A stretch of 64,000 nucleotides of DNA from Octopus vulgaris (taxonomy: Eukaryota), in the NCBI GenBank assembly GCA_951406725.2, contig OX597821.1, positions 88,908,001 through 88,972,000 of the forward strand, given 5' to 3'. Both the position numbers and the translations under genes were made by a program. Numbering within the stretch: position 1 is the first letter of the stretch; the number at the start of each line of letters is the position of its first letter. Of the stretch, positions 1 through 64,000 are shown piece by piece. The notes beneath the pieces are model-generated. The model was given only the letters and a program-made list of their open reading frames with translations. It did not search any database and was not told the DNA's origin.

Positions 1-10
1 TGTTTACATC

Positions 11-373
11 GGTTATCCTGACCGATCACCTGATTTGAACCCGTACAATTTTTTTTTCTGTGAGGATACCTGAAATCAGAGGTAGACTCGCATCGGCCCC
101 TATCTATTGCACAATTAAAAGATGGCATTCCTCAAGAAATTGCTGTCATTCCACATGAAATGGCCCGTCGAGTTATGGATAACTTCGTGAACGCCTTCAA
201 CAGTGTAAGGAGAGTAACGGCAACCAATTGACTGATTTCATTTTAAAAAGCAAAAGGAACAAAATGGCATTAGATGTACTTTTCGAAAATATAAGCACAT
301 ATTTTGCCCTTTACTGTATTTTGCTTTTATTAAACCTACAAATACGTCAGATCATTTTGCTGCAGCACGCTGT
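11..373 (+). mobile_element. Tc1/mariner DNA transposon relic (transposase C-terminus plus probable right TIR remnant)
   Basis: Frameshifted translation from 11 reads GYPDRSPDLNPYNFF/L*GYLKSEVDSHRPLSIAQLKDGIPQEIAVIPHEMARRVMDNF/ERLQQCKESNGNQLTDFILK. This matches the WPxRSPDLxPxDFFLWGYLK motif of Tc1/mariner transposases. Ends next to a TA run. Confidence 0.85.
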
Positions 374-555
374 GTTTGTATATATATATATATATATTTA
401 AATGTACGCACACCCACACACACGCATATATCTATATATATACAGAAGGAGAGAGAGAGAGGGAGAGAGAAATGTACAGTTATGATCCGAGGATCAAGGT
501 GTGAGATCTTAGAAAGCTATGAAACATGTAAACTGGATTTAATCTACTCCATTTG

Positions 556-861
<306 letters not shown>

Positions 862-900
862 GGGTGGCTTGTTAGTAATTTTCCAACCGAAGGATTAAAG

Positions 901-1300
901 TATATATGTCACTAAAGTGACTAGGCCCCGGTCACCACTAGTATTGCTAGAAATAAGAGACAAAACACAACTATAACCATGATAAGTACTATCTTAATAA
1001 CTGACAAAGAAGGCAAGCTCCCTCAACGTAGAGCGTAGCCAGATCATCAGTGATTTCGCATTTACATTAATGTTCTTCAGTGGCTCGTATCGGCGCCTAG
1101 GGTTAAACTCAACACGTTTTGTCAGTTTGTAAGACGAGCGCAGAAATCATACGCTGTTCACATAAATGTCGGGTGATGAGGGAGTTTGCCTTCGTTGTCA
1201 GTCATTAAGATACTGCTTATCGTGGCTATGAGTTGTTTTGACTCGTATTTCTAGCAATACTGGTACTGATTAGCACCCTTAGTCGCTTTAGTGACGTATA
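901..1300 (-). mobile_element. Fold-back (long inverted repeat) element carrying a hammerhead ribozyme
   Basis: Arm 901-1025 is an imperfect reverse complement of arm 1177-1300 (roughly 80% by eye). Both ends are in TA runs. The spacer holds an HHR on the minus strand. Confidence 0.85.
1037..1085 (-). ncRNA. Type I hammerhead ribozyme motif
   Basis: Minus strand: AGCCA-CUGAAGA-ACAUU(AAUGUA)AAUGC-GAAA-UCA(CUGA)UGA-UC-UGGCU. Stem I 5 bp, stem II 4 bp, stem III 4 bp, AUC triplet. The only defect is A.C instead of G-C at 10.1/11.1. Confidence 0.8.
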
Positions 1301-1343
1301 TATACATATATACACAAATACCTACTAACTAACTACCTACTTA

Positions 1344-1408
<65 letters not shown>

Positions 1409-1477
1409 CGAAGTAAGCATAAATGTGAAACAAGGTGGAAAAAAGAGTACTCAAATACCAGAGGTAGAGTAATATGC

Positions 1478-1560
1478 TTTATTTAAAAGCAGCAGAATTT
1501 TAACAAAAGCTGTTACTCGGAGTAACAGCTTTTGTTAAATTTCTGCTGCTTTTAAATAAA
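1478..1560. repeat. Near-perfect palindrome within a short insert (1405-1561) in (TA)n
   Basis: 41-bp arms (1478-1518, 1520-1560), 1-nt spacer, one mismatch. Confidence 0.95.
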
Positions 1561-2260
1561 CTATATATATATATATATATACTTACATGCATATACATAT
1601 GTGACACAAGAAATAGGAATTTTAAATTTATGCAGAGATGTTAGGAGCACTCTGTCAAAATACTTACTTGGTTAACCACCTAGAATTTTTGGAGACATTT
1701 AGAATCGTTTAGATGAAAGAATAATTGTAGCACTACTATCAATTAGTAAAACTTGAATTCTCTTCCAATAATTTCGTGTAAAATTCTTGAGTATATTAGT
1801 ATGACAATGAAGAATTGAGAATTTTACGTCTGAAATTAAAATTATTCAGCATATAAAAATTCCTACACGTTTTTCAACGTAAGTGTCGTAGGTCCCTTAT
1901 ATGCGAGAGATCTGTACTTTAAATCAATTAAAATACGAATTCTGCTCGAAATATCGACAGTGTTATACAGCCCTTTTCGAAGTATTATCCATATGGGTGG
2001 ATGAAGTGAATTTCCTATACCAAAGATAAATGCCTAAAATATTATGCGTAGTGAAGAAACGTAAGACTGTGAAGATGGTAATTAAATATGATATTACTAG
2101 AGTTTCAGATACAGTTAAACACGGATTGACTTCTCAAGGGACACTAAGAAAGTAAATTGATAAAATGTTATTTATAATAGAAGCAACTTATTTAAATCAG
2201 AACGATTAATCTCACTGGCCGTTGATACTAAAAGCAATGGTTGATTGTCACAATCCTTTA

Positions 2261-2340
2261 ATCTATGCACAGTGTTGAGATGATAGAGGACCTGTCTAAT
2301 CTATGCACAAAAGTGTTGAGATGATAGAGGACCTGTCTAA
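2261..2340. repeat. Tandem duplication of a ~38-41 bp unit
   Basis: atctatgcaca(aaa)gtgttgagatgatagaggacctgtcta occurs twice, adjacent. Confidence 0.9.
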
Positions 2341-2864
2341 TAGCTGTGATACCGGTGTTTGTGGCAGATTAAGATTACGTTTGTGCTTTCTCACATTCCG
2401 CGATGACACCAATGACATCGCATTGAACTTCAGGAAATCTCAGCAATGTGCCAATGATCATAAATATTCGAAATGCGAACTCTTTCCTTTTGTGAGCTGT
2501 GTTATAAGGACTATGTTATCGAACGAAAGAACCTCGCTATTTTTTATTTTAAGAAGGAAGTATGTGATACAAGGTACATTTGGTTGCTTTGTCTTGCAGA
2601 TCTAGTTAGCTGCTAAAGATTTCCATCATTAGCATGCTGAAGGTAATATTAATTAATGGAGGTTATAGGAATTATGCTACTCACGGTGGTGATGGTAATA
2701 CTCACAGAAAGAAAGAAAAGAGAAAGAAGATAACGATGATGATGATGGACGACGATGACGATGGTGATGATGATGATGATCAAGATCATTATCTTCATCA
2801 CCAATATCGTCACAACTTCCATTGCTACCACCATCACCACTACCACAACAACGATAATAATAAT

Positions 2865-3072
2865 ACTACAGGCACAAGGCCTAAATTTCTTTTAAGCGAA
2901 GGTGTTTAGTCGATTACATTCACTCCAGTGATCAACTGGTTCCTATTTCATCGACTCTGAAAGGATGAAAGGCAAAACAGACTCCGGAGAAATTTCTACT
3001 TAGTACGTAAAGCGGTAAGTAATTCGGCTAAGCATTTTGTGCGACGCAGTTACAATTCTGCTAGCTTTACCG
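2865..3072 (-). mobile_element. Diverged SINE family B copy
   Basis: Reverse complement resembles the gcctttcatcctttcggggtcgat core of the copy at 8353. Confidence 0.7.
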
Positions 3073-3118
3073 AATCCTCCCTGACCCCAAAATGGTGGAA
3101 GGCAAAGTCGTCCCCAGG

Positions 3119-3120
<2 letters not shown>

Positions 3121-3207
<87 letters not shown>
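3121..3207. repeat. (TAA)n microsatellite
   Basis: Directly visible. Confidence 0.98.
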
Positions 3208-3208
<1 letters not shown>

Positions 3209-3210
<2 letters not shown>

Positions 3211-3301
3211 ACCTAGTAAAATACTGGAAAGTACGAAATACAAGATGCTGTGGAATTTTAACCTTCAGTCTTACAGAGTAATAGAAGCTAGAAGGCGTGA
3301 T
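3209..3301 (+). mobile_element. Fragment of R4/Dong-clade LINE restriction-like endonuclease region
   Basis: Translates to EPSKILESTKYKMLWNFNLQSYRVIEARRRD, matching the EPxxVLENxxxKILWDFxIQTDxxIEARRPD motif of R4/Dong elements. Abuts (TAA)n. Confidence 0.8.
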
Positions 3302-3324
3302 ACGTATATATATATATATATATA

Positions 3325-3539
3325 TAGTGTGTGTATGTTTGTGTGTCTATGTGTGTCCCCCAACATAGCTTGACAACCGATGCTGGTGTGTTTACGTCCC
3401 CGTAACATAGCGGTTCGGTCAAAGAGACCGATAGAATATGTAGTAGGCTTACAAAAAATAAGTCCTGGGGTTGATTTGCTTGACTAAAGGCGGTGCTCCA
3501 GCATGGCCATAGTCAAATGACTGAAACAAATAAAAGAGT
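3325..3539 (+). mobile_element. SINE family A, 3' half
   Basis: Matches the 3' part of the full copy at 50448 (gcttgacaaccgatgctggtgtgtttacg...gactgaaaca). Confidence 0.9.
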
Positions 3540-3757
3540 CATAGAGACAGATCTATCCGTGAGGAATGCATTTTCAGCCGTGACAACAGTAACTCTCCAT
3601 TTTCGGGTGCAGTGTATCGAGGACACATTGACCTAACATGCCCCTCCGTTTTAAACAAGCTAATCAGGAAATTTGCCGATGGTTTGGTTGCTTTTTCAAG
3701 CAGTTCCAACGACCAGGTTGAAGTTCCGTCGTTCACTTGTTACAGATAAAAAAAAAG

Positions 3758-3814
3758 ACGATGAGGCTGATGACGTTGAAGAGGACGGTGTCGACGACGA
3801 CGACGACGATGACT

Positions 3815-3847
<33 letters not shown>

Positions 3848-4025
3848 TAAGATGGTGATAATAACAATGATGACGATGAAGATGGTGGTGCTGGTGGTGG
3901 TGGTGATGGGGATGTGGTGGTGATGGTGGTGATGATGATGGTGGTGGTGGTTGTGGTAGTGGTGATTGTGGTGGTGATGGTGGTGGTGGTAGTGGTAGTG
4001 GTGATAGTGGTTGTGATGGTGGTGA
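3758..4025. repeat. Compound (GAC/GAT/GGT)n low-complexity tract
   Basis: Directly visible. Confidence 0.95.
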
Positions 4026-4303
4026 CAGGGATCTTGGTAGTTATGCTTACAAGGATGAGGATTCCCGTGGTGCCTTTTATGGTGATCACGTCTACGGAAC
4101 CTGAACTGAAAATAAAGCCATCAAAGATAAACTCTTTGAGAGGAATCGATAACATTTAATTGCTGTTGTTGTTGCATCATCCCCCGGTGCAATTGTGCAT
4201 TTGAGTATTTTTCTCTTTTTATTGTTGTTATCATTGTTATAGTTTTGCAGGTGTTTTGTACTTCAGATATTTTTCATGTTAAAGGTTTTATTTGTGCACG
4301 CGA

Positions 4304-4343
<40 letters not shown>

Positions 4344-5671
4344 TGCACACGAACCTCACACAGAAACACACTCACACATGTAAGCACTATGCACGCATAC
4401 ACACATACTCATACAGGCACAGCGACTTGCGCATATTAACTCACTGTGACAAAGGTTGATCAAAATCTTATGGAGTGGAGCAGATCTTTTAATGTAAAGG
4501 GCCTTGATGCATATCAAATCTTGATGTGCAAGCAAACACTATAGAGTGACGTTCAACAAAATCATATGCTGTAGTGGGCGGAAGAAGATCTTTTTAATGT
4601 TCTGAGCTCTGTTTCACATTAACTCTTGAAATGCATAAAAACAACCGTATGTAAGAGATAGTCTTTAGGATTTTGTGACGTGTGGCTTGAGATCTTGTAA
4701 TACGTATGAACTTCTGTCCCCATATAACACAAAAAATATTGCAATATGAGGGAAGATGAGTAAGAATGTGAGAGAGTGTGTACATGATAGAAAAACTGCG
4801 GACGAAGATGAACAGATTTAATGTTTGTGATTCTGATACACATTAAGTGTTCTTATGCATTCAAATGTTATATGATAAAAATATAGCGTCGATTTATGAA
4901 GCGACTTTCTTCATATAGCTGAAAAATATTTCCTCAAATTACTCCGACCGCCAATAAGACGTGACTACATTTTCTTGTTTTTCATATTAGTATCATATAA
5001 ATGTATACACACACACACACCACACACACTCTCTCTCCCTCTTTCTCTTTCTCTCTATCTCTCTTTCTCTCTCTCTCTCACACACACACAGACACACAGT
5101 CACACACAAATATATGTTTGTGTGAAAATTTAATATGGTAAGTTCTTTTTTCGGAAACGGCAAGTGAGGGTTGCGCAAATTTCTTACAGACCAACCTGCA
5201 CATATGTGTATTTATTAAATTTAAAGTTGTTACGTTAGTCATATACCACCCGCATTGTAGAATGTAAAACAAACGTATATATCGCCTCGCGCTCACTTTT
5301 TAAAGTAAAGATAAATGTAAAATCGAAAACGGAATCTAGCCTTTCTTGATAAAAATCGAAAACAGAATCTACACTTTTCTGATAAACATCTTCCCAACGA
5401 CTATGTACATAGAAAACTATTTAGCCTACACCATCATGATTTAAGCTAACCTTTTCTACAAATATCATGAATATAATATCTCAAAATTTATTGGGCTTGG
5501 TATGCATATCGACTAAAAACTTTCCTACGAAAGATGTTTTGTAAAACACTTGTCATCATTTATGCTGCCTGGTTTCATCCGAAACTCAACCTTTAGAATC
5601 ACATATGAATATTTATATAAGCATGACTAAACTGACCGTCAAGAAATATAAAAAAACCAGAGCTCTACTAA

Positions 5672-5785
5672 CCTGCGATGGACCGGCGTCCCGTCCAGTT
5701 GGGGAATCTATACATAAATGAAACCAGGAAAGCGGCTCTCGTGAGCCAGGCATGGATCGAGAAAAGACAGACAACAACGAACAAT
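5672..5785 (+). mobile_element. 3' tail fragment of SINE family D1
   Basis: cctgcgatggaccggcgtcccgtccag...gagccaggcatgg matches the tail of the copy at 35813-36126. Confidence 0.75.
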
Positions 5786-6001
5786 AACTTTACAATGTTC
5801 CGGAGTCGATCCCCATAAGTTACATCTTGTTCAATTGTCCGTTTCTATGGCGTCGAATTGAAACTGAAACTGAATAGACTGAAAATTCAAAAAGGCTTGT
5901 CTTATTCATTGTAAATTGAATAAAAAAGAAAACAGATTTGTCGCATATTATGTCGCGCTGCTTCTGCCTCAGAATTACGTTAACGATACACTATCAGCAT
6001 T

Positions 6002-6195
6002 GGCGGTGAGCTGGCAGAATCATTAGCACGTATTTCGTTTGCCGTTACGTTCTGAGTTCAAATTCCACCGAAGTTGACTCTCCTTTTCATATTTTTAGGG
6101 TCGATTAAATAGGTGTCGATGTAATCGACTTAATCCCATGTCTGTTCTTGTTTATCCCCTCTATGTTTAGCCCCTTGTGGGTAATAAAGAAATAA
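6002..6195 (+). mobile_element. SINE family B (internally deleted)
   Basis: ggcggtgagctggcagaatc head and tagccccttgtgggtaataaagaaata tail, as in the 8353 copy. Confidence 0.85.
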
Positions 6196-6803
6196 ATACA
6201 TGTATTAGCAGAATAATCAACTACATACATGTCGATTTAATAATACGTAACGCAGTTGAGCAGAACAACTAAATACTGCTCACCGTTAAACGAAGTTAAT
6301 TCAACATCGAGACTGTACTTTTTCCTTTGTACCTATAACCCTACGTGCACAGGTTTCTTATAACACATCATTTGCATAAAAAAAAGCATTTGTAAATGCC
6401 GAGATCATCAAAAAAGAGCGATGTAGATCACCTGGTTCACATTTTCCGAAATGCGGTCGAAAATGGCATTCTGAAGACATACTCGATTACAAATTCATGG
6501 GCTGAGATCATGGATTACAAATATATAAAATGGACACGTATGTACGGACATACACATAAACCGTAATGAAATACATTTTAATAAATTTGTGTCCTAATGT
6601 AACACGAAGGACCACTACTCGAATGCAAGTTTATCCACTTGCTCTCACACATATAAGCAGATCAAGCAATTTACACAGACACAAATAGCAAATGTTGGTT
6701 TCACTCAACATAAACGAAAGAACATTATCAATTTGTTAGTAACTGACTTAATTTTGGTAGAGGACAACATAGATTCCAGACTAATTTACATGTACATGTA
6801 TAC

Positions 6804-7160
6804 AGGCGTGGTTGTGTGGTAAGATATTTGCTTCCTAAATGCATGATTCTGGGTTCAGTCCGATGAAAGACTTGTGAGTGGATTTAGTAGACGGAAACTG
6901 AAAGAAGCCATTCGTATATGTACGTATAAGTAGGTGTGTGTGGTTGTGCTTCTGTGTTTGTCCCCACCACCACTTCTGAGTCAGTGTTGGTTTGCTTTAA
7001 TGTTTGTAAATTAGCGGTTCGCAAAAGAGACCGATAAAATAAGTACGAGGTTTAAAAAAAATCAAAAAAACCTAAAAGGTAGGATTCGTTTGACTAAAAA
7101 CTCGTGAGGGTGGTGTCCCAGTATGGGCGTAGTCTAACGACTGAATCATGTAATCAATAA
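6804..7160 (+). mobile_element. Diverged SINE family A copy
   Basis: tgtgtggtaag...gggttcagtcc head and gtggatttagtagacggaaactgaaagaagcc body. Confidence 0.8.
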
Positions 7161-7564
7161 AAGAAGCATGCACATATACATACACATGTTCGAGTGTTTG
7201 TGTGTGTACGTACGTGTGCGTGTGTGTGCGCGTGTGTGTGTGTATGTGTGCGTGCGAGTGCGCATGTGTTAATACGCTGGAACGCGGAATTGGTAGTGGT
7301 ATTTCGACAAAACAACCATGCACCTAAATCGTATCGCAAATAGCATATAATTCCATGATGGCCAACCTGACAACAATGTAGTCACTAATCACTGGAAGGG
7401 TTGCATTTGGATGGCCTTATGGAGCGGATATGTGAAAGATGGAAATTTAACGTATTCTGGACTTAGTGAATCTTACGTGTTACACGGAAGACGGTATTTG
7501 GTGCTACGCATAGTGGTTGGATGTCGTAGATTTCGAACTAGATACTTTATACCCTGTTAAGGCT

Positions 7565-7870
7565 CATTGTTTACGGTAATCGGCTTTCGATTGTAAGGTC
7601 GTGAGTTCGATTCCCGGTGGTTCATTATACCTTTGAGCAAGACACATTATTTCACGATGCTCCAGTCCACTCAGCTGGCAAAAATGAGTTGTGGCTGTAA
7701 TGCAAATGGCCGGCCTTGTCAAATTCTGTGCCACGCTTAATCTCTCTGAGAACTACGTTAAGGGTACGCATGTCTGTGGAATGCTCAGCCACTTACACGT
7801 TAATTTCATAGCACGCTCTTCCATTGACTTGATCAACCGGAAGCCTCACCTTCATAACCGACGGAGAACC
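7565..7870 (+). mobile_element. tRNA-derived SINE with CORE-like domain and family-D2 tail
   Basis: B-box gagttcgattccc; CORE-like ttgagcaagacac...cactcagctggcaaaaatgag; tail shared with 57949-58299. Confidence 0.8.
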
Positions 7871-8352
7871 AGTTTTTTATAGTACTTACACTATATCATA
7901 CTACGCTGACTGACATTTAGATAATTCCTAAAAGCATTGTAGCATGAGCTGTACTAGAAAGAAATGAATATGTTAAACGAATATACAACAAAGAAAGAAA
8001 AGCCCCAAAATAGTCTCACACGAATGAACATATATATAATTACCATTAGGCGATTTTTTAAAAACCTTTCCCGAAGCTAACGAGGTTTGAATAAAGCAAG
8101 AATTTATCTTATTTTCTATAGATGTGTCTTTGGTTTCCAAATTCAGGTCACCGCTGCTGGGTTGTTTCCCTTCTTGCGAAGCATTATGTTGCTTCGTTTG
8201 ATTTTATCGTCTCAGTCCAAGGCAGCCACTACGCAGTATCCTTTCGTTTAACTCTATTGTGTTACAGATAAATACATTTGTACGTGGAAGTATCAGTCAC
8301 CATCTTTCACTCTCTCTTTCTCTCGTCCTCTCTCTATATATGTAAATATAGG

Positions 8353-8591
8353 AAGGCGGCGAGCTGGCAGAATCGATAGAACGCCGGGCGAAATGCGTAG
8401 CCGTATTTCGTCTACCGTTATGTTCTGAGTTGAAATTCCGCCGAGGTCAACTTTGCCTTTCATCCTTTCGGGGTCGATAAATTAAGTACCAGTAACGCAC
8501 TGGGGTCGATATAATCGACTTAATCCGTTTGTCTCTCCATGTTTGTCCCCTCTATGTTTAGCCCCTTGCGGGCAATAAAGAAATATATCTT
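8353..8591 (+). mobile_element. SINE family B, full length with TSD (central motif resembles the Meta/Sauria-type SINE domain)
   Basis: Head ggcggcgagctggcagaa, B-box gagttgaaattcc, core gcctttcatcctttcggggtcgataaattaagtaccag. 12-bp direct repeat tgtaaatatagg at 8341-8352 and 8592-8603. Confidence 0.92.
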
Positions 8592-8667
8592 TGTAAATAT
8601 AGGTATATGTATGTAAATATCTGTGTGTGTGTGTATGTGTGTGTGTGTGTGTATGTGTATGTGTGAT

Positions 8668-8995
8668 GAGACTCCCTTCGCAGAGTCGTCTCATCTAGAA
8701 AGTTACCCTCCCACGCACAAGTCCGGGCAAGGTTGTTTGTTTATGGAAGACCAGCAGTCGCCCATGCATACCGACCTCCCCTCTCCACGCCATCGATGTT
8801 ACCCAAGGAAAAGGCAAAGGCCGATACAGTATGGCACCTGTGACACCGCAACACATTTCTATAGTTGAATGAACTGGAGCAACATGAAATAAAGTGTCTT
8901 GCTCAAGAACACAATACGCAGCCCGGTCCGTGATTCGAACTCACAATCTCACGATCGTAAGCTCGACGCTCTAACCACTGAGCCATGCGCCTTCA
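8668..8995 (-). mobile_element. SINE family C (tRNA head + CORE domain + LINE-like tail)
   Basis: Minus strand: tggctcagtggttagagcg A-box, gagttcgaatc B-box, then gtgttcttgagcaagacact...ccagttcattcaactatagaaatg resembling the MIR CORE. Homologous to 39558-39890 and 32494-32824. Confidence 0.9.
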
Positions 8996-9058
8996 CGTAA
9001 ATATAATACAAGAATACACACTCGTGCGCGCATATATATATATATATAAATATATTTA

Positions 9059-9107
<49 letters not shown>

Positions 9108-9997
9108 TTATATTTGAATACACACACATATATATGTATATATATACGCGTGCGCATACACACACATACACGTATGAATCTGTAGAATGGTAGAATTTGA
9201 CATCATTTATTACGATAATATCTTTATTCGCAACGTTCATACTTAATGGAATGCTGAACAAAGCAAATTGAACAACAAAGACAAACAAGAAGTCAGGATG
9301 TGTCAAAGAAGATCTATCTATCTACTCATTAGTCAGTTGCTAATGAAAGTTATTTTTTAAGGGAATTTAGAATAATGTGTAATGGAATTTCGTTGACAAT
9401 TCAAATATTGTATATTATCTCTGTCAAAGGATGATGTCATATAATATATATGCATGTATATATATATATATGAAATATTCTATATATATTTTATAAATGT
9501 ATTATATTATAGACACACATATGTATGTACGTATATATGTGTGCGTGTATGTATTCTTATGTTCTTATATATATATGGGTGTTTGTGTATGTGTCGGTGT
9601 GAAGGATAGTCTGTGTCTTTGTGTGACACAATTCAGAATATATATATAATTGATTGGAAGCTCTCCATTTGTGTATGTCATATATAATGTATACCTAATC
9701 AGTAGAATTGCTTCAACACACATTTGTGCGCGCGCATATATGTATAGGTAAATAGTTAATGGATGTAAAGGTACATACATATTCACGAGTGTGTGCGCAT
9801 ATGCTTATTCGCATACGAACGTGTGTGTACACAAACACTCATGCGTAGATATATAGATGCATTTGTGTGAACATGTGTACTTCTGTGCATGACTATATTG
9901 TCTTTACGTATATTTATAAGTATCTGTGTTTTCATATAATGTTGTGTGTAACAATGTGCATTTCGTGTGGTTGTTTAGCAACGAATATCGTCATATG

Positions 9998-10082
9998 CAT
10001 ATACATACATACATACATACATACATATACATATATATATATATATATATATACATACATATATGTATATATATATATATAC

Positions 10083-10156
<74 letters not shown>

Positions 10157-10186
10157 ATGTATACACACACACACACACACACACAC

Positions 10187-10220
<34 letters not shown>
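9998..10220. repeat. Compound (CATA)n/(TA)n/(CA)n microsatellite
   Basis: Directly visible. Confidence 0.97.
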
Positions 10221-10223
<3 letters not shown>

Positions 10224-10913
10224 CTGTCCATTTCAACTACACCGACATAATCCACGGCTTCACCGCCGTATATATTCATTGCACGACATAGCACTACCGC
10301 AACGTGACGTTCAAATACATATGGAATATACTACTCTACAACTCCACTAGACAGCAAAATAACCCCACTGTTTTCTCTGTTTTCTAGTTTACTTCGAATA
10401 CACTTCTCTATTTTGCTGATACAACACAGTATTTTTTCCAATTCAGAATACTTTTACTGCAGAACAGCATACATACATTACTCAACAATATATCGGTAAT
10501 TCTTCTTAGTATATCTTCACTACAAAAATGTCTACCATTATATGTATTTCATCTCTTTTTCTAACGCACCTTCTCTTCTACTTTCAATTACTTATCCTTT
10601 TACGCTGTGAATTTTTCTCCTTTTCTTACTCTCTCGATTGCTAACACCCTCTTCCTATCTATATACGTTACTTATATTCTCATTCACTAACAAAATCCTT
10701 TGCCCTTCACTCTATCAAACAATGTCTTTATATTTCTGTACTACCCTCACTAGATTTGCTCCTTCTGTGAAATTATCTTCAATTTGGTGCTTCACAGACA
10801 AACGGCTATATGACATGAATATTTCCTTACACAAGTTATTTTGCTAACCGGATCAAAAGATTCAAAATTGGAAAAAAAGAAATTCTTTGGATCTAAATTA
10901 ATATATATACATA

Positions 10914-10999
<86 letters not shown>

Positions 11000-11218
11000 C
11001 TACAATATACAATCGTGAAAGCGCGCACAGACACGCATACATATATTGAATTTCACCATTCACTTCCTCAGAAAATAAATAAATAAATAATTTTCGAAAG
11101 GAGAAAATGAATGAAATATATTTTTGAAAAAAGATAGACAAAAATATAAATTACAAAGCTTTGTATAAAAGAAAAAATATTCAAGGAGCAAAAAGCAAAA
11201 GGCGTACAATAAAAGGTG

Positions 11219-11252
11219 TAATAATGATGATAATAATAATAATAATAATAAT

Positions 11253-11306
<54 letters not shown>
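11219..11306. repeat. (TAA)n microsatellite
   Basis: Directly visible. Confidence 0.97.
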
Positions 11307-13563
11307 CCATTCACGAAACAATGTATTTTATATCCCTCCTTCTCTATCTCTGTTCCCTTCTCCTTGCCTCTTATTGTACGTATGCGTGTATCCGTGCGTA
11401 CCCGTGAATATATTCATATATTTATACATATATATGTAAATACACAAATATATATGCATATGCTTGTGTACATGCATTCATATCTGCACAGACACACACG
11501 CTGACATACGCACATTCATAAATATATATATACATATGTATATGCGTGTGTGTGAAGTACGTGCGTGGGTGCTTGCGCGCTTAACCACATTCTTGTACGA
11601 TTCTCAATAAAGAACTGCATTATGAAACCGCAACATATATGTATGATAAGTATGTACGCAAGCGTGTATAAATATACATACATTTACATACATCTTTATG
11701 TGTATGTATATAATAAAAAAATATATATATATATATGTGTGTATGTGTATATGTATATATATATAGATATATATCTGAATTTATTCATACATACGTATAT
11801 ATTTACGCGTATACATATATGTACGCCCGTATTAGGTGTGTATGTATGTATGCATATTATCGCGCGCACATTCATGACTGAAGCTGCGAATGAAATGGCA
11901 AGAAATAGCTAACAGCTTTATTAAGAGAACTATAAGAAAACATTATAAATGGAGAATTACTCTTGTTCTTTTTAACGTCAGATTGAGTAACGATAAGTCT
12001 GTCTCACATTATCCTTCACACGATGCGCTGCACTACACTTCTCTATTAGAATACACTCTTTCTACATCTCTCTCACATTCACTATCTTCTGAGCTATGTC
12101 TTTGATAAAAATACATTTACGGTGTCACTTAATTTCCTTCGCTTTATCGTCTTTATTTTTACTTCTTCTCCCTTTTTGTTACTGTTGTTTGGTTTCTTTT
12201 GGCTCTATCTATTATTGTTTCTTTTTAATTTCACTTCTTTTCATCTCCATTTTATTATTTTCTCCTTTCTTTGTATCTTTTCTTCTTTCTTCTGTTATTT
12301 TTCTTATTCTCTTCTATATCTATTTTCATTTTCTTTCTTCTCATCTCCTGCAATTTGTATTCGCCTTTTTTTTCTTTCTTTTGAGTGGGGGGCTTTTTTC
12401 TTTCTTGGAAAAGATATAGTCATATTAAATAAAGAACAGCTTCTTCAGACAATTGGTTCTTCTCAACGAGATAATCTTATACTTGGCAGAAATGATTATC
12501 TTTATGAAAAAAAAAAAAACTCTTCAAATTTTATTTATTTACTTTCACTTTTACAAATTTGCTTCTATACTGCATATATTTAATATCAATCAAATTGATT
12601 TATGTTTTGGTAATAATCCAAATCTGCCGTAGCCCTTTCTCATTGTCTATTCATCGATTTAATAGCTCTTAAAATTAATATTTATATTTTGAGATTATCT
12701 GTAATGTGCTCAGTATTATGAAAATTTCATAACAAATTAAAGAAAATCATCTATGTGGCTCGTTTATTATGTGCAACAGAATAATGATGGCCACAGATAA
12801 GGTGGTTAGATGACTTACCAGACTTAGATTTCTGGAGACAATTTAAAGGATTCTGCATAGATATTAAAGATAACAAATAGATATTTTTTCAATAAAATTT
12901 CCACACACCACCTGACAATAGACCTCTTCTGCTTTTATTGGTATAATAATTTACTAATACTTAAGTAGTACGTGGTATTAGGTTAAAAGAGACAGTATTA
13001 ATATAGTGAAACTAACAAGATTGGTTACAGTATATTAATAAAAATTTAGGAATGCATACATTGAGAAAAGTCACTTATATTTGACTTCTGCAATGTCAGC
13101 TGCGTAATTTGCGTTGTAGAAATATTTTACGTACGTTTATTTTGCAATGATAAATAGGTACAACTGAAATAATAGCCAGCAAGTGTAAAAAAAAATTGGT
13201 TAAGTATTTCTCATTTAACTTCATGTACCTCGAGATTTAAAACAACCGAATGTGGAAGTGATAGTGTTCTGGCGAGGTAAAGTCAAGATAAAGCTAAAAA
13301 CTATTTTGTAAATTAGAACAGAATGCTCACGAATATGAGACTTTGAGCATATGTAAAAAAAAATCTGTGAGGTTTTGGGCAAAACTATACAAACACAGTT
13401 TATTAGTGGAGAATAAATGTTTATGGTGTGCTATTGAGAAGAAAGATTTGATTTTAGCGTTTTGGTAAAAATTGCTTTATCGAATTACTGCTGGCTTAAC
13501 TGTTGTCTGCCAATTCTAAACTCTAAAACACAATGGACAAACACACACACACACACAAACACA

Positions 13564-13605
<42 letters not shown>

Positions 13606-13730
13606 AACTTGTGTGTTTATGTCTGTATGTACCTCGGCCTAAGGCTATATCAGAAAACTGTTACACAAGATGTCTCACTGTGGAACTGAACCCGTCACCG
13701 TGTAGCTGACAAGCACAGCCATGCTGGCGC

Positions 13731-13796
<66 letters not shown>

Positions 13797-13868
13797 CTAT
13801 CTATCTATCTATCTATCTATCCATCCATCCATATATCTGTCTATCTGTCTGTCTGTCTATCTATCTAT
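13731..13868. repeat. (CTAT)n microsatellite
   Basis: Directly visible. Confidence 0.97.
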
Positions 13869-13933
13869 CGAAATTTAGATTCAGATGAATATGGTTGAGG
13901 CACCATAAAATTTTAAAATAAGGTGATTAAAAT

Positions 13934-14311
13934 CAAAATAAGCAACAAGCATATCTAGAGGTAATGCAGTACGATCGTTTCAAGCAACTCCATTTAATTG
14001 AAGAATGTAATCATTACATCTATTTAAATGCAGAGCAATCCTCGGCTGCATAAAGACATAGAATTTAATTAAATTAAAACAGATGGACACATTAGTATAA
14101 TTTTACCTAAAATCTCCAAGATGGTAAGGAGATTTTAGGTGAAATTGTACTTATGTGTCCCTCTACTTTAATTTGATTAAATTATATGTCTTTATGCAGC
14201 TGAGAATTGCTCTGCATTTAAATAGATGTGATGATTGCATTGTTCAATTAAATGGATTTGCTTGAAACGATCGTACTGCATTACCTCTGGATATCGTTGT
14301 TGCTTATTTTG
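13934..14311. repeat. Long fold-back: 184-bp arms, 10-nt loop; probable inverted Penelope pLTR remnant
   Basis: Arm 13934-14117 versus the reverse complement of 14128-14311 differs at about 17 positions by hand count. Each arm carries GAA-ACGATCGT-A, resembling an HHR 3' half. Confidence 0.92.
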
Positions 14312-14485
14312 GTCTCTCTCTCTCTCTCCTCACTCTCTCCTCTCTCTCTCTCTCTCTTTCTCTCTCTCCACCGCGGAGAACTATCGCCTCGGGCCGATCA
14401 AAAGCTTCCGACTGGATTTCGTTAGATGGAAACTGAAAAGAACCCATCGTAAATGCATACACACACACAAACAAACACATACACA

Positions 14486-14580
<95 letters not shown>

Positions 14581-14816
14581 AGAGATGTTATTCAACTTTT
14601 TGTATATCATAAAAGACCTTTCATAGTATAGAATAATTTCTTAGTCAGGAAAGGTGAAGGAAATTTTCAGAAAAAGAGAAACCACTTTATATAAACCGGC
14701 TACTATTAATAATTTTAGGTAACCGTTTCACCATTATATTGTATTATATAATATATCTTTACATTTTATTGCTAGCTTTCTTTGAATATATATATATATA
14801 TATGTAAAATAAATAA

Positions 14817-14869
<53 letters not shown>

Positions 14870-14871
<2 letters not shown>

Positions 14872-15261
14872 CGCAGGAGTGGCTGTGTGGTAAGTAGCTT
14901 GCTAACCAATCACATGTTTCCGGGTTCAGTCCCACTGCGTAGCATCTTCTGCTATAGCCCCGGGCCGACCAATGCCTTGTGAGTGGATTTGGTAGACGGA
15001 AACTGAAAGAAGCCTGTCGTATATATGTATATGTATATATGTATGTGTGTGTATGTGTTTGTGTGTCTGTGTTTGTCTCCCTAGCATTGCTTGACAACCG
15101 ATGCTGGTGTGTTTACGTCCCTGTCACTTAGCGGTTCGGCAAAGGAGACCGATAGAATAAGTACTGGGTTTACAAAGAATAAGTCCCGGGGTCGATTTGC
15201 TCCAGCATGGCCGCAGTCAAATGACTGAAACAAGTAAAAGAGTAAAGAGTAAAGAGTAAGA

Positions 15262-15262
<1 letters not shown>
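14870..15262 (+). mobile_element. SINE family A, near full length
   Basis: ggcgcaggagtggctgtgtggtaag A-box region, gggttcagtccc B-box, internal (TA)(TG) microsatellite, (gagtaaa)n tail. Confidence 0.93.
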
Positions 15263-15309
<47 letters not shown>

Positions 15310-18300
15310 ATATATATATATAGAGAGAGAGAGAAAGAGATGGGTATGTGCTTGTGTGTTTATGTTTATATTTTCTCTCCACCATCACTTAGAAATACAT
15401 ATATTTCTGAAACAAAGCGGTTCATCACAAAGGGTGCGACAGACTAAGTTTTTAAGAATTTATCTAGTACTAGGGTCAATTCATTCGGCTAAGATACTTG
15501 AAAGTGGTGCCCCAGCACCACCTTGAAGTATTTTAGCCAGCAGGCTGTAGTCTATTGACTAAAACAAATTTTGAAGAAATAAATAAATAAAAGACATTTA
15601 CTTTTCATGGATGTTTTCGAGTTGGGATTTCTGTAACGTCTGAAAGCATAATTATTATAATTGTATCATTTACTTCAATACATTTTATCTTTTGATTTAT
15701 AACGTTCTTAATGATGCGTTCAGCTATCCTATAGTTAGTGTGCATTAGATACATTTGTATTTTAACTTGTGTATTTGCTAATATAGGATTCGCATTGTAT
15801 TTGATGTATTGTTCTATGGACATCTCCGTTTGCTATAATACTGGTTGTTGATTAGTTATTCATCAATAACTTTTCATGGAAAGAGTCAGTTTGTATAATA
15901 AACGCATGCAATAAAAAATTCACTAACATAATAAGTTTTGCTATAACCGCAGGCGCCACGCTTGTTCAGGTGAGGATGCAGTCCATTTAATGGAGCCGAG
16001 TTATTTGAAAGATAAATAGTTTAATCAAAGCTTGAGATCGTCGTGGAAAGCGAACGTTGAATCTGACATCTCTGGGATTTGGGCTGGAAGAACGTTAAGC
16101 GGTTTATCTTGACATCCCTAGGTATATAGAGTGACACTCTATTATCTTTACCACTCAAAAGCCTTTAGAATTACCTCAGATTTGAAAGTGATTATGATGA
16201 CAAAACACCAACGACGAAAATGGTTTTTTAGTGTTAAGACTCTCGGGCAAATATTTCGTTTGAAATCAATAAAAATGTTTCCCAACTTAAGCTCAAGGCT
16301 GCACAAGTTTTTAGATTGAACTGTGAATTATGTAGCCTGTAAGTGCATATTCTTAGTTGTATTTAGAAGACGCTTCGGGCACTCTCGAATGAGGCGTAGA
16401 ACGTCTAGAACTCCAGGCTTGAGTGTTTCAACAGAGTGCAACAAATTCAACAGATATCAGTCAATGAGTGAAAAGCCCCAAGCACTACATTTATTAATTC
16501 TTGCTATCGTTGAAAATGTTCGACAATCTACAAATTGTTTCAGTCTCTTATCATTTTCTTTCGGAATCTGGAATTTTACCTGGACATCAACAGTGGAAGA
16601 ATGGAAAGTAAAATTAGCATTGGCTAAATTACGCCTCAGAATATATTGGTGTACTAATAAAAGCTTTAAAATTTTATTTAAAAATTTGTATTGCAGTTTT
16701 TGTTTTCCGGTGCACTGTTTATTTTGAAGATGTATGGCAATTTAGAAATAATTTCTGAAAGAGGCATATGGCCAGAAGTATGAGAAGGTCTTATTTCATT
16801 ACATAGACCTTCGTACTTCAAAGCTACTTTACTTTATTTAATCCAGAAGGAAGGCAAATTTGAAACTAACGTCGGCTTAGTTCAAGCTCAGAACGATAAT
16901 GGCTAATACTAAATCCTCCAGTTCATTATATATGCTCGCTCTTGTTGATGATTAAAATACGCAGACGTTTTTCTATACCGAAATGATGCTGAATATCATA
17001 CAGGACAGGAAAAGAGGAAAACAAAGAGTCTGTTACAGCCAAGCATTTCTCAGGGAATCAACTCAACGTCAATATAATGAAATAGGCTATAACAGATATT
17101 GTAAAACGCATCAGAGTTTCAATTTGTCGGCAGCTTAAAACAAGCTTTAACAATCAGGGTCGTTGGAAAATTCTTACGTAATATTCTTCCAGTTCTAGCA
17201 GAATTATTCTTCAGCTTTCTCTCGTCCTTCAGAAAACTCAACCATGCTGGTTCTATTTGTGCTGGAGTGGTAAGAACGAATTGCAAACACTTAATCCAAA
17301 CACAAAAGCAGCGATGCAGCGCAAAACCAAAAATATTTCTTCACAGATTGTTCTTCAATGTTTTTCATTCGTATGCCGCCGTTCTTTATCCGTTTCTGAT
17401 TTCATTTTTATTTTATATATTTATTGTTAAGCAGAAAACAGCATTCAACAGCTTGAGAAAAACAAAAATAAACGTAAAGGCAGCGCAAATACCATCATTG
17501 GTGCTGCGGATCACTGTAATTCAGTTGTATTTAGATGGCTGTTGCTCACATGTACACATACACGTTTTGGGTATGATTGTCTTTTCTGTGTGTGTGTGAG
17601 TAATCGAGAATGAAGGTGTTACTGTGTGGGTGTGTGCATGTGGTGTTGAATGCGCGTGCTTTGTGTTTGCATGTATGTGTTACTAATTCGAATGGAGTAT
17701 AAAAGAAAACCATGGATGACTATGTAGTTGAGTGGTTTCTCTTCTTGTGTTAGAGTGTTCTGTTCAGAAATATGCACTTTAGCTCGTGAACTACTGAAAA
17801 GAAGACAAATGACAGCTACTTGGGATATTCTCATACAGAAACAATGACAAAAGAATGAAAAATATTAAAGATAAAACACCGAGAAAAAAAAAGTAAAAGT
17901 AAGTAGACAGTATAAATGCATTGCGCCATTCGTTGTTCAAGAAGACATTATTTAGATCTGTGCTGTTAAAACAAACAAATTTTTTAGGGAAAGTAAAAAG
18001 ATAAAAAAAGTATCCTTTAAAATATAACAATGCGACTCGATCTTATTTTAGTAACCAATAGCAATGGTTACTGAAGTTCAAGGTTAGAGTAGAAAAAATG
18101 TAGGAGTTGTATCGTGTACTGAGGAATTATGGATTATTGTGTTCACCTTCATCATTTCTCTATTTTCACCTGTCTCATCTTATGGACTGTAATTAAATTA
18201 TGTAACGAAGGAAACGAATGAAAATATAAAAAGCGAAGACGATTTTCCCCTTGGGCAGATACCAATAATTAAGATTTCTAAAAGTGAGAATGTCCATGTG

Positions 18301-19538
18301 TCACGAGAAGTTCATCAGGAGATGAGAAACAATATTTTTACTTTTGTAGACCTTCCGCGATGTTCCGATTTTTCAGTTGGTGAAGGGCATCGTTTGCGGA
18401 AGGGAGGCCTGGTTTGAGCAATCGAAAATATATGTAGCAATGTAAACACCTCGAATAGCATCGTCAAGTAGCATAGTTATTTAAACATTGTGCATGAGTT
18501 TAAGCCTCACCAATTGTGTCCAATTGTGTTGCCTATTGTATCCCTGGTACTTCATTATTTTTATTTTTCCGTATTCGTGAAATAAAATTGATGCAGTTGT
18601 ACTTGAAGAGATACGCATTAGGTAACTCGGAAATCAGATCGTATCAAAACCATCTCTTTATAATAGATGCACTATTTCTCTGTACCGCTTTTATAACTCC
18701 TTGCGTAACTGCTTCTTAACTTGCTATAATATTGATTGTTATGATGCTGTATGTCTATAGGAAAGGTACAGTTGTCATTTAACTTACCGCCTTCTTGTGA
18801 TTTTAGAAATAAATGACAACTAAGATCCTCAAACGTAAGTAGAGAATATAAATTGGGTGTGCGTGGGTTTTGGTCTCCCAGTGCGATAAATTCGACAACC
18901 TTTTCTTAAACGTAATATATCTTCAGCATATTTTGCACGCCCGACGAAAGATGGCAGGTCTGTGCCGCCATCACATCTCGTACACACCAATAGGGTTGAT
19001 AATTTTGATTGCTAGCAGTGCGCTCAGATCATCGGGAGTTTAATTTACCATCTTAGTTATTTACAGTACTATAAGATATATTCGTCTACTCACCGACAAC
19101 TGGGCAGAGATTTCGAGCTTATTAGATACATATAAACATTCAACTTAGGCAGTGTTTGCCATAGTCAGATAGGTTGTGATGACTGAAATGAGGGTGGGCA
19201 AGTTACCATGTTAGATAAAATTAACATAGTTTGAAGCATTGTAAACTAATCAAAAGCCATGGTAAAGAAAGTATTATATAAATACAAGCACTGATTTATT
19301 TTTGTGTTAAAAAAGAGGGGTAGCAAACAATTTGTTTGGTTATAGTTTTTCGTCAAGAAGAGGGTTGTATTTTTTTAGTTTTAGAATAACTAAGCTAATG
19401 GAATTACTAACATTGAAATGATTCTCTATCCTACTTCATGTACTGAGCGGTGTTTCATTATTGTAACTATTAACATCTTATTAGACTGAACGAGAGAAAT
19501 TTCCGAATATACGTGTGAGTGTGTGTCTTTATAACAGA

Positions 19539-19933
19539 CTAGCAGTATCGCCCGGCGTTGCTCGGTTTTGTTTCGACCCTTTAGAATTGAAATTTTTGAA
19601 AAATAAAAAATTTGCATTATGTAGCTTGTTATTCTCTTTAAGTGAACATTTTTCTGGTTGAAATACACCGAAAATGGCGACACAGCAGTCAAAAAATAGT
19701 ACAAAATAGGGGTTTTCATAGAAAAAAAGCACCTTTTTGATGTAAATAAGTTTTTGTGTTAACATGGTCCAATTTGAAATGTTTCTTCTACGGAAGGAAG
19801 AGCAAGCCTTCTACTATCATACTCTCAATTTTGGTCAACATGCGCCGCAGGGTCTTGGAGGAGTTAGTGTTAGTTGAAGGCTACCAAACCTGCCATACAC
19901 AGACAACTTCAGCTTTATATATAGAGAGAGAGA
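19539..19933 (-). mobile_element. Non-autonomous Helitron
   Basis: Minus strand starts TC(TC)nTATATATAAAGC and ends with a GC-rich subterminal hairpin (ccgagcaacgccggg) then CTAG. Inserted between A and T with no TSD. Confidence 0.88.
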
Positions 19934-20917
19934 TATACAATACTGTATTGGTTAGTAACATGAATAGAAATATCAACTCTTCGCTTAGTACACAAATACT
20001 CTAACCGCAGCCCATTTGTGACAGTGAATGTGTGCAGGAATGGAAATGAACGAGAAACAATTAAATTTATTCAACAGTATTGAAAAACTACTAAAGATAT
20101 TCAAAGGCTGCATAGATGTTCTAGATGCGCGATCAAATGCAGATGTGAGTGTCATGTCAAAAGGAAATATAATAAGTCTCTCTTTATTCGTTGTGATTCT
20201 GAAATTTCTCTACTGATATCGGTTATAAAAGCAAGTTTATTCGTCAATCGGATTGAGTAGGCAATAAAATGTTGGCTACAGTCGACGTTGGAATTTCATA
20301 GGATTTTAAAAGCTAAATAGAATTAAGACTCGGATTTATACTCATCCATTTTAGTTTCACTTATTAATTAATGTTATTCTAGACTGAGTAGTATGAAATA
20401 TGCACAGATGATGTTTACATTTGAAAATCATGCATTGGAAACCTTCTGAAAGCTTCTGAGAGATTTTCTCAATAACAGCTTCCATTAATCACTCCATTCT
20501 CCAACACTACATCACTCTCCCCCCCCACACACACACAGCAATCTAAGACATGAGATAAACTGATATTATTAGTCTGGTTTATTTGACTGCTGTTGTAATT
20601 AGTTGATACCAGGATATCAACACACAGGGACGTTCGGAAAATAAAGGACAAGGTTTCATTGTCTTTTTATTTATAATTCTATCCTCTCTATTCCATTTTT
20701 TCTTCATATTTCTCCCCGCTAAATCTAGTTGTGATATCGGTCTTTGGGTGGGAAATGTCTTACGTATGGCCTAACGACTTAAACGTTACCAATTACATCT
20801 TATTTCCCATTTTGAGTTCAAATCTCATCCTAGTCAACAATACTTCTTGATTTTTTTCCATAATCAACAAAACAATTACTTGTCCAGTGCTGGGCTTAAT
20901 GCAATTGATTATAATCA

Positions 20918-21212
20918 AGGCGGCGAGCTGGCAGAAACGTTAGCACGCCGGGCGAAATGCGTAGTCGTATTTCATCTGCCGCTACGTTCTGAGTTCAAAT
21001 TCCGCCGAGGTCGACTTTGCCTTTCATCGTTTCGGGGTCGATGAAATAAGTACCAGTTACACACTGGGGTCGATATAATCCACTTAATCCGTTTGTCTCT
21101 CCTTGTTTGTCCCCTCCGTGTTTAGCCGCTTGTGGGTAAAGAAATGGGTATTTTCGTCTGTCACTATGTTCTGAGTTCAAATTCCGCCGAGGTCAACTTT
21201 GCATTTCATCTT
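20918..21212 (+). mobile_element. SINE family B full copy followed by a partial second copy
   Basis: Near-identical to 8353; 21150-21212 repeats the gttctgagttcaaattccgccgaggtc segment. Confidence 0.9.
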
Positions 21213-23347
21213 TTAGAAAGTCCTTCTAATTGTGACTTGTTCATCAATTATCAAACTTTTATTTAATGTGTTTCCTTTTTCTACCAAGTTACTTGAGTAA
21301 ATCTTGGATGTTTCTAGCAGAAGTATAACTGTATGCAGGTTCTTAATTCGTATTATGCTGTCTTTTCTTGATGAAGTGAAAACTTTAATTCTCAGCGTGT
21401 CAGTGCGTATGAGCATGTGTAGACGAGTGAACAAATACTGTGATACCACGTATGCAGTAATATCACATGTACTGTCGAAGAATTTGTTTTGCAAAGCGAA
21501 ATTGTACTTTAGTAAGGTCCACGATACTAAATGCAGTAGATTACTTGTTGTTACGCTCCCTGTCAGCTCTGAACGTGGAGATCTATGACTGGTAACCAGT
21601 CATAGTGTATTTACGAGTAGGATATCTGATGTGTCCTTTTTCTAGAACTGTAGTGTATCATTTGAAGTGGAATTCCTTGCTGTTTTTAACAGCGATAGCA
21701 AACAGATTGAGATTCTCCTTTAATTTGTATGATTGTGAAATGCTAATATAAGAGATGTCAAACAAAATAGAAAAAAAAGCATATCACTTGATAGCTAATT
21801 AAAGCCATTTCCAATACTACTGGTAGCCAAGGCTAAATTAAAATAATCGCCAAGTGTGCTTAAATCTGGGGCTATCACGCAATTTTTGAACAACTTTGAT
21901 ATATTTTTAAAATCCTACTGAAAACCTGAAAACTTAAGAAAGAGAATGAGTAGAGACATTCCCAGAACAAGCGAAGAATAAAGAAGCGATGGCAAGGTAA
22001 TATGTAGGGGGTCGTTTGTGATTATGACCTGTCACGTGATATAGCGTGGAAGAGTTCAATGTTTTAAAGATAACTGATTTATTCGTTGATAAGTATAATC
22101 ATAAAAGTATAGATATCTTGTTAGCAAGTTAATTATAATTTTTTGATGACTGGCGCACAGCAGTGTTTTGCTAGAAGCAAAAACAGCTTTAGAAAACACT
22201 AGAGGGTGTTCATTGTACTGGCGCCGGTCCTGCGGGTGACTTATGTCAGAAAAAGTTAAATGAAAATAACGCTCAACATAAACTATCATTAACCTTTAAC
22301 ACTTGGAAACGAGTAAAACATGTGTCAGTAACAATACTTAATCCGAAGAAGATTATCCAGTAACGGATACTGCTACGACCGATATTGTAATGGATGCTGT
22401 TGCTGAAAATGAAGTAAAAGAAACGGAAACATTTAAATAAAACTCAAAAACAGTTTAATTCCTAATTCAAATATGGATAAGGTGCGAGCACATTTAAAAT
22501 TAAAGTCTCATTGTTAACGAAATTATAAAACCTTGTTAGTTCCAACGCAAATTATCAGGGATGTTTCATAAGGGTGTAAAGTGTTTTAAGTAAATTAGTG
22601 CCTCGAAATACAATAATGAAAATTTAATAATTTTAACCGCCAAAAGTTTTATACGACTATTCGAATGTATTTCATGAATGTTTTTTACTATAGAGACAAG
22701 GTCCAAAATTTGGTGGAAGAGGCCAGTCGATTACATCAAGATCCTTTTTACTTGTTTAATTTTTTAGTGGTTTCAGTCACTGGACTGCGGCCAAGCTGGT
22801 GTGTGGTGTGTTGCTTTCAAAGGTTTAAGTTGAAAAAAAACGACAGATGTTGATATATATTGCATTGGAAATTGTAAAATATCCGGATCTAAGTAAACAG
22901 ACATCGGCTGTCGAATAGAAAAAGATAAGGACAAAAAGGCACACACAAAGACATACACAGGCAAACGTACGGACGCACGCACACACAAACATGCTAGCGA
23001 TGTGCAGTTTCGGACTCCAAATTCACATATTCCGCATAAATCAAATTTGTTCATCCGCTTGATCAAATTAATATAGATATAAAATTACCCACTGATAATT
23101 TTTCATACCCATTTGATCAAAAGTGAATGTATGCAATTCAGAATACATGAGTTGCATAAATTGTCTGGTAAAGAGTATGTTCTGAGTGGTCAACTTAAAT
23201 GTTAATCTTCAGAGAACTTCTGTAATTCTGGAAAAATTTGCAGGTGCAATATATAATCAGTTTATAAACTGATGCACACATATTTAAGAAGGAATATGTT
23301 TACATCAACAGTTGGTTTTCTTTTGTTTTTATTTTGAAAAATAATGC

Positions 23348-23532
23348 TTTTTACTATAGAGACAAGGCCCAAAATTTGGTGGAAGAGGCCAGTCGATTAC
23401 ATCAATTCCAGTGCTCAAAGGATGAAATGCAAATATGACTTAAGCCATATTTGAAATCAGATCATAAATACAGACGACAAGACGTTAAGCATTCAGTCCA
23501 GCGTGCTAACGATTCTGCCAGTTCGCTGCCTT
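23348..23532 (-). mobile_element. Diverged SINE family B-related copy
   Basis: gtcgattacatc...cgtgctaacgattctgccagttcgctgcc is the reverse complement of the family-B head and body. Confidence 0.75.
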
Positions 23533-23980
23533 TGTGGAAAATAATACAAAATATATAAGGTTCACCCATTGCACCCATAGTATTTTGATTTTGTCTTTAA
23601 AATGAATTGGTGGAAATGTACGCCAAGTTGTTGAAGTCTTTGAAGAAATGAGAGTATTGCACTGAATAGGTAACATATCCCCTGTTTGATCATATCAGCA
23701 TCGCATCCAGTAAAGTATGCTGAATTTTCAACTCAGAGGAAACAGAATCTAAAATATCGGCTTCGTTTTGTGAAGAAAAATATAACGCTATTTTCCTGGA
23801 AAGTTTGGTCGTAAACCATCCAAGCATTTCAATTTGTATTTACTTTCTGAAATACATACAATTCTAAAAGATACAATTGCAATGACAGATTCAGTTCCTA
23901 TGATATCGCATTTAATGTGACATCAAATCTAATGATCTCTAACTTAAAATAACTCGCTGTTTGAAGCAAAATGTACACAT

Positions 23981-24381
23981 GAGTGGCTGTGTGGTAAGTA
24001 GCTTCCTAACCAGCCACATGGTTCCGGGTTCAGTCCCACTGCGTGGCATCTTGGGCGAGTGCCTTCTGCTATAGCCCCGGGCCGACCAATGCCTTGTGAG
24101 TGGATTTGGTAGACGGAAACTGAAAGAAGCCTGTCGTATATATGTATATATATATATGTATGTGTGTGTGTTTGTGTGTCTGTGTTTGTCCCCCTAGCAT
24201 TGCTTGACAACCGAAGCTGGTGTGTTTACGTCTCCGTCACATAGCGGTTCGGCAAAAGAGACCGATAGAATAAGTACTGGGCTTACAAGGAATAAGTCCC
24301 GGGGTCGATTTGCTCGACTAAAGGCGGTGCTCCAGCATGGCCGCAATCAAATGACTGAAACAAGTAAAAAAAAAAAAAAGA
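23981..24381 (+). mobile_element. SINE family A, near full length
   Basis: Near-identical to the 50448 copy, with an A-rich tail. Confidence 0.93.
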
Positions 24382-27300
24382 GTATTGTACTTGCAATATC
24401 TTGATCAAATTCCAGCAAGAAAATATTTCATTTTACTATATGAAGTATAGCTGCGATTAGAGAAAGTTTTTATGGAACTGCAAAATATTATTACATGGAT
24501 TGTAAAGGAACAGGAGCTACACAACAAGAGTTGTAACATGCACCAGTCATCAGCTAATGAGTCTTGAGTGAAACAGTACAGTATTGGAGTCACGTTGCAT
24601 CATCATACTATTTCAACAGGACGAAAAACCTAGTATTTCATGTTATCTCTTTCTATATGGTTTGCTGTTTGCTTCTCTACAAGATTTTTGCACCTTTCAG
24701 CACGTTTTTTATCCAGCGCAATGACTCGTACACTCTCTTTCTACAGTCAAATTTGCTGATTTGAACATTTTTAGTTTCTTACTGCTCATCATAAAGTAGC
24801 CTGATTTGCTTGAATGTTACCTTTAGTAGGTAGAATCCAATCTGATTAAATGCACCGGTGACATTAAAACCATACACTATTTCAGGAAACATACTGTCAC
24901 ATGGTAGGTAAAAATATGATATATGCTTAAAAGTTTAACCAGAGATCTAATCTATTGACTTCACTCAAATTTTCTCTTCCGAATACTGTTGAAAATTAAC
25001 CAGGAAAGTATTTTCTAGAACAAGCCTCTACTGAAATGTTTACTTTCTAAACTACTTTGGTCCTACTGAAAACGCTAAAATGTTCCTCAGAGAATGAAGA
25101 ACATTATTATTATCTCTTGGTAGCATTTGAATATTTTGTGCTGAAAATTATAAAAAGAAGGCACTTAAGATACTCAAATACAAGTTTAGTTAAAGGGTAA
25201 ACGACAAACTTGCCTCAAAAATACTTTCTTTTAATGTCTTCCATGAAGAAAAAAAACAGATTACACGTCATTAATCCCAGTAAATTGTTCTTCAAGATCT
25301 GTCTGATGATAGAATTTGGATTTGGATTTTATATTGATAAATAATATTGAAATTTGGCATATCTGCAACATTCGAAATATTAGTTTCGAAAGATATAATC
25401 TTCATTATATTCGGTACCAGAATAATTTTCTGGAAGAGTAGAAGGCAAATTCAACCACATCAGAATTATAGCTCAGAAAATATACAGTCTTAAGTAGAGT
25501 GCCTTAAGGCACTCCACTGATCCTGTCTCGATGCCACTTTTGGTTGAAATAATTTTGCCATTAATTATATATAAATCCTTTTCAAGCGAAAATGTAATAG
25601 TGCAAGTGGCTACAGAAATTGCAGGTCTGCATATTTTTAAATACACCTTATTCGATGTTTACTACTAACTAGATGATCAAACTCAATCACCATTTGAAAC
25701 CTTTAAAAAATCCGTGTGAAATTGATAATTTGGTGTCTGTATCCCCATTACTTCTATACGCATCGTGATTTTTCTTCAAGATATTGACGATTGGCTAAGA
25801 TTCTTAATTCTGAAAGTTTTTCAAACACATATATTGCGTCATTCATATACTTTAAGATTGAAAGCACTCGTCAGAAGTAATTAATGGTGGTTGCTCACTT
25901 GAAAAGAAATTGAAGCAATGGTGAAGAATTGTCAGTATTGTTTATTAGCAATGAAAGCATTGCCTCGGTTTGATTCACACCCATGGCTTCTATTGCAACA
26001 GCTTTAGGCACGCATATCTATTGATTTTGTCAGTCCAATGGGCGAAGTTTGTGTTTTTCAATCAAATAGTTGCTCCTTCAAAACAATTTGAAGTTTAAGT
26101 AATACTTGGAGAAAATTTGTATCCCTCACTGTCAAAATCACATGGTTATCAAATGAAACAGAATTACTCTGTAGCTGGATTTGCTCGTAATATCAGACAC
26201 AGGTTTCACTGTTTTAGAACTAAATTGGTCTTAGTTGGCATCTATCTAATCATAAATATAACTCATCAGAGATGACTAGCACGAAACAATTATCATATCG
26301 CATACAACCAGATACGGAAATCCTACATAGTCGTTTAGCATCCAACAATTAGCAACCGGAGTTCACTTAATAAACAACTTACATCGTTAACTAAAGAAAG
26401 AGCTATAGATAATGAACAGTCACACAGGATAATGTTGTACAAGTCATACAGAAATTGATGGAATAGTCATATTTGAATTATCTTCGAACATATGTGATCG
26501 ACTCAGATTTGACCTGAGCTACACAACAATAATTCCAACTACCATTCTGTTTACTCAGCTGTATACAACATATTAGAAAAGCTTTGTTATATCTTACCCT
26601 AATATTTAGGAGGAACGTTTCATCATATGTTTCGAGTGGACTTTAATTAAGTGAGATGAATAAGCGTTATTGAAAATACAAATACAACCTTTTTTAAATT
26701 ACAAAGCAAACACCCGTATATGTCTCCTAGGATTCTAACAGAAATCGTGCTTTGACGTTAACATCTGTCGAAATTATTTTATGCAATCATTGTAACTCCT
26801 TTGTGGTATACGGTAAAGAAACAATTATTCTGCAAAGACAAAGACAAAGCAAATCAATTTGACGAGATTTGTTTACTTTCAAAATTATCATAGACATACA
26901 GAAAATAGACTCCTGGTTATATTCACAAGAAATATAAGAGGTAAACTTAGATGAACAATATTTCAGACACATAAACCAATTTACATAAAGAGACAAGTCT
27001 AAATCTGTATCGATCTCAATTTTCTCACAAATACGATGATGGTTATACTAAAGTGTATTTGCGTTGTCTATTTCTGTATCAGGAGAAAAACTAAATTAAA
27101 CAAACGAAGCAATTCGAAATGTCAATTTAAAGTTGAGTCCCCTAATTATTATTATTATTATTACGATGGGTGGCGAAAGATTGGATAACATATGTAATAA
27201 AATTTCAATGAATTAGATTTACATTTTAGTTCGAGTAAGAAGAAAAAAAACTAACGGTGCTTGTTTGCGTCAATCAAAGAAAACGGCAGATAATTACAAG

Positions 27301-29086
27301 AAGTTTAAGATTTAATTTCACAGAAAATTGAATTTTCATACTTATAGGAAATATCTGATCTATGCAGTCAAGTCAGGAGCACCTGTGAAAGTCCTGTATT
27401 ATTTGACCTCACAAGCAATTCTATTTAATCAGTGGACATTACCAAGCGGATTTTTACAAATAGGAAAGCATCTATGAGCTTATGTACTCTACATAATTCC
27501 AAAAGTATGCTAAGTACAATAATTCAAGTGAGACCGAATCATAGATTATAATAATTTATGCACATGGTGATGCTTTGAATGCCAGACATAAAAGATTCTC
27601 AATGGAGAGGAAAAGATGTCTCGGAAGCAGGAAATTTACATACTCTGCAAAATGATCTACCCACTTATTTGAGGGTGATTGTTTTTATCTACCACTAATT
27701 TTTGTTTATTTTTCTAACCGAAAAGAAAATTTCAATTGATTGAGACTTATATACCTTCAACATTAGATAAATTACCACCTACCTGAAATAATTAAAACTT
27801 TTAGTTCTTACTATTTATTATTATTATTTAACTACGAAAAATATTACAATATGAGAATTTCAAACGATGAAGTTTTGGGGGGCTAATCCTATATTTAATC
27901 ATATCAAGTGTTATTGAGTAATCAACATAGAAATTGACTCCGGTGTAAAGTAAAATATCTCTTTTTAGTTTAAGTACTTGCTTCTGACGGAAGGTGTTGC
28001 ACCCATAGCTTTCACATACCCGCATTGACTCTAAGACTGACGTTGTTGATATCAGTTCTTCTTAAACATCACAAGTGGATAGCAGTAAGAAAAGTGGGGA
28101 CAGGTTGAGGATTCAACAACTTTAATGTTATGGGGAAAATGAGCCGAAAATGTAATGAGTGAGGTGTCTGGAGGATGAACACAGTACGGGTGGTAAAAGA
28201 AAGAAGAGGAAACACGAGTAAATCAAATGGACATGAGTAGAAGTAACATGATATCAACCACCTCCGCGGAATAGATACCACTGCAGTAAGTGTTATATAC
28301 AGCGTGAGAAGAGTTGACATTTGTAAGAATTTTCTTGATGAGAAATTTCTTCCTAATCTACCTGGCGGTGTTTTAAGCAGTTTATGATGTCTAGTATGTA
28401 GTTATTCCTCCGTCCTCGCAGTGGAAGCAGTATCTCATTATGAGTTTGATCTGTGTAGAAATATTGAACTCTAAACAACGTAATGCTATTTGAAAAATGT
28501 TTAGGCAGTCCATGTATACTAAAAGTTTTGCAGGAGGTGATATATTTTGTAATCCACACTGATGAAGAGATGTCATCATCATTATTATTTGGTTGATATC
28601 CTGAGCGCTATTGTTGATATCTTAAGTTGCTTTAATTAGCACATTTGGACACTTGTCAGACTATGAATATTCATGTAATTCTTACTCGCGGTCAATTATC
28701 TTCACGACTGTTAATCATCCATTTTGAATTATGTCGTAAGTAAAATTACGTCGCTATCTGTTTCTGTCCTTCGTACACTTTACAGAACTAAATCATGAAA
28801 TCACTCGGCAAAAACAAGCAACTCCATGTCTACAAAATATGTAAATTGTTGGTTTATATTCATTTAAGTACTGCAAGTTAGGAATTTTTCGTAAGTAACT
28901 TTAGTTGTTTTATCGATATATTTTGTAAATATCATATCGTTGTTCAACTTCAGGTCAACTCTGATCGTATTTTTTTTTTTAGTAAAGAAATGTTTCGAGG
29001 AGACTAATCTTTCACAAACAAATAATTATTCTACTCCAAATACTAGGCTTTCCCTTTTCCTCATGGCAATTTAAAATACTCCAGAT

Positions 29087-29101
29087 TTATTATTATTATT
29101 A

Positions 29102-29143
<42 letters not shown>

Positions 29144-29248
29144 TTATCATTATTATTATCATTATTATTATCATTATTATTATTATTATTATTATCATTA
29201 TTATTATTTTTATTAGTATTATTATTATTATCATTATTATTATTATTA

Positions 29249-29291
<43 letters not shown>

Positions 29292-29326
29292 CATTATTAT
29301 TATTATTATTATTATCATTATTATTA

Positions 29327-29393
<67 letters not shown>
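29087..29393. repeat. (ATT)n array with ATC variants
   Basis: Directly visible. Confidence 0.98.
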
Positions 29394-29394
<1 letters not shown>

Positions 29395-30702
29395 TATATT
29401 TACTGTTTATTTCAGTAGATTGATTATACTTTGCACAGAAGCAATGTTCTTTTAATATTAAGCAATGTCATGCAGAGGGCTGTTTTGTTTCAATTATCCT
29501 GTAACGTCATAATTGTGTACCACACCCAAGATATATTTATATATATATATATCAATAAGCTGGCTAGAAGTCAGCTATTCGGCTCATTAAAGCATCTCCT
29601 GTAACTTAGATCATAGATCCGCTGGACCAGAGAAGGTTTCTAGGGCTCAACGGCAAAAATTTTGACAACAACTCAGAACTAATCCAATCAGAAATTGTGT
29701 ATTTCATCAATGTGTGTGAAACTAACGGATGACTGGTATTGAATTGTGCTATGGTGATTTCTGGTAAATGCTTGTATATTTATCTTTTTGTTAAATTTAT
29801 GAAAGATCCAGATATTGTAACCTTATTATGAAGTTCACTTTGCAAATGCATTATCTCGTATTCCCTGGCACAAGCTATTAGCTTTTGTGCCAACATAGAT
29901 ATTCACAGATTGGACCAGTATCTGAAAGACATTCAGCAGGCGGAAACGTGGGAATTTATCCGGCTTCTCATTTTTAGTTGGAACTTTATTCATCATGCGG
30001 TATCCTTGGGTGCCCTTAACTGAGTCCACTCTGTCGCAAGCATCTTGACTATTTCAGCGTCAGAGAAAGACTTCCATCCGTGTTCTCTTCATTCCCGGAG
30101 GCTCGAAAATGCACTCGATCACTACTATTATGTCTTCTCGGGCTACACTATAAATGGTGTATTTTTGATGATAAAATTGTTCAGCGTTGAATAATGTAGA
30201 TTATTTTCATTTACACCACATTCATCAAGTCTGAGTTTCTTTGTTGCAAACTATTCATGTAGGCATGCGTGCGCGATGAGGTTATTATAAATATGTAATT
30301 TCAAATGCTGGTTTGATATTTTGAACGACCAGAAGACGGGCTTGTCTGATTCTAAGTTGTAATTTGTCTTCAGTGTATTTCAATGCTATCATTACATTAT
30401 CTTTATTATACTTGTGCCATTCGCATGGTGCTTTGTACTGTTGCGCACAATCTGTCGTTGATAGGGTTGGGCTCACCATAAAACAGTGAATTGTTGCTCA
30501 TGTCAGCTTCAGTTCAATGTTATTTAAAGAAATATCTCAGAATTATTGACATTTCCATTGTTGTCTTTGTCATTGTACCCTCTCATAACATTTTGTATTC
30601 CCCCACTATTAATTCACTTCTGCAGTAGTTAACCATAAACACATACGCGCACGCATGCGCAGCAATGTTCTCATATATGTATGCCCGTGTGTGTGTATAT
30701 AT

Positions 30703-30760
<58 letters not shown>

Positions 30761-30763
<3 letters not shown>

Positions 30764-30840
30764 GTGAGGGAAGAAATGGAGCTGAACGAAGATTTTCCAA
30801 AATTCCTTTTTACAAACAGCTCCATTTCTTCCCTCGCTAA
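30761..30840. repeat. Inverted repeat (24-bp arms, 32-nt spacer) at one end of an insert in (TA)n
   Basis: ttagtgagggaagaaatggagctg ... cagctccatttcttccctcgctaa, one mismatch. Confidence 0.92.
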
Positions 30841-30990
30841 ATATATAAAACTTCAATTATCCGCACCAAGGCACGGTTTCGATACCCCATGGTCGTAACC
30901 TCAACCGTGATTTTTCTGTTGTGATTTTTGCTACCCAGGTATCGGTTATAATTTGAATAATCCGTAACAAGATAATTCATTTATCCATTT

Positions 30991-31042
<52 letters not shown>

Positions 31043-31850
31043 TAAATAATATATATATATATATATATATTATTTATACTATTATATGATCGAACGCCAC
31101 GCATCCTCTTCCAAGTAAGTTTTTATCTTATATATATATATAAAATACAAAATGGGGCAAGAACGCAAAACATCCAGATAAACGATACAAAGAAAACAAG
31201 GACGGGTCATTCGGAGTTTTCTTTCCTCAGTCGAGTTCCAGATTATCTTTGTGATTTCAGCTGCTTATTCTCGAGATGGCTCCAATCTGGCCAGCCCCAA
31301 GGAAAAACTAAGCTAAGAGTATTAGATTCCTTTGCAGGAATTTTCCCTTTTGCTCTAACTTTAATTAACTTTACCTGCGGAATGCAGCTTTATATACCAA
31401 TTTGCATTCTGTTGAGGACCGTCGTATTTGAAACTGTGAGTTGATTGAAATATATTAAGTTTATTGAGGCAGCTAATTCAATTTTTTTAAACTTTAGACT
31501 GTGGCATCCTAGATGGTTATCTTCTACTAATACTTCGAGCAGTCGAGCAGACCAAAGACATGTTGCTGGAATTAGTAGGCATACACACAGGCTCACACAC
31601 TGACCCCAGAACTTATTCTTTGTAAGCGTAGTACTTATTTTATCGGCCCTCTTTGACGAACCGCTATATTACCGGGATGTAAGCAGGCCGACATCGGTTG
31701 TCCAGCAATGGTAGGGTGGGATAAACACAAACACACAAGCAGATATGTATATATATATGTACGGAGAATTCACAAAAAAACAAAAGACGGAGACATGTGG
31801 TGTAGAACACAAATAGATCTATTAGTATAACGCTCGGGAAGTGAAAAAGT

Positions 31851-31886
31851 CTTTAACGTTTCGAGCCTACGCTCTTCCACAGAAAG
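31851..31886 (-). ncRNA. Degenerate Penelope-type minimal hammerhead motif within an insert (31760-31951) in (TA)n
   Basis: Minus strand: CUUU-CUGUGGA-A-GAGC(GUAG)GCUC-GAA-ACGU-U-AAAG. Stems I and II pair; the core has A6->U and an extra A. Confidence 0.55.
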
Positions 31887-31950
31887 TAACAGACAAAGAA
31901 ACAAGGAGAGAAAACAAAGAATATGTGGTGGCTAGCGATCTATCATGACC

Positions 31951-31996
<46 letters not shown>

Positions 31997-31998
<2 letters not shown>

Positions 31999-32146
31999 GG
32001 CGGGCTTCTTTCAGTTTCCGTCTACCAATTCCACTCACAAGGCTTTGGTCGGCCTGAGGCTTGCCCAAGGTGTCACGCAGTGGGACTGAACCCAGAACCA
32101 TGTGGTTGGAAAGCAATCTTCTTACCACACAGCCACGCGTGCGCCT
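31997..32146 (-). mobile_element. SINE family A, 5' half
   Basis: Reverse complement of the family-A head and body. Confidence 0.88.
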
Positions 32147-32493
32147 ATATATACATACGTATGTGTGCGTGCGTGCGTGCGTGCGTGTGTGTTGCGTATC
32201 TTTTGTTTGTGCCAGTCATTTCACTGCGACCATTATGCTGGGGCACCATATTGAAGGGTTTTAGTCAAACATGTCGTCGACCAAAGACTTATTCTTTAAA
32301 GCTTAGGTCTTATTTTATCGGTCTCTTTACCGACCTGTTGTTACAGGGACATAAACACAGCAACACGACTTGTCAAGCGGTGTTGGGGTACAAGCAGAGG
32401 CACATAGACACACACGTCTATACACACACACGTCTATACACACACGAACACACGCACACTCACATGCACACACATAAAGGATAAAGAATGTAA

Positions 32494-32824
32494 AGACCGC
32501 CCCCCCCCCCCCGGTTATGAATGACCTTAGGAGATTTGTGCGTAGAAAGTTTCTCTCCGAGGCAGAAGAAGACCAGGCAAGATTGTCTATAGAAGATCAG
32601 CAGTCAACCATGCATCCCCTCTTCACGCCACCGATGTTATCCCAGCGAAAGGCAAAGGCTGATACAACTTCGTACTAGTGACGTTGCAACTCATTTCTAC
32701 AGCTGAGCGAACTGAAGCAACGTGAAGTAAAGTGTCTTGCTCAAGAGCGCAACACGCAGCCCTTCCGGAACACGAAATCACTACCTCATGATTGTGAGCT
32801 CGATGCTCTAACCACTGGGGCATA
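32494..32824 (-). mobile_element. SINE family C (diverged)
   Basis: Homologous to 8668-8995 along its length. Confidence 0.85.
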
Positions 32825-32866
<42 letters not shown>

Positions 32867-32869
<3 letters not shown>

Positions 32870-33283
32870 TCTTTACTCTTTTACTCTTTTACTTGTTTCA
32901 GTCCTTTGACTGCGGCCATGCTGGAGCACCGCCTTTAGTCGAGCGACTCGACCCCGGGACTTATTCTTTTTTTTGTAAGCCCAGTACTTATGCTATCGGT
33001 CTCTTTTGCCGAACCGCTAAGTAACGGGGACATAAACACACCAGCATCGGTTTTCAAGCAATGCTAGGGGGACAAACACAGACACACAAACAAACACACA
33101 TACATATATATACACATATATACGACAGGCTTCTTTCAGTTTCCGTCTACCAAATCCACTCACAAGGCATTGGTCGGCCCGGGGCTATAGCAGAAGACAC
33201 TTGCCCAAGATGCCACGCAGTGGGACTGAACCCGGAACCATGTGGTTGGTTAGCAAGCTACTTACCACACAGCCACTCCTGCG

Positions 33284-33285
<2 letters not shown>
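32867..33285 (-). mobile_element. SINE family A, full length, inserted in (TA)n
   Basis: Reverse complement near-identical to 50448 and 52985. Confidence 0.94.
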
Positions 33286-33382
<97 letters not shown>

Positions 33383-33558
33383 AAAAAATAAAAATTCCTG
33401 AAAGTACTGCTGTCATCATTTCTAAAAATAAACACTGAAAAATGGTTTGGCATCATTTCGAAAGAACAGCCAAGCAACTACTACTGCTATCCACAGGAAT
33501 GTATATAAAGGACAAAAGGTAACCAGTCAACCACAATCGAAGCGTTCCTGTCACAATC

Positions 33559-33601
33559 TGAACCTGATGAATGCTTAAATGCAAGAAAGTATACTAGTTC
33601 A
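33559..33601 (+). ncRNA. Minimal type I hammerhead motif in a Penelope pLTR-like fragment (~33380-33700)
   Basis: UGAAC-CUGAUGA-AUGC(UUAAAU)GCAA-GAA-AGUAUACU-A-GUUCA. 5-bp stem I, perfect core, palindromic helix III; the 10.1/11.1 pair is A.A. TATATAAA lies about 55 nt upstream and a T-rich tail downstream. Confidence 0.72.
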
Positions 33602-34453
33602 ATAAGAAAAGACATTTAATATTTAATTTTCAATATTTCATTTGTTCAATAAGACAATCAATACTTCATTTCATTTCTTTCTTACTATATATTCTATATC
33701 CTATATTAATATTATAAGAATATAAATAAAACATAAAAAACAGAGTTGGAGTTCCTTTGAGTAACATATTTTATGCACATACAAACTTCCAGTTTCCATC
33801 GTCTAAATTCACTCAGAAACTCGATGTTATAGTAAAAGAAACTTGCTTAAGGTGGCACGCAGTATAAATATATATATATATATATATTGCATACAAAAAT
33901 AGAAAATATTTTTTACATGAAAACTATTTCTCAGTGAAACTTTTCTGTGCTCCACATTTAATATTTTTATGTGTGATATCAAATGCATTCATATTTCTGC
34001 TGTATCCGTGAGCTCAGACGATATTGAAATCGTGATGAGACAGACATGAGCAAGAGAACATACATTTCATATACTATTAAAGGATTTTGTCGACAAAATA
34101 ATACCGCCGAAAAAAAAATGAAATGAAGAAAAAAATAAAATACTCCAGTCTTAAAACATATTTTCAAAAATTTATTGAGAAAACAAACAAACAAAACAAC
34201 TGTGGTATGCATGGCTGCGTTGAATAAATGTTAGTGGGACAGGTTCGATGCAAAAATGTAATCCATTTGTCTACATAATAATAAAATGAGGCAGTTGCAA
34301 CCAACTTAACCCACATTATAAAATTCCTTCATTCGCTTTCATCGTTTTAATTTTAGTTTATGACGCTGTATCATCAATATTACCACGTATGAAAGATGTG
34401 TATTCTACATTCCCAGCATTTTTAGGAAGAACATGTATGCATACGTATGTACG

Positions 34454-34454
<1 letters not shown>

Positions 34455-34516
<62 letters not shown>

Positions 34517-34584
34517 AACTTCAAACGAAATCCAATTCACAGTAAAAAATGCGAGTACTACGCTCTCCCTCCCTCCCTTAAATA

Positions 34585-34658
<74 letters not shown>

Positions 34659-34793
34659 GTGTGTATGTGTGTATATATATATATATATGTATGTGTATAT
34701 ATATATATATGTATGTGTATGTATATATATATATATTTATATATATATATGTGTGTGTGTATATATATATATATGTGTGTATATATATGTATG

Positions 34794-34846
<53 letters not shown>
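34455..34846. repeat. Compound (TA)n/(TG)n microsatellite with a short insert
   Basis: Directly visible. Confidence 0.97.
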
Positions 34847-34847
<1 letters not shown>

Positions 34848-35812
34848 AAACATCTGTATCGTCTATTCATTTTTATTAAGATATACATACATGTGTGTCG
34901 GTGTTCGAAATATTTATTATCACTATATCATCTTTTTGTTGATTACTTTACGCCGCTCTTTGCTGTTGCTCTACCCACGCCCTTGTCGACGTGAAGGAAG
35001 CTAATATTTCAAAGAACCATTTATTCTTGCTTTCATATTAAATTATTATGATGAATACAAGCCATATTGTTGTAAAACGAAACAGAAATTCCTATCAACC
35101 TTTATCAGCGTTATTTTCAATCCTAACGGCAGCAGTTCTATCAACACTTTGAAAGGCTTACCCAAAATAGCTTTTTCAACTAGCATAAATGATAGACCTC
35201 CATACAAAAGCTAATTTCTTACTTTATTTATTTGATATCTTAGTTCTTTACACTCCGAGTTCAAACCTCGCGTAAGTCAACTTTATTTCCAATTCACCGG
35301 GAGTGATAAAACAAATAGCAGTCTAAGTTGTCGGAGCAATATCATGCAGCGAATATTCACTTAAAACTTGTACCTGTGTTCAAAATTAATATCCTTCTGG
35401 GCTTTATATTCGTTATGATTTAATCTAGTTTTGCTATATTCATATTTTCATTTTCCAGTATGTATGTGTGCCATTTGTTTGTAATAATTTATATCTATTG
35501 GATTTTTTCTTGTTTTCATTAAGGTGTTTTTTTAAACATTTACTTTAATATTGTGGACGTTTATATCATAATTTCAGCAGTAGCGACCTCAGATCACGAG
35601 TGAGATGAAATAAAAGAATAACACAAAACACCAGCCTTTAAAATGATTGAGAACACTGCACTAAAATCAACAGCCGACTCCAGCGACAACAGTGGAAACT
35701 GTAGCAACACATGTTAGACGTTAAGGAGAATCGAGAATGACGTTGGCATTGCTATAAATGCGAACTAACAACTCGGGCAATAGCAATAACGCAATACTAT
35801 ACACCACAATAG

Positions 35813-36126
35813 TGGAGGCACATGGCCTAGTGGTTAGAGCAGCGGACTCGCGGTCGAGGGATCGCGTGTTCGAATCTCAGATATTGCGATGTGTGTGTTT
35901 ATGATCGAAGCACCTAAGCTCCACGCGGCTCCGGCAGAAGGTAATGGCGAAACTTCTGCTGACTCTTTCGCCACAACTTTCTCTCACTCTTTCCTCCTGC
36001 ATCTTGCAGCTCACCTGCGACGGGCTGGCGTCTCGTCCAGGTGGGGAACCTATACGCCAAGGAAACCGGGAAACCGGCCCTAATGAGCCAGGCGTGGCTC
36101 GAGGAGGAACAAACTAAAAAAAAATT
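35813..36126 (+). mobile_element. SINE family D1 (tRNA-derived), full length with TSD
   Basis: tggcctagtggttagagc A-box and gtgttcgaatc B-box. 11-bp direct repeat caccacaatag at 35802-35812 and 36127-36137. Confidence 0.92.
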
Positions 36127-36929
36127 CACCACAATAGCAGAGTGTAGCGGTGCAAAGCAGTAACAACATAAAGAATGGCAATACAAAAAATACCATTCTG
36201 TCCTCGGTAGAAAAATGGCAACCACCACTGCTGCCAACATCATGTTCACCACTTATACTCGAATGCTCATCACTATCTCAACCACTACAGCTGCTACAAA
36301 TGATATTTGTCACCATTACTTAAAACATCATCACCACTTCCGTCATCACAAACTCTTTCACCACCACCAATACTAATACCTATCATCTTAGCAACTCTAA
36401 ACAACATCGAAACCGCCACAGTTATCAAACCGCTGTTACAAACACCATTATCACCATCATCATTATTGCTACCAGCACAAACGTCGCCGGCAATATTACT
36501 GCCACCGCTACTTCAAGATACCAAGCGAGCACACGCCATTACCATTACTGTGACTAACTAGACAATCACTGCTACTACAAACTACACCGCCACTACTGCC
36601 AGCAAAGCCAGGTACCACCATCTCCACTACAAGCTACAACGCCAACAGAAAAATGTTTATTTTTATACATATGCCGCTATTTTCTCACTTTGTCGGAGTT
36701 AATTATGTAAGAAACACTTTAATTAGATTTGTTCAAAGCGAGGTCATATCACACGTTCCCGAATAATCCACTGACCTATGACCGGCTATCTTAATTCTAT
36801 TGCTTGGATCCTGCGTTTCATTATATTAAAAGCTGCTGTGCCAAACTAATAGAAGCAGAGATAGAAAATATGGTAGTAGAAGAATCTATGATGATGGAGG
36901 TGGTAGTGATAGTTAAGGTGGTGGTAATT

Positions 36930-37560
36930 TGACACAGTATATCTAGGGGATCATTGTAATACAGTTGAAGTGAAATTTTGTTAGCTATTTCTAGTTGGTT
37001 GTGTGATCATATGGAAGCTTTAAGTTTTCCTCCGGCGTAGGTATTATTGAAGGTGGTAGGGTTGATTGTGCTATTGCTGTTGTTGTTCTTGTTTAATCTC
37101 AGCTTTTCCCTTTTAGAGTAGACCTATAATCCAGCTGAGACAATTTCTCCTAATTTTTGTTTTTTTATAAATGCTGGGAACCCATGTAAACATTTGCTAA
37201 TGCTTAATTTTCGAAGACAATGTGAAATTATTTATACGGGCTTTATTGCTATTTCTAGCAAGTGCTACGACCACGTAGTGATCCCTAGAGATATGAAATA
37301 TAGATGGCAGCAGTGGCGGTATGTAGGAGGTGATAGCCCATTTGTTTTACACCAGTTCAACATGTATCGGGGAAAAATAGTATTTTCAAAGGCATTCTAT
37401 TGTTTTTCTCTCATGTTTTCGTTATTTTTTTATTAACAGAAACTGTATTCATCAATGTGTCCTGCTTCATTTAAGACGGCTAGATAATATTAGAGGGTAA
37501 TTTGGAAGGTATTTCAAACAGGACTAGCGACCTGGTAGCGGGTCTTCCATTGGTTCGCTG
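36930..37560 (+). mobile_element. Cluster of old dispersed-repeat fragments (gctatttctagcagg-type family)
   Basis: The motif ...gctatttctagca.g..g.gcgaccacgtag recurs at about 36985, 37250 and 37510. Related copies lie near 3690 and 21680, and on the minus strand near 48200, 49085, 56420 and 63185. Confidence 0.6.
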
Positions 37561-38630
37561 ATTGTGTTGTTGACTGTTAAGGTATTATTAGATTAGGATG
37601 ATAGTAGCAGTGATATGTGATTGATGATGGTTCAGGAGGTGATACTAGTGATAGTTGGCGATGATAGTGGTTGGCAATATAAAATCCTCTAGATTATTAA
37701 ACTTACAGGATATTAAATGTTTTGATGTTTTGAGATTGATTAATTGCCCCTATAACACGCTGATATTAAATATTGTAACAATCACTTTCTTTTCAGCCTG
37801 TCTTTGAATAGTGCTACTACAGTTGGTATCAATCTATCCATCAGCAGCCCATGAGAGGATATCAGGACATCATTACAAGCTAATAATTCGTTCATTAGTT
37901 TTACGGTATTCTAGTTGCTCAGAATGAGCTTAATTCTGCCTCTATAAAATTTGATGGACGTCTGTGATCGAACAATATTCCAACGACTCAGCAGGAATAG
38001 TGCAAGCCACACTCATGTGTTTTATTAAATATGATTATTGCGAATCCCATGACTTATTAAATTATTCTGACGAGACAAGAAAACTCTGAAAGCATCTTAT
38101 ATAAGTAACTGAACTCAGCATACTAAGCGAACAAAATGCCTATCACATAAAATACGTTATAAAGGCTATGACAGTCCAGAAAACAATATCAGGGACACAT
38201 CTCAGAGATTTTTTTCATTGGGACGATGGGAGAAAGCTATACTCAAAAAATTGATCTTGGCAGAATGTTGAAAACTTTGCGGATCAAGCCTTCATATTCA
38301 TCATATTTCCTTTCATACTAGTGTTGGCAAAGTGTTAAAGCAGTGGCGTCAAAAAGTCAGATGGTGGTGTTAAACAAAGCGACAGATGAATTTTTTACGC
38401 CAAAAGAGAATCATTTCATCATATTTTATTTAACATATTTTGTTTGAATTGCATCTATGATAGAAGACAATTGATCAAAGTATCAGATAAACGAGTGTAA
38501 ATCCAAGTTACGTATTTGCGTGGGTGATCTTGTTAGCCATTCATTTTGCTAGAATTTCGGAGACACACAATTTTTCAGTTCATGCATTAATTGGGTTACA
38601 TCTGGATTTTCTTGAGCGATACAGTACTCG

Positions 38631-38847
38631 TTTACTCTTTTACTTGTTTCAGTCATTTGACTGTGGTCATGCTGGAGCACCGCCTTTAGTCGAGCAAATC
38701 GACTACAGGACTTATTCTTTGTAAGCCTAGTACTTATTCTATCGGTCCATTTTGCCGAACCGCTAAGTTACGGGGACGTAAACACACCAGCATCGGTTGT
38801 CAAGCAATGCTAGGGGGACAAACATAGACACACAAACACACACACAT

Positions 38848-38902
<55 letters not shown>

Positions 38903-39062
38903 TACGACAGGCTAATTCAGTTTCCGTCTTACCAAATCCACTCACAAGGCTTTGGTCGGCCCGAGGCTATAGTAGAAGACACTTGCCCAAGGTGCCACGC
39001 AGTCGGACTGAACCCAGAACCATGTGGTTCGTAAGCAATCTACTTACCACACAGCCATTCCT
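38631..39062 (-). mobile_element. SINE family A, near full length
   Basis: Reverse complement matches family A. Confidence 0.93.
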
Positions 39063-39416
39063 ACTTGGAAAACGGTGACGTTATTTTCAGACTAACAAAT
39101 ATCAACGCTAATATGTATAGATTAAGGTACCGATTTTACAGAGAAGAAAGCCTGAATATTTTAGAAACATTAAATGGATTTAAATGTAAAACAATGAAAG
39201 TCAGCATTTTTCTCTATTTTCTACGTATTTCATGCACTGCACTAGCTTTTAGATGAGATGTGCTTTAAATATGCAGTTTAAGTCACGACGGCGCTGTAAA
39301 TAAAATACATACTGTACACACACAAACACACATCTATCTACCAATCTCTATCTATCTATCTATCTTATCTATGTTATCTATCTATCAATCTGTCTGTCTT
39401 TCTCTTCCTCACTTTT

Positions 39417-39452
<36 letters not shown>

Positions 39453-39557
39453 GGGTCAATGTAATCGACTTAATCCCTTTGTCTGTTCTTGTTTGTCCCC
39501 TCTATGTTTATCCCCTTGTGGGCAGTAAAGAAATACATATATATATACATATATACT

Positions 39558-39889
39558 GAGACCCCCTTTCGGTCACGACACAGACCATGGGATTGCACCT
39601 AGAAAGTTACCTTCCCAAGCACAAGTCCAAGCAATGTTGCTTATGGAAGACCAGCAGTCATCCATGCATACCGGCCTCCCCTCTCCACGCCACCAGTGTT
39701 ATCCAAGGGAAAGGCAACGGTCGATACAGCTTGGCACCTGTGACGTCGCAACTCATTTCTACAGTTGAGTGAACTGTAGCAACGTTAAATAAAGTGTCTT
39801 GCTCAAGAACACAACCCGCAGCCCGTTCCTGGAGCTCACAATCTCGGGATCGTAAGCTCGACGCTTTAACCACTGAGCCATGCGCCTTC

Positions 39890-39890
<1 letters not shown>
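39558..39890 (-). mobile_element. SINE family C, full length
   Basis: Homologous to 8668-8995; tRNA boxes and CORE-like domain. Confidence 0.9.
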
Positions 39891-39925
<35 letters not shown>

Positions 39926-40529
39926 TTATGTGCAACTAACGAAATTATTTCTACCTGTTAAGTATTGAAATATGTCTACTAGTAATTTATAGACTTATAA
40001 CATATTGCGTTCTATTCAACTGAATATTCGCCATTCTTGGAAAACTTAATTTACTTTTCCAGATATATTAAAACTGATGCTCCACTGCTGCTGTTGACGT
40101 ACTGTCAGGCTTGCTAGTAACATGCTCATATTGTGCAGTTATACTAATACTATAAAAGTGTCGTTGAGGTACTTACTCTAATACTTCTTCTAGAATAATT
40201 GTGATTGCTTTACTCAATGCGTAATGGTAATTCTTCATCTTGCTTCGTTGTTTTTTGGCAATGACTTCGCAGTCAACTGCATCCATCCACCATCCTTCTG
40301 AATGCTCAATCAGCCGTTTTTCGTTGAAGAAAAAGTCATTTCCTTTTCTCCATTGACAAATGGAATTGTTATGTGCCACCGAAATCTATGGCAAAATCCC
40401 GATCATACTTTACGCCAGTTTCTTCATTTACTTTCAGCTCGTGGTACTGATATAGTTAGTAATTAGTATAGGAGTTGCTACAGTGCATGGACTACAAACA
40501 TTTTTGATACACTTAGACTTGGGGCTTGA

Positions 40530-40596
<67 letters not shown>

Positions 40597-42720
40597 GAGC
40601 AACCCTGCAGATGAAAATGGTGCCCAAATTAGGCGTTACCAACAACGTATGTATTATCATTGGAGAGAAAAGGGATTGTTTCAACTCACGGAACAGAGAC
40701 TATGTGATCACGCTAGAGCAATAAGAAAAAAATCTTTGGTTCCCAGAAGTAGAGCTCGAAGTTATCAAAAGACGGGTATTAGAAAATAGCAGCAGAGATA
40801 ACGATGAAAATACAGTTCTTACAAATAAAAGTAATCTCATAGCACAGGAAAGGAGCAGTGGTAGTTTACTTGATGAGAGACATATAGATGATCTAAAAGA
40901 AGACAATAAAATTAATGGCGACATGACAGATGAACAAAAGGCAATATGCGACAGAATAATGGCAAGACTACAGGAGATCGATAGCGACATTATTTGAAAC
41001 CTTAAAAAGGTTGATCAGTGGAAATTGAACCGAGAAACGAAAAATGTCAATGAAATTCTGTAATACATCAGAACAAACATCATCACAGAAACAAATAATT
41101 TGATCAAGGCGGCAGGTATTGTTGTAGTAAAAAAACGTGGGAGTTGATGTCAAGAAAAAGAAATATAATGGGAGCGACAAAAGAAAAGATACATGGTGGA
41201 AAAAAAGAATGCAGGCAAGGTTAGATATGCTCTCGAAGGACATTTTTGTGTTAGACCGAAAAGAGAAAGGGGAGCTTAAAAGCGAATAAAAATACAGGGC
41301 GCTGAAAAGGAAGTATAACATTGAAAGAAAGGGCGTCAAAGTAGTAATGGAGGAACTGAAACAGCGCCCAGTTGCAAAGAATAGTTTATCCTGAGTAGAT
41401 CAGAAGAGATTCTATAAAGAAATAAATGGCGTGTGTACAGATGAAAAGTTGATACCAGATAACAATGTATGTCAAAGGTTTTGGAGTGACATCTGGTGCA
41501 AATACAAGGAGCACAAGAAGGATGCTGAATGATCTCAAGAACTAAAACAAACAGTAGTCTGTCCAAAACTGGCAGAACTAGTCATTTCATTTAGGAAAGT
41601 GAAGGAAATGAGCAAAAAAAAAGAAAAAAAAAGAAAAACGAACAACTGGAAAGCCCCGGAACCAGATGGAGTTTAAGGCTACTGGATCAAAAGATTCGGT
41701 GAATGTCATGCACGAATAGCTGTACATCTCAACACCTTTTTAAATATCGACCAAGTAACACCAGAGTGGTTGACATTGCGTAGGACAGTGCTGTGACTGA
41801 AAAGCATCGAAAAAGGCAATACGTTATCCTGTTTGCCACTTATGTCGAAATTATTGACTGGAATACTCGCATCTTCTACGGGGTCTGCCTGTCCCCACTC
41901 ATCTTTCTACTGTGTTTGATCCCACTAACACTGATTCTGAGGAAAGCAAAAGCTGGGTATGTATTCAAAAGCTGCTAACAGAAAGTCAACCATTTGTTAA
42001 TCATGGATGACCTCAAACTTTATGGTAAAGATGAAGCCCAAGTCAGTTCCCTCGTTGATACGACGTATCAAAATGGAGTTCGGGCTGAGAAAGTGTGGTG
42101 TGTTAATCTTGAAGAGAGGCAAAATCAAATGTATGGACGGGCTAACGATACTGTCGGGGGAGGTTATGAAGCAGATAGAAGAGACGGGCTATAAGTACTT
42201 GGGGATTTTGGAAATGGATAAATTGATGGAGAAACAAATGACAGAAAACTTACGTTGGAGTACTGGCGCAGACTGAGACTAATCCCTAAGTCGAAATTAA
42301 ACGGACGAAATAAGACTGAAGCTATCAACACTTCGGCGGTTGCAAACAAGCTGATGTAGAGCAGAAGCACACCCGTCAGTGGCTACGGCGCTCGGGACCA
42401 AAAGCAGAGAGTGAAAACTTTATCTTGGCTGCCCAAAATCAAAGTTCATTGACTCGGAACTATAAAACCAATGTGATGAAAAAGGATGTAGACTCAAAGT
42501 TCCCAAACTGCAACGATGGGATAGAAACAGTCGTCCACCTAATGTCTGGATGTAAGGTTTTCGCACCTGTAGAGTGCAAATCGATACATGACGGAGTTAG
42601 CCCATATCTACATTGGATAATGTGTCGGCATTATAAAATCAATGTATACAATACGTTTCTCTGCCCTAGGTATCAGGAAGACACTCGGCAAGAAATGGAA
42701 ACAGAATTGACAAAAGATGC
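40597..42720 (+). mobile_element. Decayed R4/Dong-clade non-LTR retrotransposon (RT + CCHC), internally deleted, inserted in (TAA)n
   Basis: Broken frames give WFPEVELEVIKR, WWKKRMQARL, NWKAPEPDG, LSPLIFLLCLIPL, MDDLKLY (RT catalytic motif), EFGLRKC, YKYLG and AAQNQ...CNDGIETVVHLMSGC (zinc knuckle). (TAA)n on both flanks (40531-40596, 42721-42897). Confidence 0.93.
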
Positions 42721-42762
<42 letters not shown>

Positions 42763-42850
42763 CAACAACAATGACAATAATAATAATAACAACGACAATA
42801 ATAATAATAAAATGACAATAACAACAACAACAACAACAATAATAATAATG

Positions 42851-42897
<47 letters not shown>

Positions 42898-42899
42898 TT

Positions 42900-43099
42900 T
42901 GGTACAAGGCTAACAATTTTGGACAAAGGGGCAAATCAATTACATTGACCCTTGTTTCACTTGCACTTATTTTATCGACCCAGAAATGATGAAAAGCAAC
43001 GTCAACCTCGGTGGAATTTGAACTCAGAACACGAAGACAGACGAAATGTTGTTAAGCATTTTACCAGGCGTGCTGACGGTTTTGCCAATTCGCCGCCTT
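42900..43099 (-). mobile_element. SINE family B-related copy
   Basis: ttatcgacccagaaatgatgaaaagcaacgtcaacctcggtggaatttgaactcagaac is the reverse complement of the family-B core. Confidence 0.8.
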
Positions 43100-44565
43100 A
43101 ATACTACTACTACTGCTGCTACTACTACTACGACTACTACTACTACTACTACTAATACTACTACTACTACCGATGATGATGATGATTTTGATGATGATAA
43201 TGATTGCTAACATTGACAAACGGCTTATATATGAAATATTGCCTTCATGAGTTAGCGACTCACTTGATTGAATTTCCTCCATATTTTACTGGTTCTCATT
43301 ATATCAACCTAGCAATGATAAAAACCAAAGTTGTCCTCAGACCTAATTGAAATTAGAAAACAAACTCCACAGCATAATGACTCCATAATTCTACTATTAT
43401 TGCCACTGCAATATACTGGAAATAGCAATAATCAGGTAGGTATATTGCCGTTGATAACAACATACCGCTTAAATAAGCGAAAGCGAAACTCACTGCGTTC
43501 AGCACTATTAAATGTCATTACGATATCTCAACATTATCATTTGTCATTTGTAAGAAGCTTTAAAGGTTTCGTTGAGAAGTTCATGAAATAATTGTACAAA
43601 CGTGGGTTATGCAGTGCTGTCTCCGAAAACCTCAAAATTAAGGACACTCGAATTTTATTTTACTAACAAGTTCTTAGCATTTCAAAAGAATTGTAATACT
43701 TCAAGTAAACTGCTGCAAGAATTCTTGAAAACCATTCATTTAATTCTTATTATTGTCGTTCCAATAACATTAAAACTAACGAATATCGGAAATCTCTGTG
43801 TCAGCCAGTGGTAAGTGGTAGCTTTGTTCATGAAAACATCGGTGAACTAATTCAGTAATGGCAAAGGTGGACATGAAAGTGAAAAGCAAGCTTCTTCTCA
43901 CAACCAAACGAGCAGTCAAATAATTGAAATTGAAGTAAATAGATTTATGATGTAAATCTTAAAAGAGAGAGAAAATATTTGTAATGTTGCCTAGGTGGCG
44001 ACAGATATTCGCCTTGCATACCATATTCTGATGTAGACACACGAGAGAGAAAGATAAAGCATTATGACCGTCCACTTTCTTACAAAATTCCTAATTATTT
44101 TCGTGTAGCCAATCGGTATTATAATACTTACTATATCATTGTAGAAACGTATCTGCGTCACAACTTATATTTCTTCATGTCTTGAAATCTACCGTCTTTG
44201 CATCGTACTTGAGTTTTAGCTTTCCTTTTCATCGCTTAATGAGAAAAGAGGCAGTGACCATGTGCCTTTCAGGATCTCCGAGGTTGGTTGGAAGAAGAGA
44301 GGAAGATGCATCCAATGACCAACTCGTAGTAGTGTTAAATCGGGTGACAGATAAAACTACCTCATGCACTCCGTTAAAAACACTAAATGCCTAGTATTTA
44401 ACCCGAGGACATATTAAATTTATTATCCTAGTGTATTCCATTGCGAGTGGGAGGAGTTTTCAGGGTTTCAGATCAAGTTTACCATAACGTTTTACGTCGT
44501 AAAAATAAAAATATTAATGAGTAATTAATATGAAGCAGGTTCGTTAAGTAATTTACTCTTCGTTA

Positions 44566-44710
44566 CAATTGGCAACATTTCGTTATGACCGGCAGAAGCA
44601 GGCACACGTTGTGGGCTGTTCAGTATGACTTCCATTTCTCTATCGGTATTTAGAGCTGTCACACTGTCACACACACCTCACCCAACACACACGCATATAC
44701 TAGACATGAA
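44566..44710 (+). repeat. ~145-bp direct repeat of 46298-46442
   Basis: ccggcagaagcaggcacacgttgtgggctgttcagtatgacttcc...catatactagac is near-identical at both sites. Confidence 0.92.
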
Positions 44711-46168
44711 TTTGTTTAGATGCTTGACTCAGTTTCGACACAGTCGAATATGATATCGCGGCGGTTCCTTTCTAAAGAGGGTAAATGTAACTTGAGAGAG
44801 TTATAGCAAACTATAACTATAGCTTGCATTTAAGATCAGTTCTTGAACTCGGGTTAAAAAATACCTGGCTTTTTGTCCATGTTTCATTCTGGTGGAGTCG
44901 ATAGAGTGCAACCTTATTTAGCATAGGATTGATATTTCGCATCTCGTCACCGGCGAAACGCTCTCTCTTCAAACCAAAACATCTAATGCTCTCAGACTTA
45001 CACAGCCTATTTGAACCATTCAAAACTGTTTATACTCGGACAGAATCTTACATTCCAAGCAACGAAAAGAGTGAACAAATGTTTTTGAGTCATGAGTATA
45101 AACAGACCTGAGAGCCTGGAGAAAATAGATAATCACGTTAATATTAAACCTCAGGAAGGAACAACCAAGCACATTGTATTAATAAGTTTCAATATTATCG
45201 CCATGTGATAGTATGTATGCAATAAACTGTCTGTTTCTAGTTAAACTCTCCCATATGTAGGCATCATATGCTAGACAGAAGATATTACTCGTCAACTAGG
45301 TTTCATTGTCGAGTAAATAATTCACGCAAGAATATATTGACAGCTCTATAATACTGACTTAGTGGTTTAAAAATTAAATATTTCTCACTCACCATCCACT
45401 GATAAATCATAGATAAGTAGGTAAAAGCTTACTAAATGGATGGACTATTAAAACTGCTAAAGTAGATTAAAATACCTATTATTATTAATCTGATCGATGT
45501 CTCAGCATTAAGTAATTTTTAAACAATTATCGTTTTTAAGCAATTTGTGTTTAACTACACTAGCTTGTCAGAATAATTACCTCGCTATACCTCCCCTAAC
45601 ATTGCAGCCAGCAAATTACAACCAGATTGCACTTCTACTGTGATGAACTAATGCTTTAAAAATCCGGAGTTGACTCCCGTACAAATCAGAAGAAGGAAAA
45701 TTAAAATATTTGTCATTGATTAATATTTGCTTGGCATAGCATAGTTATTTCTACTGTTAGGTTATTTTTAATGTTTTATTCACGAAATCTGCTTTCACAA
45801 CTTTAACTAGATTGTATTTAGATTGATTAAACGGTATTGAACTGAAAATCTCTCCCTCGTTAGTAGTAATTTGAAAACCGCAAACCAAACGTGCCCCACC
45901 ATTTAGTGTGGTGATTATCAGTAGCTCGATGAGTTATTTCTAAATATTAATTTAGAATTTGAGTACGTGACATACATCAAAATAATACATGGTACTATAT
46001 GGTTAGATTACCTCATGAATTTAATCTTCAAAATAAACTTACATCCAATTGAGTTGGTACATGATTGAAAAGAGTGTAACTTGGATTTTGTGATTTTCTC
46101 AAGGGTAATGTGTATGTAACTGAAATAAACTAACAATTTAGAATGGGATTTACTTGCGACTTTCATCT

Positions 46169-46686
46169 TGTAAGGCTTTTTAATACCGCATTATGATTCT
46201 CACCATCCACGTACACCAGCAACCATATCCCTCGAAGACGTTTAGTTACGCACTCTTAATTACCGTCATATTCTTCATCTCTTTCCATTTCTAACAGCAA
46301 TTAGCAACATTTCCTTATGTCCGGCAGAAGCAGGCACACGTTGTGGGCTGTTCAGTATGACTTCCATCTCTCTATCGGTATTTAGCGCTGTCACACTGTC
46401 ACACACACCTCGCCCGACACACACGCATATACTAGACGTGAAGGAAATCCACAATGCAGTAGAACGGCTGTGAAAACAACTTAGGAGGTCGAATGAAATA
46501 TATTTATACACGGAAAAACGTGGGCAGCAAGCCGCTACAGATGATCGAATCTCTACCTCTCAAACACGACTCCTGACAACAGACACTGTCTTTTATCGTG
46601 TGTGTGTGTGAGAGAGAGTGTTTTGCAATAAGGTGGTGGAGTGACATAACACATACTCTAGTATAACAGACTTAGAATTCCTTACA
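46169..46686. mobile_element. Possible solo LTR (or two nested LTRs)
   Basis: Termini TGTAAGG...CCTTACA form a 7-bp inverted repeat with TG..CA. An inner minus-strand unit 46439-46686 also reads TGTAAGGAA...TTCCTTCA. No TSD seen. Confidence 0.5.
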
Positions 46687-47057
46687 TGTTCTTTAATTTC
46701 TGTCCATCATTGTTCTGAGTTCAAACCTATCTGTGTCGTACATTTATATTATTGAGCCGATTACCTCCAGCCTGACATCGGTGTTAAGAAGAACTGCAAA
46801 GAAATTATTCTCATGTCGTTCTCACAGCACAGAGCAGCCGATTATGAAAACGAGGCATAGAAAGATCTAGCATGTTATTTTATTAATCACGGGGCGATAA
46901 AAATTTAGACCTAAAGAAGAGGTCTAAACCGAATTTGAACACAGGAGGCAGCAACCGAAACAAATACTGCTAGTCTTGAGTGACGCTCTAAATTCTTGAT
47001 TAGGTTACAAATGTAGGCAGAAAGTCAACAATAGATAAGAACGTTTTTAGTAGATAC

Positions 47058-47541
47058 CTATTTCTTTACTACCCACAAAGGGCTAAACACAGAGAGGACA
47101 AACAAGGACAGATAAACGGATTAAGTCGATTACATCGACCCCAGTGTGTAACTGGTACTTAATTTATCGACCCCGAAAGGATGAACGGCAAAGTCAACCT
47201 CTGCGGAATTCGAACTCAGAACGTAACGGCAGACGAAATACGGTTGCGCATTTCGCCCGGTGTGCTAACGTTTTGCCAGCTCGCCGCCTTACGTTTTTAA
47301 TAGATACCTATTTCTTTATTACCCACAAGGGGCTAAACACAGAGGAGACAAACAAGAACAGACATAGCTATTAAGTCGATTACATCGACCCCAGTGCGTA
47401 ACTGGTACTTAATTTATCGACCCCGAAAGGATGAAAGGCAAAGTCGACCTCTGCGGAATTCGAACTCAGAACGTAACGGCAGACGAAATACGGTTACGCA
47501 TTTTGCCCGGCGTGCTAACGTTTCTGCCAGCTCGCCGTCTT
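47058..47541 (-). mobile_element. Head-to-tail tandem pair of SINE family B
   Basis: Two ~250-bp units; flanking motif acgttttta(g/a)tagatacc at 47041, 47291 and 47542. Confidence 0.93.
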
Positions 47542-48572
47542 ACGTTTTTAATAGATACCATCGACTCCAGTACTTCAATGGTACCGTATTTTATGACTCT
47601 AAAAGGATAAAGTTGGACGCTGTAGCATATGAACTCAGAATGTAATGAACCAGGAAAAATACTGCGAAGTATTTTTCTCACGGTCTAATGATTTTGCTAT
47701 GGCTCTGCCCGCTCACTACTTGGGCACCGCTCTTATAATAATAACAAATTGGGATAATAAAAATAAATAAATAAATAAAGAGTAACAATTGCTATAATTG
47801 GTAACATGAGGCGATGAGGAAGTTTCAGGATGGTGGTTCAACCAACTACATTAATAGCCTAAAAATCTCTCTCAAATCACACTACATTGTCTTAACTCTG
47901 AATGAACACAGACACTGTGGCAATACGTAAGTCTAAAACGTGTGTGCTGACAGCTGGGATATATTTTTCATGTCTATTGGTTGTCAAGACTCACCTTGAG
48001 CTAAATTACATCAAAAACAATAACGATTAGTAATGCAACAGCAGTAAATAAAACATATATATTACCAATGCATTGTTACAAATTTAAATCAGCAACATTC
48101 ATAACACTTTCGACAATAAAACAGTAGCGGCAGCCATAGCATTAGACACAACGTTATCGCAGGTTGTTGAAAGTGCTGCAACATCCTTCCTCAACCTGCT
48201 AGAAATAGCAAGCTAATATTGATTTCAAATTTTGACACAAGTTCGTTGGAAGGGGCTAGTCGATTACATCGATCCCGTACTCAACTGGTACTTAATCCAT
48301 GGACGCCGAAATGATAAAGTTAAGGTCGTCGACGAAGGCAGATTTTAATCGGAGACCGTAAAGACGGACGAAATGCCACTAAGCATTTTTGCTCGGCGTG
48401 GTAACAATTCTGCGTGTTCTCCATCTTATTGCATAAGGATATTAAATACATCATACCCTACTATCTTTAGCAGAGAGGGTAATGTTGTAAATTACACTCC
48501 TAGGTACACAATATTTGGGTTAGGTTGGGTCTAACATTTCTGATAGGTCAACGCCGACTAAGTTCCAGCTCC

Positions 48573-48928
48573 TAGACTGCGGCCATGCTGGGGCATCACC
48601 TTGAGCGAATCGACCCCAGCACTTTTCTCTTTTTTTCAAGCCTGGTGCTTATTCTATCACTCAATTTTGCCGAACCACTACGTTACGGGGACGAAAACAC
48701 ACCATCACCAATTGCGAAGCGGTGGTGGTGGGAGCAAATACAGACTCAATAACATGGATATATATATATACACACGATAAGTTTCTTTCAGTTTCCGCCG
48801 ACCAAATTCACTCACAAAGCTTTGGTCGGCCCGAGGCTATAGTAGAAGGCATTTGCGCAAGGTGCCACGCAGTGGGACTGAACCCGGCACCATGTGGTTG
48901 TGAAGCAAGCTTCTTACCACACAGCCAC
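48573..48928 (-). mobile_element. Diverged SINE family A copy
   Basis: Reverse complement of family A head, body and tail. Confidence 0.85.
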
Positions 48929-49363
48929 TTTCACAGAGGAGAAAATTAAACACCCATGATATTTCGTGGCAGAATCTCAAGAAACCGATACAGCTCATCC
49001 AATGAGATTCCATGGTCCACATTAAAAAATTAGAAATTAATGTGAATGCGTCAATGAAGGTCCTTGTGTATGAATGCAGGAATTGCTAGAAACAACAGCC
49101 AAAGTTCTTTGAAATCATATCGACTGTCTTGTAAAATCACTCGTTGGACATATGCAGTCTTGGGATCACTATACTTAGAAAAAGGGATGAGTTAAACGTC
49201 AAATGATAATGTGAGTCGAGTCGTTTTCAAACTACGGTTGAAAACGACTCGTTTAATGTACAGCATCGAGCTTTCGGGTGTACAACCACAATATCGGGAA
49301 GAACTTATTTAACCTCTGTCTGTGACTGCTCTCAAATTATACCCAGAAACGCCTTAGCAACAA

Positions 49364-49413
<50 letters not shown>

Positions 49414-49545
49414 AATGTGTGTGTGTGTATGCATGTATGTATATCTATCTATATATAAACGTCTACATACATATGTGTACATGCATACATACACACACAC
49501 TTTCATACACACACGCATATATATATATATTTATATATATATATT

Positions 49546-49580
<35 letters not shown>

Positions 49581-49622
49581 TGATCAAAATAAAAATAAAA
49601 ATAAAACAAGTACTCACCCCGA

Positions 49623-49695
<73 letters not shown>

Positions 49696-50447
49696 CAGCA
49701 GATAATAGTTACAGCAATAATTATAACGACAATTATTATTATAGATGTTAAAGTAACAATTATAGCAACAACAAAGTGTGTAATGTCTGACAAATAACTA
49801 TAGCAGCAAGCTGAGTCACAACAACAACAAACGCAACAATAACGGCAGCAACAACGACAACAACACTAACGGTGAAAAATTCAAAAACAAAAGCGACCAC
49901 CACCACCACTATTACGGACTTTTATAGCAGCACCACCATCATTTCTGTTGCTGCCATGCCCATCATTTCATACACCACAAATAATTAGTAATGGTAAGCA
50001 AATACATTCTCTATCTCTTCTTTTCGTGGTAGTACTGTTGCTAACATGTCCTACACTTCTAATATGGCCTCTTTGCCAATAACACATTCTCCCCACCACT
50101 GCTCCAGCCTTATGATTCCATACATAAAATATCCTTAATCTGATTTTCTACACACGGACAGCAGAATCCAATTATTGCTAGGCCATTCAAGTGAACACTA
50201 ACCGAATAATTGAGTAACCGGTCTTAACATAACTGCAACCATTGTATTTCGTTGAGCATTAAACTGAAACCAAAGCGAAGACCTGAACTATGCTTTAACT
50301 ACAAAGAATCAATCCTAACTAAATACCGAATACTAAACATCAGGTTTCAAGCTCGTAAATCTCTACGCAGATGCTTAACCCGATAGAAATAACAGCGAAA
50401 TATACCTCAAATTACATCCGTTTAAAAAATATATAGAAAGATACTTA

Positions 50448-50610
50448 GGCGCAGGAGTGGCTGTGTGGTAAGTAGCTTGCTAACCAACCACATTGTTCCG
50501 GGTTCAGTCCCACTGCGTGGCATCTTCGGCAAGTGTCTTCTGCTATAGCCTCGGGCCGAACAATGCCTTGTGGGTGGATTTGGTAGACGGAAACTGAAAG
50601 AAGCCTGTCG

Positions 50611-50671
<61 letters not shown>

Positions 50672-50894
50672 GTGCGTGCGTTTGTGTGTCTGTGTTTGTC
50701 CCCCTAGCATTGCTTGACAACCGATGCTGGTGTGTTTACGTCCCCGTCACTTAAGCGGTTCGGCAAAAGAGACCGATAGAATAAGTACTGGGCTTACAAA
50801 GAATAAGTCCTGGGGTCGATTTGCTCGACTAAAGGCGGTGCTCCAGCATGGCCGCAGTCAAATGACTGAAACAAGTAAAAAAAAGAAAAAAAAA
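50448..50894 (+). mobile_element. SINE family A, full length
   Basis: tRNA-like head, internal (TA)n, A-rich tail. Confidence 0.95.
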
Positions 50895-50966
50895 GGAAGA
50901 ACCCATTGGATAATCAAAGTAGCTAGTTTGAAAATCTCCGTAAGAGATGGGAGCAGTAACTATACC

Positions 50967-51301
50967 GAGAAGCAATGTTTATCGCCACTCCGATATGGCT
51001 GCCCCGTTGGAACAGACATTACTACCGTTTTTAACTCCAGGGGTAATTTCCTCCGGCTGGTTACCGATGCAACCACTGAGGATAGGCACAATAGCTCGAA
51101 ACCTTATGTTTTGGTGGTCCTGTCGCCTTCGCTTGAAGATGGTAGAGGTTCGCTCCTCTCTCCTCCACTTGCAATATATATATTGGAGGCAGATTGCATC
51201 TGAATAACCAGCTGGAGAAGACTCCTCCTGGAGTTAAAAACAATGGTGACGTTGGTTCCTACGGCACAGCTATATCGAAGTGATGATAATCATTATTTCT
51301 C
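50967..51301 (+). mobile_element. Second fold-back element with a hammerhead-like motif in the spacer
   Basis: Arm ~50967-51072 is an imperfect reverse complement of ~51192-51301 (e.g. gtttttaactccagg / cctggagttaaaaac; ttatcgccactccgatatggctg / cagctatatcgaagtgatgataa). Confidence 0.8.
51072..51115 (+). ncRNA. Degenerate type I hammerhead motif
   Basis: ACCA-CUGAGGA-UAGGC(ACAAUA)GCUC-GAA-ACC(UUAU)GUU-U-UGGU. Core intact and stem I 4 bp; stem II closing pair and one stem III pair are mismatched. Confidence 0.55.
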
Positions 51302-51314
51302 ATTGGATTATATA

Positions 51315-51711
51315 CTAGCAGTATCGCCCGGCGTTGCTCGGGTTTGTAAGGGAAATAACTATATAAGCATTTTTAGAGATGTAAAGTATAATAGCCATCT
51401 CAATATGGCTAACCACAAAGGGGGGGGTATTACTGTAGCTTTTTACGTTCTGAGATTTAATAATAAATTTTTAGAGAGTTACTTCCCTTATATATGCCAA
51501 AAATGCATTAAAAATGGGAAAAATTGATGGTAATTTTTTTTTAAAATCGTAGACTCATTGTAGACGCGCGCTAATACCCAGAAGTGCTCGATATGAATCA
51601 CAACTATAAGATACCCGGTTTTGGTTAAACTGCACCGCAAAATGTGGGAGTAGTTAGGAATCTAAATCGTAGGAGACAGACAGCACACAACCTTTCTTTT
51701 ATATATAAAGA
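51315..51711 (-). mobile_element. Non-autonomous Helitron (second family)
   Basis: Minus strand A|TCTTTATATATAAAAG...cccgagcaacgccgggcgatactgCTAG|T. Confidence 0.88.
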
Positions 51712-52949
51712 TTTCCAGAAACACCGTCATTAAAAACAGGGAGGTGAGATGGTCTTGGCGGGGATTGTGTTGGTCAGTTTTCTGCTCAGTCAGAGCTAAT
51801 GCGGAGCTGAATGTAAACAACCAAATATAATTAAAGAAGAAAAATATGAACACTTAACACAAAACACTAAACATGAAACCACATCATATGCAATTGATAT
51901 AAGTTATGCGGTATTGGAGTCACACATAGAAGCTTTACAGTGCCGCCGGCACTTTTAAACGGAGACTGCAGAACTGCAATTATCACTCGTGTATAGACCA
52001 TAGAGCACTGGACTGTACAGAGAACACACAAATGCAGTCACTCAGCAGTCATTTTTAGATTGCTAACAGTGTGTTGTGTGTTCTACACCAACTATTGTAA
52101 TCTTTTTCTCGCTTCTACCACGCACATTACTACATTTTTCGTGACGCCAGTGTCACACACAACTCCGAGCACAACTAGACTACTATAAATAACACTACTG
52201 CATCAGAACAAGAATTAGCTAGACATTGCATTTATTCGCATACCATACAAATCTCATAATTATACGCTGCGTGGCCAACAGTGAGATGCGAACACATAAT
52301 TATTTAGTTAAAATCAAGAGACCATCAGCTTACCTACTCAACCGCTACAAATGTTCTCTAAGCTAGATAAGTGAAACAGTATCAAAACCCAGCACACTTA
52401 ATCCTTGCCCTTGTAGCCTGAACGACCGGTTTTTGAAGCATTTTATCTCGTAAATCTTCCGGAAAAGGCCCCAGTGATCTTATCTATAGCTGATATCAAA
52501 TTTGTAAGTGGTCAGTCTACTAGCTAAATGGTCAATATGTTTAGACAGCTGATTGGTAAATTTGTTCCCAAAATACTTGACCAATGCCAGATCCAACTAC
52601 CCATCCACCCCAGCTTTCCTTTGCATTAGATGTTATCTTCTTTTAAGCAGAGAGGGTGCAAGAAAGAATTGATGTGGATATGTAATGGCTGTTTATGTGT
52701 ATGTAGCTGCGAGTGTGCGTATCGACGTGTGTGTATGTGTGTTTGCGTGCGTGTGCGTCTGTGTTTCTTTAGCCGTTTATGTATGCGCGTATCTTTATGA
52801 ATAATTCTGTAGGGATAATACTACCAATGTATGTGAGAAGTATGCTGGACTATGTACTAGCTTCTGAGGGTGTGAATGCATTTACTATAGCTGTATATGT
52901 ATCTATACTAGAGTCTGAAAAATGCATAGGTATATACATGTATGTGTAT

Positions 52950-52980
<31 letters not shown>

Positions 52981-52984
52981 CATG

Positions 52985-53565
<581 letters not shown>

Positions 53566-53937
53566 AAATTTATGTGTACATATACTCAAACATCCCAATA
53601 ATCATGCATGAAATGCATGAATACATATCTTTTTTGCGATGTATAGATAGACAAATATTTGTAAGCGGTTGCGTAAGTGTATGAATCATGTGGATATGTA
53701 CATATGCATGTGTATGCTTCTGTTTGTATGTGTGTATACGCCTGGGTGCATGTGAGTGTGTGCGAGTACGTATGTCCTCTGCATCTGCTATGGAGTGTCA
53801 TCGCTAATTCTAGTTAATTACTCTCTGATGTGTAACGACGACGCTGGGCCCGGCTTAGACAAGGGCTAACGTTATCCTACATCACAACATCGATATATAT
53901 ATATATGTATATGTATACACACACATATATATATACA

Positions 53938-53968
<31 letters not shown>

Positions 53969-54325
53969 GAGTGGCTGTGTGGTAAGTAGCTTGCTTACCA
54001 ACGTCATAGTCCTGGGTTCAGTCCCACTGTGTGGCACCATGGGCAAGTGTCTTCTACTCTAGCCTCGGGCAGACCAAAGCCTTGTGACTGGATATCGTAG
54101 ACGGAGGGTGGAGGAGGCCTGTCATATATTTATATATATATATGTATATGTACGTGTGCGTATATGTTTGTGTGTCTCTGTTTGTCCTCCCAACTTCGCT
54201 TGTCAACCGATGCTGGTGTCTTTACTTCCCCGTAGATAAGCGGTTCGACAAAAGTGACCGATAGAATATCTCTTTAATATGCTGCTCCAGCCTGACCGCA
54301 TCGAAATGACTGAAAGAAGTACAAG
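53969..54325 (+). mobile_element. SINE family A, diverged
   Basis: Family-A head and body with internal microsatellite. Confidence 0.88.
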
Positions 54326-54328
54326 AAT

Positions 54329-54478
<150 letters not shown>

Positions 54479-54574
54479 TATATGTGTGTGTGTATATGTG
54501 TGTATGTGTATAAAACAAATAAAAAGTGGTTCACTAATTCGCTTGAATCTTGAATCTACACACCCACTCACTTA

Positions 54575-54605
<31 letters not shown>

Positions 54606-54869
54606 TTACATACACATACAAATAGCTGTAAGATTTAGCGGAATAAACACTAGTGGTACCTCAGAGATCTCTCCAGGGATGCTAGATGATCACGAACGAT
54701 ATAAATTTTTTTTTTTTGTTCCATTTTATCGGTTGTAGACGTGCCAGGTGTACATCACATTTAGGCAAAGATGGTTGTATCGATAAGCACCGTATAGTTT
54801 GTTTACTCTCTGCATATGTTTGTTATGAAAAATACCAAGCATAATGAAACTGTCAACAATACCATCAAT

Positions 54870-55050
54870 TCTACCACCACCAGCGTCACCACCGACGCTG
54901 CCACCGTCGCAACCACCACCACCACCACCACCATGAAAACCGCCATCCCTATTGCCACCACCATTACTACCAATGTCACTACCACTACAAGTATTACTAT
55001 CGTTATTACTGTTTTATCTGCTGCTGCTGCTACCACTACTACCACTACTA

Positions 55051-55082
<32 letters not shown>

Positions 55083-55145
55083 GCTACTACTACCACTACA
55101 ACTACTACTATTACCATTACTACTACTACTACCATTACCACCACC

Positions 55146-55235
<90 letters not shown>

Positions 55236-55275
55236 GCAGCTGCTGCTGCTGCTGCCGCTACCACTACCGTCACCG
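54870..55275. repeat. Compound (ACC/ACT/GCT)n trinucleotide tract
   Basis: Directly visible. Confidence 0.95.
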
Positions 55276-55496
55276 GCATACTGCAACCATCACCACTATA
55301 TATTAATCGTCATTGCCACTCCAGCAACGCCACAGAGGACAAAATTATCCGCGCCGTCATACAGCCATCACAGCATTCACGTGCGCTTTGCCGCAACCAC
55401 CACCATCTAAACCACCAATTCTATCTGCATCAATATTTCCATCAGTGCAAATACCACGGTTACGATACGATAAGTGATTTCACAATTATTGACACA

Positions 55497-55686
55497 GGCG
55501 CAGGTGTAGCTGTGTGGTAATAGCTTGCTTACCAACCACTTGGTTCCGGGTTCAGAAGACACCTTCTTATTCAAGGTTCTTACCCGGCTTCACGTGGCAC
55601 CTTGGGTAAGTATCTTCTACAATAGCCTCGGGCCAACTAATGCTTTGTGAGTGGATTTGGTAGACGGAAACTAAAAGAAGCTCGTC

Positions 55687-55737
<51 letters not shown>

Positions 55738-55999
55738 CGTGTGTGTGTGTGTAAGTGTTTGTGCATGTGTGTATATGTTCGTGTTTGTCTGCGTATCTGT
55801 GTTTGTTCCCTCACCATTGCTTGACAACCGATGGTGGTGTATTTACGTCCCCGTTACTTAGCGGTTCGGCAAAAAAGGACCGATAGAATAAGTACGAAGC
55901 TTACAAAGAATAAGTCCTGGGGTCGATTTGTTCGACTTAAGGCTGTGCTCCAGCATGACCGCAGTCATATGACTGAAACAAGTAAAAGATTAAAAGAAT
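55497..55999 (+). mobile_element. SINE family A with a short insertion after the B-box
   Basis: Family-A sequence; extra bases at about 55555-55590. Confidence 0.9.
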
Positions 56000-57052
56000 A
56001 CCACTGAAAAGCAGAATGTCTTCTTTAGGTTCTGTGTTCAAACACGATTGAGGTTAGCTTTGCCTTTCAAGTTTTCGGGGACGATAAATCAAAGTGCCAG
56101 TCAAGTTATGTGGTTGCTGTAATGCACATAATTCCTTCTAAAACTATTGTCCTTCTGCCAAAATTTGTAGGCGTTATAACTAATATCATTGACACACTAC
56201 CAATGCCTTCAATGAAGGATCCACAACCGCCACAACCGCCACCACTAAAACCATCACCACCACCACCGCCACAAACAACAACAACGAAACACCAACTGTA
56301 ACAGTATTATCTTCATAACTGAGACCACTACAACCATTTTTACTAGAATTCTTATCGAGCCAATATTTTCACGACATCACCAAGGTGACCCCCACAACCA
56401 CCTAACATGGTCATTCACCCTGCTAAGAGAGCAGCAAATCTTCCCCAAATCATAACTTACGGTCTTACTATGAATACTTTGGGTAATGACATTGTATAAG
56501 TAGCAGCTTGTGATATGACATGAGAGTCAAGGGTGGAAACATTTTGATTATACGTCTACCGAGTCAGGGCTTACCTGGGGGCTAAAAAGTTACAACATGT
56601 TTTTAGATATCACCATAACAATTGATAAAGTACATGCGAATTGTATTGCTCCTCACATATTGACAAGAGGCATTGCAGGTCAAATGGACTTTTTATATCA
56701 GGTGCATTCTCTTAAGCAGTAACGTTTATATGTATCACTGCGTAATATGCAGCTTCCCGGATATAGCAGGTTGCATATGACAACACTCGTGCAAAATCCA
56801 TATAAGTGAGTATATTTATGCATGTCAAGATGTCTATAGTCCCATTTCAATAACATATACATGCTTGAACACGTACAGAAGCATTAATTCAGTGTAAGAG
56901 AGAGAGGATGGAGAGAGAGAAAGAAAGAGAGAGAGAGTGAGAGAGAGAGAGAGATGTCTGTGTTGGTATATCTTTATGTAACCTACAAAAGAAGATAAAT
57001 AAACAGAGTAAAATTAACAATTTATCCGTAGATTGAAAAAGACGACCAGCTG

Positions 57053-57093
57053 CCTTAATCGATTTTCGATACTTATTAGTTCCTCATCAGAGG
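57053..57093 (-). ncRNA. Minimal type I hammerhead ribozyme in a Penelope pLTR-like fragment (~56955-57202)
   Basis: Minus strand: CCU-CUGAUGA-GGAACU(AAUA)AGUAUC-GAA-AAUCGAUU-A-AGG. Fully canonical core with G10.1-C11.1 and palindromic helix III. TATATAAA lies about 50 nt upstream; the insert sits between (GA)n and (TA)n. Confidence 0.8.
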
Positions 57094-57382
57094 TGTCTAC
57101 ATCAGTTTGCCCAATCCCATAGAAACAAATATCCAATCTGTTTATATATGCAATAAAATCAAGTACCAACAATAAACTGGAGCTTCTAATTTTCACACAC
57201 TGTATATATATATATGTATATATATATATAAGAAAAAAAAATCTATCAGAAAGGAACTCTATCTCTCTTAAAAAAATATCATTTGATAAGCATAACAAAT
57301 GCGCAACCGGTAAAAAGAACTTTCACCTAATTAAATACACTCTCCCCTACTTAAATTATTTTGTCAGCATTTTCTTCATTTC

Positions 57383-57420
<38 letters not shown>

Positions 57421-57427
<7 letters not shown>

Positions 57428-57660
57428 AATAAATAAAATATATGCATGAGTACAGGACACCACAAATAGACGTCTCGTTGAGTTCTACGTCTATTTGTGG
57501 TGTCCTGTACTCACGTATATATATTTATATATGCACGTATATATACATGTAGATGTAGGTACGTACATATATGTATGTATATATTTTATTTATTAAATTA
57601 TTGCATGACTGAGCGCCCTCGCGTCGTTTCGTTTCCTTTCTGTTCTCCAAGTAAGTTTTT
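57421..57660. repeat. Nested fold-back plus tail in (TA)n
   Basis: Perfect 27-bp arms 57447-57473 / 57487-57513; outer arms ataatttaataaataaaatata / tatattttatttattaaattat; tail ending tccaagtaagtttttat. Confidence 0.92.
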
Positions 57661-57663
57661 ATA

Positions 57664-57702
<39 letters not shown>

Positions 57703-57948
57703 ATATGAATTAGAAGTAGCTCATGATATATAAGCAATGTCGAACACACATACACAAGATATGTGTATTGCTAGTTCGTGGGTCGGCTACGGTTTTTAGG
57801 CATGAGAGAATGTATACTCCATGGCCTCTCTATGGACCTGATGTTAAACAAAACCCTGAAACAACACAACTGATATAGGTCCCTTCCTGGAGTTATGGCG
57901 CATACCGAACGAGGCCCGCTGCATGCCATATTGCCGATTATGATAGAT

Positions 57949-58299
57949 GATGGAAGCACTCCGTCGGTTACGACGGTTCCGGTTGATCCGATCAACGGAA
58001 CAGCCTGCTCGTGAAATTAACGTGTAACTGGCTGAGCACTCCACAGACACGTGACACAGAGAGTGACACAGAGAGTGACAAGGCCGGCTCTTTGAAATAC
58101 AGGTACAACAGTAAGTAAGAGCGAGAGAAAGTTGTGGTGAAAGAGTACAGCAGTGAACACCACCATCCCCTGTCGGAGCCTCGTGGAGCTTTAGGTGTTT
58201 TCGCTCAATAAACACTCACAACGCCCGGTCTGGGAATCGAAACCACGATCCTACGACCGCGAGTCCGCTGCCCTAACCACTGGGCCATTGCGCCTCCAC
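57949..58299 (-). mobile_element. SINE family D2, full length with TSD
   Basis: Minus head tggaggcgcaatggcccagtggttagggcagcggactcgcgg. 10-bp direct repeat tatgatagat at 57939-57948 and 58300-58309. Confidence 0.93.
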
Positions 58300-58987
58300 T
58301 ATGATAGATATATGCTAAATGGCTTAAACAGCATCTGCTAGCGCGTGCCAATGTTTCTTGCCACGGATTGAAATATTGATTTGAAGTAGCTCGAGGTAAA
58401 CAAAATCAAACACACACGAGGTATGTGAGCTGATGGCTTAAATCTTCAGTATATTATTGTTATATTGATTTTAATATTTCTATTATATGTAATTTTCTAG
58501 ATGGTGCAATTTAATTGTTCATTTTGAATTGATAAAAGGTGTTTTTTTGTTCAAATTATATATATATATATATATGCTTTCAGCTTTCACCCACAGACAG
58601 CTTTACACAAGCGCACGCATGCACATATAGAAGATACACGCGCACAGCCATCATACACCCACATCTACTCATATAGCTGATATACATGCATACGTATGCC
58701 CTCGCGAGCCATGTAACGGATGCCTCGTAAGGCTCCTTCGAAGACCTGCCGGATAGCATGACCTGCCTGACAGCAGGATACACTAGGCACGCGGTCAAGA
58801 AATTCAGTGCATTTGGTGCTGCTAGAACGTCGATCTCACACATGTGACATGCATATAATTACATGTAGTCAGTGTTACATATAGTATACAGTATATATAT
58901 TATATATATATACTATATATAACTACATTATATATATACTTTATGTAACTATTTAACTACCTTGGAATTATTCCCTCGGATCCTTCC

Positions 58988-59094
58988 TATACATACATAC
59001 ATACATACATACATACATACATACATACATACATACATACATACATACATACATACATACATACATACATACATACATACATACATACATACAT
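58988..59094. repeat. (CATA)n microsatellite
   Basis: Directly visible. Confidence 0.98.
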
Positions 59095-59799
59095 AGAAAC
59101 GTGTACTAGACGAAACAGAGACAACTGAAGAAGGGGAATATTTCTTGTGTTGTATGTCTTTTACTCTGTTTTTTTTCACTGTTTGAAAAGTTCGTTTCCA
59201 TGTTTTCGTTTTTTCATATTTTCGTTTGTTATTGTGTTCAACATTCTTTTGAAGTCCTGTACCTATATATGCATGTATATATACATATGGATGTAGGTAT
59301 GTACATATATGTATGTATATATGCATATATTTATATACTGTTTATATTATTACATACGTACATACGTGTGTGTATGTGTGTGTGATGCATGCATGTATGA
59401 ATAGTCGAAGTACTTTTTTTCAATGCTTAGGCAGAAAAAAAACAAAACTAAACTAAACTAAATTCGACCTCATTAGTTTCAACGACTTTTATGGGTTCAG
59501 AGATCGATTAATTTTTCTTGACTGCAGTAGTTAATTTTCATGGCGAAGCTAAAAATGCAAATGCGTACATCTTTAAAAAAAAAAACGGTACGCTCATAAG
59601 TTTATCGTATACAACTAACGTGAACGACATAAAGTGCATTAGGATAAATGTATAATGTATTATACACGTTTGAATAATTAATTATACAAATACATACATA
59701 GCGATCCAGCTGAGGATGATGTCATACAAATCTGTGTGTGTCTGTGTGTGTATATGTATACATACATATATATGCATATATATATATACACACATGCAC

Positions 59800-59897
<98 letters not shown>

Positions 59898-60172
59898 GAA
59901 ATATGTTACAAAAAGAAAATATAAAATACATATATATATATATATACACATACATATGCATATAGCTACTTATGTATATGCATGCACACATACACACACA
60001 TGTTTGTATATATGCCAATCTCTCTATATCACTATACACACGCGGACACAAGCGTAGTTGTCTCATTTAGGAAGGAAATGAAAATGTGTTTGCATGCATA
60101 TATATATATATATATATATATTTGTAAGTATTTAAGTATATATGTGTGTGTGTTTGTGTATGTGTTTATGTG

Positions 60173-60211
<39 letters not shown>

Positions 60212-60526
60212 AGGAGAAATAGATGCAAATACATACGTGCTTTGGATGAACACATCGAAACATATGTAGGAGATATGAAGATATAAATGATTTAATAAAA
60301 TCTTTCACGGTTGTCTCCCTTCTCTGTTTTTCCTATTTTACTCCTAAATACGTCTTGTTTGTCTCAGGATTCTAATCCCACATAAGTGTGTCCATTGTTT
60401 CCTAGGATATTTAAGCAATATTTAACTACCTTGGAATTATTCCCTCGGATCTTTCCTATACATACATGCATGGATACGTACATACATACATACATACATA
60501 CATATATACCTACATACATACATACA

Positions 60527-60559
<33 letters not shown>

Positions 60560-60580
60560 GTGTGTGTATATGGAGTCTGT

Positions 60581-60745
60581 ACGCAGGTGTAGCTGTGTAG
60601 TAAGAAGCTTGCGTCCTAACAACATGGTTCCGGGTTCAGTCTTACTGCGCGGCACTTTGGGCAAGATATCTCTACTATAGCCTCGGACCTACTAAAGACT
60701 TCTAAGTGGATTTGATAGACGGAAACGTGAAAGGAGCCTGTTGTA
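60581..60745 (+). mobile_element. SINE family A, 5' half
   Basis: gctgtgtagtaag...ggttccgggttcagtc...gacggaaac. Confidence 0.8.
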
Positions 60746-60811
60746 TAAAAGATTAGAAGAGTAAAAGAGTAGAGTATACATATATATGTATGTATATATT
60801 GTACATATTGT

Positions 60812-60864
<53 letters not shown>

Positions 60865-61326
60865 CACACACATATATATGTATGTATGTATATATATACA
60901 TATACATACAACTATACAACGACTGTGTATAGCTGTATTTAGCTGTATTTAAATTCAAAGCATGAAAGTGAAACAATACATCACTTATTGGTTCTGCCAT
61001 ATTTTCTATAGTATTGTGTTGTCTAAATTTTCTAAGTGTATGTGAAATACACGGATTGTTTTAACTTGGTATGATTGATATCGTGGCAAATTCAAAATAT
61101 AAATAGCCGGAACATATACTGCAAGATATTTTGTCTAACGTCCTAACAATATGCGTGTGTATGTGAGTGTGTGTGTGTGTGTGCGTGTGTCTATTTGTGT
61201 ATGTGTATGTCTACATCTACCAGATATCTTCATATCTCCTACACGTTTCGATGGATTCATCCAAAATACGTATCTATTTGCATCTATTTTTCCTACATAC
61301 ATACATACACATACACATACACACAT

Positions 61327-61393
<67 letters not shown>

Positions 61394-61594
61394 AAAATAC
61401 AAACTTACAAATATATATATGTAAATATATGTATGTACATAAAACCGGTGTTTGTATACTTTGTTTTATAGAACTCCAAACCAACTTGGTTTCGTCGAAA
61501 TTTGAACTCACGTTACATGGGACAAAGTCTAATACTGCAAAGCATTTTAAACGACGATCTGCCGATATATCTTTAATCATTTATGATTTACTTT

Positions 61595-61898
61595 ATTCAC
61601 TTATTTCTGTATCTGGAGTTGTTATTCCCGCAGCGTTAGGTTACGAGAACGTTAACAAACTCCGGTTATTAAGCGGTGCCGGTGGACATACACGAACACA
61701 AATAGTCACACACATAGATACATACACACACACACATCCATACAGGCACACACATCCTTACACGGACACACAGTCATATAGAACGGTCTACTTTCGGTTT
61801 CCGTCCACCTTATCAGCTCACAAGGCTTTGGTCTCACGGGGGCTATAGTAGTATGCATTTGTGCAAGGTGCTGTGCAGTGGGACTGAACCCGGAAACA
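61595..61898 (-). mobile_element. Diverged SINE family A copy
   Basis: gcagtgggactgaacccggaa and cacaaggctttggtc on the plus strand. Confidence 0.7.
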
Positions 61899-62299
61899 TC
61901 CTATCAATGGCCATTGTGAGGTTTCCAACAAATCACAATTTAAGCAACTGCATAACTGCATCTCGTTTACGCATGCAAACATACATTCACGCATACATCT
62001 TGCTTGAAACATGCTGCATATGGACACTTGTGTAGACATCTTCGCCGACACACACGCTAGCGAGCACATAAAGCGCGCATGCATACAAAAATATGCATTC
62101 ACATACGCACACACAAACACACATATTCATACACAAACACAACCAAATATACAGATGCACTTTTGCATTCCCAACGATTTATCGTCTCTATTTTTATATC
62201 ATACGTATGTGTGTGTGTGATATGAGTGTGTGTGTGATGTGTGTGTGTACGTGTATATACACATATAAATACGCATCTATTTGCATCTACTTTTCCTAC

Positions 62300-62336
<37 letters not shown>

Positions 62337-63472
62337 CATATGTATATATATACATACACACATATATATACATACATACATATATATACATATATATATA
62401 CACATATATATATACATATATATATACATATATATACACACATATATATATATACATATATATACACACATATATACACACATATATATATATATAAAAT
62501 TATGTATGCATATATGCGTACTCACATACTCTTCTATGTATATACGTGTATGTGCTTGGATATGTGCGTGTGTGAGTGTGTGTGCTTGTGTGTGTACAAA
62601 GATATATGCATATACATATCTACATTCACCTTCACTTACATGCACTTATTCTCTCCATTAAGAAGAGAAGATGAAACCTTGTATCTTTCCCTTCATTGTT
62701 CTACCAACATGCCAACAGCTATTGCTTATTACAGAATTTATCTGTTGAGTTCTTGAGAAAGTTTCCTGTGTTTGCATCGATTCCTGTAATAACGGACAAA
62801 CATTTATCTTGTTAGGGACTTCGCTTCGTGACATAAAGCCATTTAAGTCGAAATGGCTTTATCTAAATTCAATTTTCATATGCTGTTTCAGATTCTATTA
62901 ACATAAAATGAATAATCTTAATGCGACTCGAAATGCATGCGTGTTACTCTAAAACCTTCCGATTAAACGCACAAGAGATATTGGTGCCAGCAACTGCTAA
63001 TGAACGCAAGTAGATTGAGAAGCTATCACAAGTTACTGCAACCAATGTGATCTTCTGCTTGCCTGTCCGCCTCTCTGACTGTATCAATCAATCTACCTAT
63101 CCCTCGGTCTCTTTCTCTATGATTCAAATTATTTGTCTTTGTGTATGTGATTGTTTGGAAACAACGAAGGAGTCTCTGCTAAAATTAGCAGCTAAATCTC
63201 CATACAAATAGACCACAATATATAATTTTCAAAAAGGGAAATCACATTAGATAATGCATTTTCCGGCAAAATATCTGGAAGAAAAAATATGCTGAAAAAC
63301 TGATAAAATTGTAATGGCTGAAACGGTTTAATCATAGGAATGCTGGGTGATATACAAACACGGGGCCAAACAACATTTACGTCTCTATCCTTCCAAAGGA
63401 CAAGTTAATTTCTGCAGGGGATCTGCATTTCGCTATAACTCTGAACTTGCTATGGATTAATATGAATATGGT

Positions 63473-63477
63473 GCTTC

Positions 63478-63518
<41 letters not shown>

Positions 63519-63534
63519 GTGGTGGTGGTGGTGG

Positions 63535-63627
<93 letters not shown>

Positions 63628-63726
63628 GGGTGATGATGATGATGATGATGATGAGGGTGATGATGATGATGATGATGAGGGTGATGATGATGATGATGAT
63701 GATGATGACGATGATGATGATGATGT
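63473..63726. repeat. (GCT)n(GGT)n(GAT)n microsatellite
   Basis: Directly visible. Confidence 0.98.
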
Positions 63727-64000
63727 AGATGTCAACGGTGTCGATGACTAAAACGATAAAGACGGCAACGGCGATGACAATAAAATACTTTTTTCGCATT
63801 CGAGAATAAAGCAACTTTGCGTGAAGGATCAGTCAGTAGCATTGTCTTCAGTACATACTTTAATGCTTTATTTGATCGACCCTCAAAGGATGAAAACCAA
63901 ATTTGTCCTCGTTAGGGTTTCATCTCAGCACTTAAACACCTGGAACAAATGCTACATAAATATTTCTTACACTCTTAGGATTCCACTAATTCTCTGACCG

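Follow-up and report, generated by a model that had tools for sequence, protein, structure and literature searches.

Animal non-LTR retrozymes (Cervera and de la Pena 2020, PMC7229834; Li, Clavereau and Pollet 2026, bioRxiv 10.64898/2026.07.22.740005; here and below, published work is cited for the accessible portions of its text) are low-GC, non-coding units of 170-400 nt with a type I hammerhead ribozyme, which exist as tandem and as dispersed monomeric copies, co-occur with Penelope-like elements (PLEs) and have the option of acting as dimers via a palindromic helix III, a route of cleavage known for animal hammerheads (PMC4209133, PMC7229834). They have already been proposed to be non-autonomous PLE derivatives (bioRxiv 10.64898/2026.07.22.740005; PMC8969392), a link to the PLE enzyme that has so far been based on co-occurrence and sequence similarity. 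Insertions of EN+ PLEs show 5' truncation, partial tandems, an inverted 5'-truncated copy, a bias towards AT-rich or microsatellite targets and a tail of 30-40 bp that is frequently confined to one end (Craig et al. 2021, PMC8557442; Arkhipova et al. 2013, PMC3846280). Purified PAc, the protein of Poseidon from Anolis, nicks and extends both strands of AT-rich targets in vitro, initiating reverse transcription at two internal sites, one on either side of the tail and both downstream of the hammerhead cut (Frangieh et al. 2024, PMC11167929).

Here we analyse an element at 850-1303 of a window of Octopus vulgaris DNA (the whole stretch under study, 64 kb) that combines traits of all three systems. 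We read it, with a probability of roughly 85%, as a decayed copy of a hammerhead retrozyme, ~340 nt long and non-autonomous, that was likely inserted into a TA repeat by a PLE reverse transcriptase/endonuclease and whose arms are likely two separate cDNAs joined head to head. Its family shares with animal non-LTR retrozymes each of the features listed above and differs from them in consisting mostly of truncated and fold-back copies, with no long arrays seen, and in a longer helix III (4 bp plus a palindromic loop, 11-12 nt in total). With EN+ PLE insertions it has in common the truncation, the partial tandems, the inverted copy, the one-end tail and the target bias, but it lacks an RT/GIY-YIG ORF, its tail measures 50 bp and its insert is a permuted small unit. 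It resembles Poseidon PAc in the two putative tail-bracketing starts downstream of the hammerhead cut and in its AT-rich targets, and nicking and extension of both strands would apply here as well; PAc, however, is autonomous and starts in an AC-rich stem-loop inside its ORF, whereas the ends of the window family are TA-rich and non-coding.

Results

Anatomy of the locus

The preliminary description of this DNA reported ~125-bp inverted arms around a ~150-bp spacer, and we recover them at 901-1025 and 1177-1302, 81% identical across 128 columns and ~150 bp apart. The left arm does not, however, mark the boundary of the element, since homology to the family runs ~50 bp further, to 850; the tail that this adds, a feature described for PLEs (PMC8557442, PMC3846280, PMC11167929), had been overlooked. 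The element comprises the following parts, where u1 is the first base after the predicted hammerhead cut and the fixed ends are defined below:

767-857, no strand assigned: (TA)n microsatellite, adjoining the long end and likely the insertion target
850-1168, minus strand: forward piece, 5'-truncated, running from u208 to u334, over the cut site and on through u1-u193; 265/317 aligned bases agree with the subfamily A consensus
850-899, minus strand: one-sided ~50-bp tail, u144-u193, between the two fixed 3' ends
1166-1168, no strand assigned: head-to-head junction, a 3-bp overlap spanned by a contig of organism B
1166-1303, plus strand: inverted piece, 5'-truncated, u6-u143; 121/138 agree with the subfamily A consensus

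The arms are the sequence common to both pieces, forward and inverted. In this copy they are nested, with the short arm contained in the long one, and the inverted piece stops at the "short" fixed end inside a TA-rich run. The minus strand of the 400-nt fold-back has a folding energy of -173.6 kcal/mol (z = -15.3), equalled by 0 of 100 shuffles. Locus contigs cross the junction with one difference in a second sample from this organism and three in organism B. No second family copy was found inside the 64-kb window; a further fragment (L151, at G000 C8:88982770) lies ~11 kb past its end.

A tandem unit and its subfamilies

Searching the 2.8-Gb genome at the DNA level with the window element gave 1483 candidates, of which 40 were scored; among these 40, the closest other copy is 78% identical. 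An alignment of 61 fragments centred on the ribozyme, drawn from 51 distinct loci, resolves a head-to-tail repeat with a unit of 336 nt. From 119 ribozyme copies at 125 loci we distinguish at least five subfamilies, A, B, C, D and E, with units of 334, 336, 343, 348 and 339 nt. Set beside the defining traits of retrozymes, these are tandem units of 334-348 nt with a GC content of 39-43% (retrozymes lie below 45-50%), one type I hammerhead each and no coding capacity: the longest ATG ORF measures 14-49 codons, with no ORF above 49 codons and no ORF start region in the unit. The family fits non-LTR retrozymes in the length and GC content of its unit, in the type of its ribozyme and in having no ORF, and the earlier statement that it matched no described kind is not supported.

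Copy number is skewed towards the 3' end. A 31-mer at u70-100, near the 3' end, has 798 matches with at most two mismatches, compared with 39 for a 31-mer placed in the ribozyme of the A/B/E type and 0 for reversed controls. At 10-14% divergence this suggests, as a rough estimate, ~2,000-4,700 copies of the 3' part against ~100-230 of the ribozyme, the latter count missing subfamilies C and D; fragments in the genome probably number thousands. Identity of the copies to their consensus has a median of ~88% and a maximum of 94%, which marks the family as old. Segments exceed one unit in 64 of 281 cases (the longest being 802 and 743 nt) and two units in two cases; ribozyme pairs in direct tandem occur at 4 of 179 loci, among which no long tandem arrays were found. 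Contigs from runs that we guess to be RNA map mainly to the high-copy 3' part and are uninformative on ends, strand and circles.

On contig C11 (12.75-12.83 Mb), one fold-back insertion is repeated several times within ~80 kb, in both orientations (L128, L132, L135 and L137); these are local segmental or inverted duplications, and the copies have G12A in common. Subfamily D (for example L130:1583-1661) carries a 13-nt insertion in loop II that makes an extra hairpin.

The hammerhead and its predicted mode of cleavage

The ribozyme occupies part of the forward piece:

1037-1085, minus strand: type I hammerhead, with helix I (1085-1081 with 1041-1037), CUGAAGA (1080-1074), helix II (1073-1069 with 1062-1058), GAAA (1057-1054) and a predicted cut at 1042/1041
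1043-1054, minus strand: helix III region, a 12-nt stretch that is self-complementary in the family and damaged by one change in the window copy
1073, minus strand: A at position 10.1 (G in the family), locus-specific and apparently common to organism B

This is the minus-strand parse first put forward, and we find it as claimed, including its single A.C defect: helix III spans 1054-1043, AUC precedes the predicted cut at 1042/1041, and A10.1 at 1073 faces C11.1 at 1058, so that a standard pair is broken. The A is present in both locus contig sets after depth subtraction, paralogous contigs having G, and is a decay mutation of this locus. A cleaving window copy, as the preliminary description envisaged, is not supported, given the A10.1-C11.1 mismatch and the damaged palindrome. 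The hammerhead fold is absent from the minimum free energy structure of the copy's 400 nt and from that of the isolated motif (z = -0.13 and -1.75), and Rfam hammerhead models find no match in 900-1310 up to E = 10. An Rfam scan of the whole window shows no hammerhead among the 150 of 186 matches listed, the miRNA matches being driven by microsatellites. Evidence for the ribozyme comes instead from covariation in the family.

At the family level a type I hammerhead is genuine and, judged from sequence, predicted to self-cleave. The preliminary description proposed checking for a G at position 1073 in other copies and for covarying stems, and both are borne out. Outside subfamily C, 78 of 89 copies have G at position 10.1, and the 10.1-11.1 pair is A-U in 30 of 30 subfamily C copies and G-C elsewhere in the family. 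Changes on both sides of a pair occur at I.3 (C-G/U-A), II.1 (G-C/A-U) and II.2 (C-G/G-C), and also at III.5; proximal helix positions are paired in 93-112 of 112-116 copies, helix I is open, and a bulge and a distal helix I are present. The covariation score is reached by 0 of 500 shuffles and slid controls are far lower, for 11 hand-picked rows whose kinship is ignored. Across the five subfamily consensuses the core is invariant at 11/11 positions, as against 48/88 other positions (Fisher p = 0.003). The cleavage triplet is AUC or AUA, the latter in subfamily C, and a small sixth cluster, D2 (6 rows, duplicated loci), has G12A. Within subfamilies, by comparison, change is nearly even (core 7.4%, stems 8.0%, other positions 11.0%, CpG ~21%), which indicates that selection acted on source elements rather than on genomic copies. 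With core and stems intact in 14 of 119 copies and the core decaying at close to the rate of the remainder (7.4% versus 11.0%), an active source is not evident.

Helix III had been described as bearing a real loop, in contrast to dimer-type motifs, a distinction that is not supported, since the "loop" is itself a covarying palindrome. One of its two inner pairs is C-G in 42, G-C in 18, U-G in 16 and U-A in 16 of 115 copies, and the other is U-G in 45 and C-G in 35 of 98. In folding calculations, isolated helix III motifs of 11-12 nt form no hairpin but pair with themselves as duplexes at -10 to -19.5 kcal/mol (the subfamily A form at -14.4 kcal/mol, the window copy only at -5.6), and in tandem dimers of A, C, D and E the double hammerhead beats two single ones by 10-16 kcal/mol. 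The active monomer fold costs 0.2 kcal/mol in an A circle and 4-14 kcal/mol in other subfamilies. These models, together with the conserved palindrome of 11-12 nt, favour a predicted cleavage as dimers, although monomers may also cleave through the fold accessible in subfamily A, to which the window copy belongs.

A separate minimal type I hammerhead, with an 8-nt palindrome as helix III, lies at 57040-57095 on the minus strand of the window, and differs from those of the retrozyme family in degree, not in kind. At 51070-51125 on the plus strand there is a further core resembling that of a hammerhead, CUGAGGA ... GAAA, whose helices I and III are uncertain.

Fixed 3' ends and variable junctions

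Insertion patterns were examined in a set of 179 loci that omits duplicates (L025, L030, L034-039, L041, L047, L051, L062, L063, L085, L086, L095, L120, L138 and L139), the segmental duplicates L132 and L137, and L149 and L191. Head-to-head fold-backs occur at 66 of these loci; when their inner junctions are binned at 5 nt, 65 are different, and tail-to-tail joins number three. With so few loci folding back, and almost every junction different, the arms appear as a by-product of insertion; the mobile unit is the ~340-nt monomer and not, as first thought, a fold-back or rod of fixed form.

The 3' ends, by comparison, recur. In a ribozyme-blind sample of 84 loci, drawn from the listed part of the 798 31-mer matches, 50 of 124 segments have their 3' end at u190-199 (the long end) and 36 of 124 at u135-149 (the short end). 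A purine-pyrimidine dinucleotide run follows 139 of 192 fixed ends (window background 28%), and (TA)3 or longer follows 68 of 192 (background 5%); target-site duplications are unreadable, as the ends sit in runs of TA or of another dinucleotide. Where a fold-back has both ends at fixed sites (29 cases), 25 pair a long with a short end, two are short plus short and two long plus long (p = 5e-5). In the other 37 of 66, one end or both fall outside the two sites, in many cases probably owing to decay or nested insertion. Arm pairs are nested in 11 of the 25 long-plus-short fold-backs and non-nested in 14, in 12 of the latter by more than 20 nt.

Upstream, the pieces stop at variable points. Of 92 segments in the ribozyme-blind sample, 37 have their stop at u1-40, a rate of ~0.015 per nt, compared with 0.002-0.007 in the 120-nt stretch before the cut and 0.005-0.008 for u41-70 (p = 2e-6 and 0.002 by a crude test); the contrast is slightly greater without L149 and L191, both of which span the ribozyme. 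There is no spike of 5' ends at the cut site itself, u1-6 accounting for 1 of 124 segments in this sample and 6 of 157 in the other. The excess at u1-40 could equally reflect trimmed run-off from a cleaved end or stalling on a long helix I.

Penelope-like machinery in the genome

GIY-YIG loci are abundant (6136 candidates, 150 scored), and intact 781-aa frames with RT and GIY-YIG, that is, EN+ PLEs, exist, with a C-X4-C-X2-C linker, the motif given for Neptune and Nematis (PMC8557442). The flanks of the family copies hold no GIY-YIG domain among 114 open frames from 125 loci, and the sequence they have in common consists of various other repeats, without a partner; the unit shows no significant common sequence with 30 GIY-YIG loci. 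EN+ PLE machinery is thus present in the genome, with no partner matched to the unit. An RT fragment beside L114, considered as a partner, was rejected because it reads as an RTE-type LINE. LINE fragments at L114:216-1275 and L015:401-964 have an RTE-like reading and a PHD-type zinc finger in the C-terminal region of the RT. L114 also holds a palindromic duplication (L114:1270-2153), in which both long pieces start exactly at u1, the predicted cut, and are joined to an inverted tail piece.

Discussion

Combining the alignment of dispersed copies with fold predictions and the distribution of ends, we outline how a decayed retrozyme copy could have arisen by way of a PLE enzyme. Transcription of a tandem source locus would yield multimers in which a pair of hammerheads, predicted to join via the palindromic helix III, would excise a monomer that may then circularise. 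A PLE protein would nick AT-rich DNA on both strands, and each nicked end would prime reverse transcription at one internal site, u144 or u194. The products would be the pieces that are seen in the genome: these are 5'-truncated at variable points, can pass the cut site and exceed one unit, and lie joined back to back, the 50-bp tail being present on a single side. The copies have since drifted ~12% from consensus, and the window copy has lost its G10.1. We entertain more tentatively, at a little short of an even chance, that the family preserves the full retrozyme cycle in fossil form, with dimeric cutting in vivo followed by PLE twin priming on linear or circular monomers at two fixed sites, one per strand of a single break. 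Two observations suggest dimeric cutting in vivo: compensatory changes have maintained the palindrome, and cDNA stops are crowded in the 40 nt downstream of the cut. If this is true, one twin-priming event would explain both the PLE tail and the inverted pLTR.

Small, non-coding elements with inverted arms and TA-rich flanks are familiar as MITEs derived from Tc1/mariner transposons, which target TA. A MITE that captured a ribozyme would account for the ~125-bp arms, the TA-rich ends, the small size and the strong hairpin of the window element, yet 113 of 179 loci lack a fold-back, 65 of the 66 that have one differ in their inner junction, the two ends are not alike, length is variable, and copy number drops from the 3' end as in retroposition. 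With polar 5' truncation, a permuted tandem unit, variable junctions and neither fixed terminal inverted repeats nor uniform length, we reject this reading as very improbable. Unlikely, though to a much smaller extent, is a fold-back produced by snap-back self-priming of a single cDNA of the same element, an idea akin to the self-priming discussed for PLEs (PMC3846280). The window copy itself, nested and with a 3-bp overlap, would suit it, as would the nested 11 of 25 arm pairs and the few junctions that are symmetric palindromes. In the 14 non-nested pairs, however, and in particular the 12 offset by more than 20 nt, neither arm could have templated the other, which excludes copying of one arm from the other and indicates two priming events, and self-priming leaves the fixed second stop site unexplained.

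A somewhat less probable alternative still is that the unit is the pseudo-LTR (pLTR) of an autonomous PLE and its copies are strongly 5'-truncated ends of that element. The 5' truncation gradient, the inverted copies and the one-sided tail are PLE hallmarks, and vertebrate retrozymes are homologous to pLTRs (bioRxiv 10.64898/2026.07.22.740005). Long copies, on the other hand, continue into further unit sequence, up to ~2.4 units, rather than into a coding body; the 114 flanking open frames from 125 loci lack a GIY-YIG match, their single RVT_1 match being a different LINE; and the unit neither resembles the 30 GIY-YIG loci nor contains an ORF start region. We therefore favour a non-LTR retrozyme, old and likely PLE-mobilised, that to judge from the literature found is likely not described before. 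The earlier assignment to a PLE-linked or retrozyme-like mobile element survives in its non-coding nature, its hammerhead and its PLE-style insertion, and is given up in the fixed fold-back or rod form.

As an element, this is an ordinary animal retrozyme family, old and largely dead. A non-coding retrozyme with a complete PLE insertion footprint is nonetheless evidence for the link between retrozymes and the PLE enzyme, and the long/short rule together with the non-nested arms makes testable predictions of how PLEs generate inverted repeats and tails. Neither two fixed ends nor inverted pieces were found in the accessible portions of PMC7229834 and bioRxiv 10.64898/2026.07.22.740005, and we found no octopus retrozyme and no PLE twin priming in the literature, of which subscription papers, supplements or Repbase/Dfam may hold either, or the family itself. 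Retrozyme fold-backs resemble MITEs, which calls for caution in repeat annotation.

A young PLE family in the same genome (L233:106-3787, L234:387-3784 and L235:81-3781) has an intact 781-aa RT and GIY-YIG frame and a tandemly repeated 3' region downstream of it; a simple scan of these three stretches gave no canonical hammerhead. Upstream lies a second long frame (359-479 aa), which overlaps the main frame in L234 and L235; to our knowledge, PLEs have been described as single-ORF elements.
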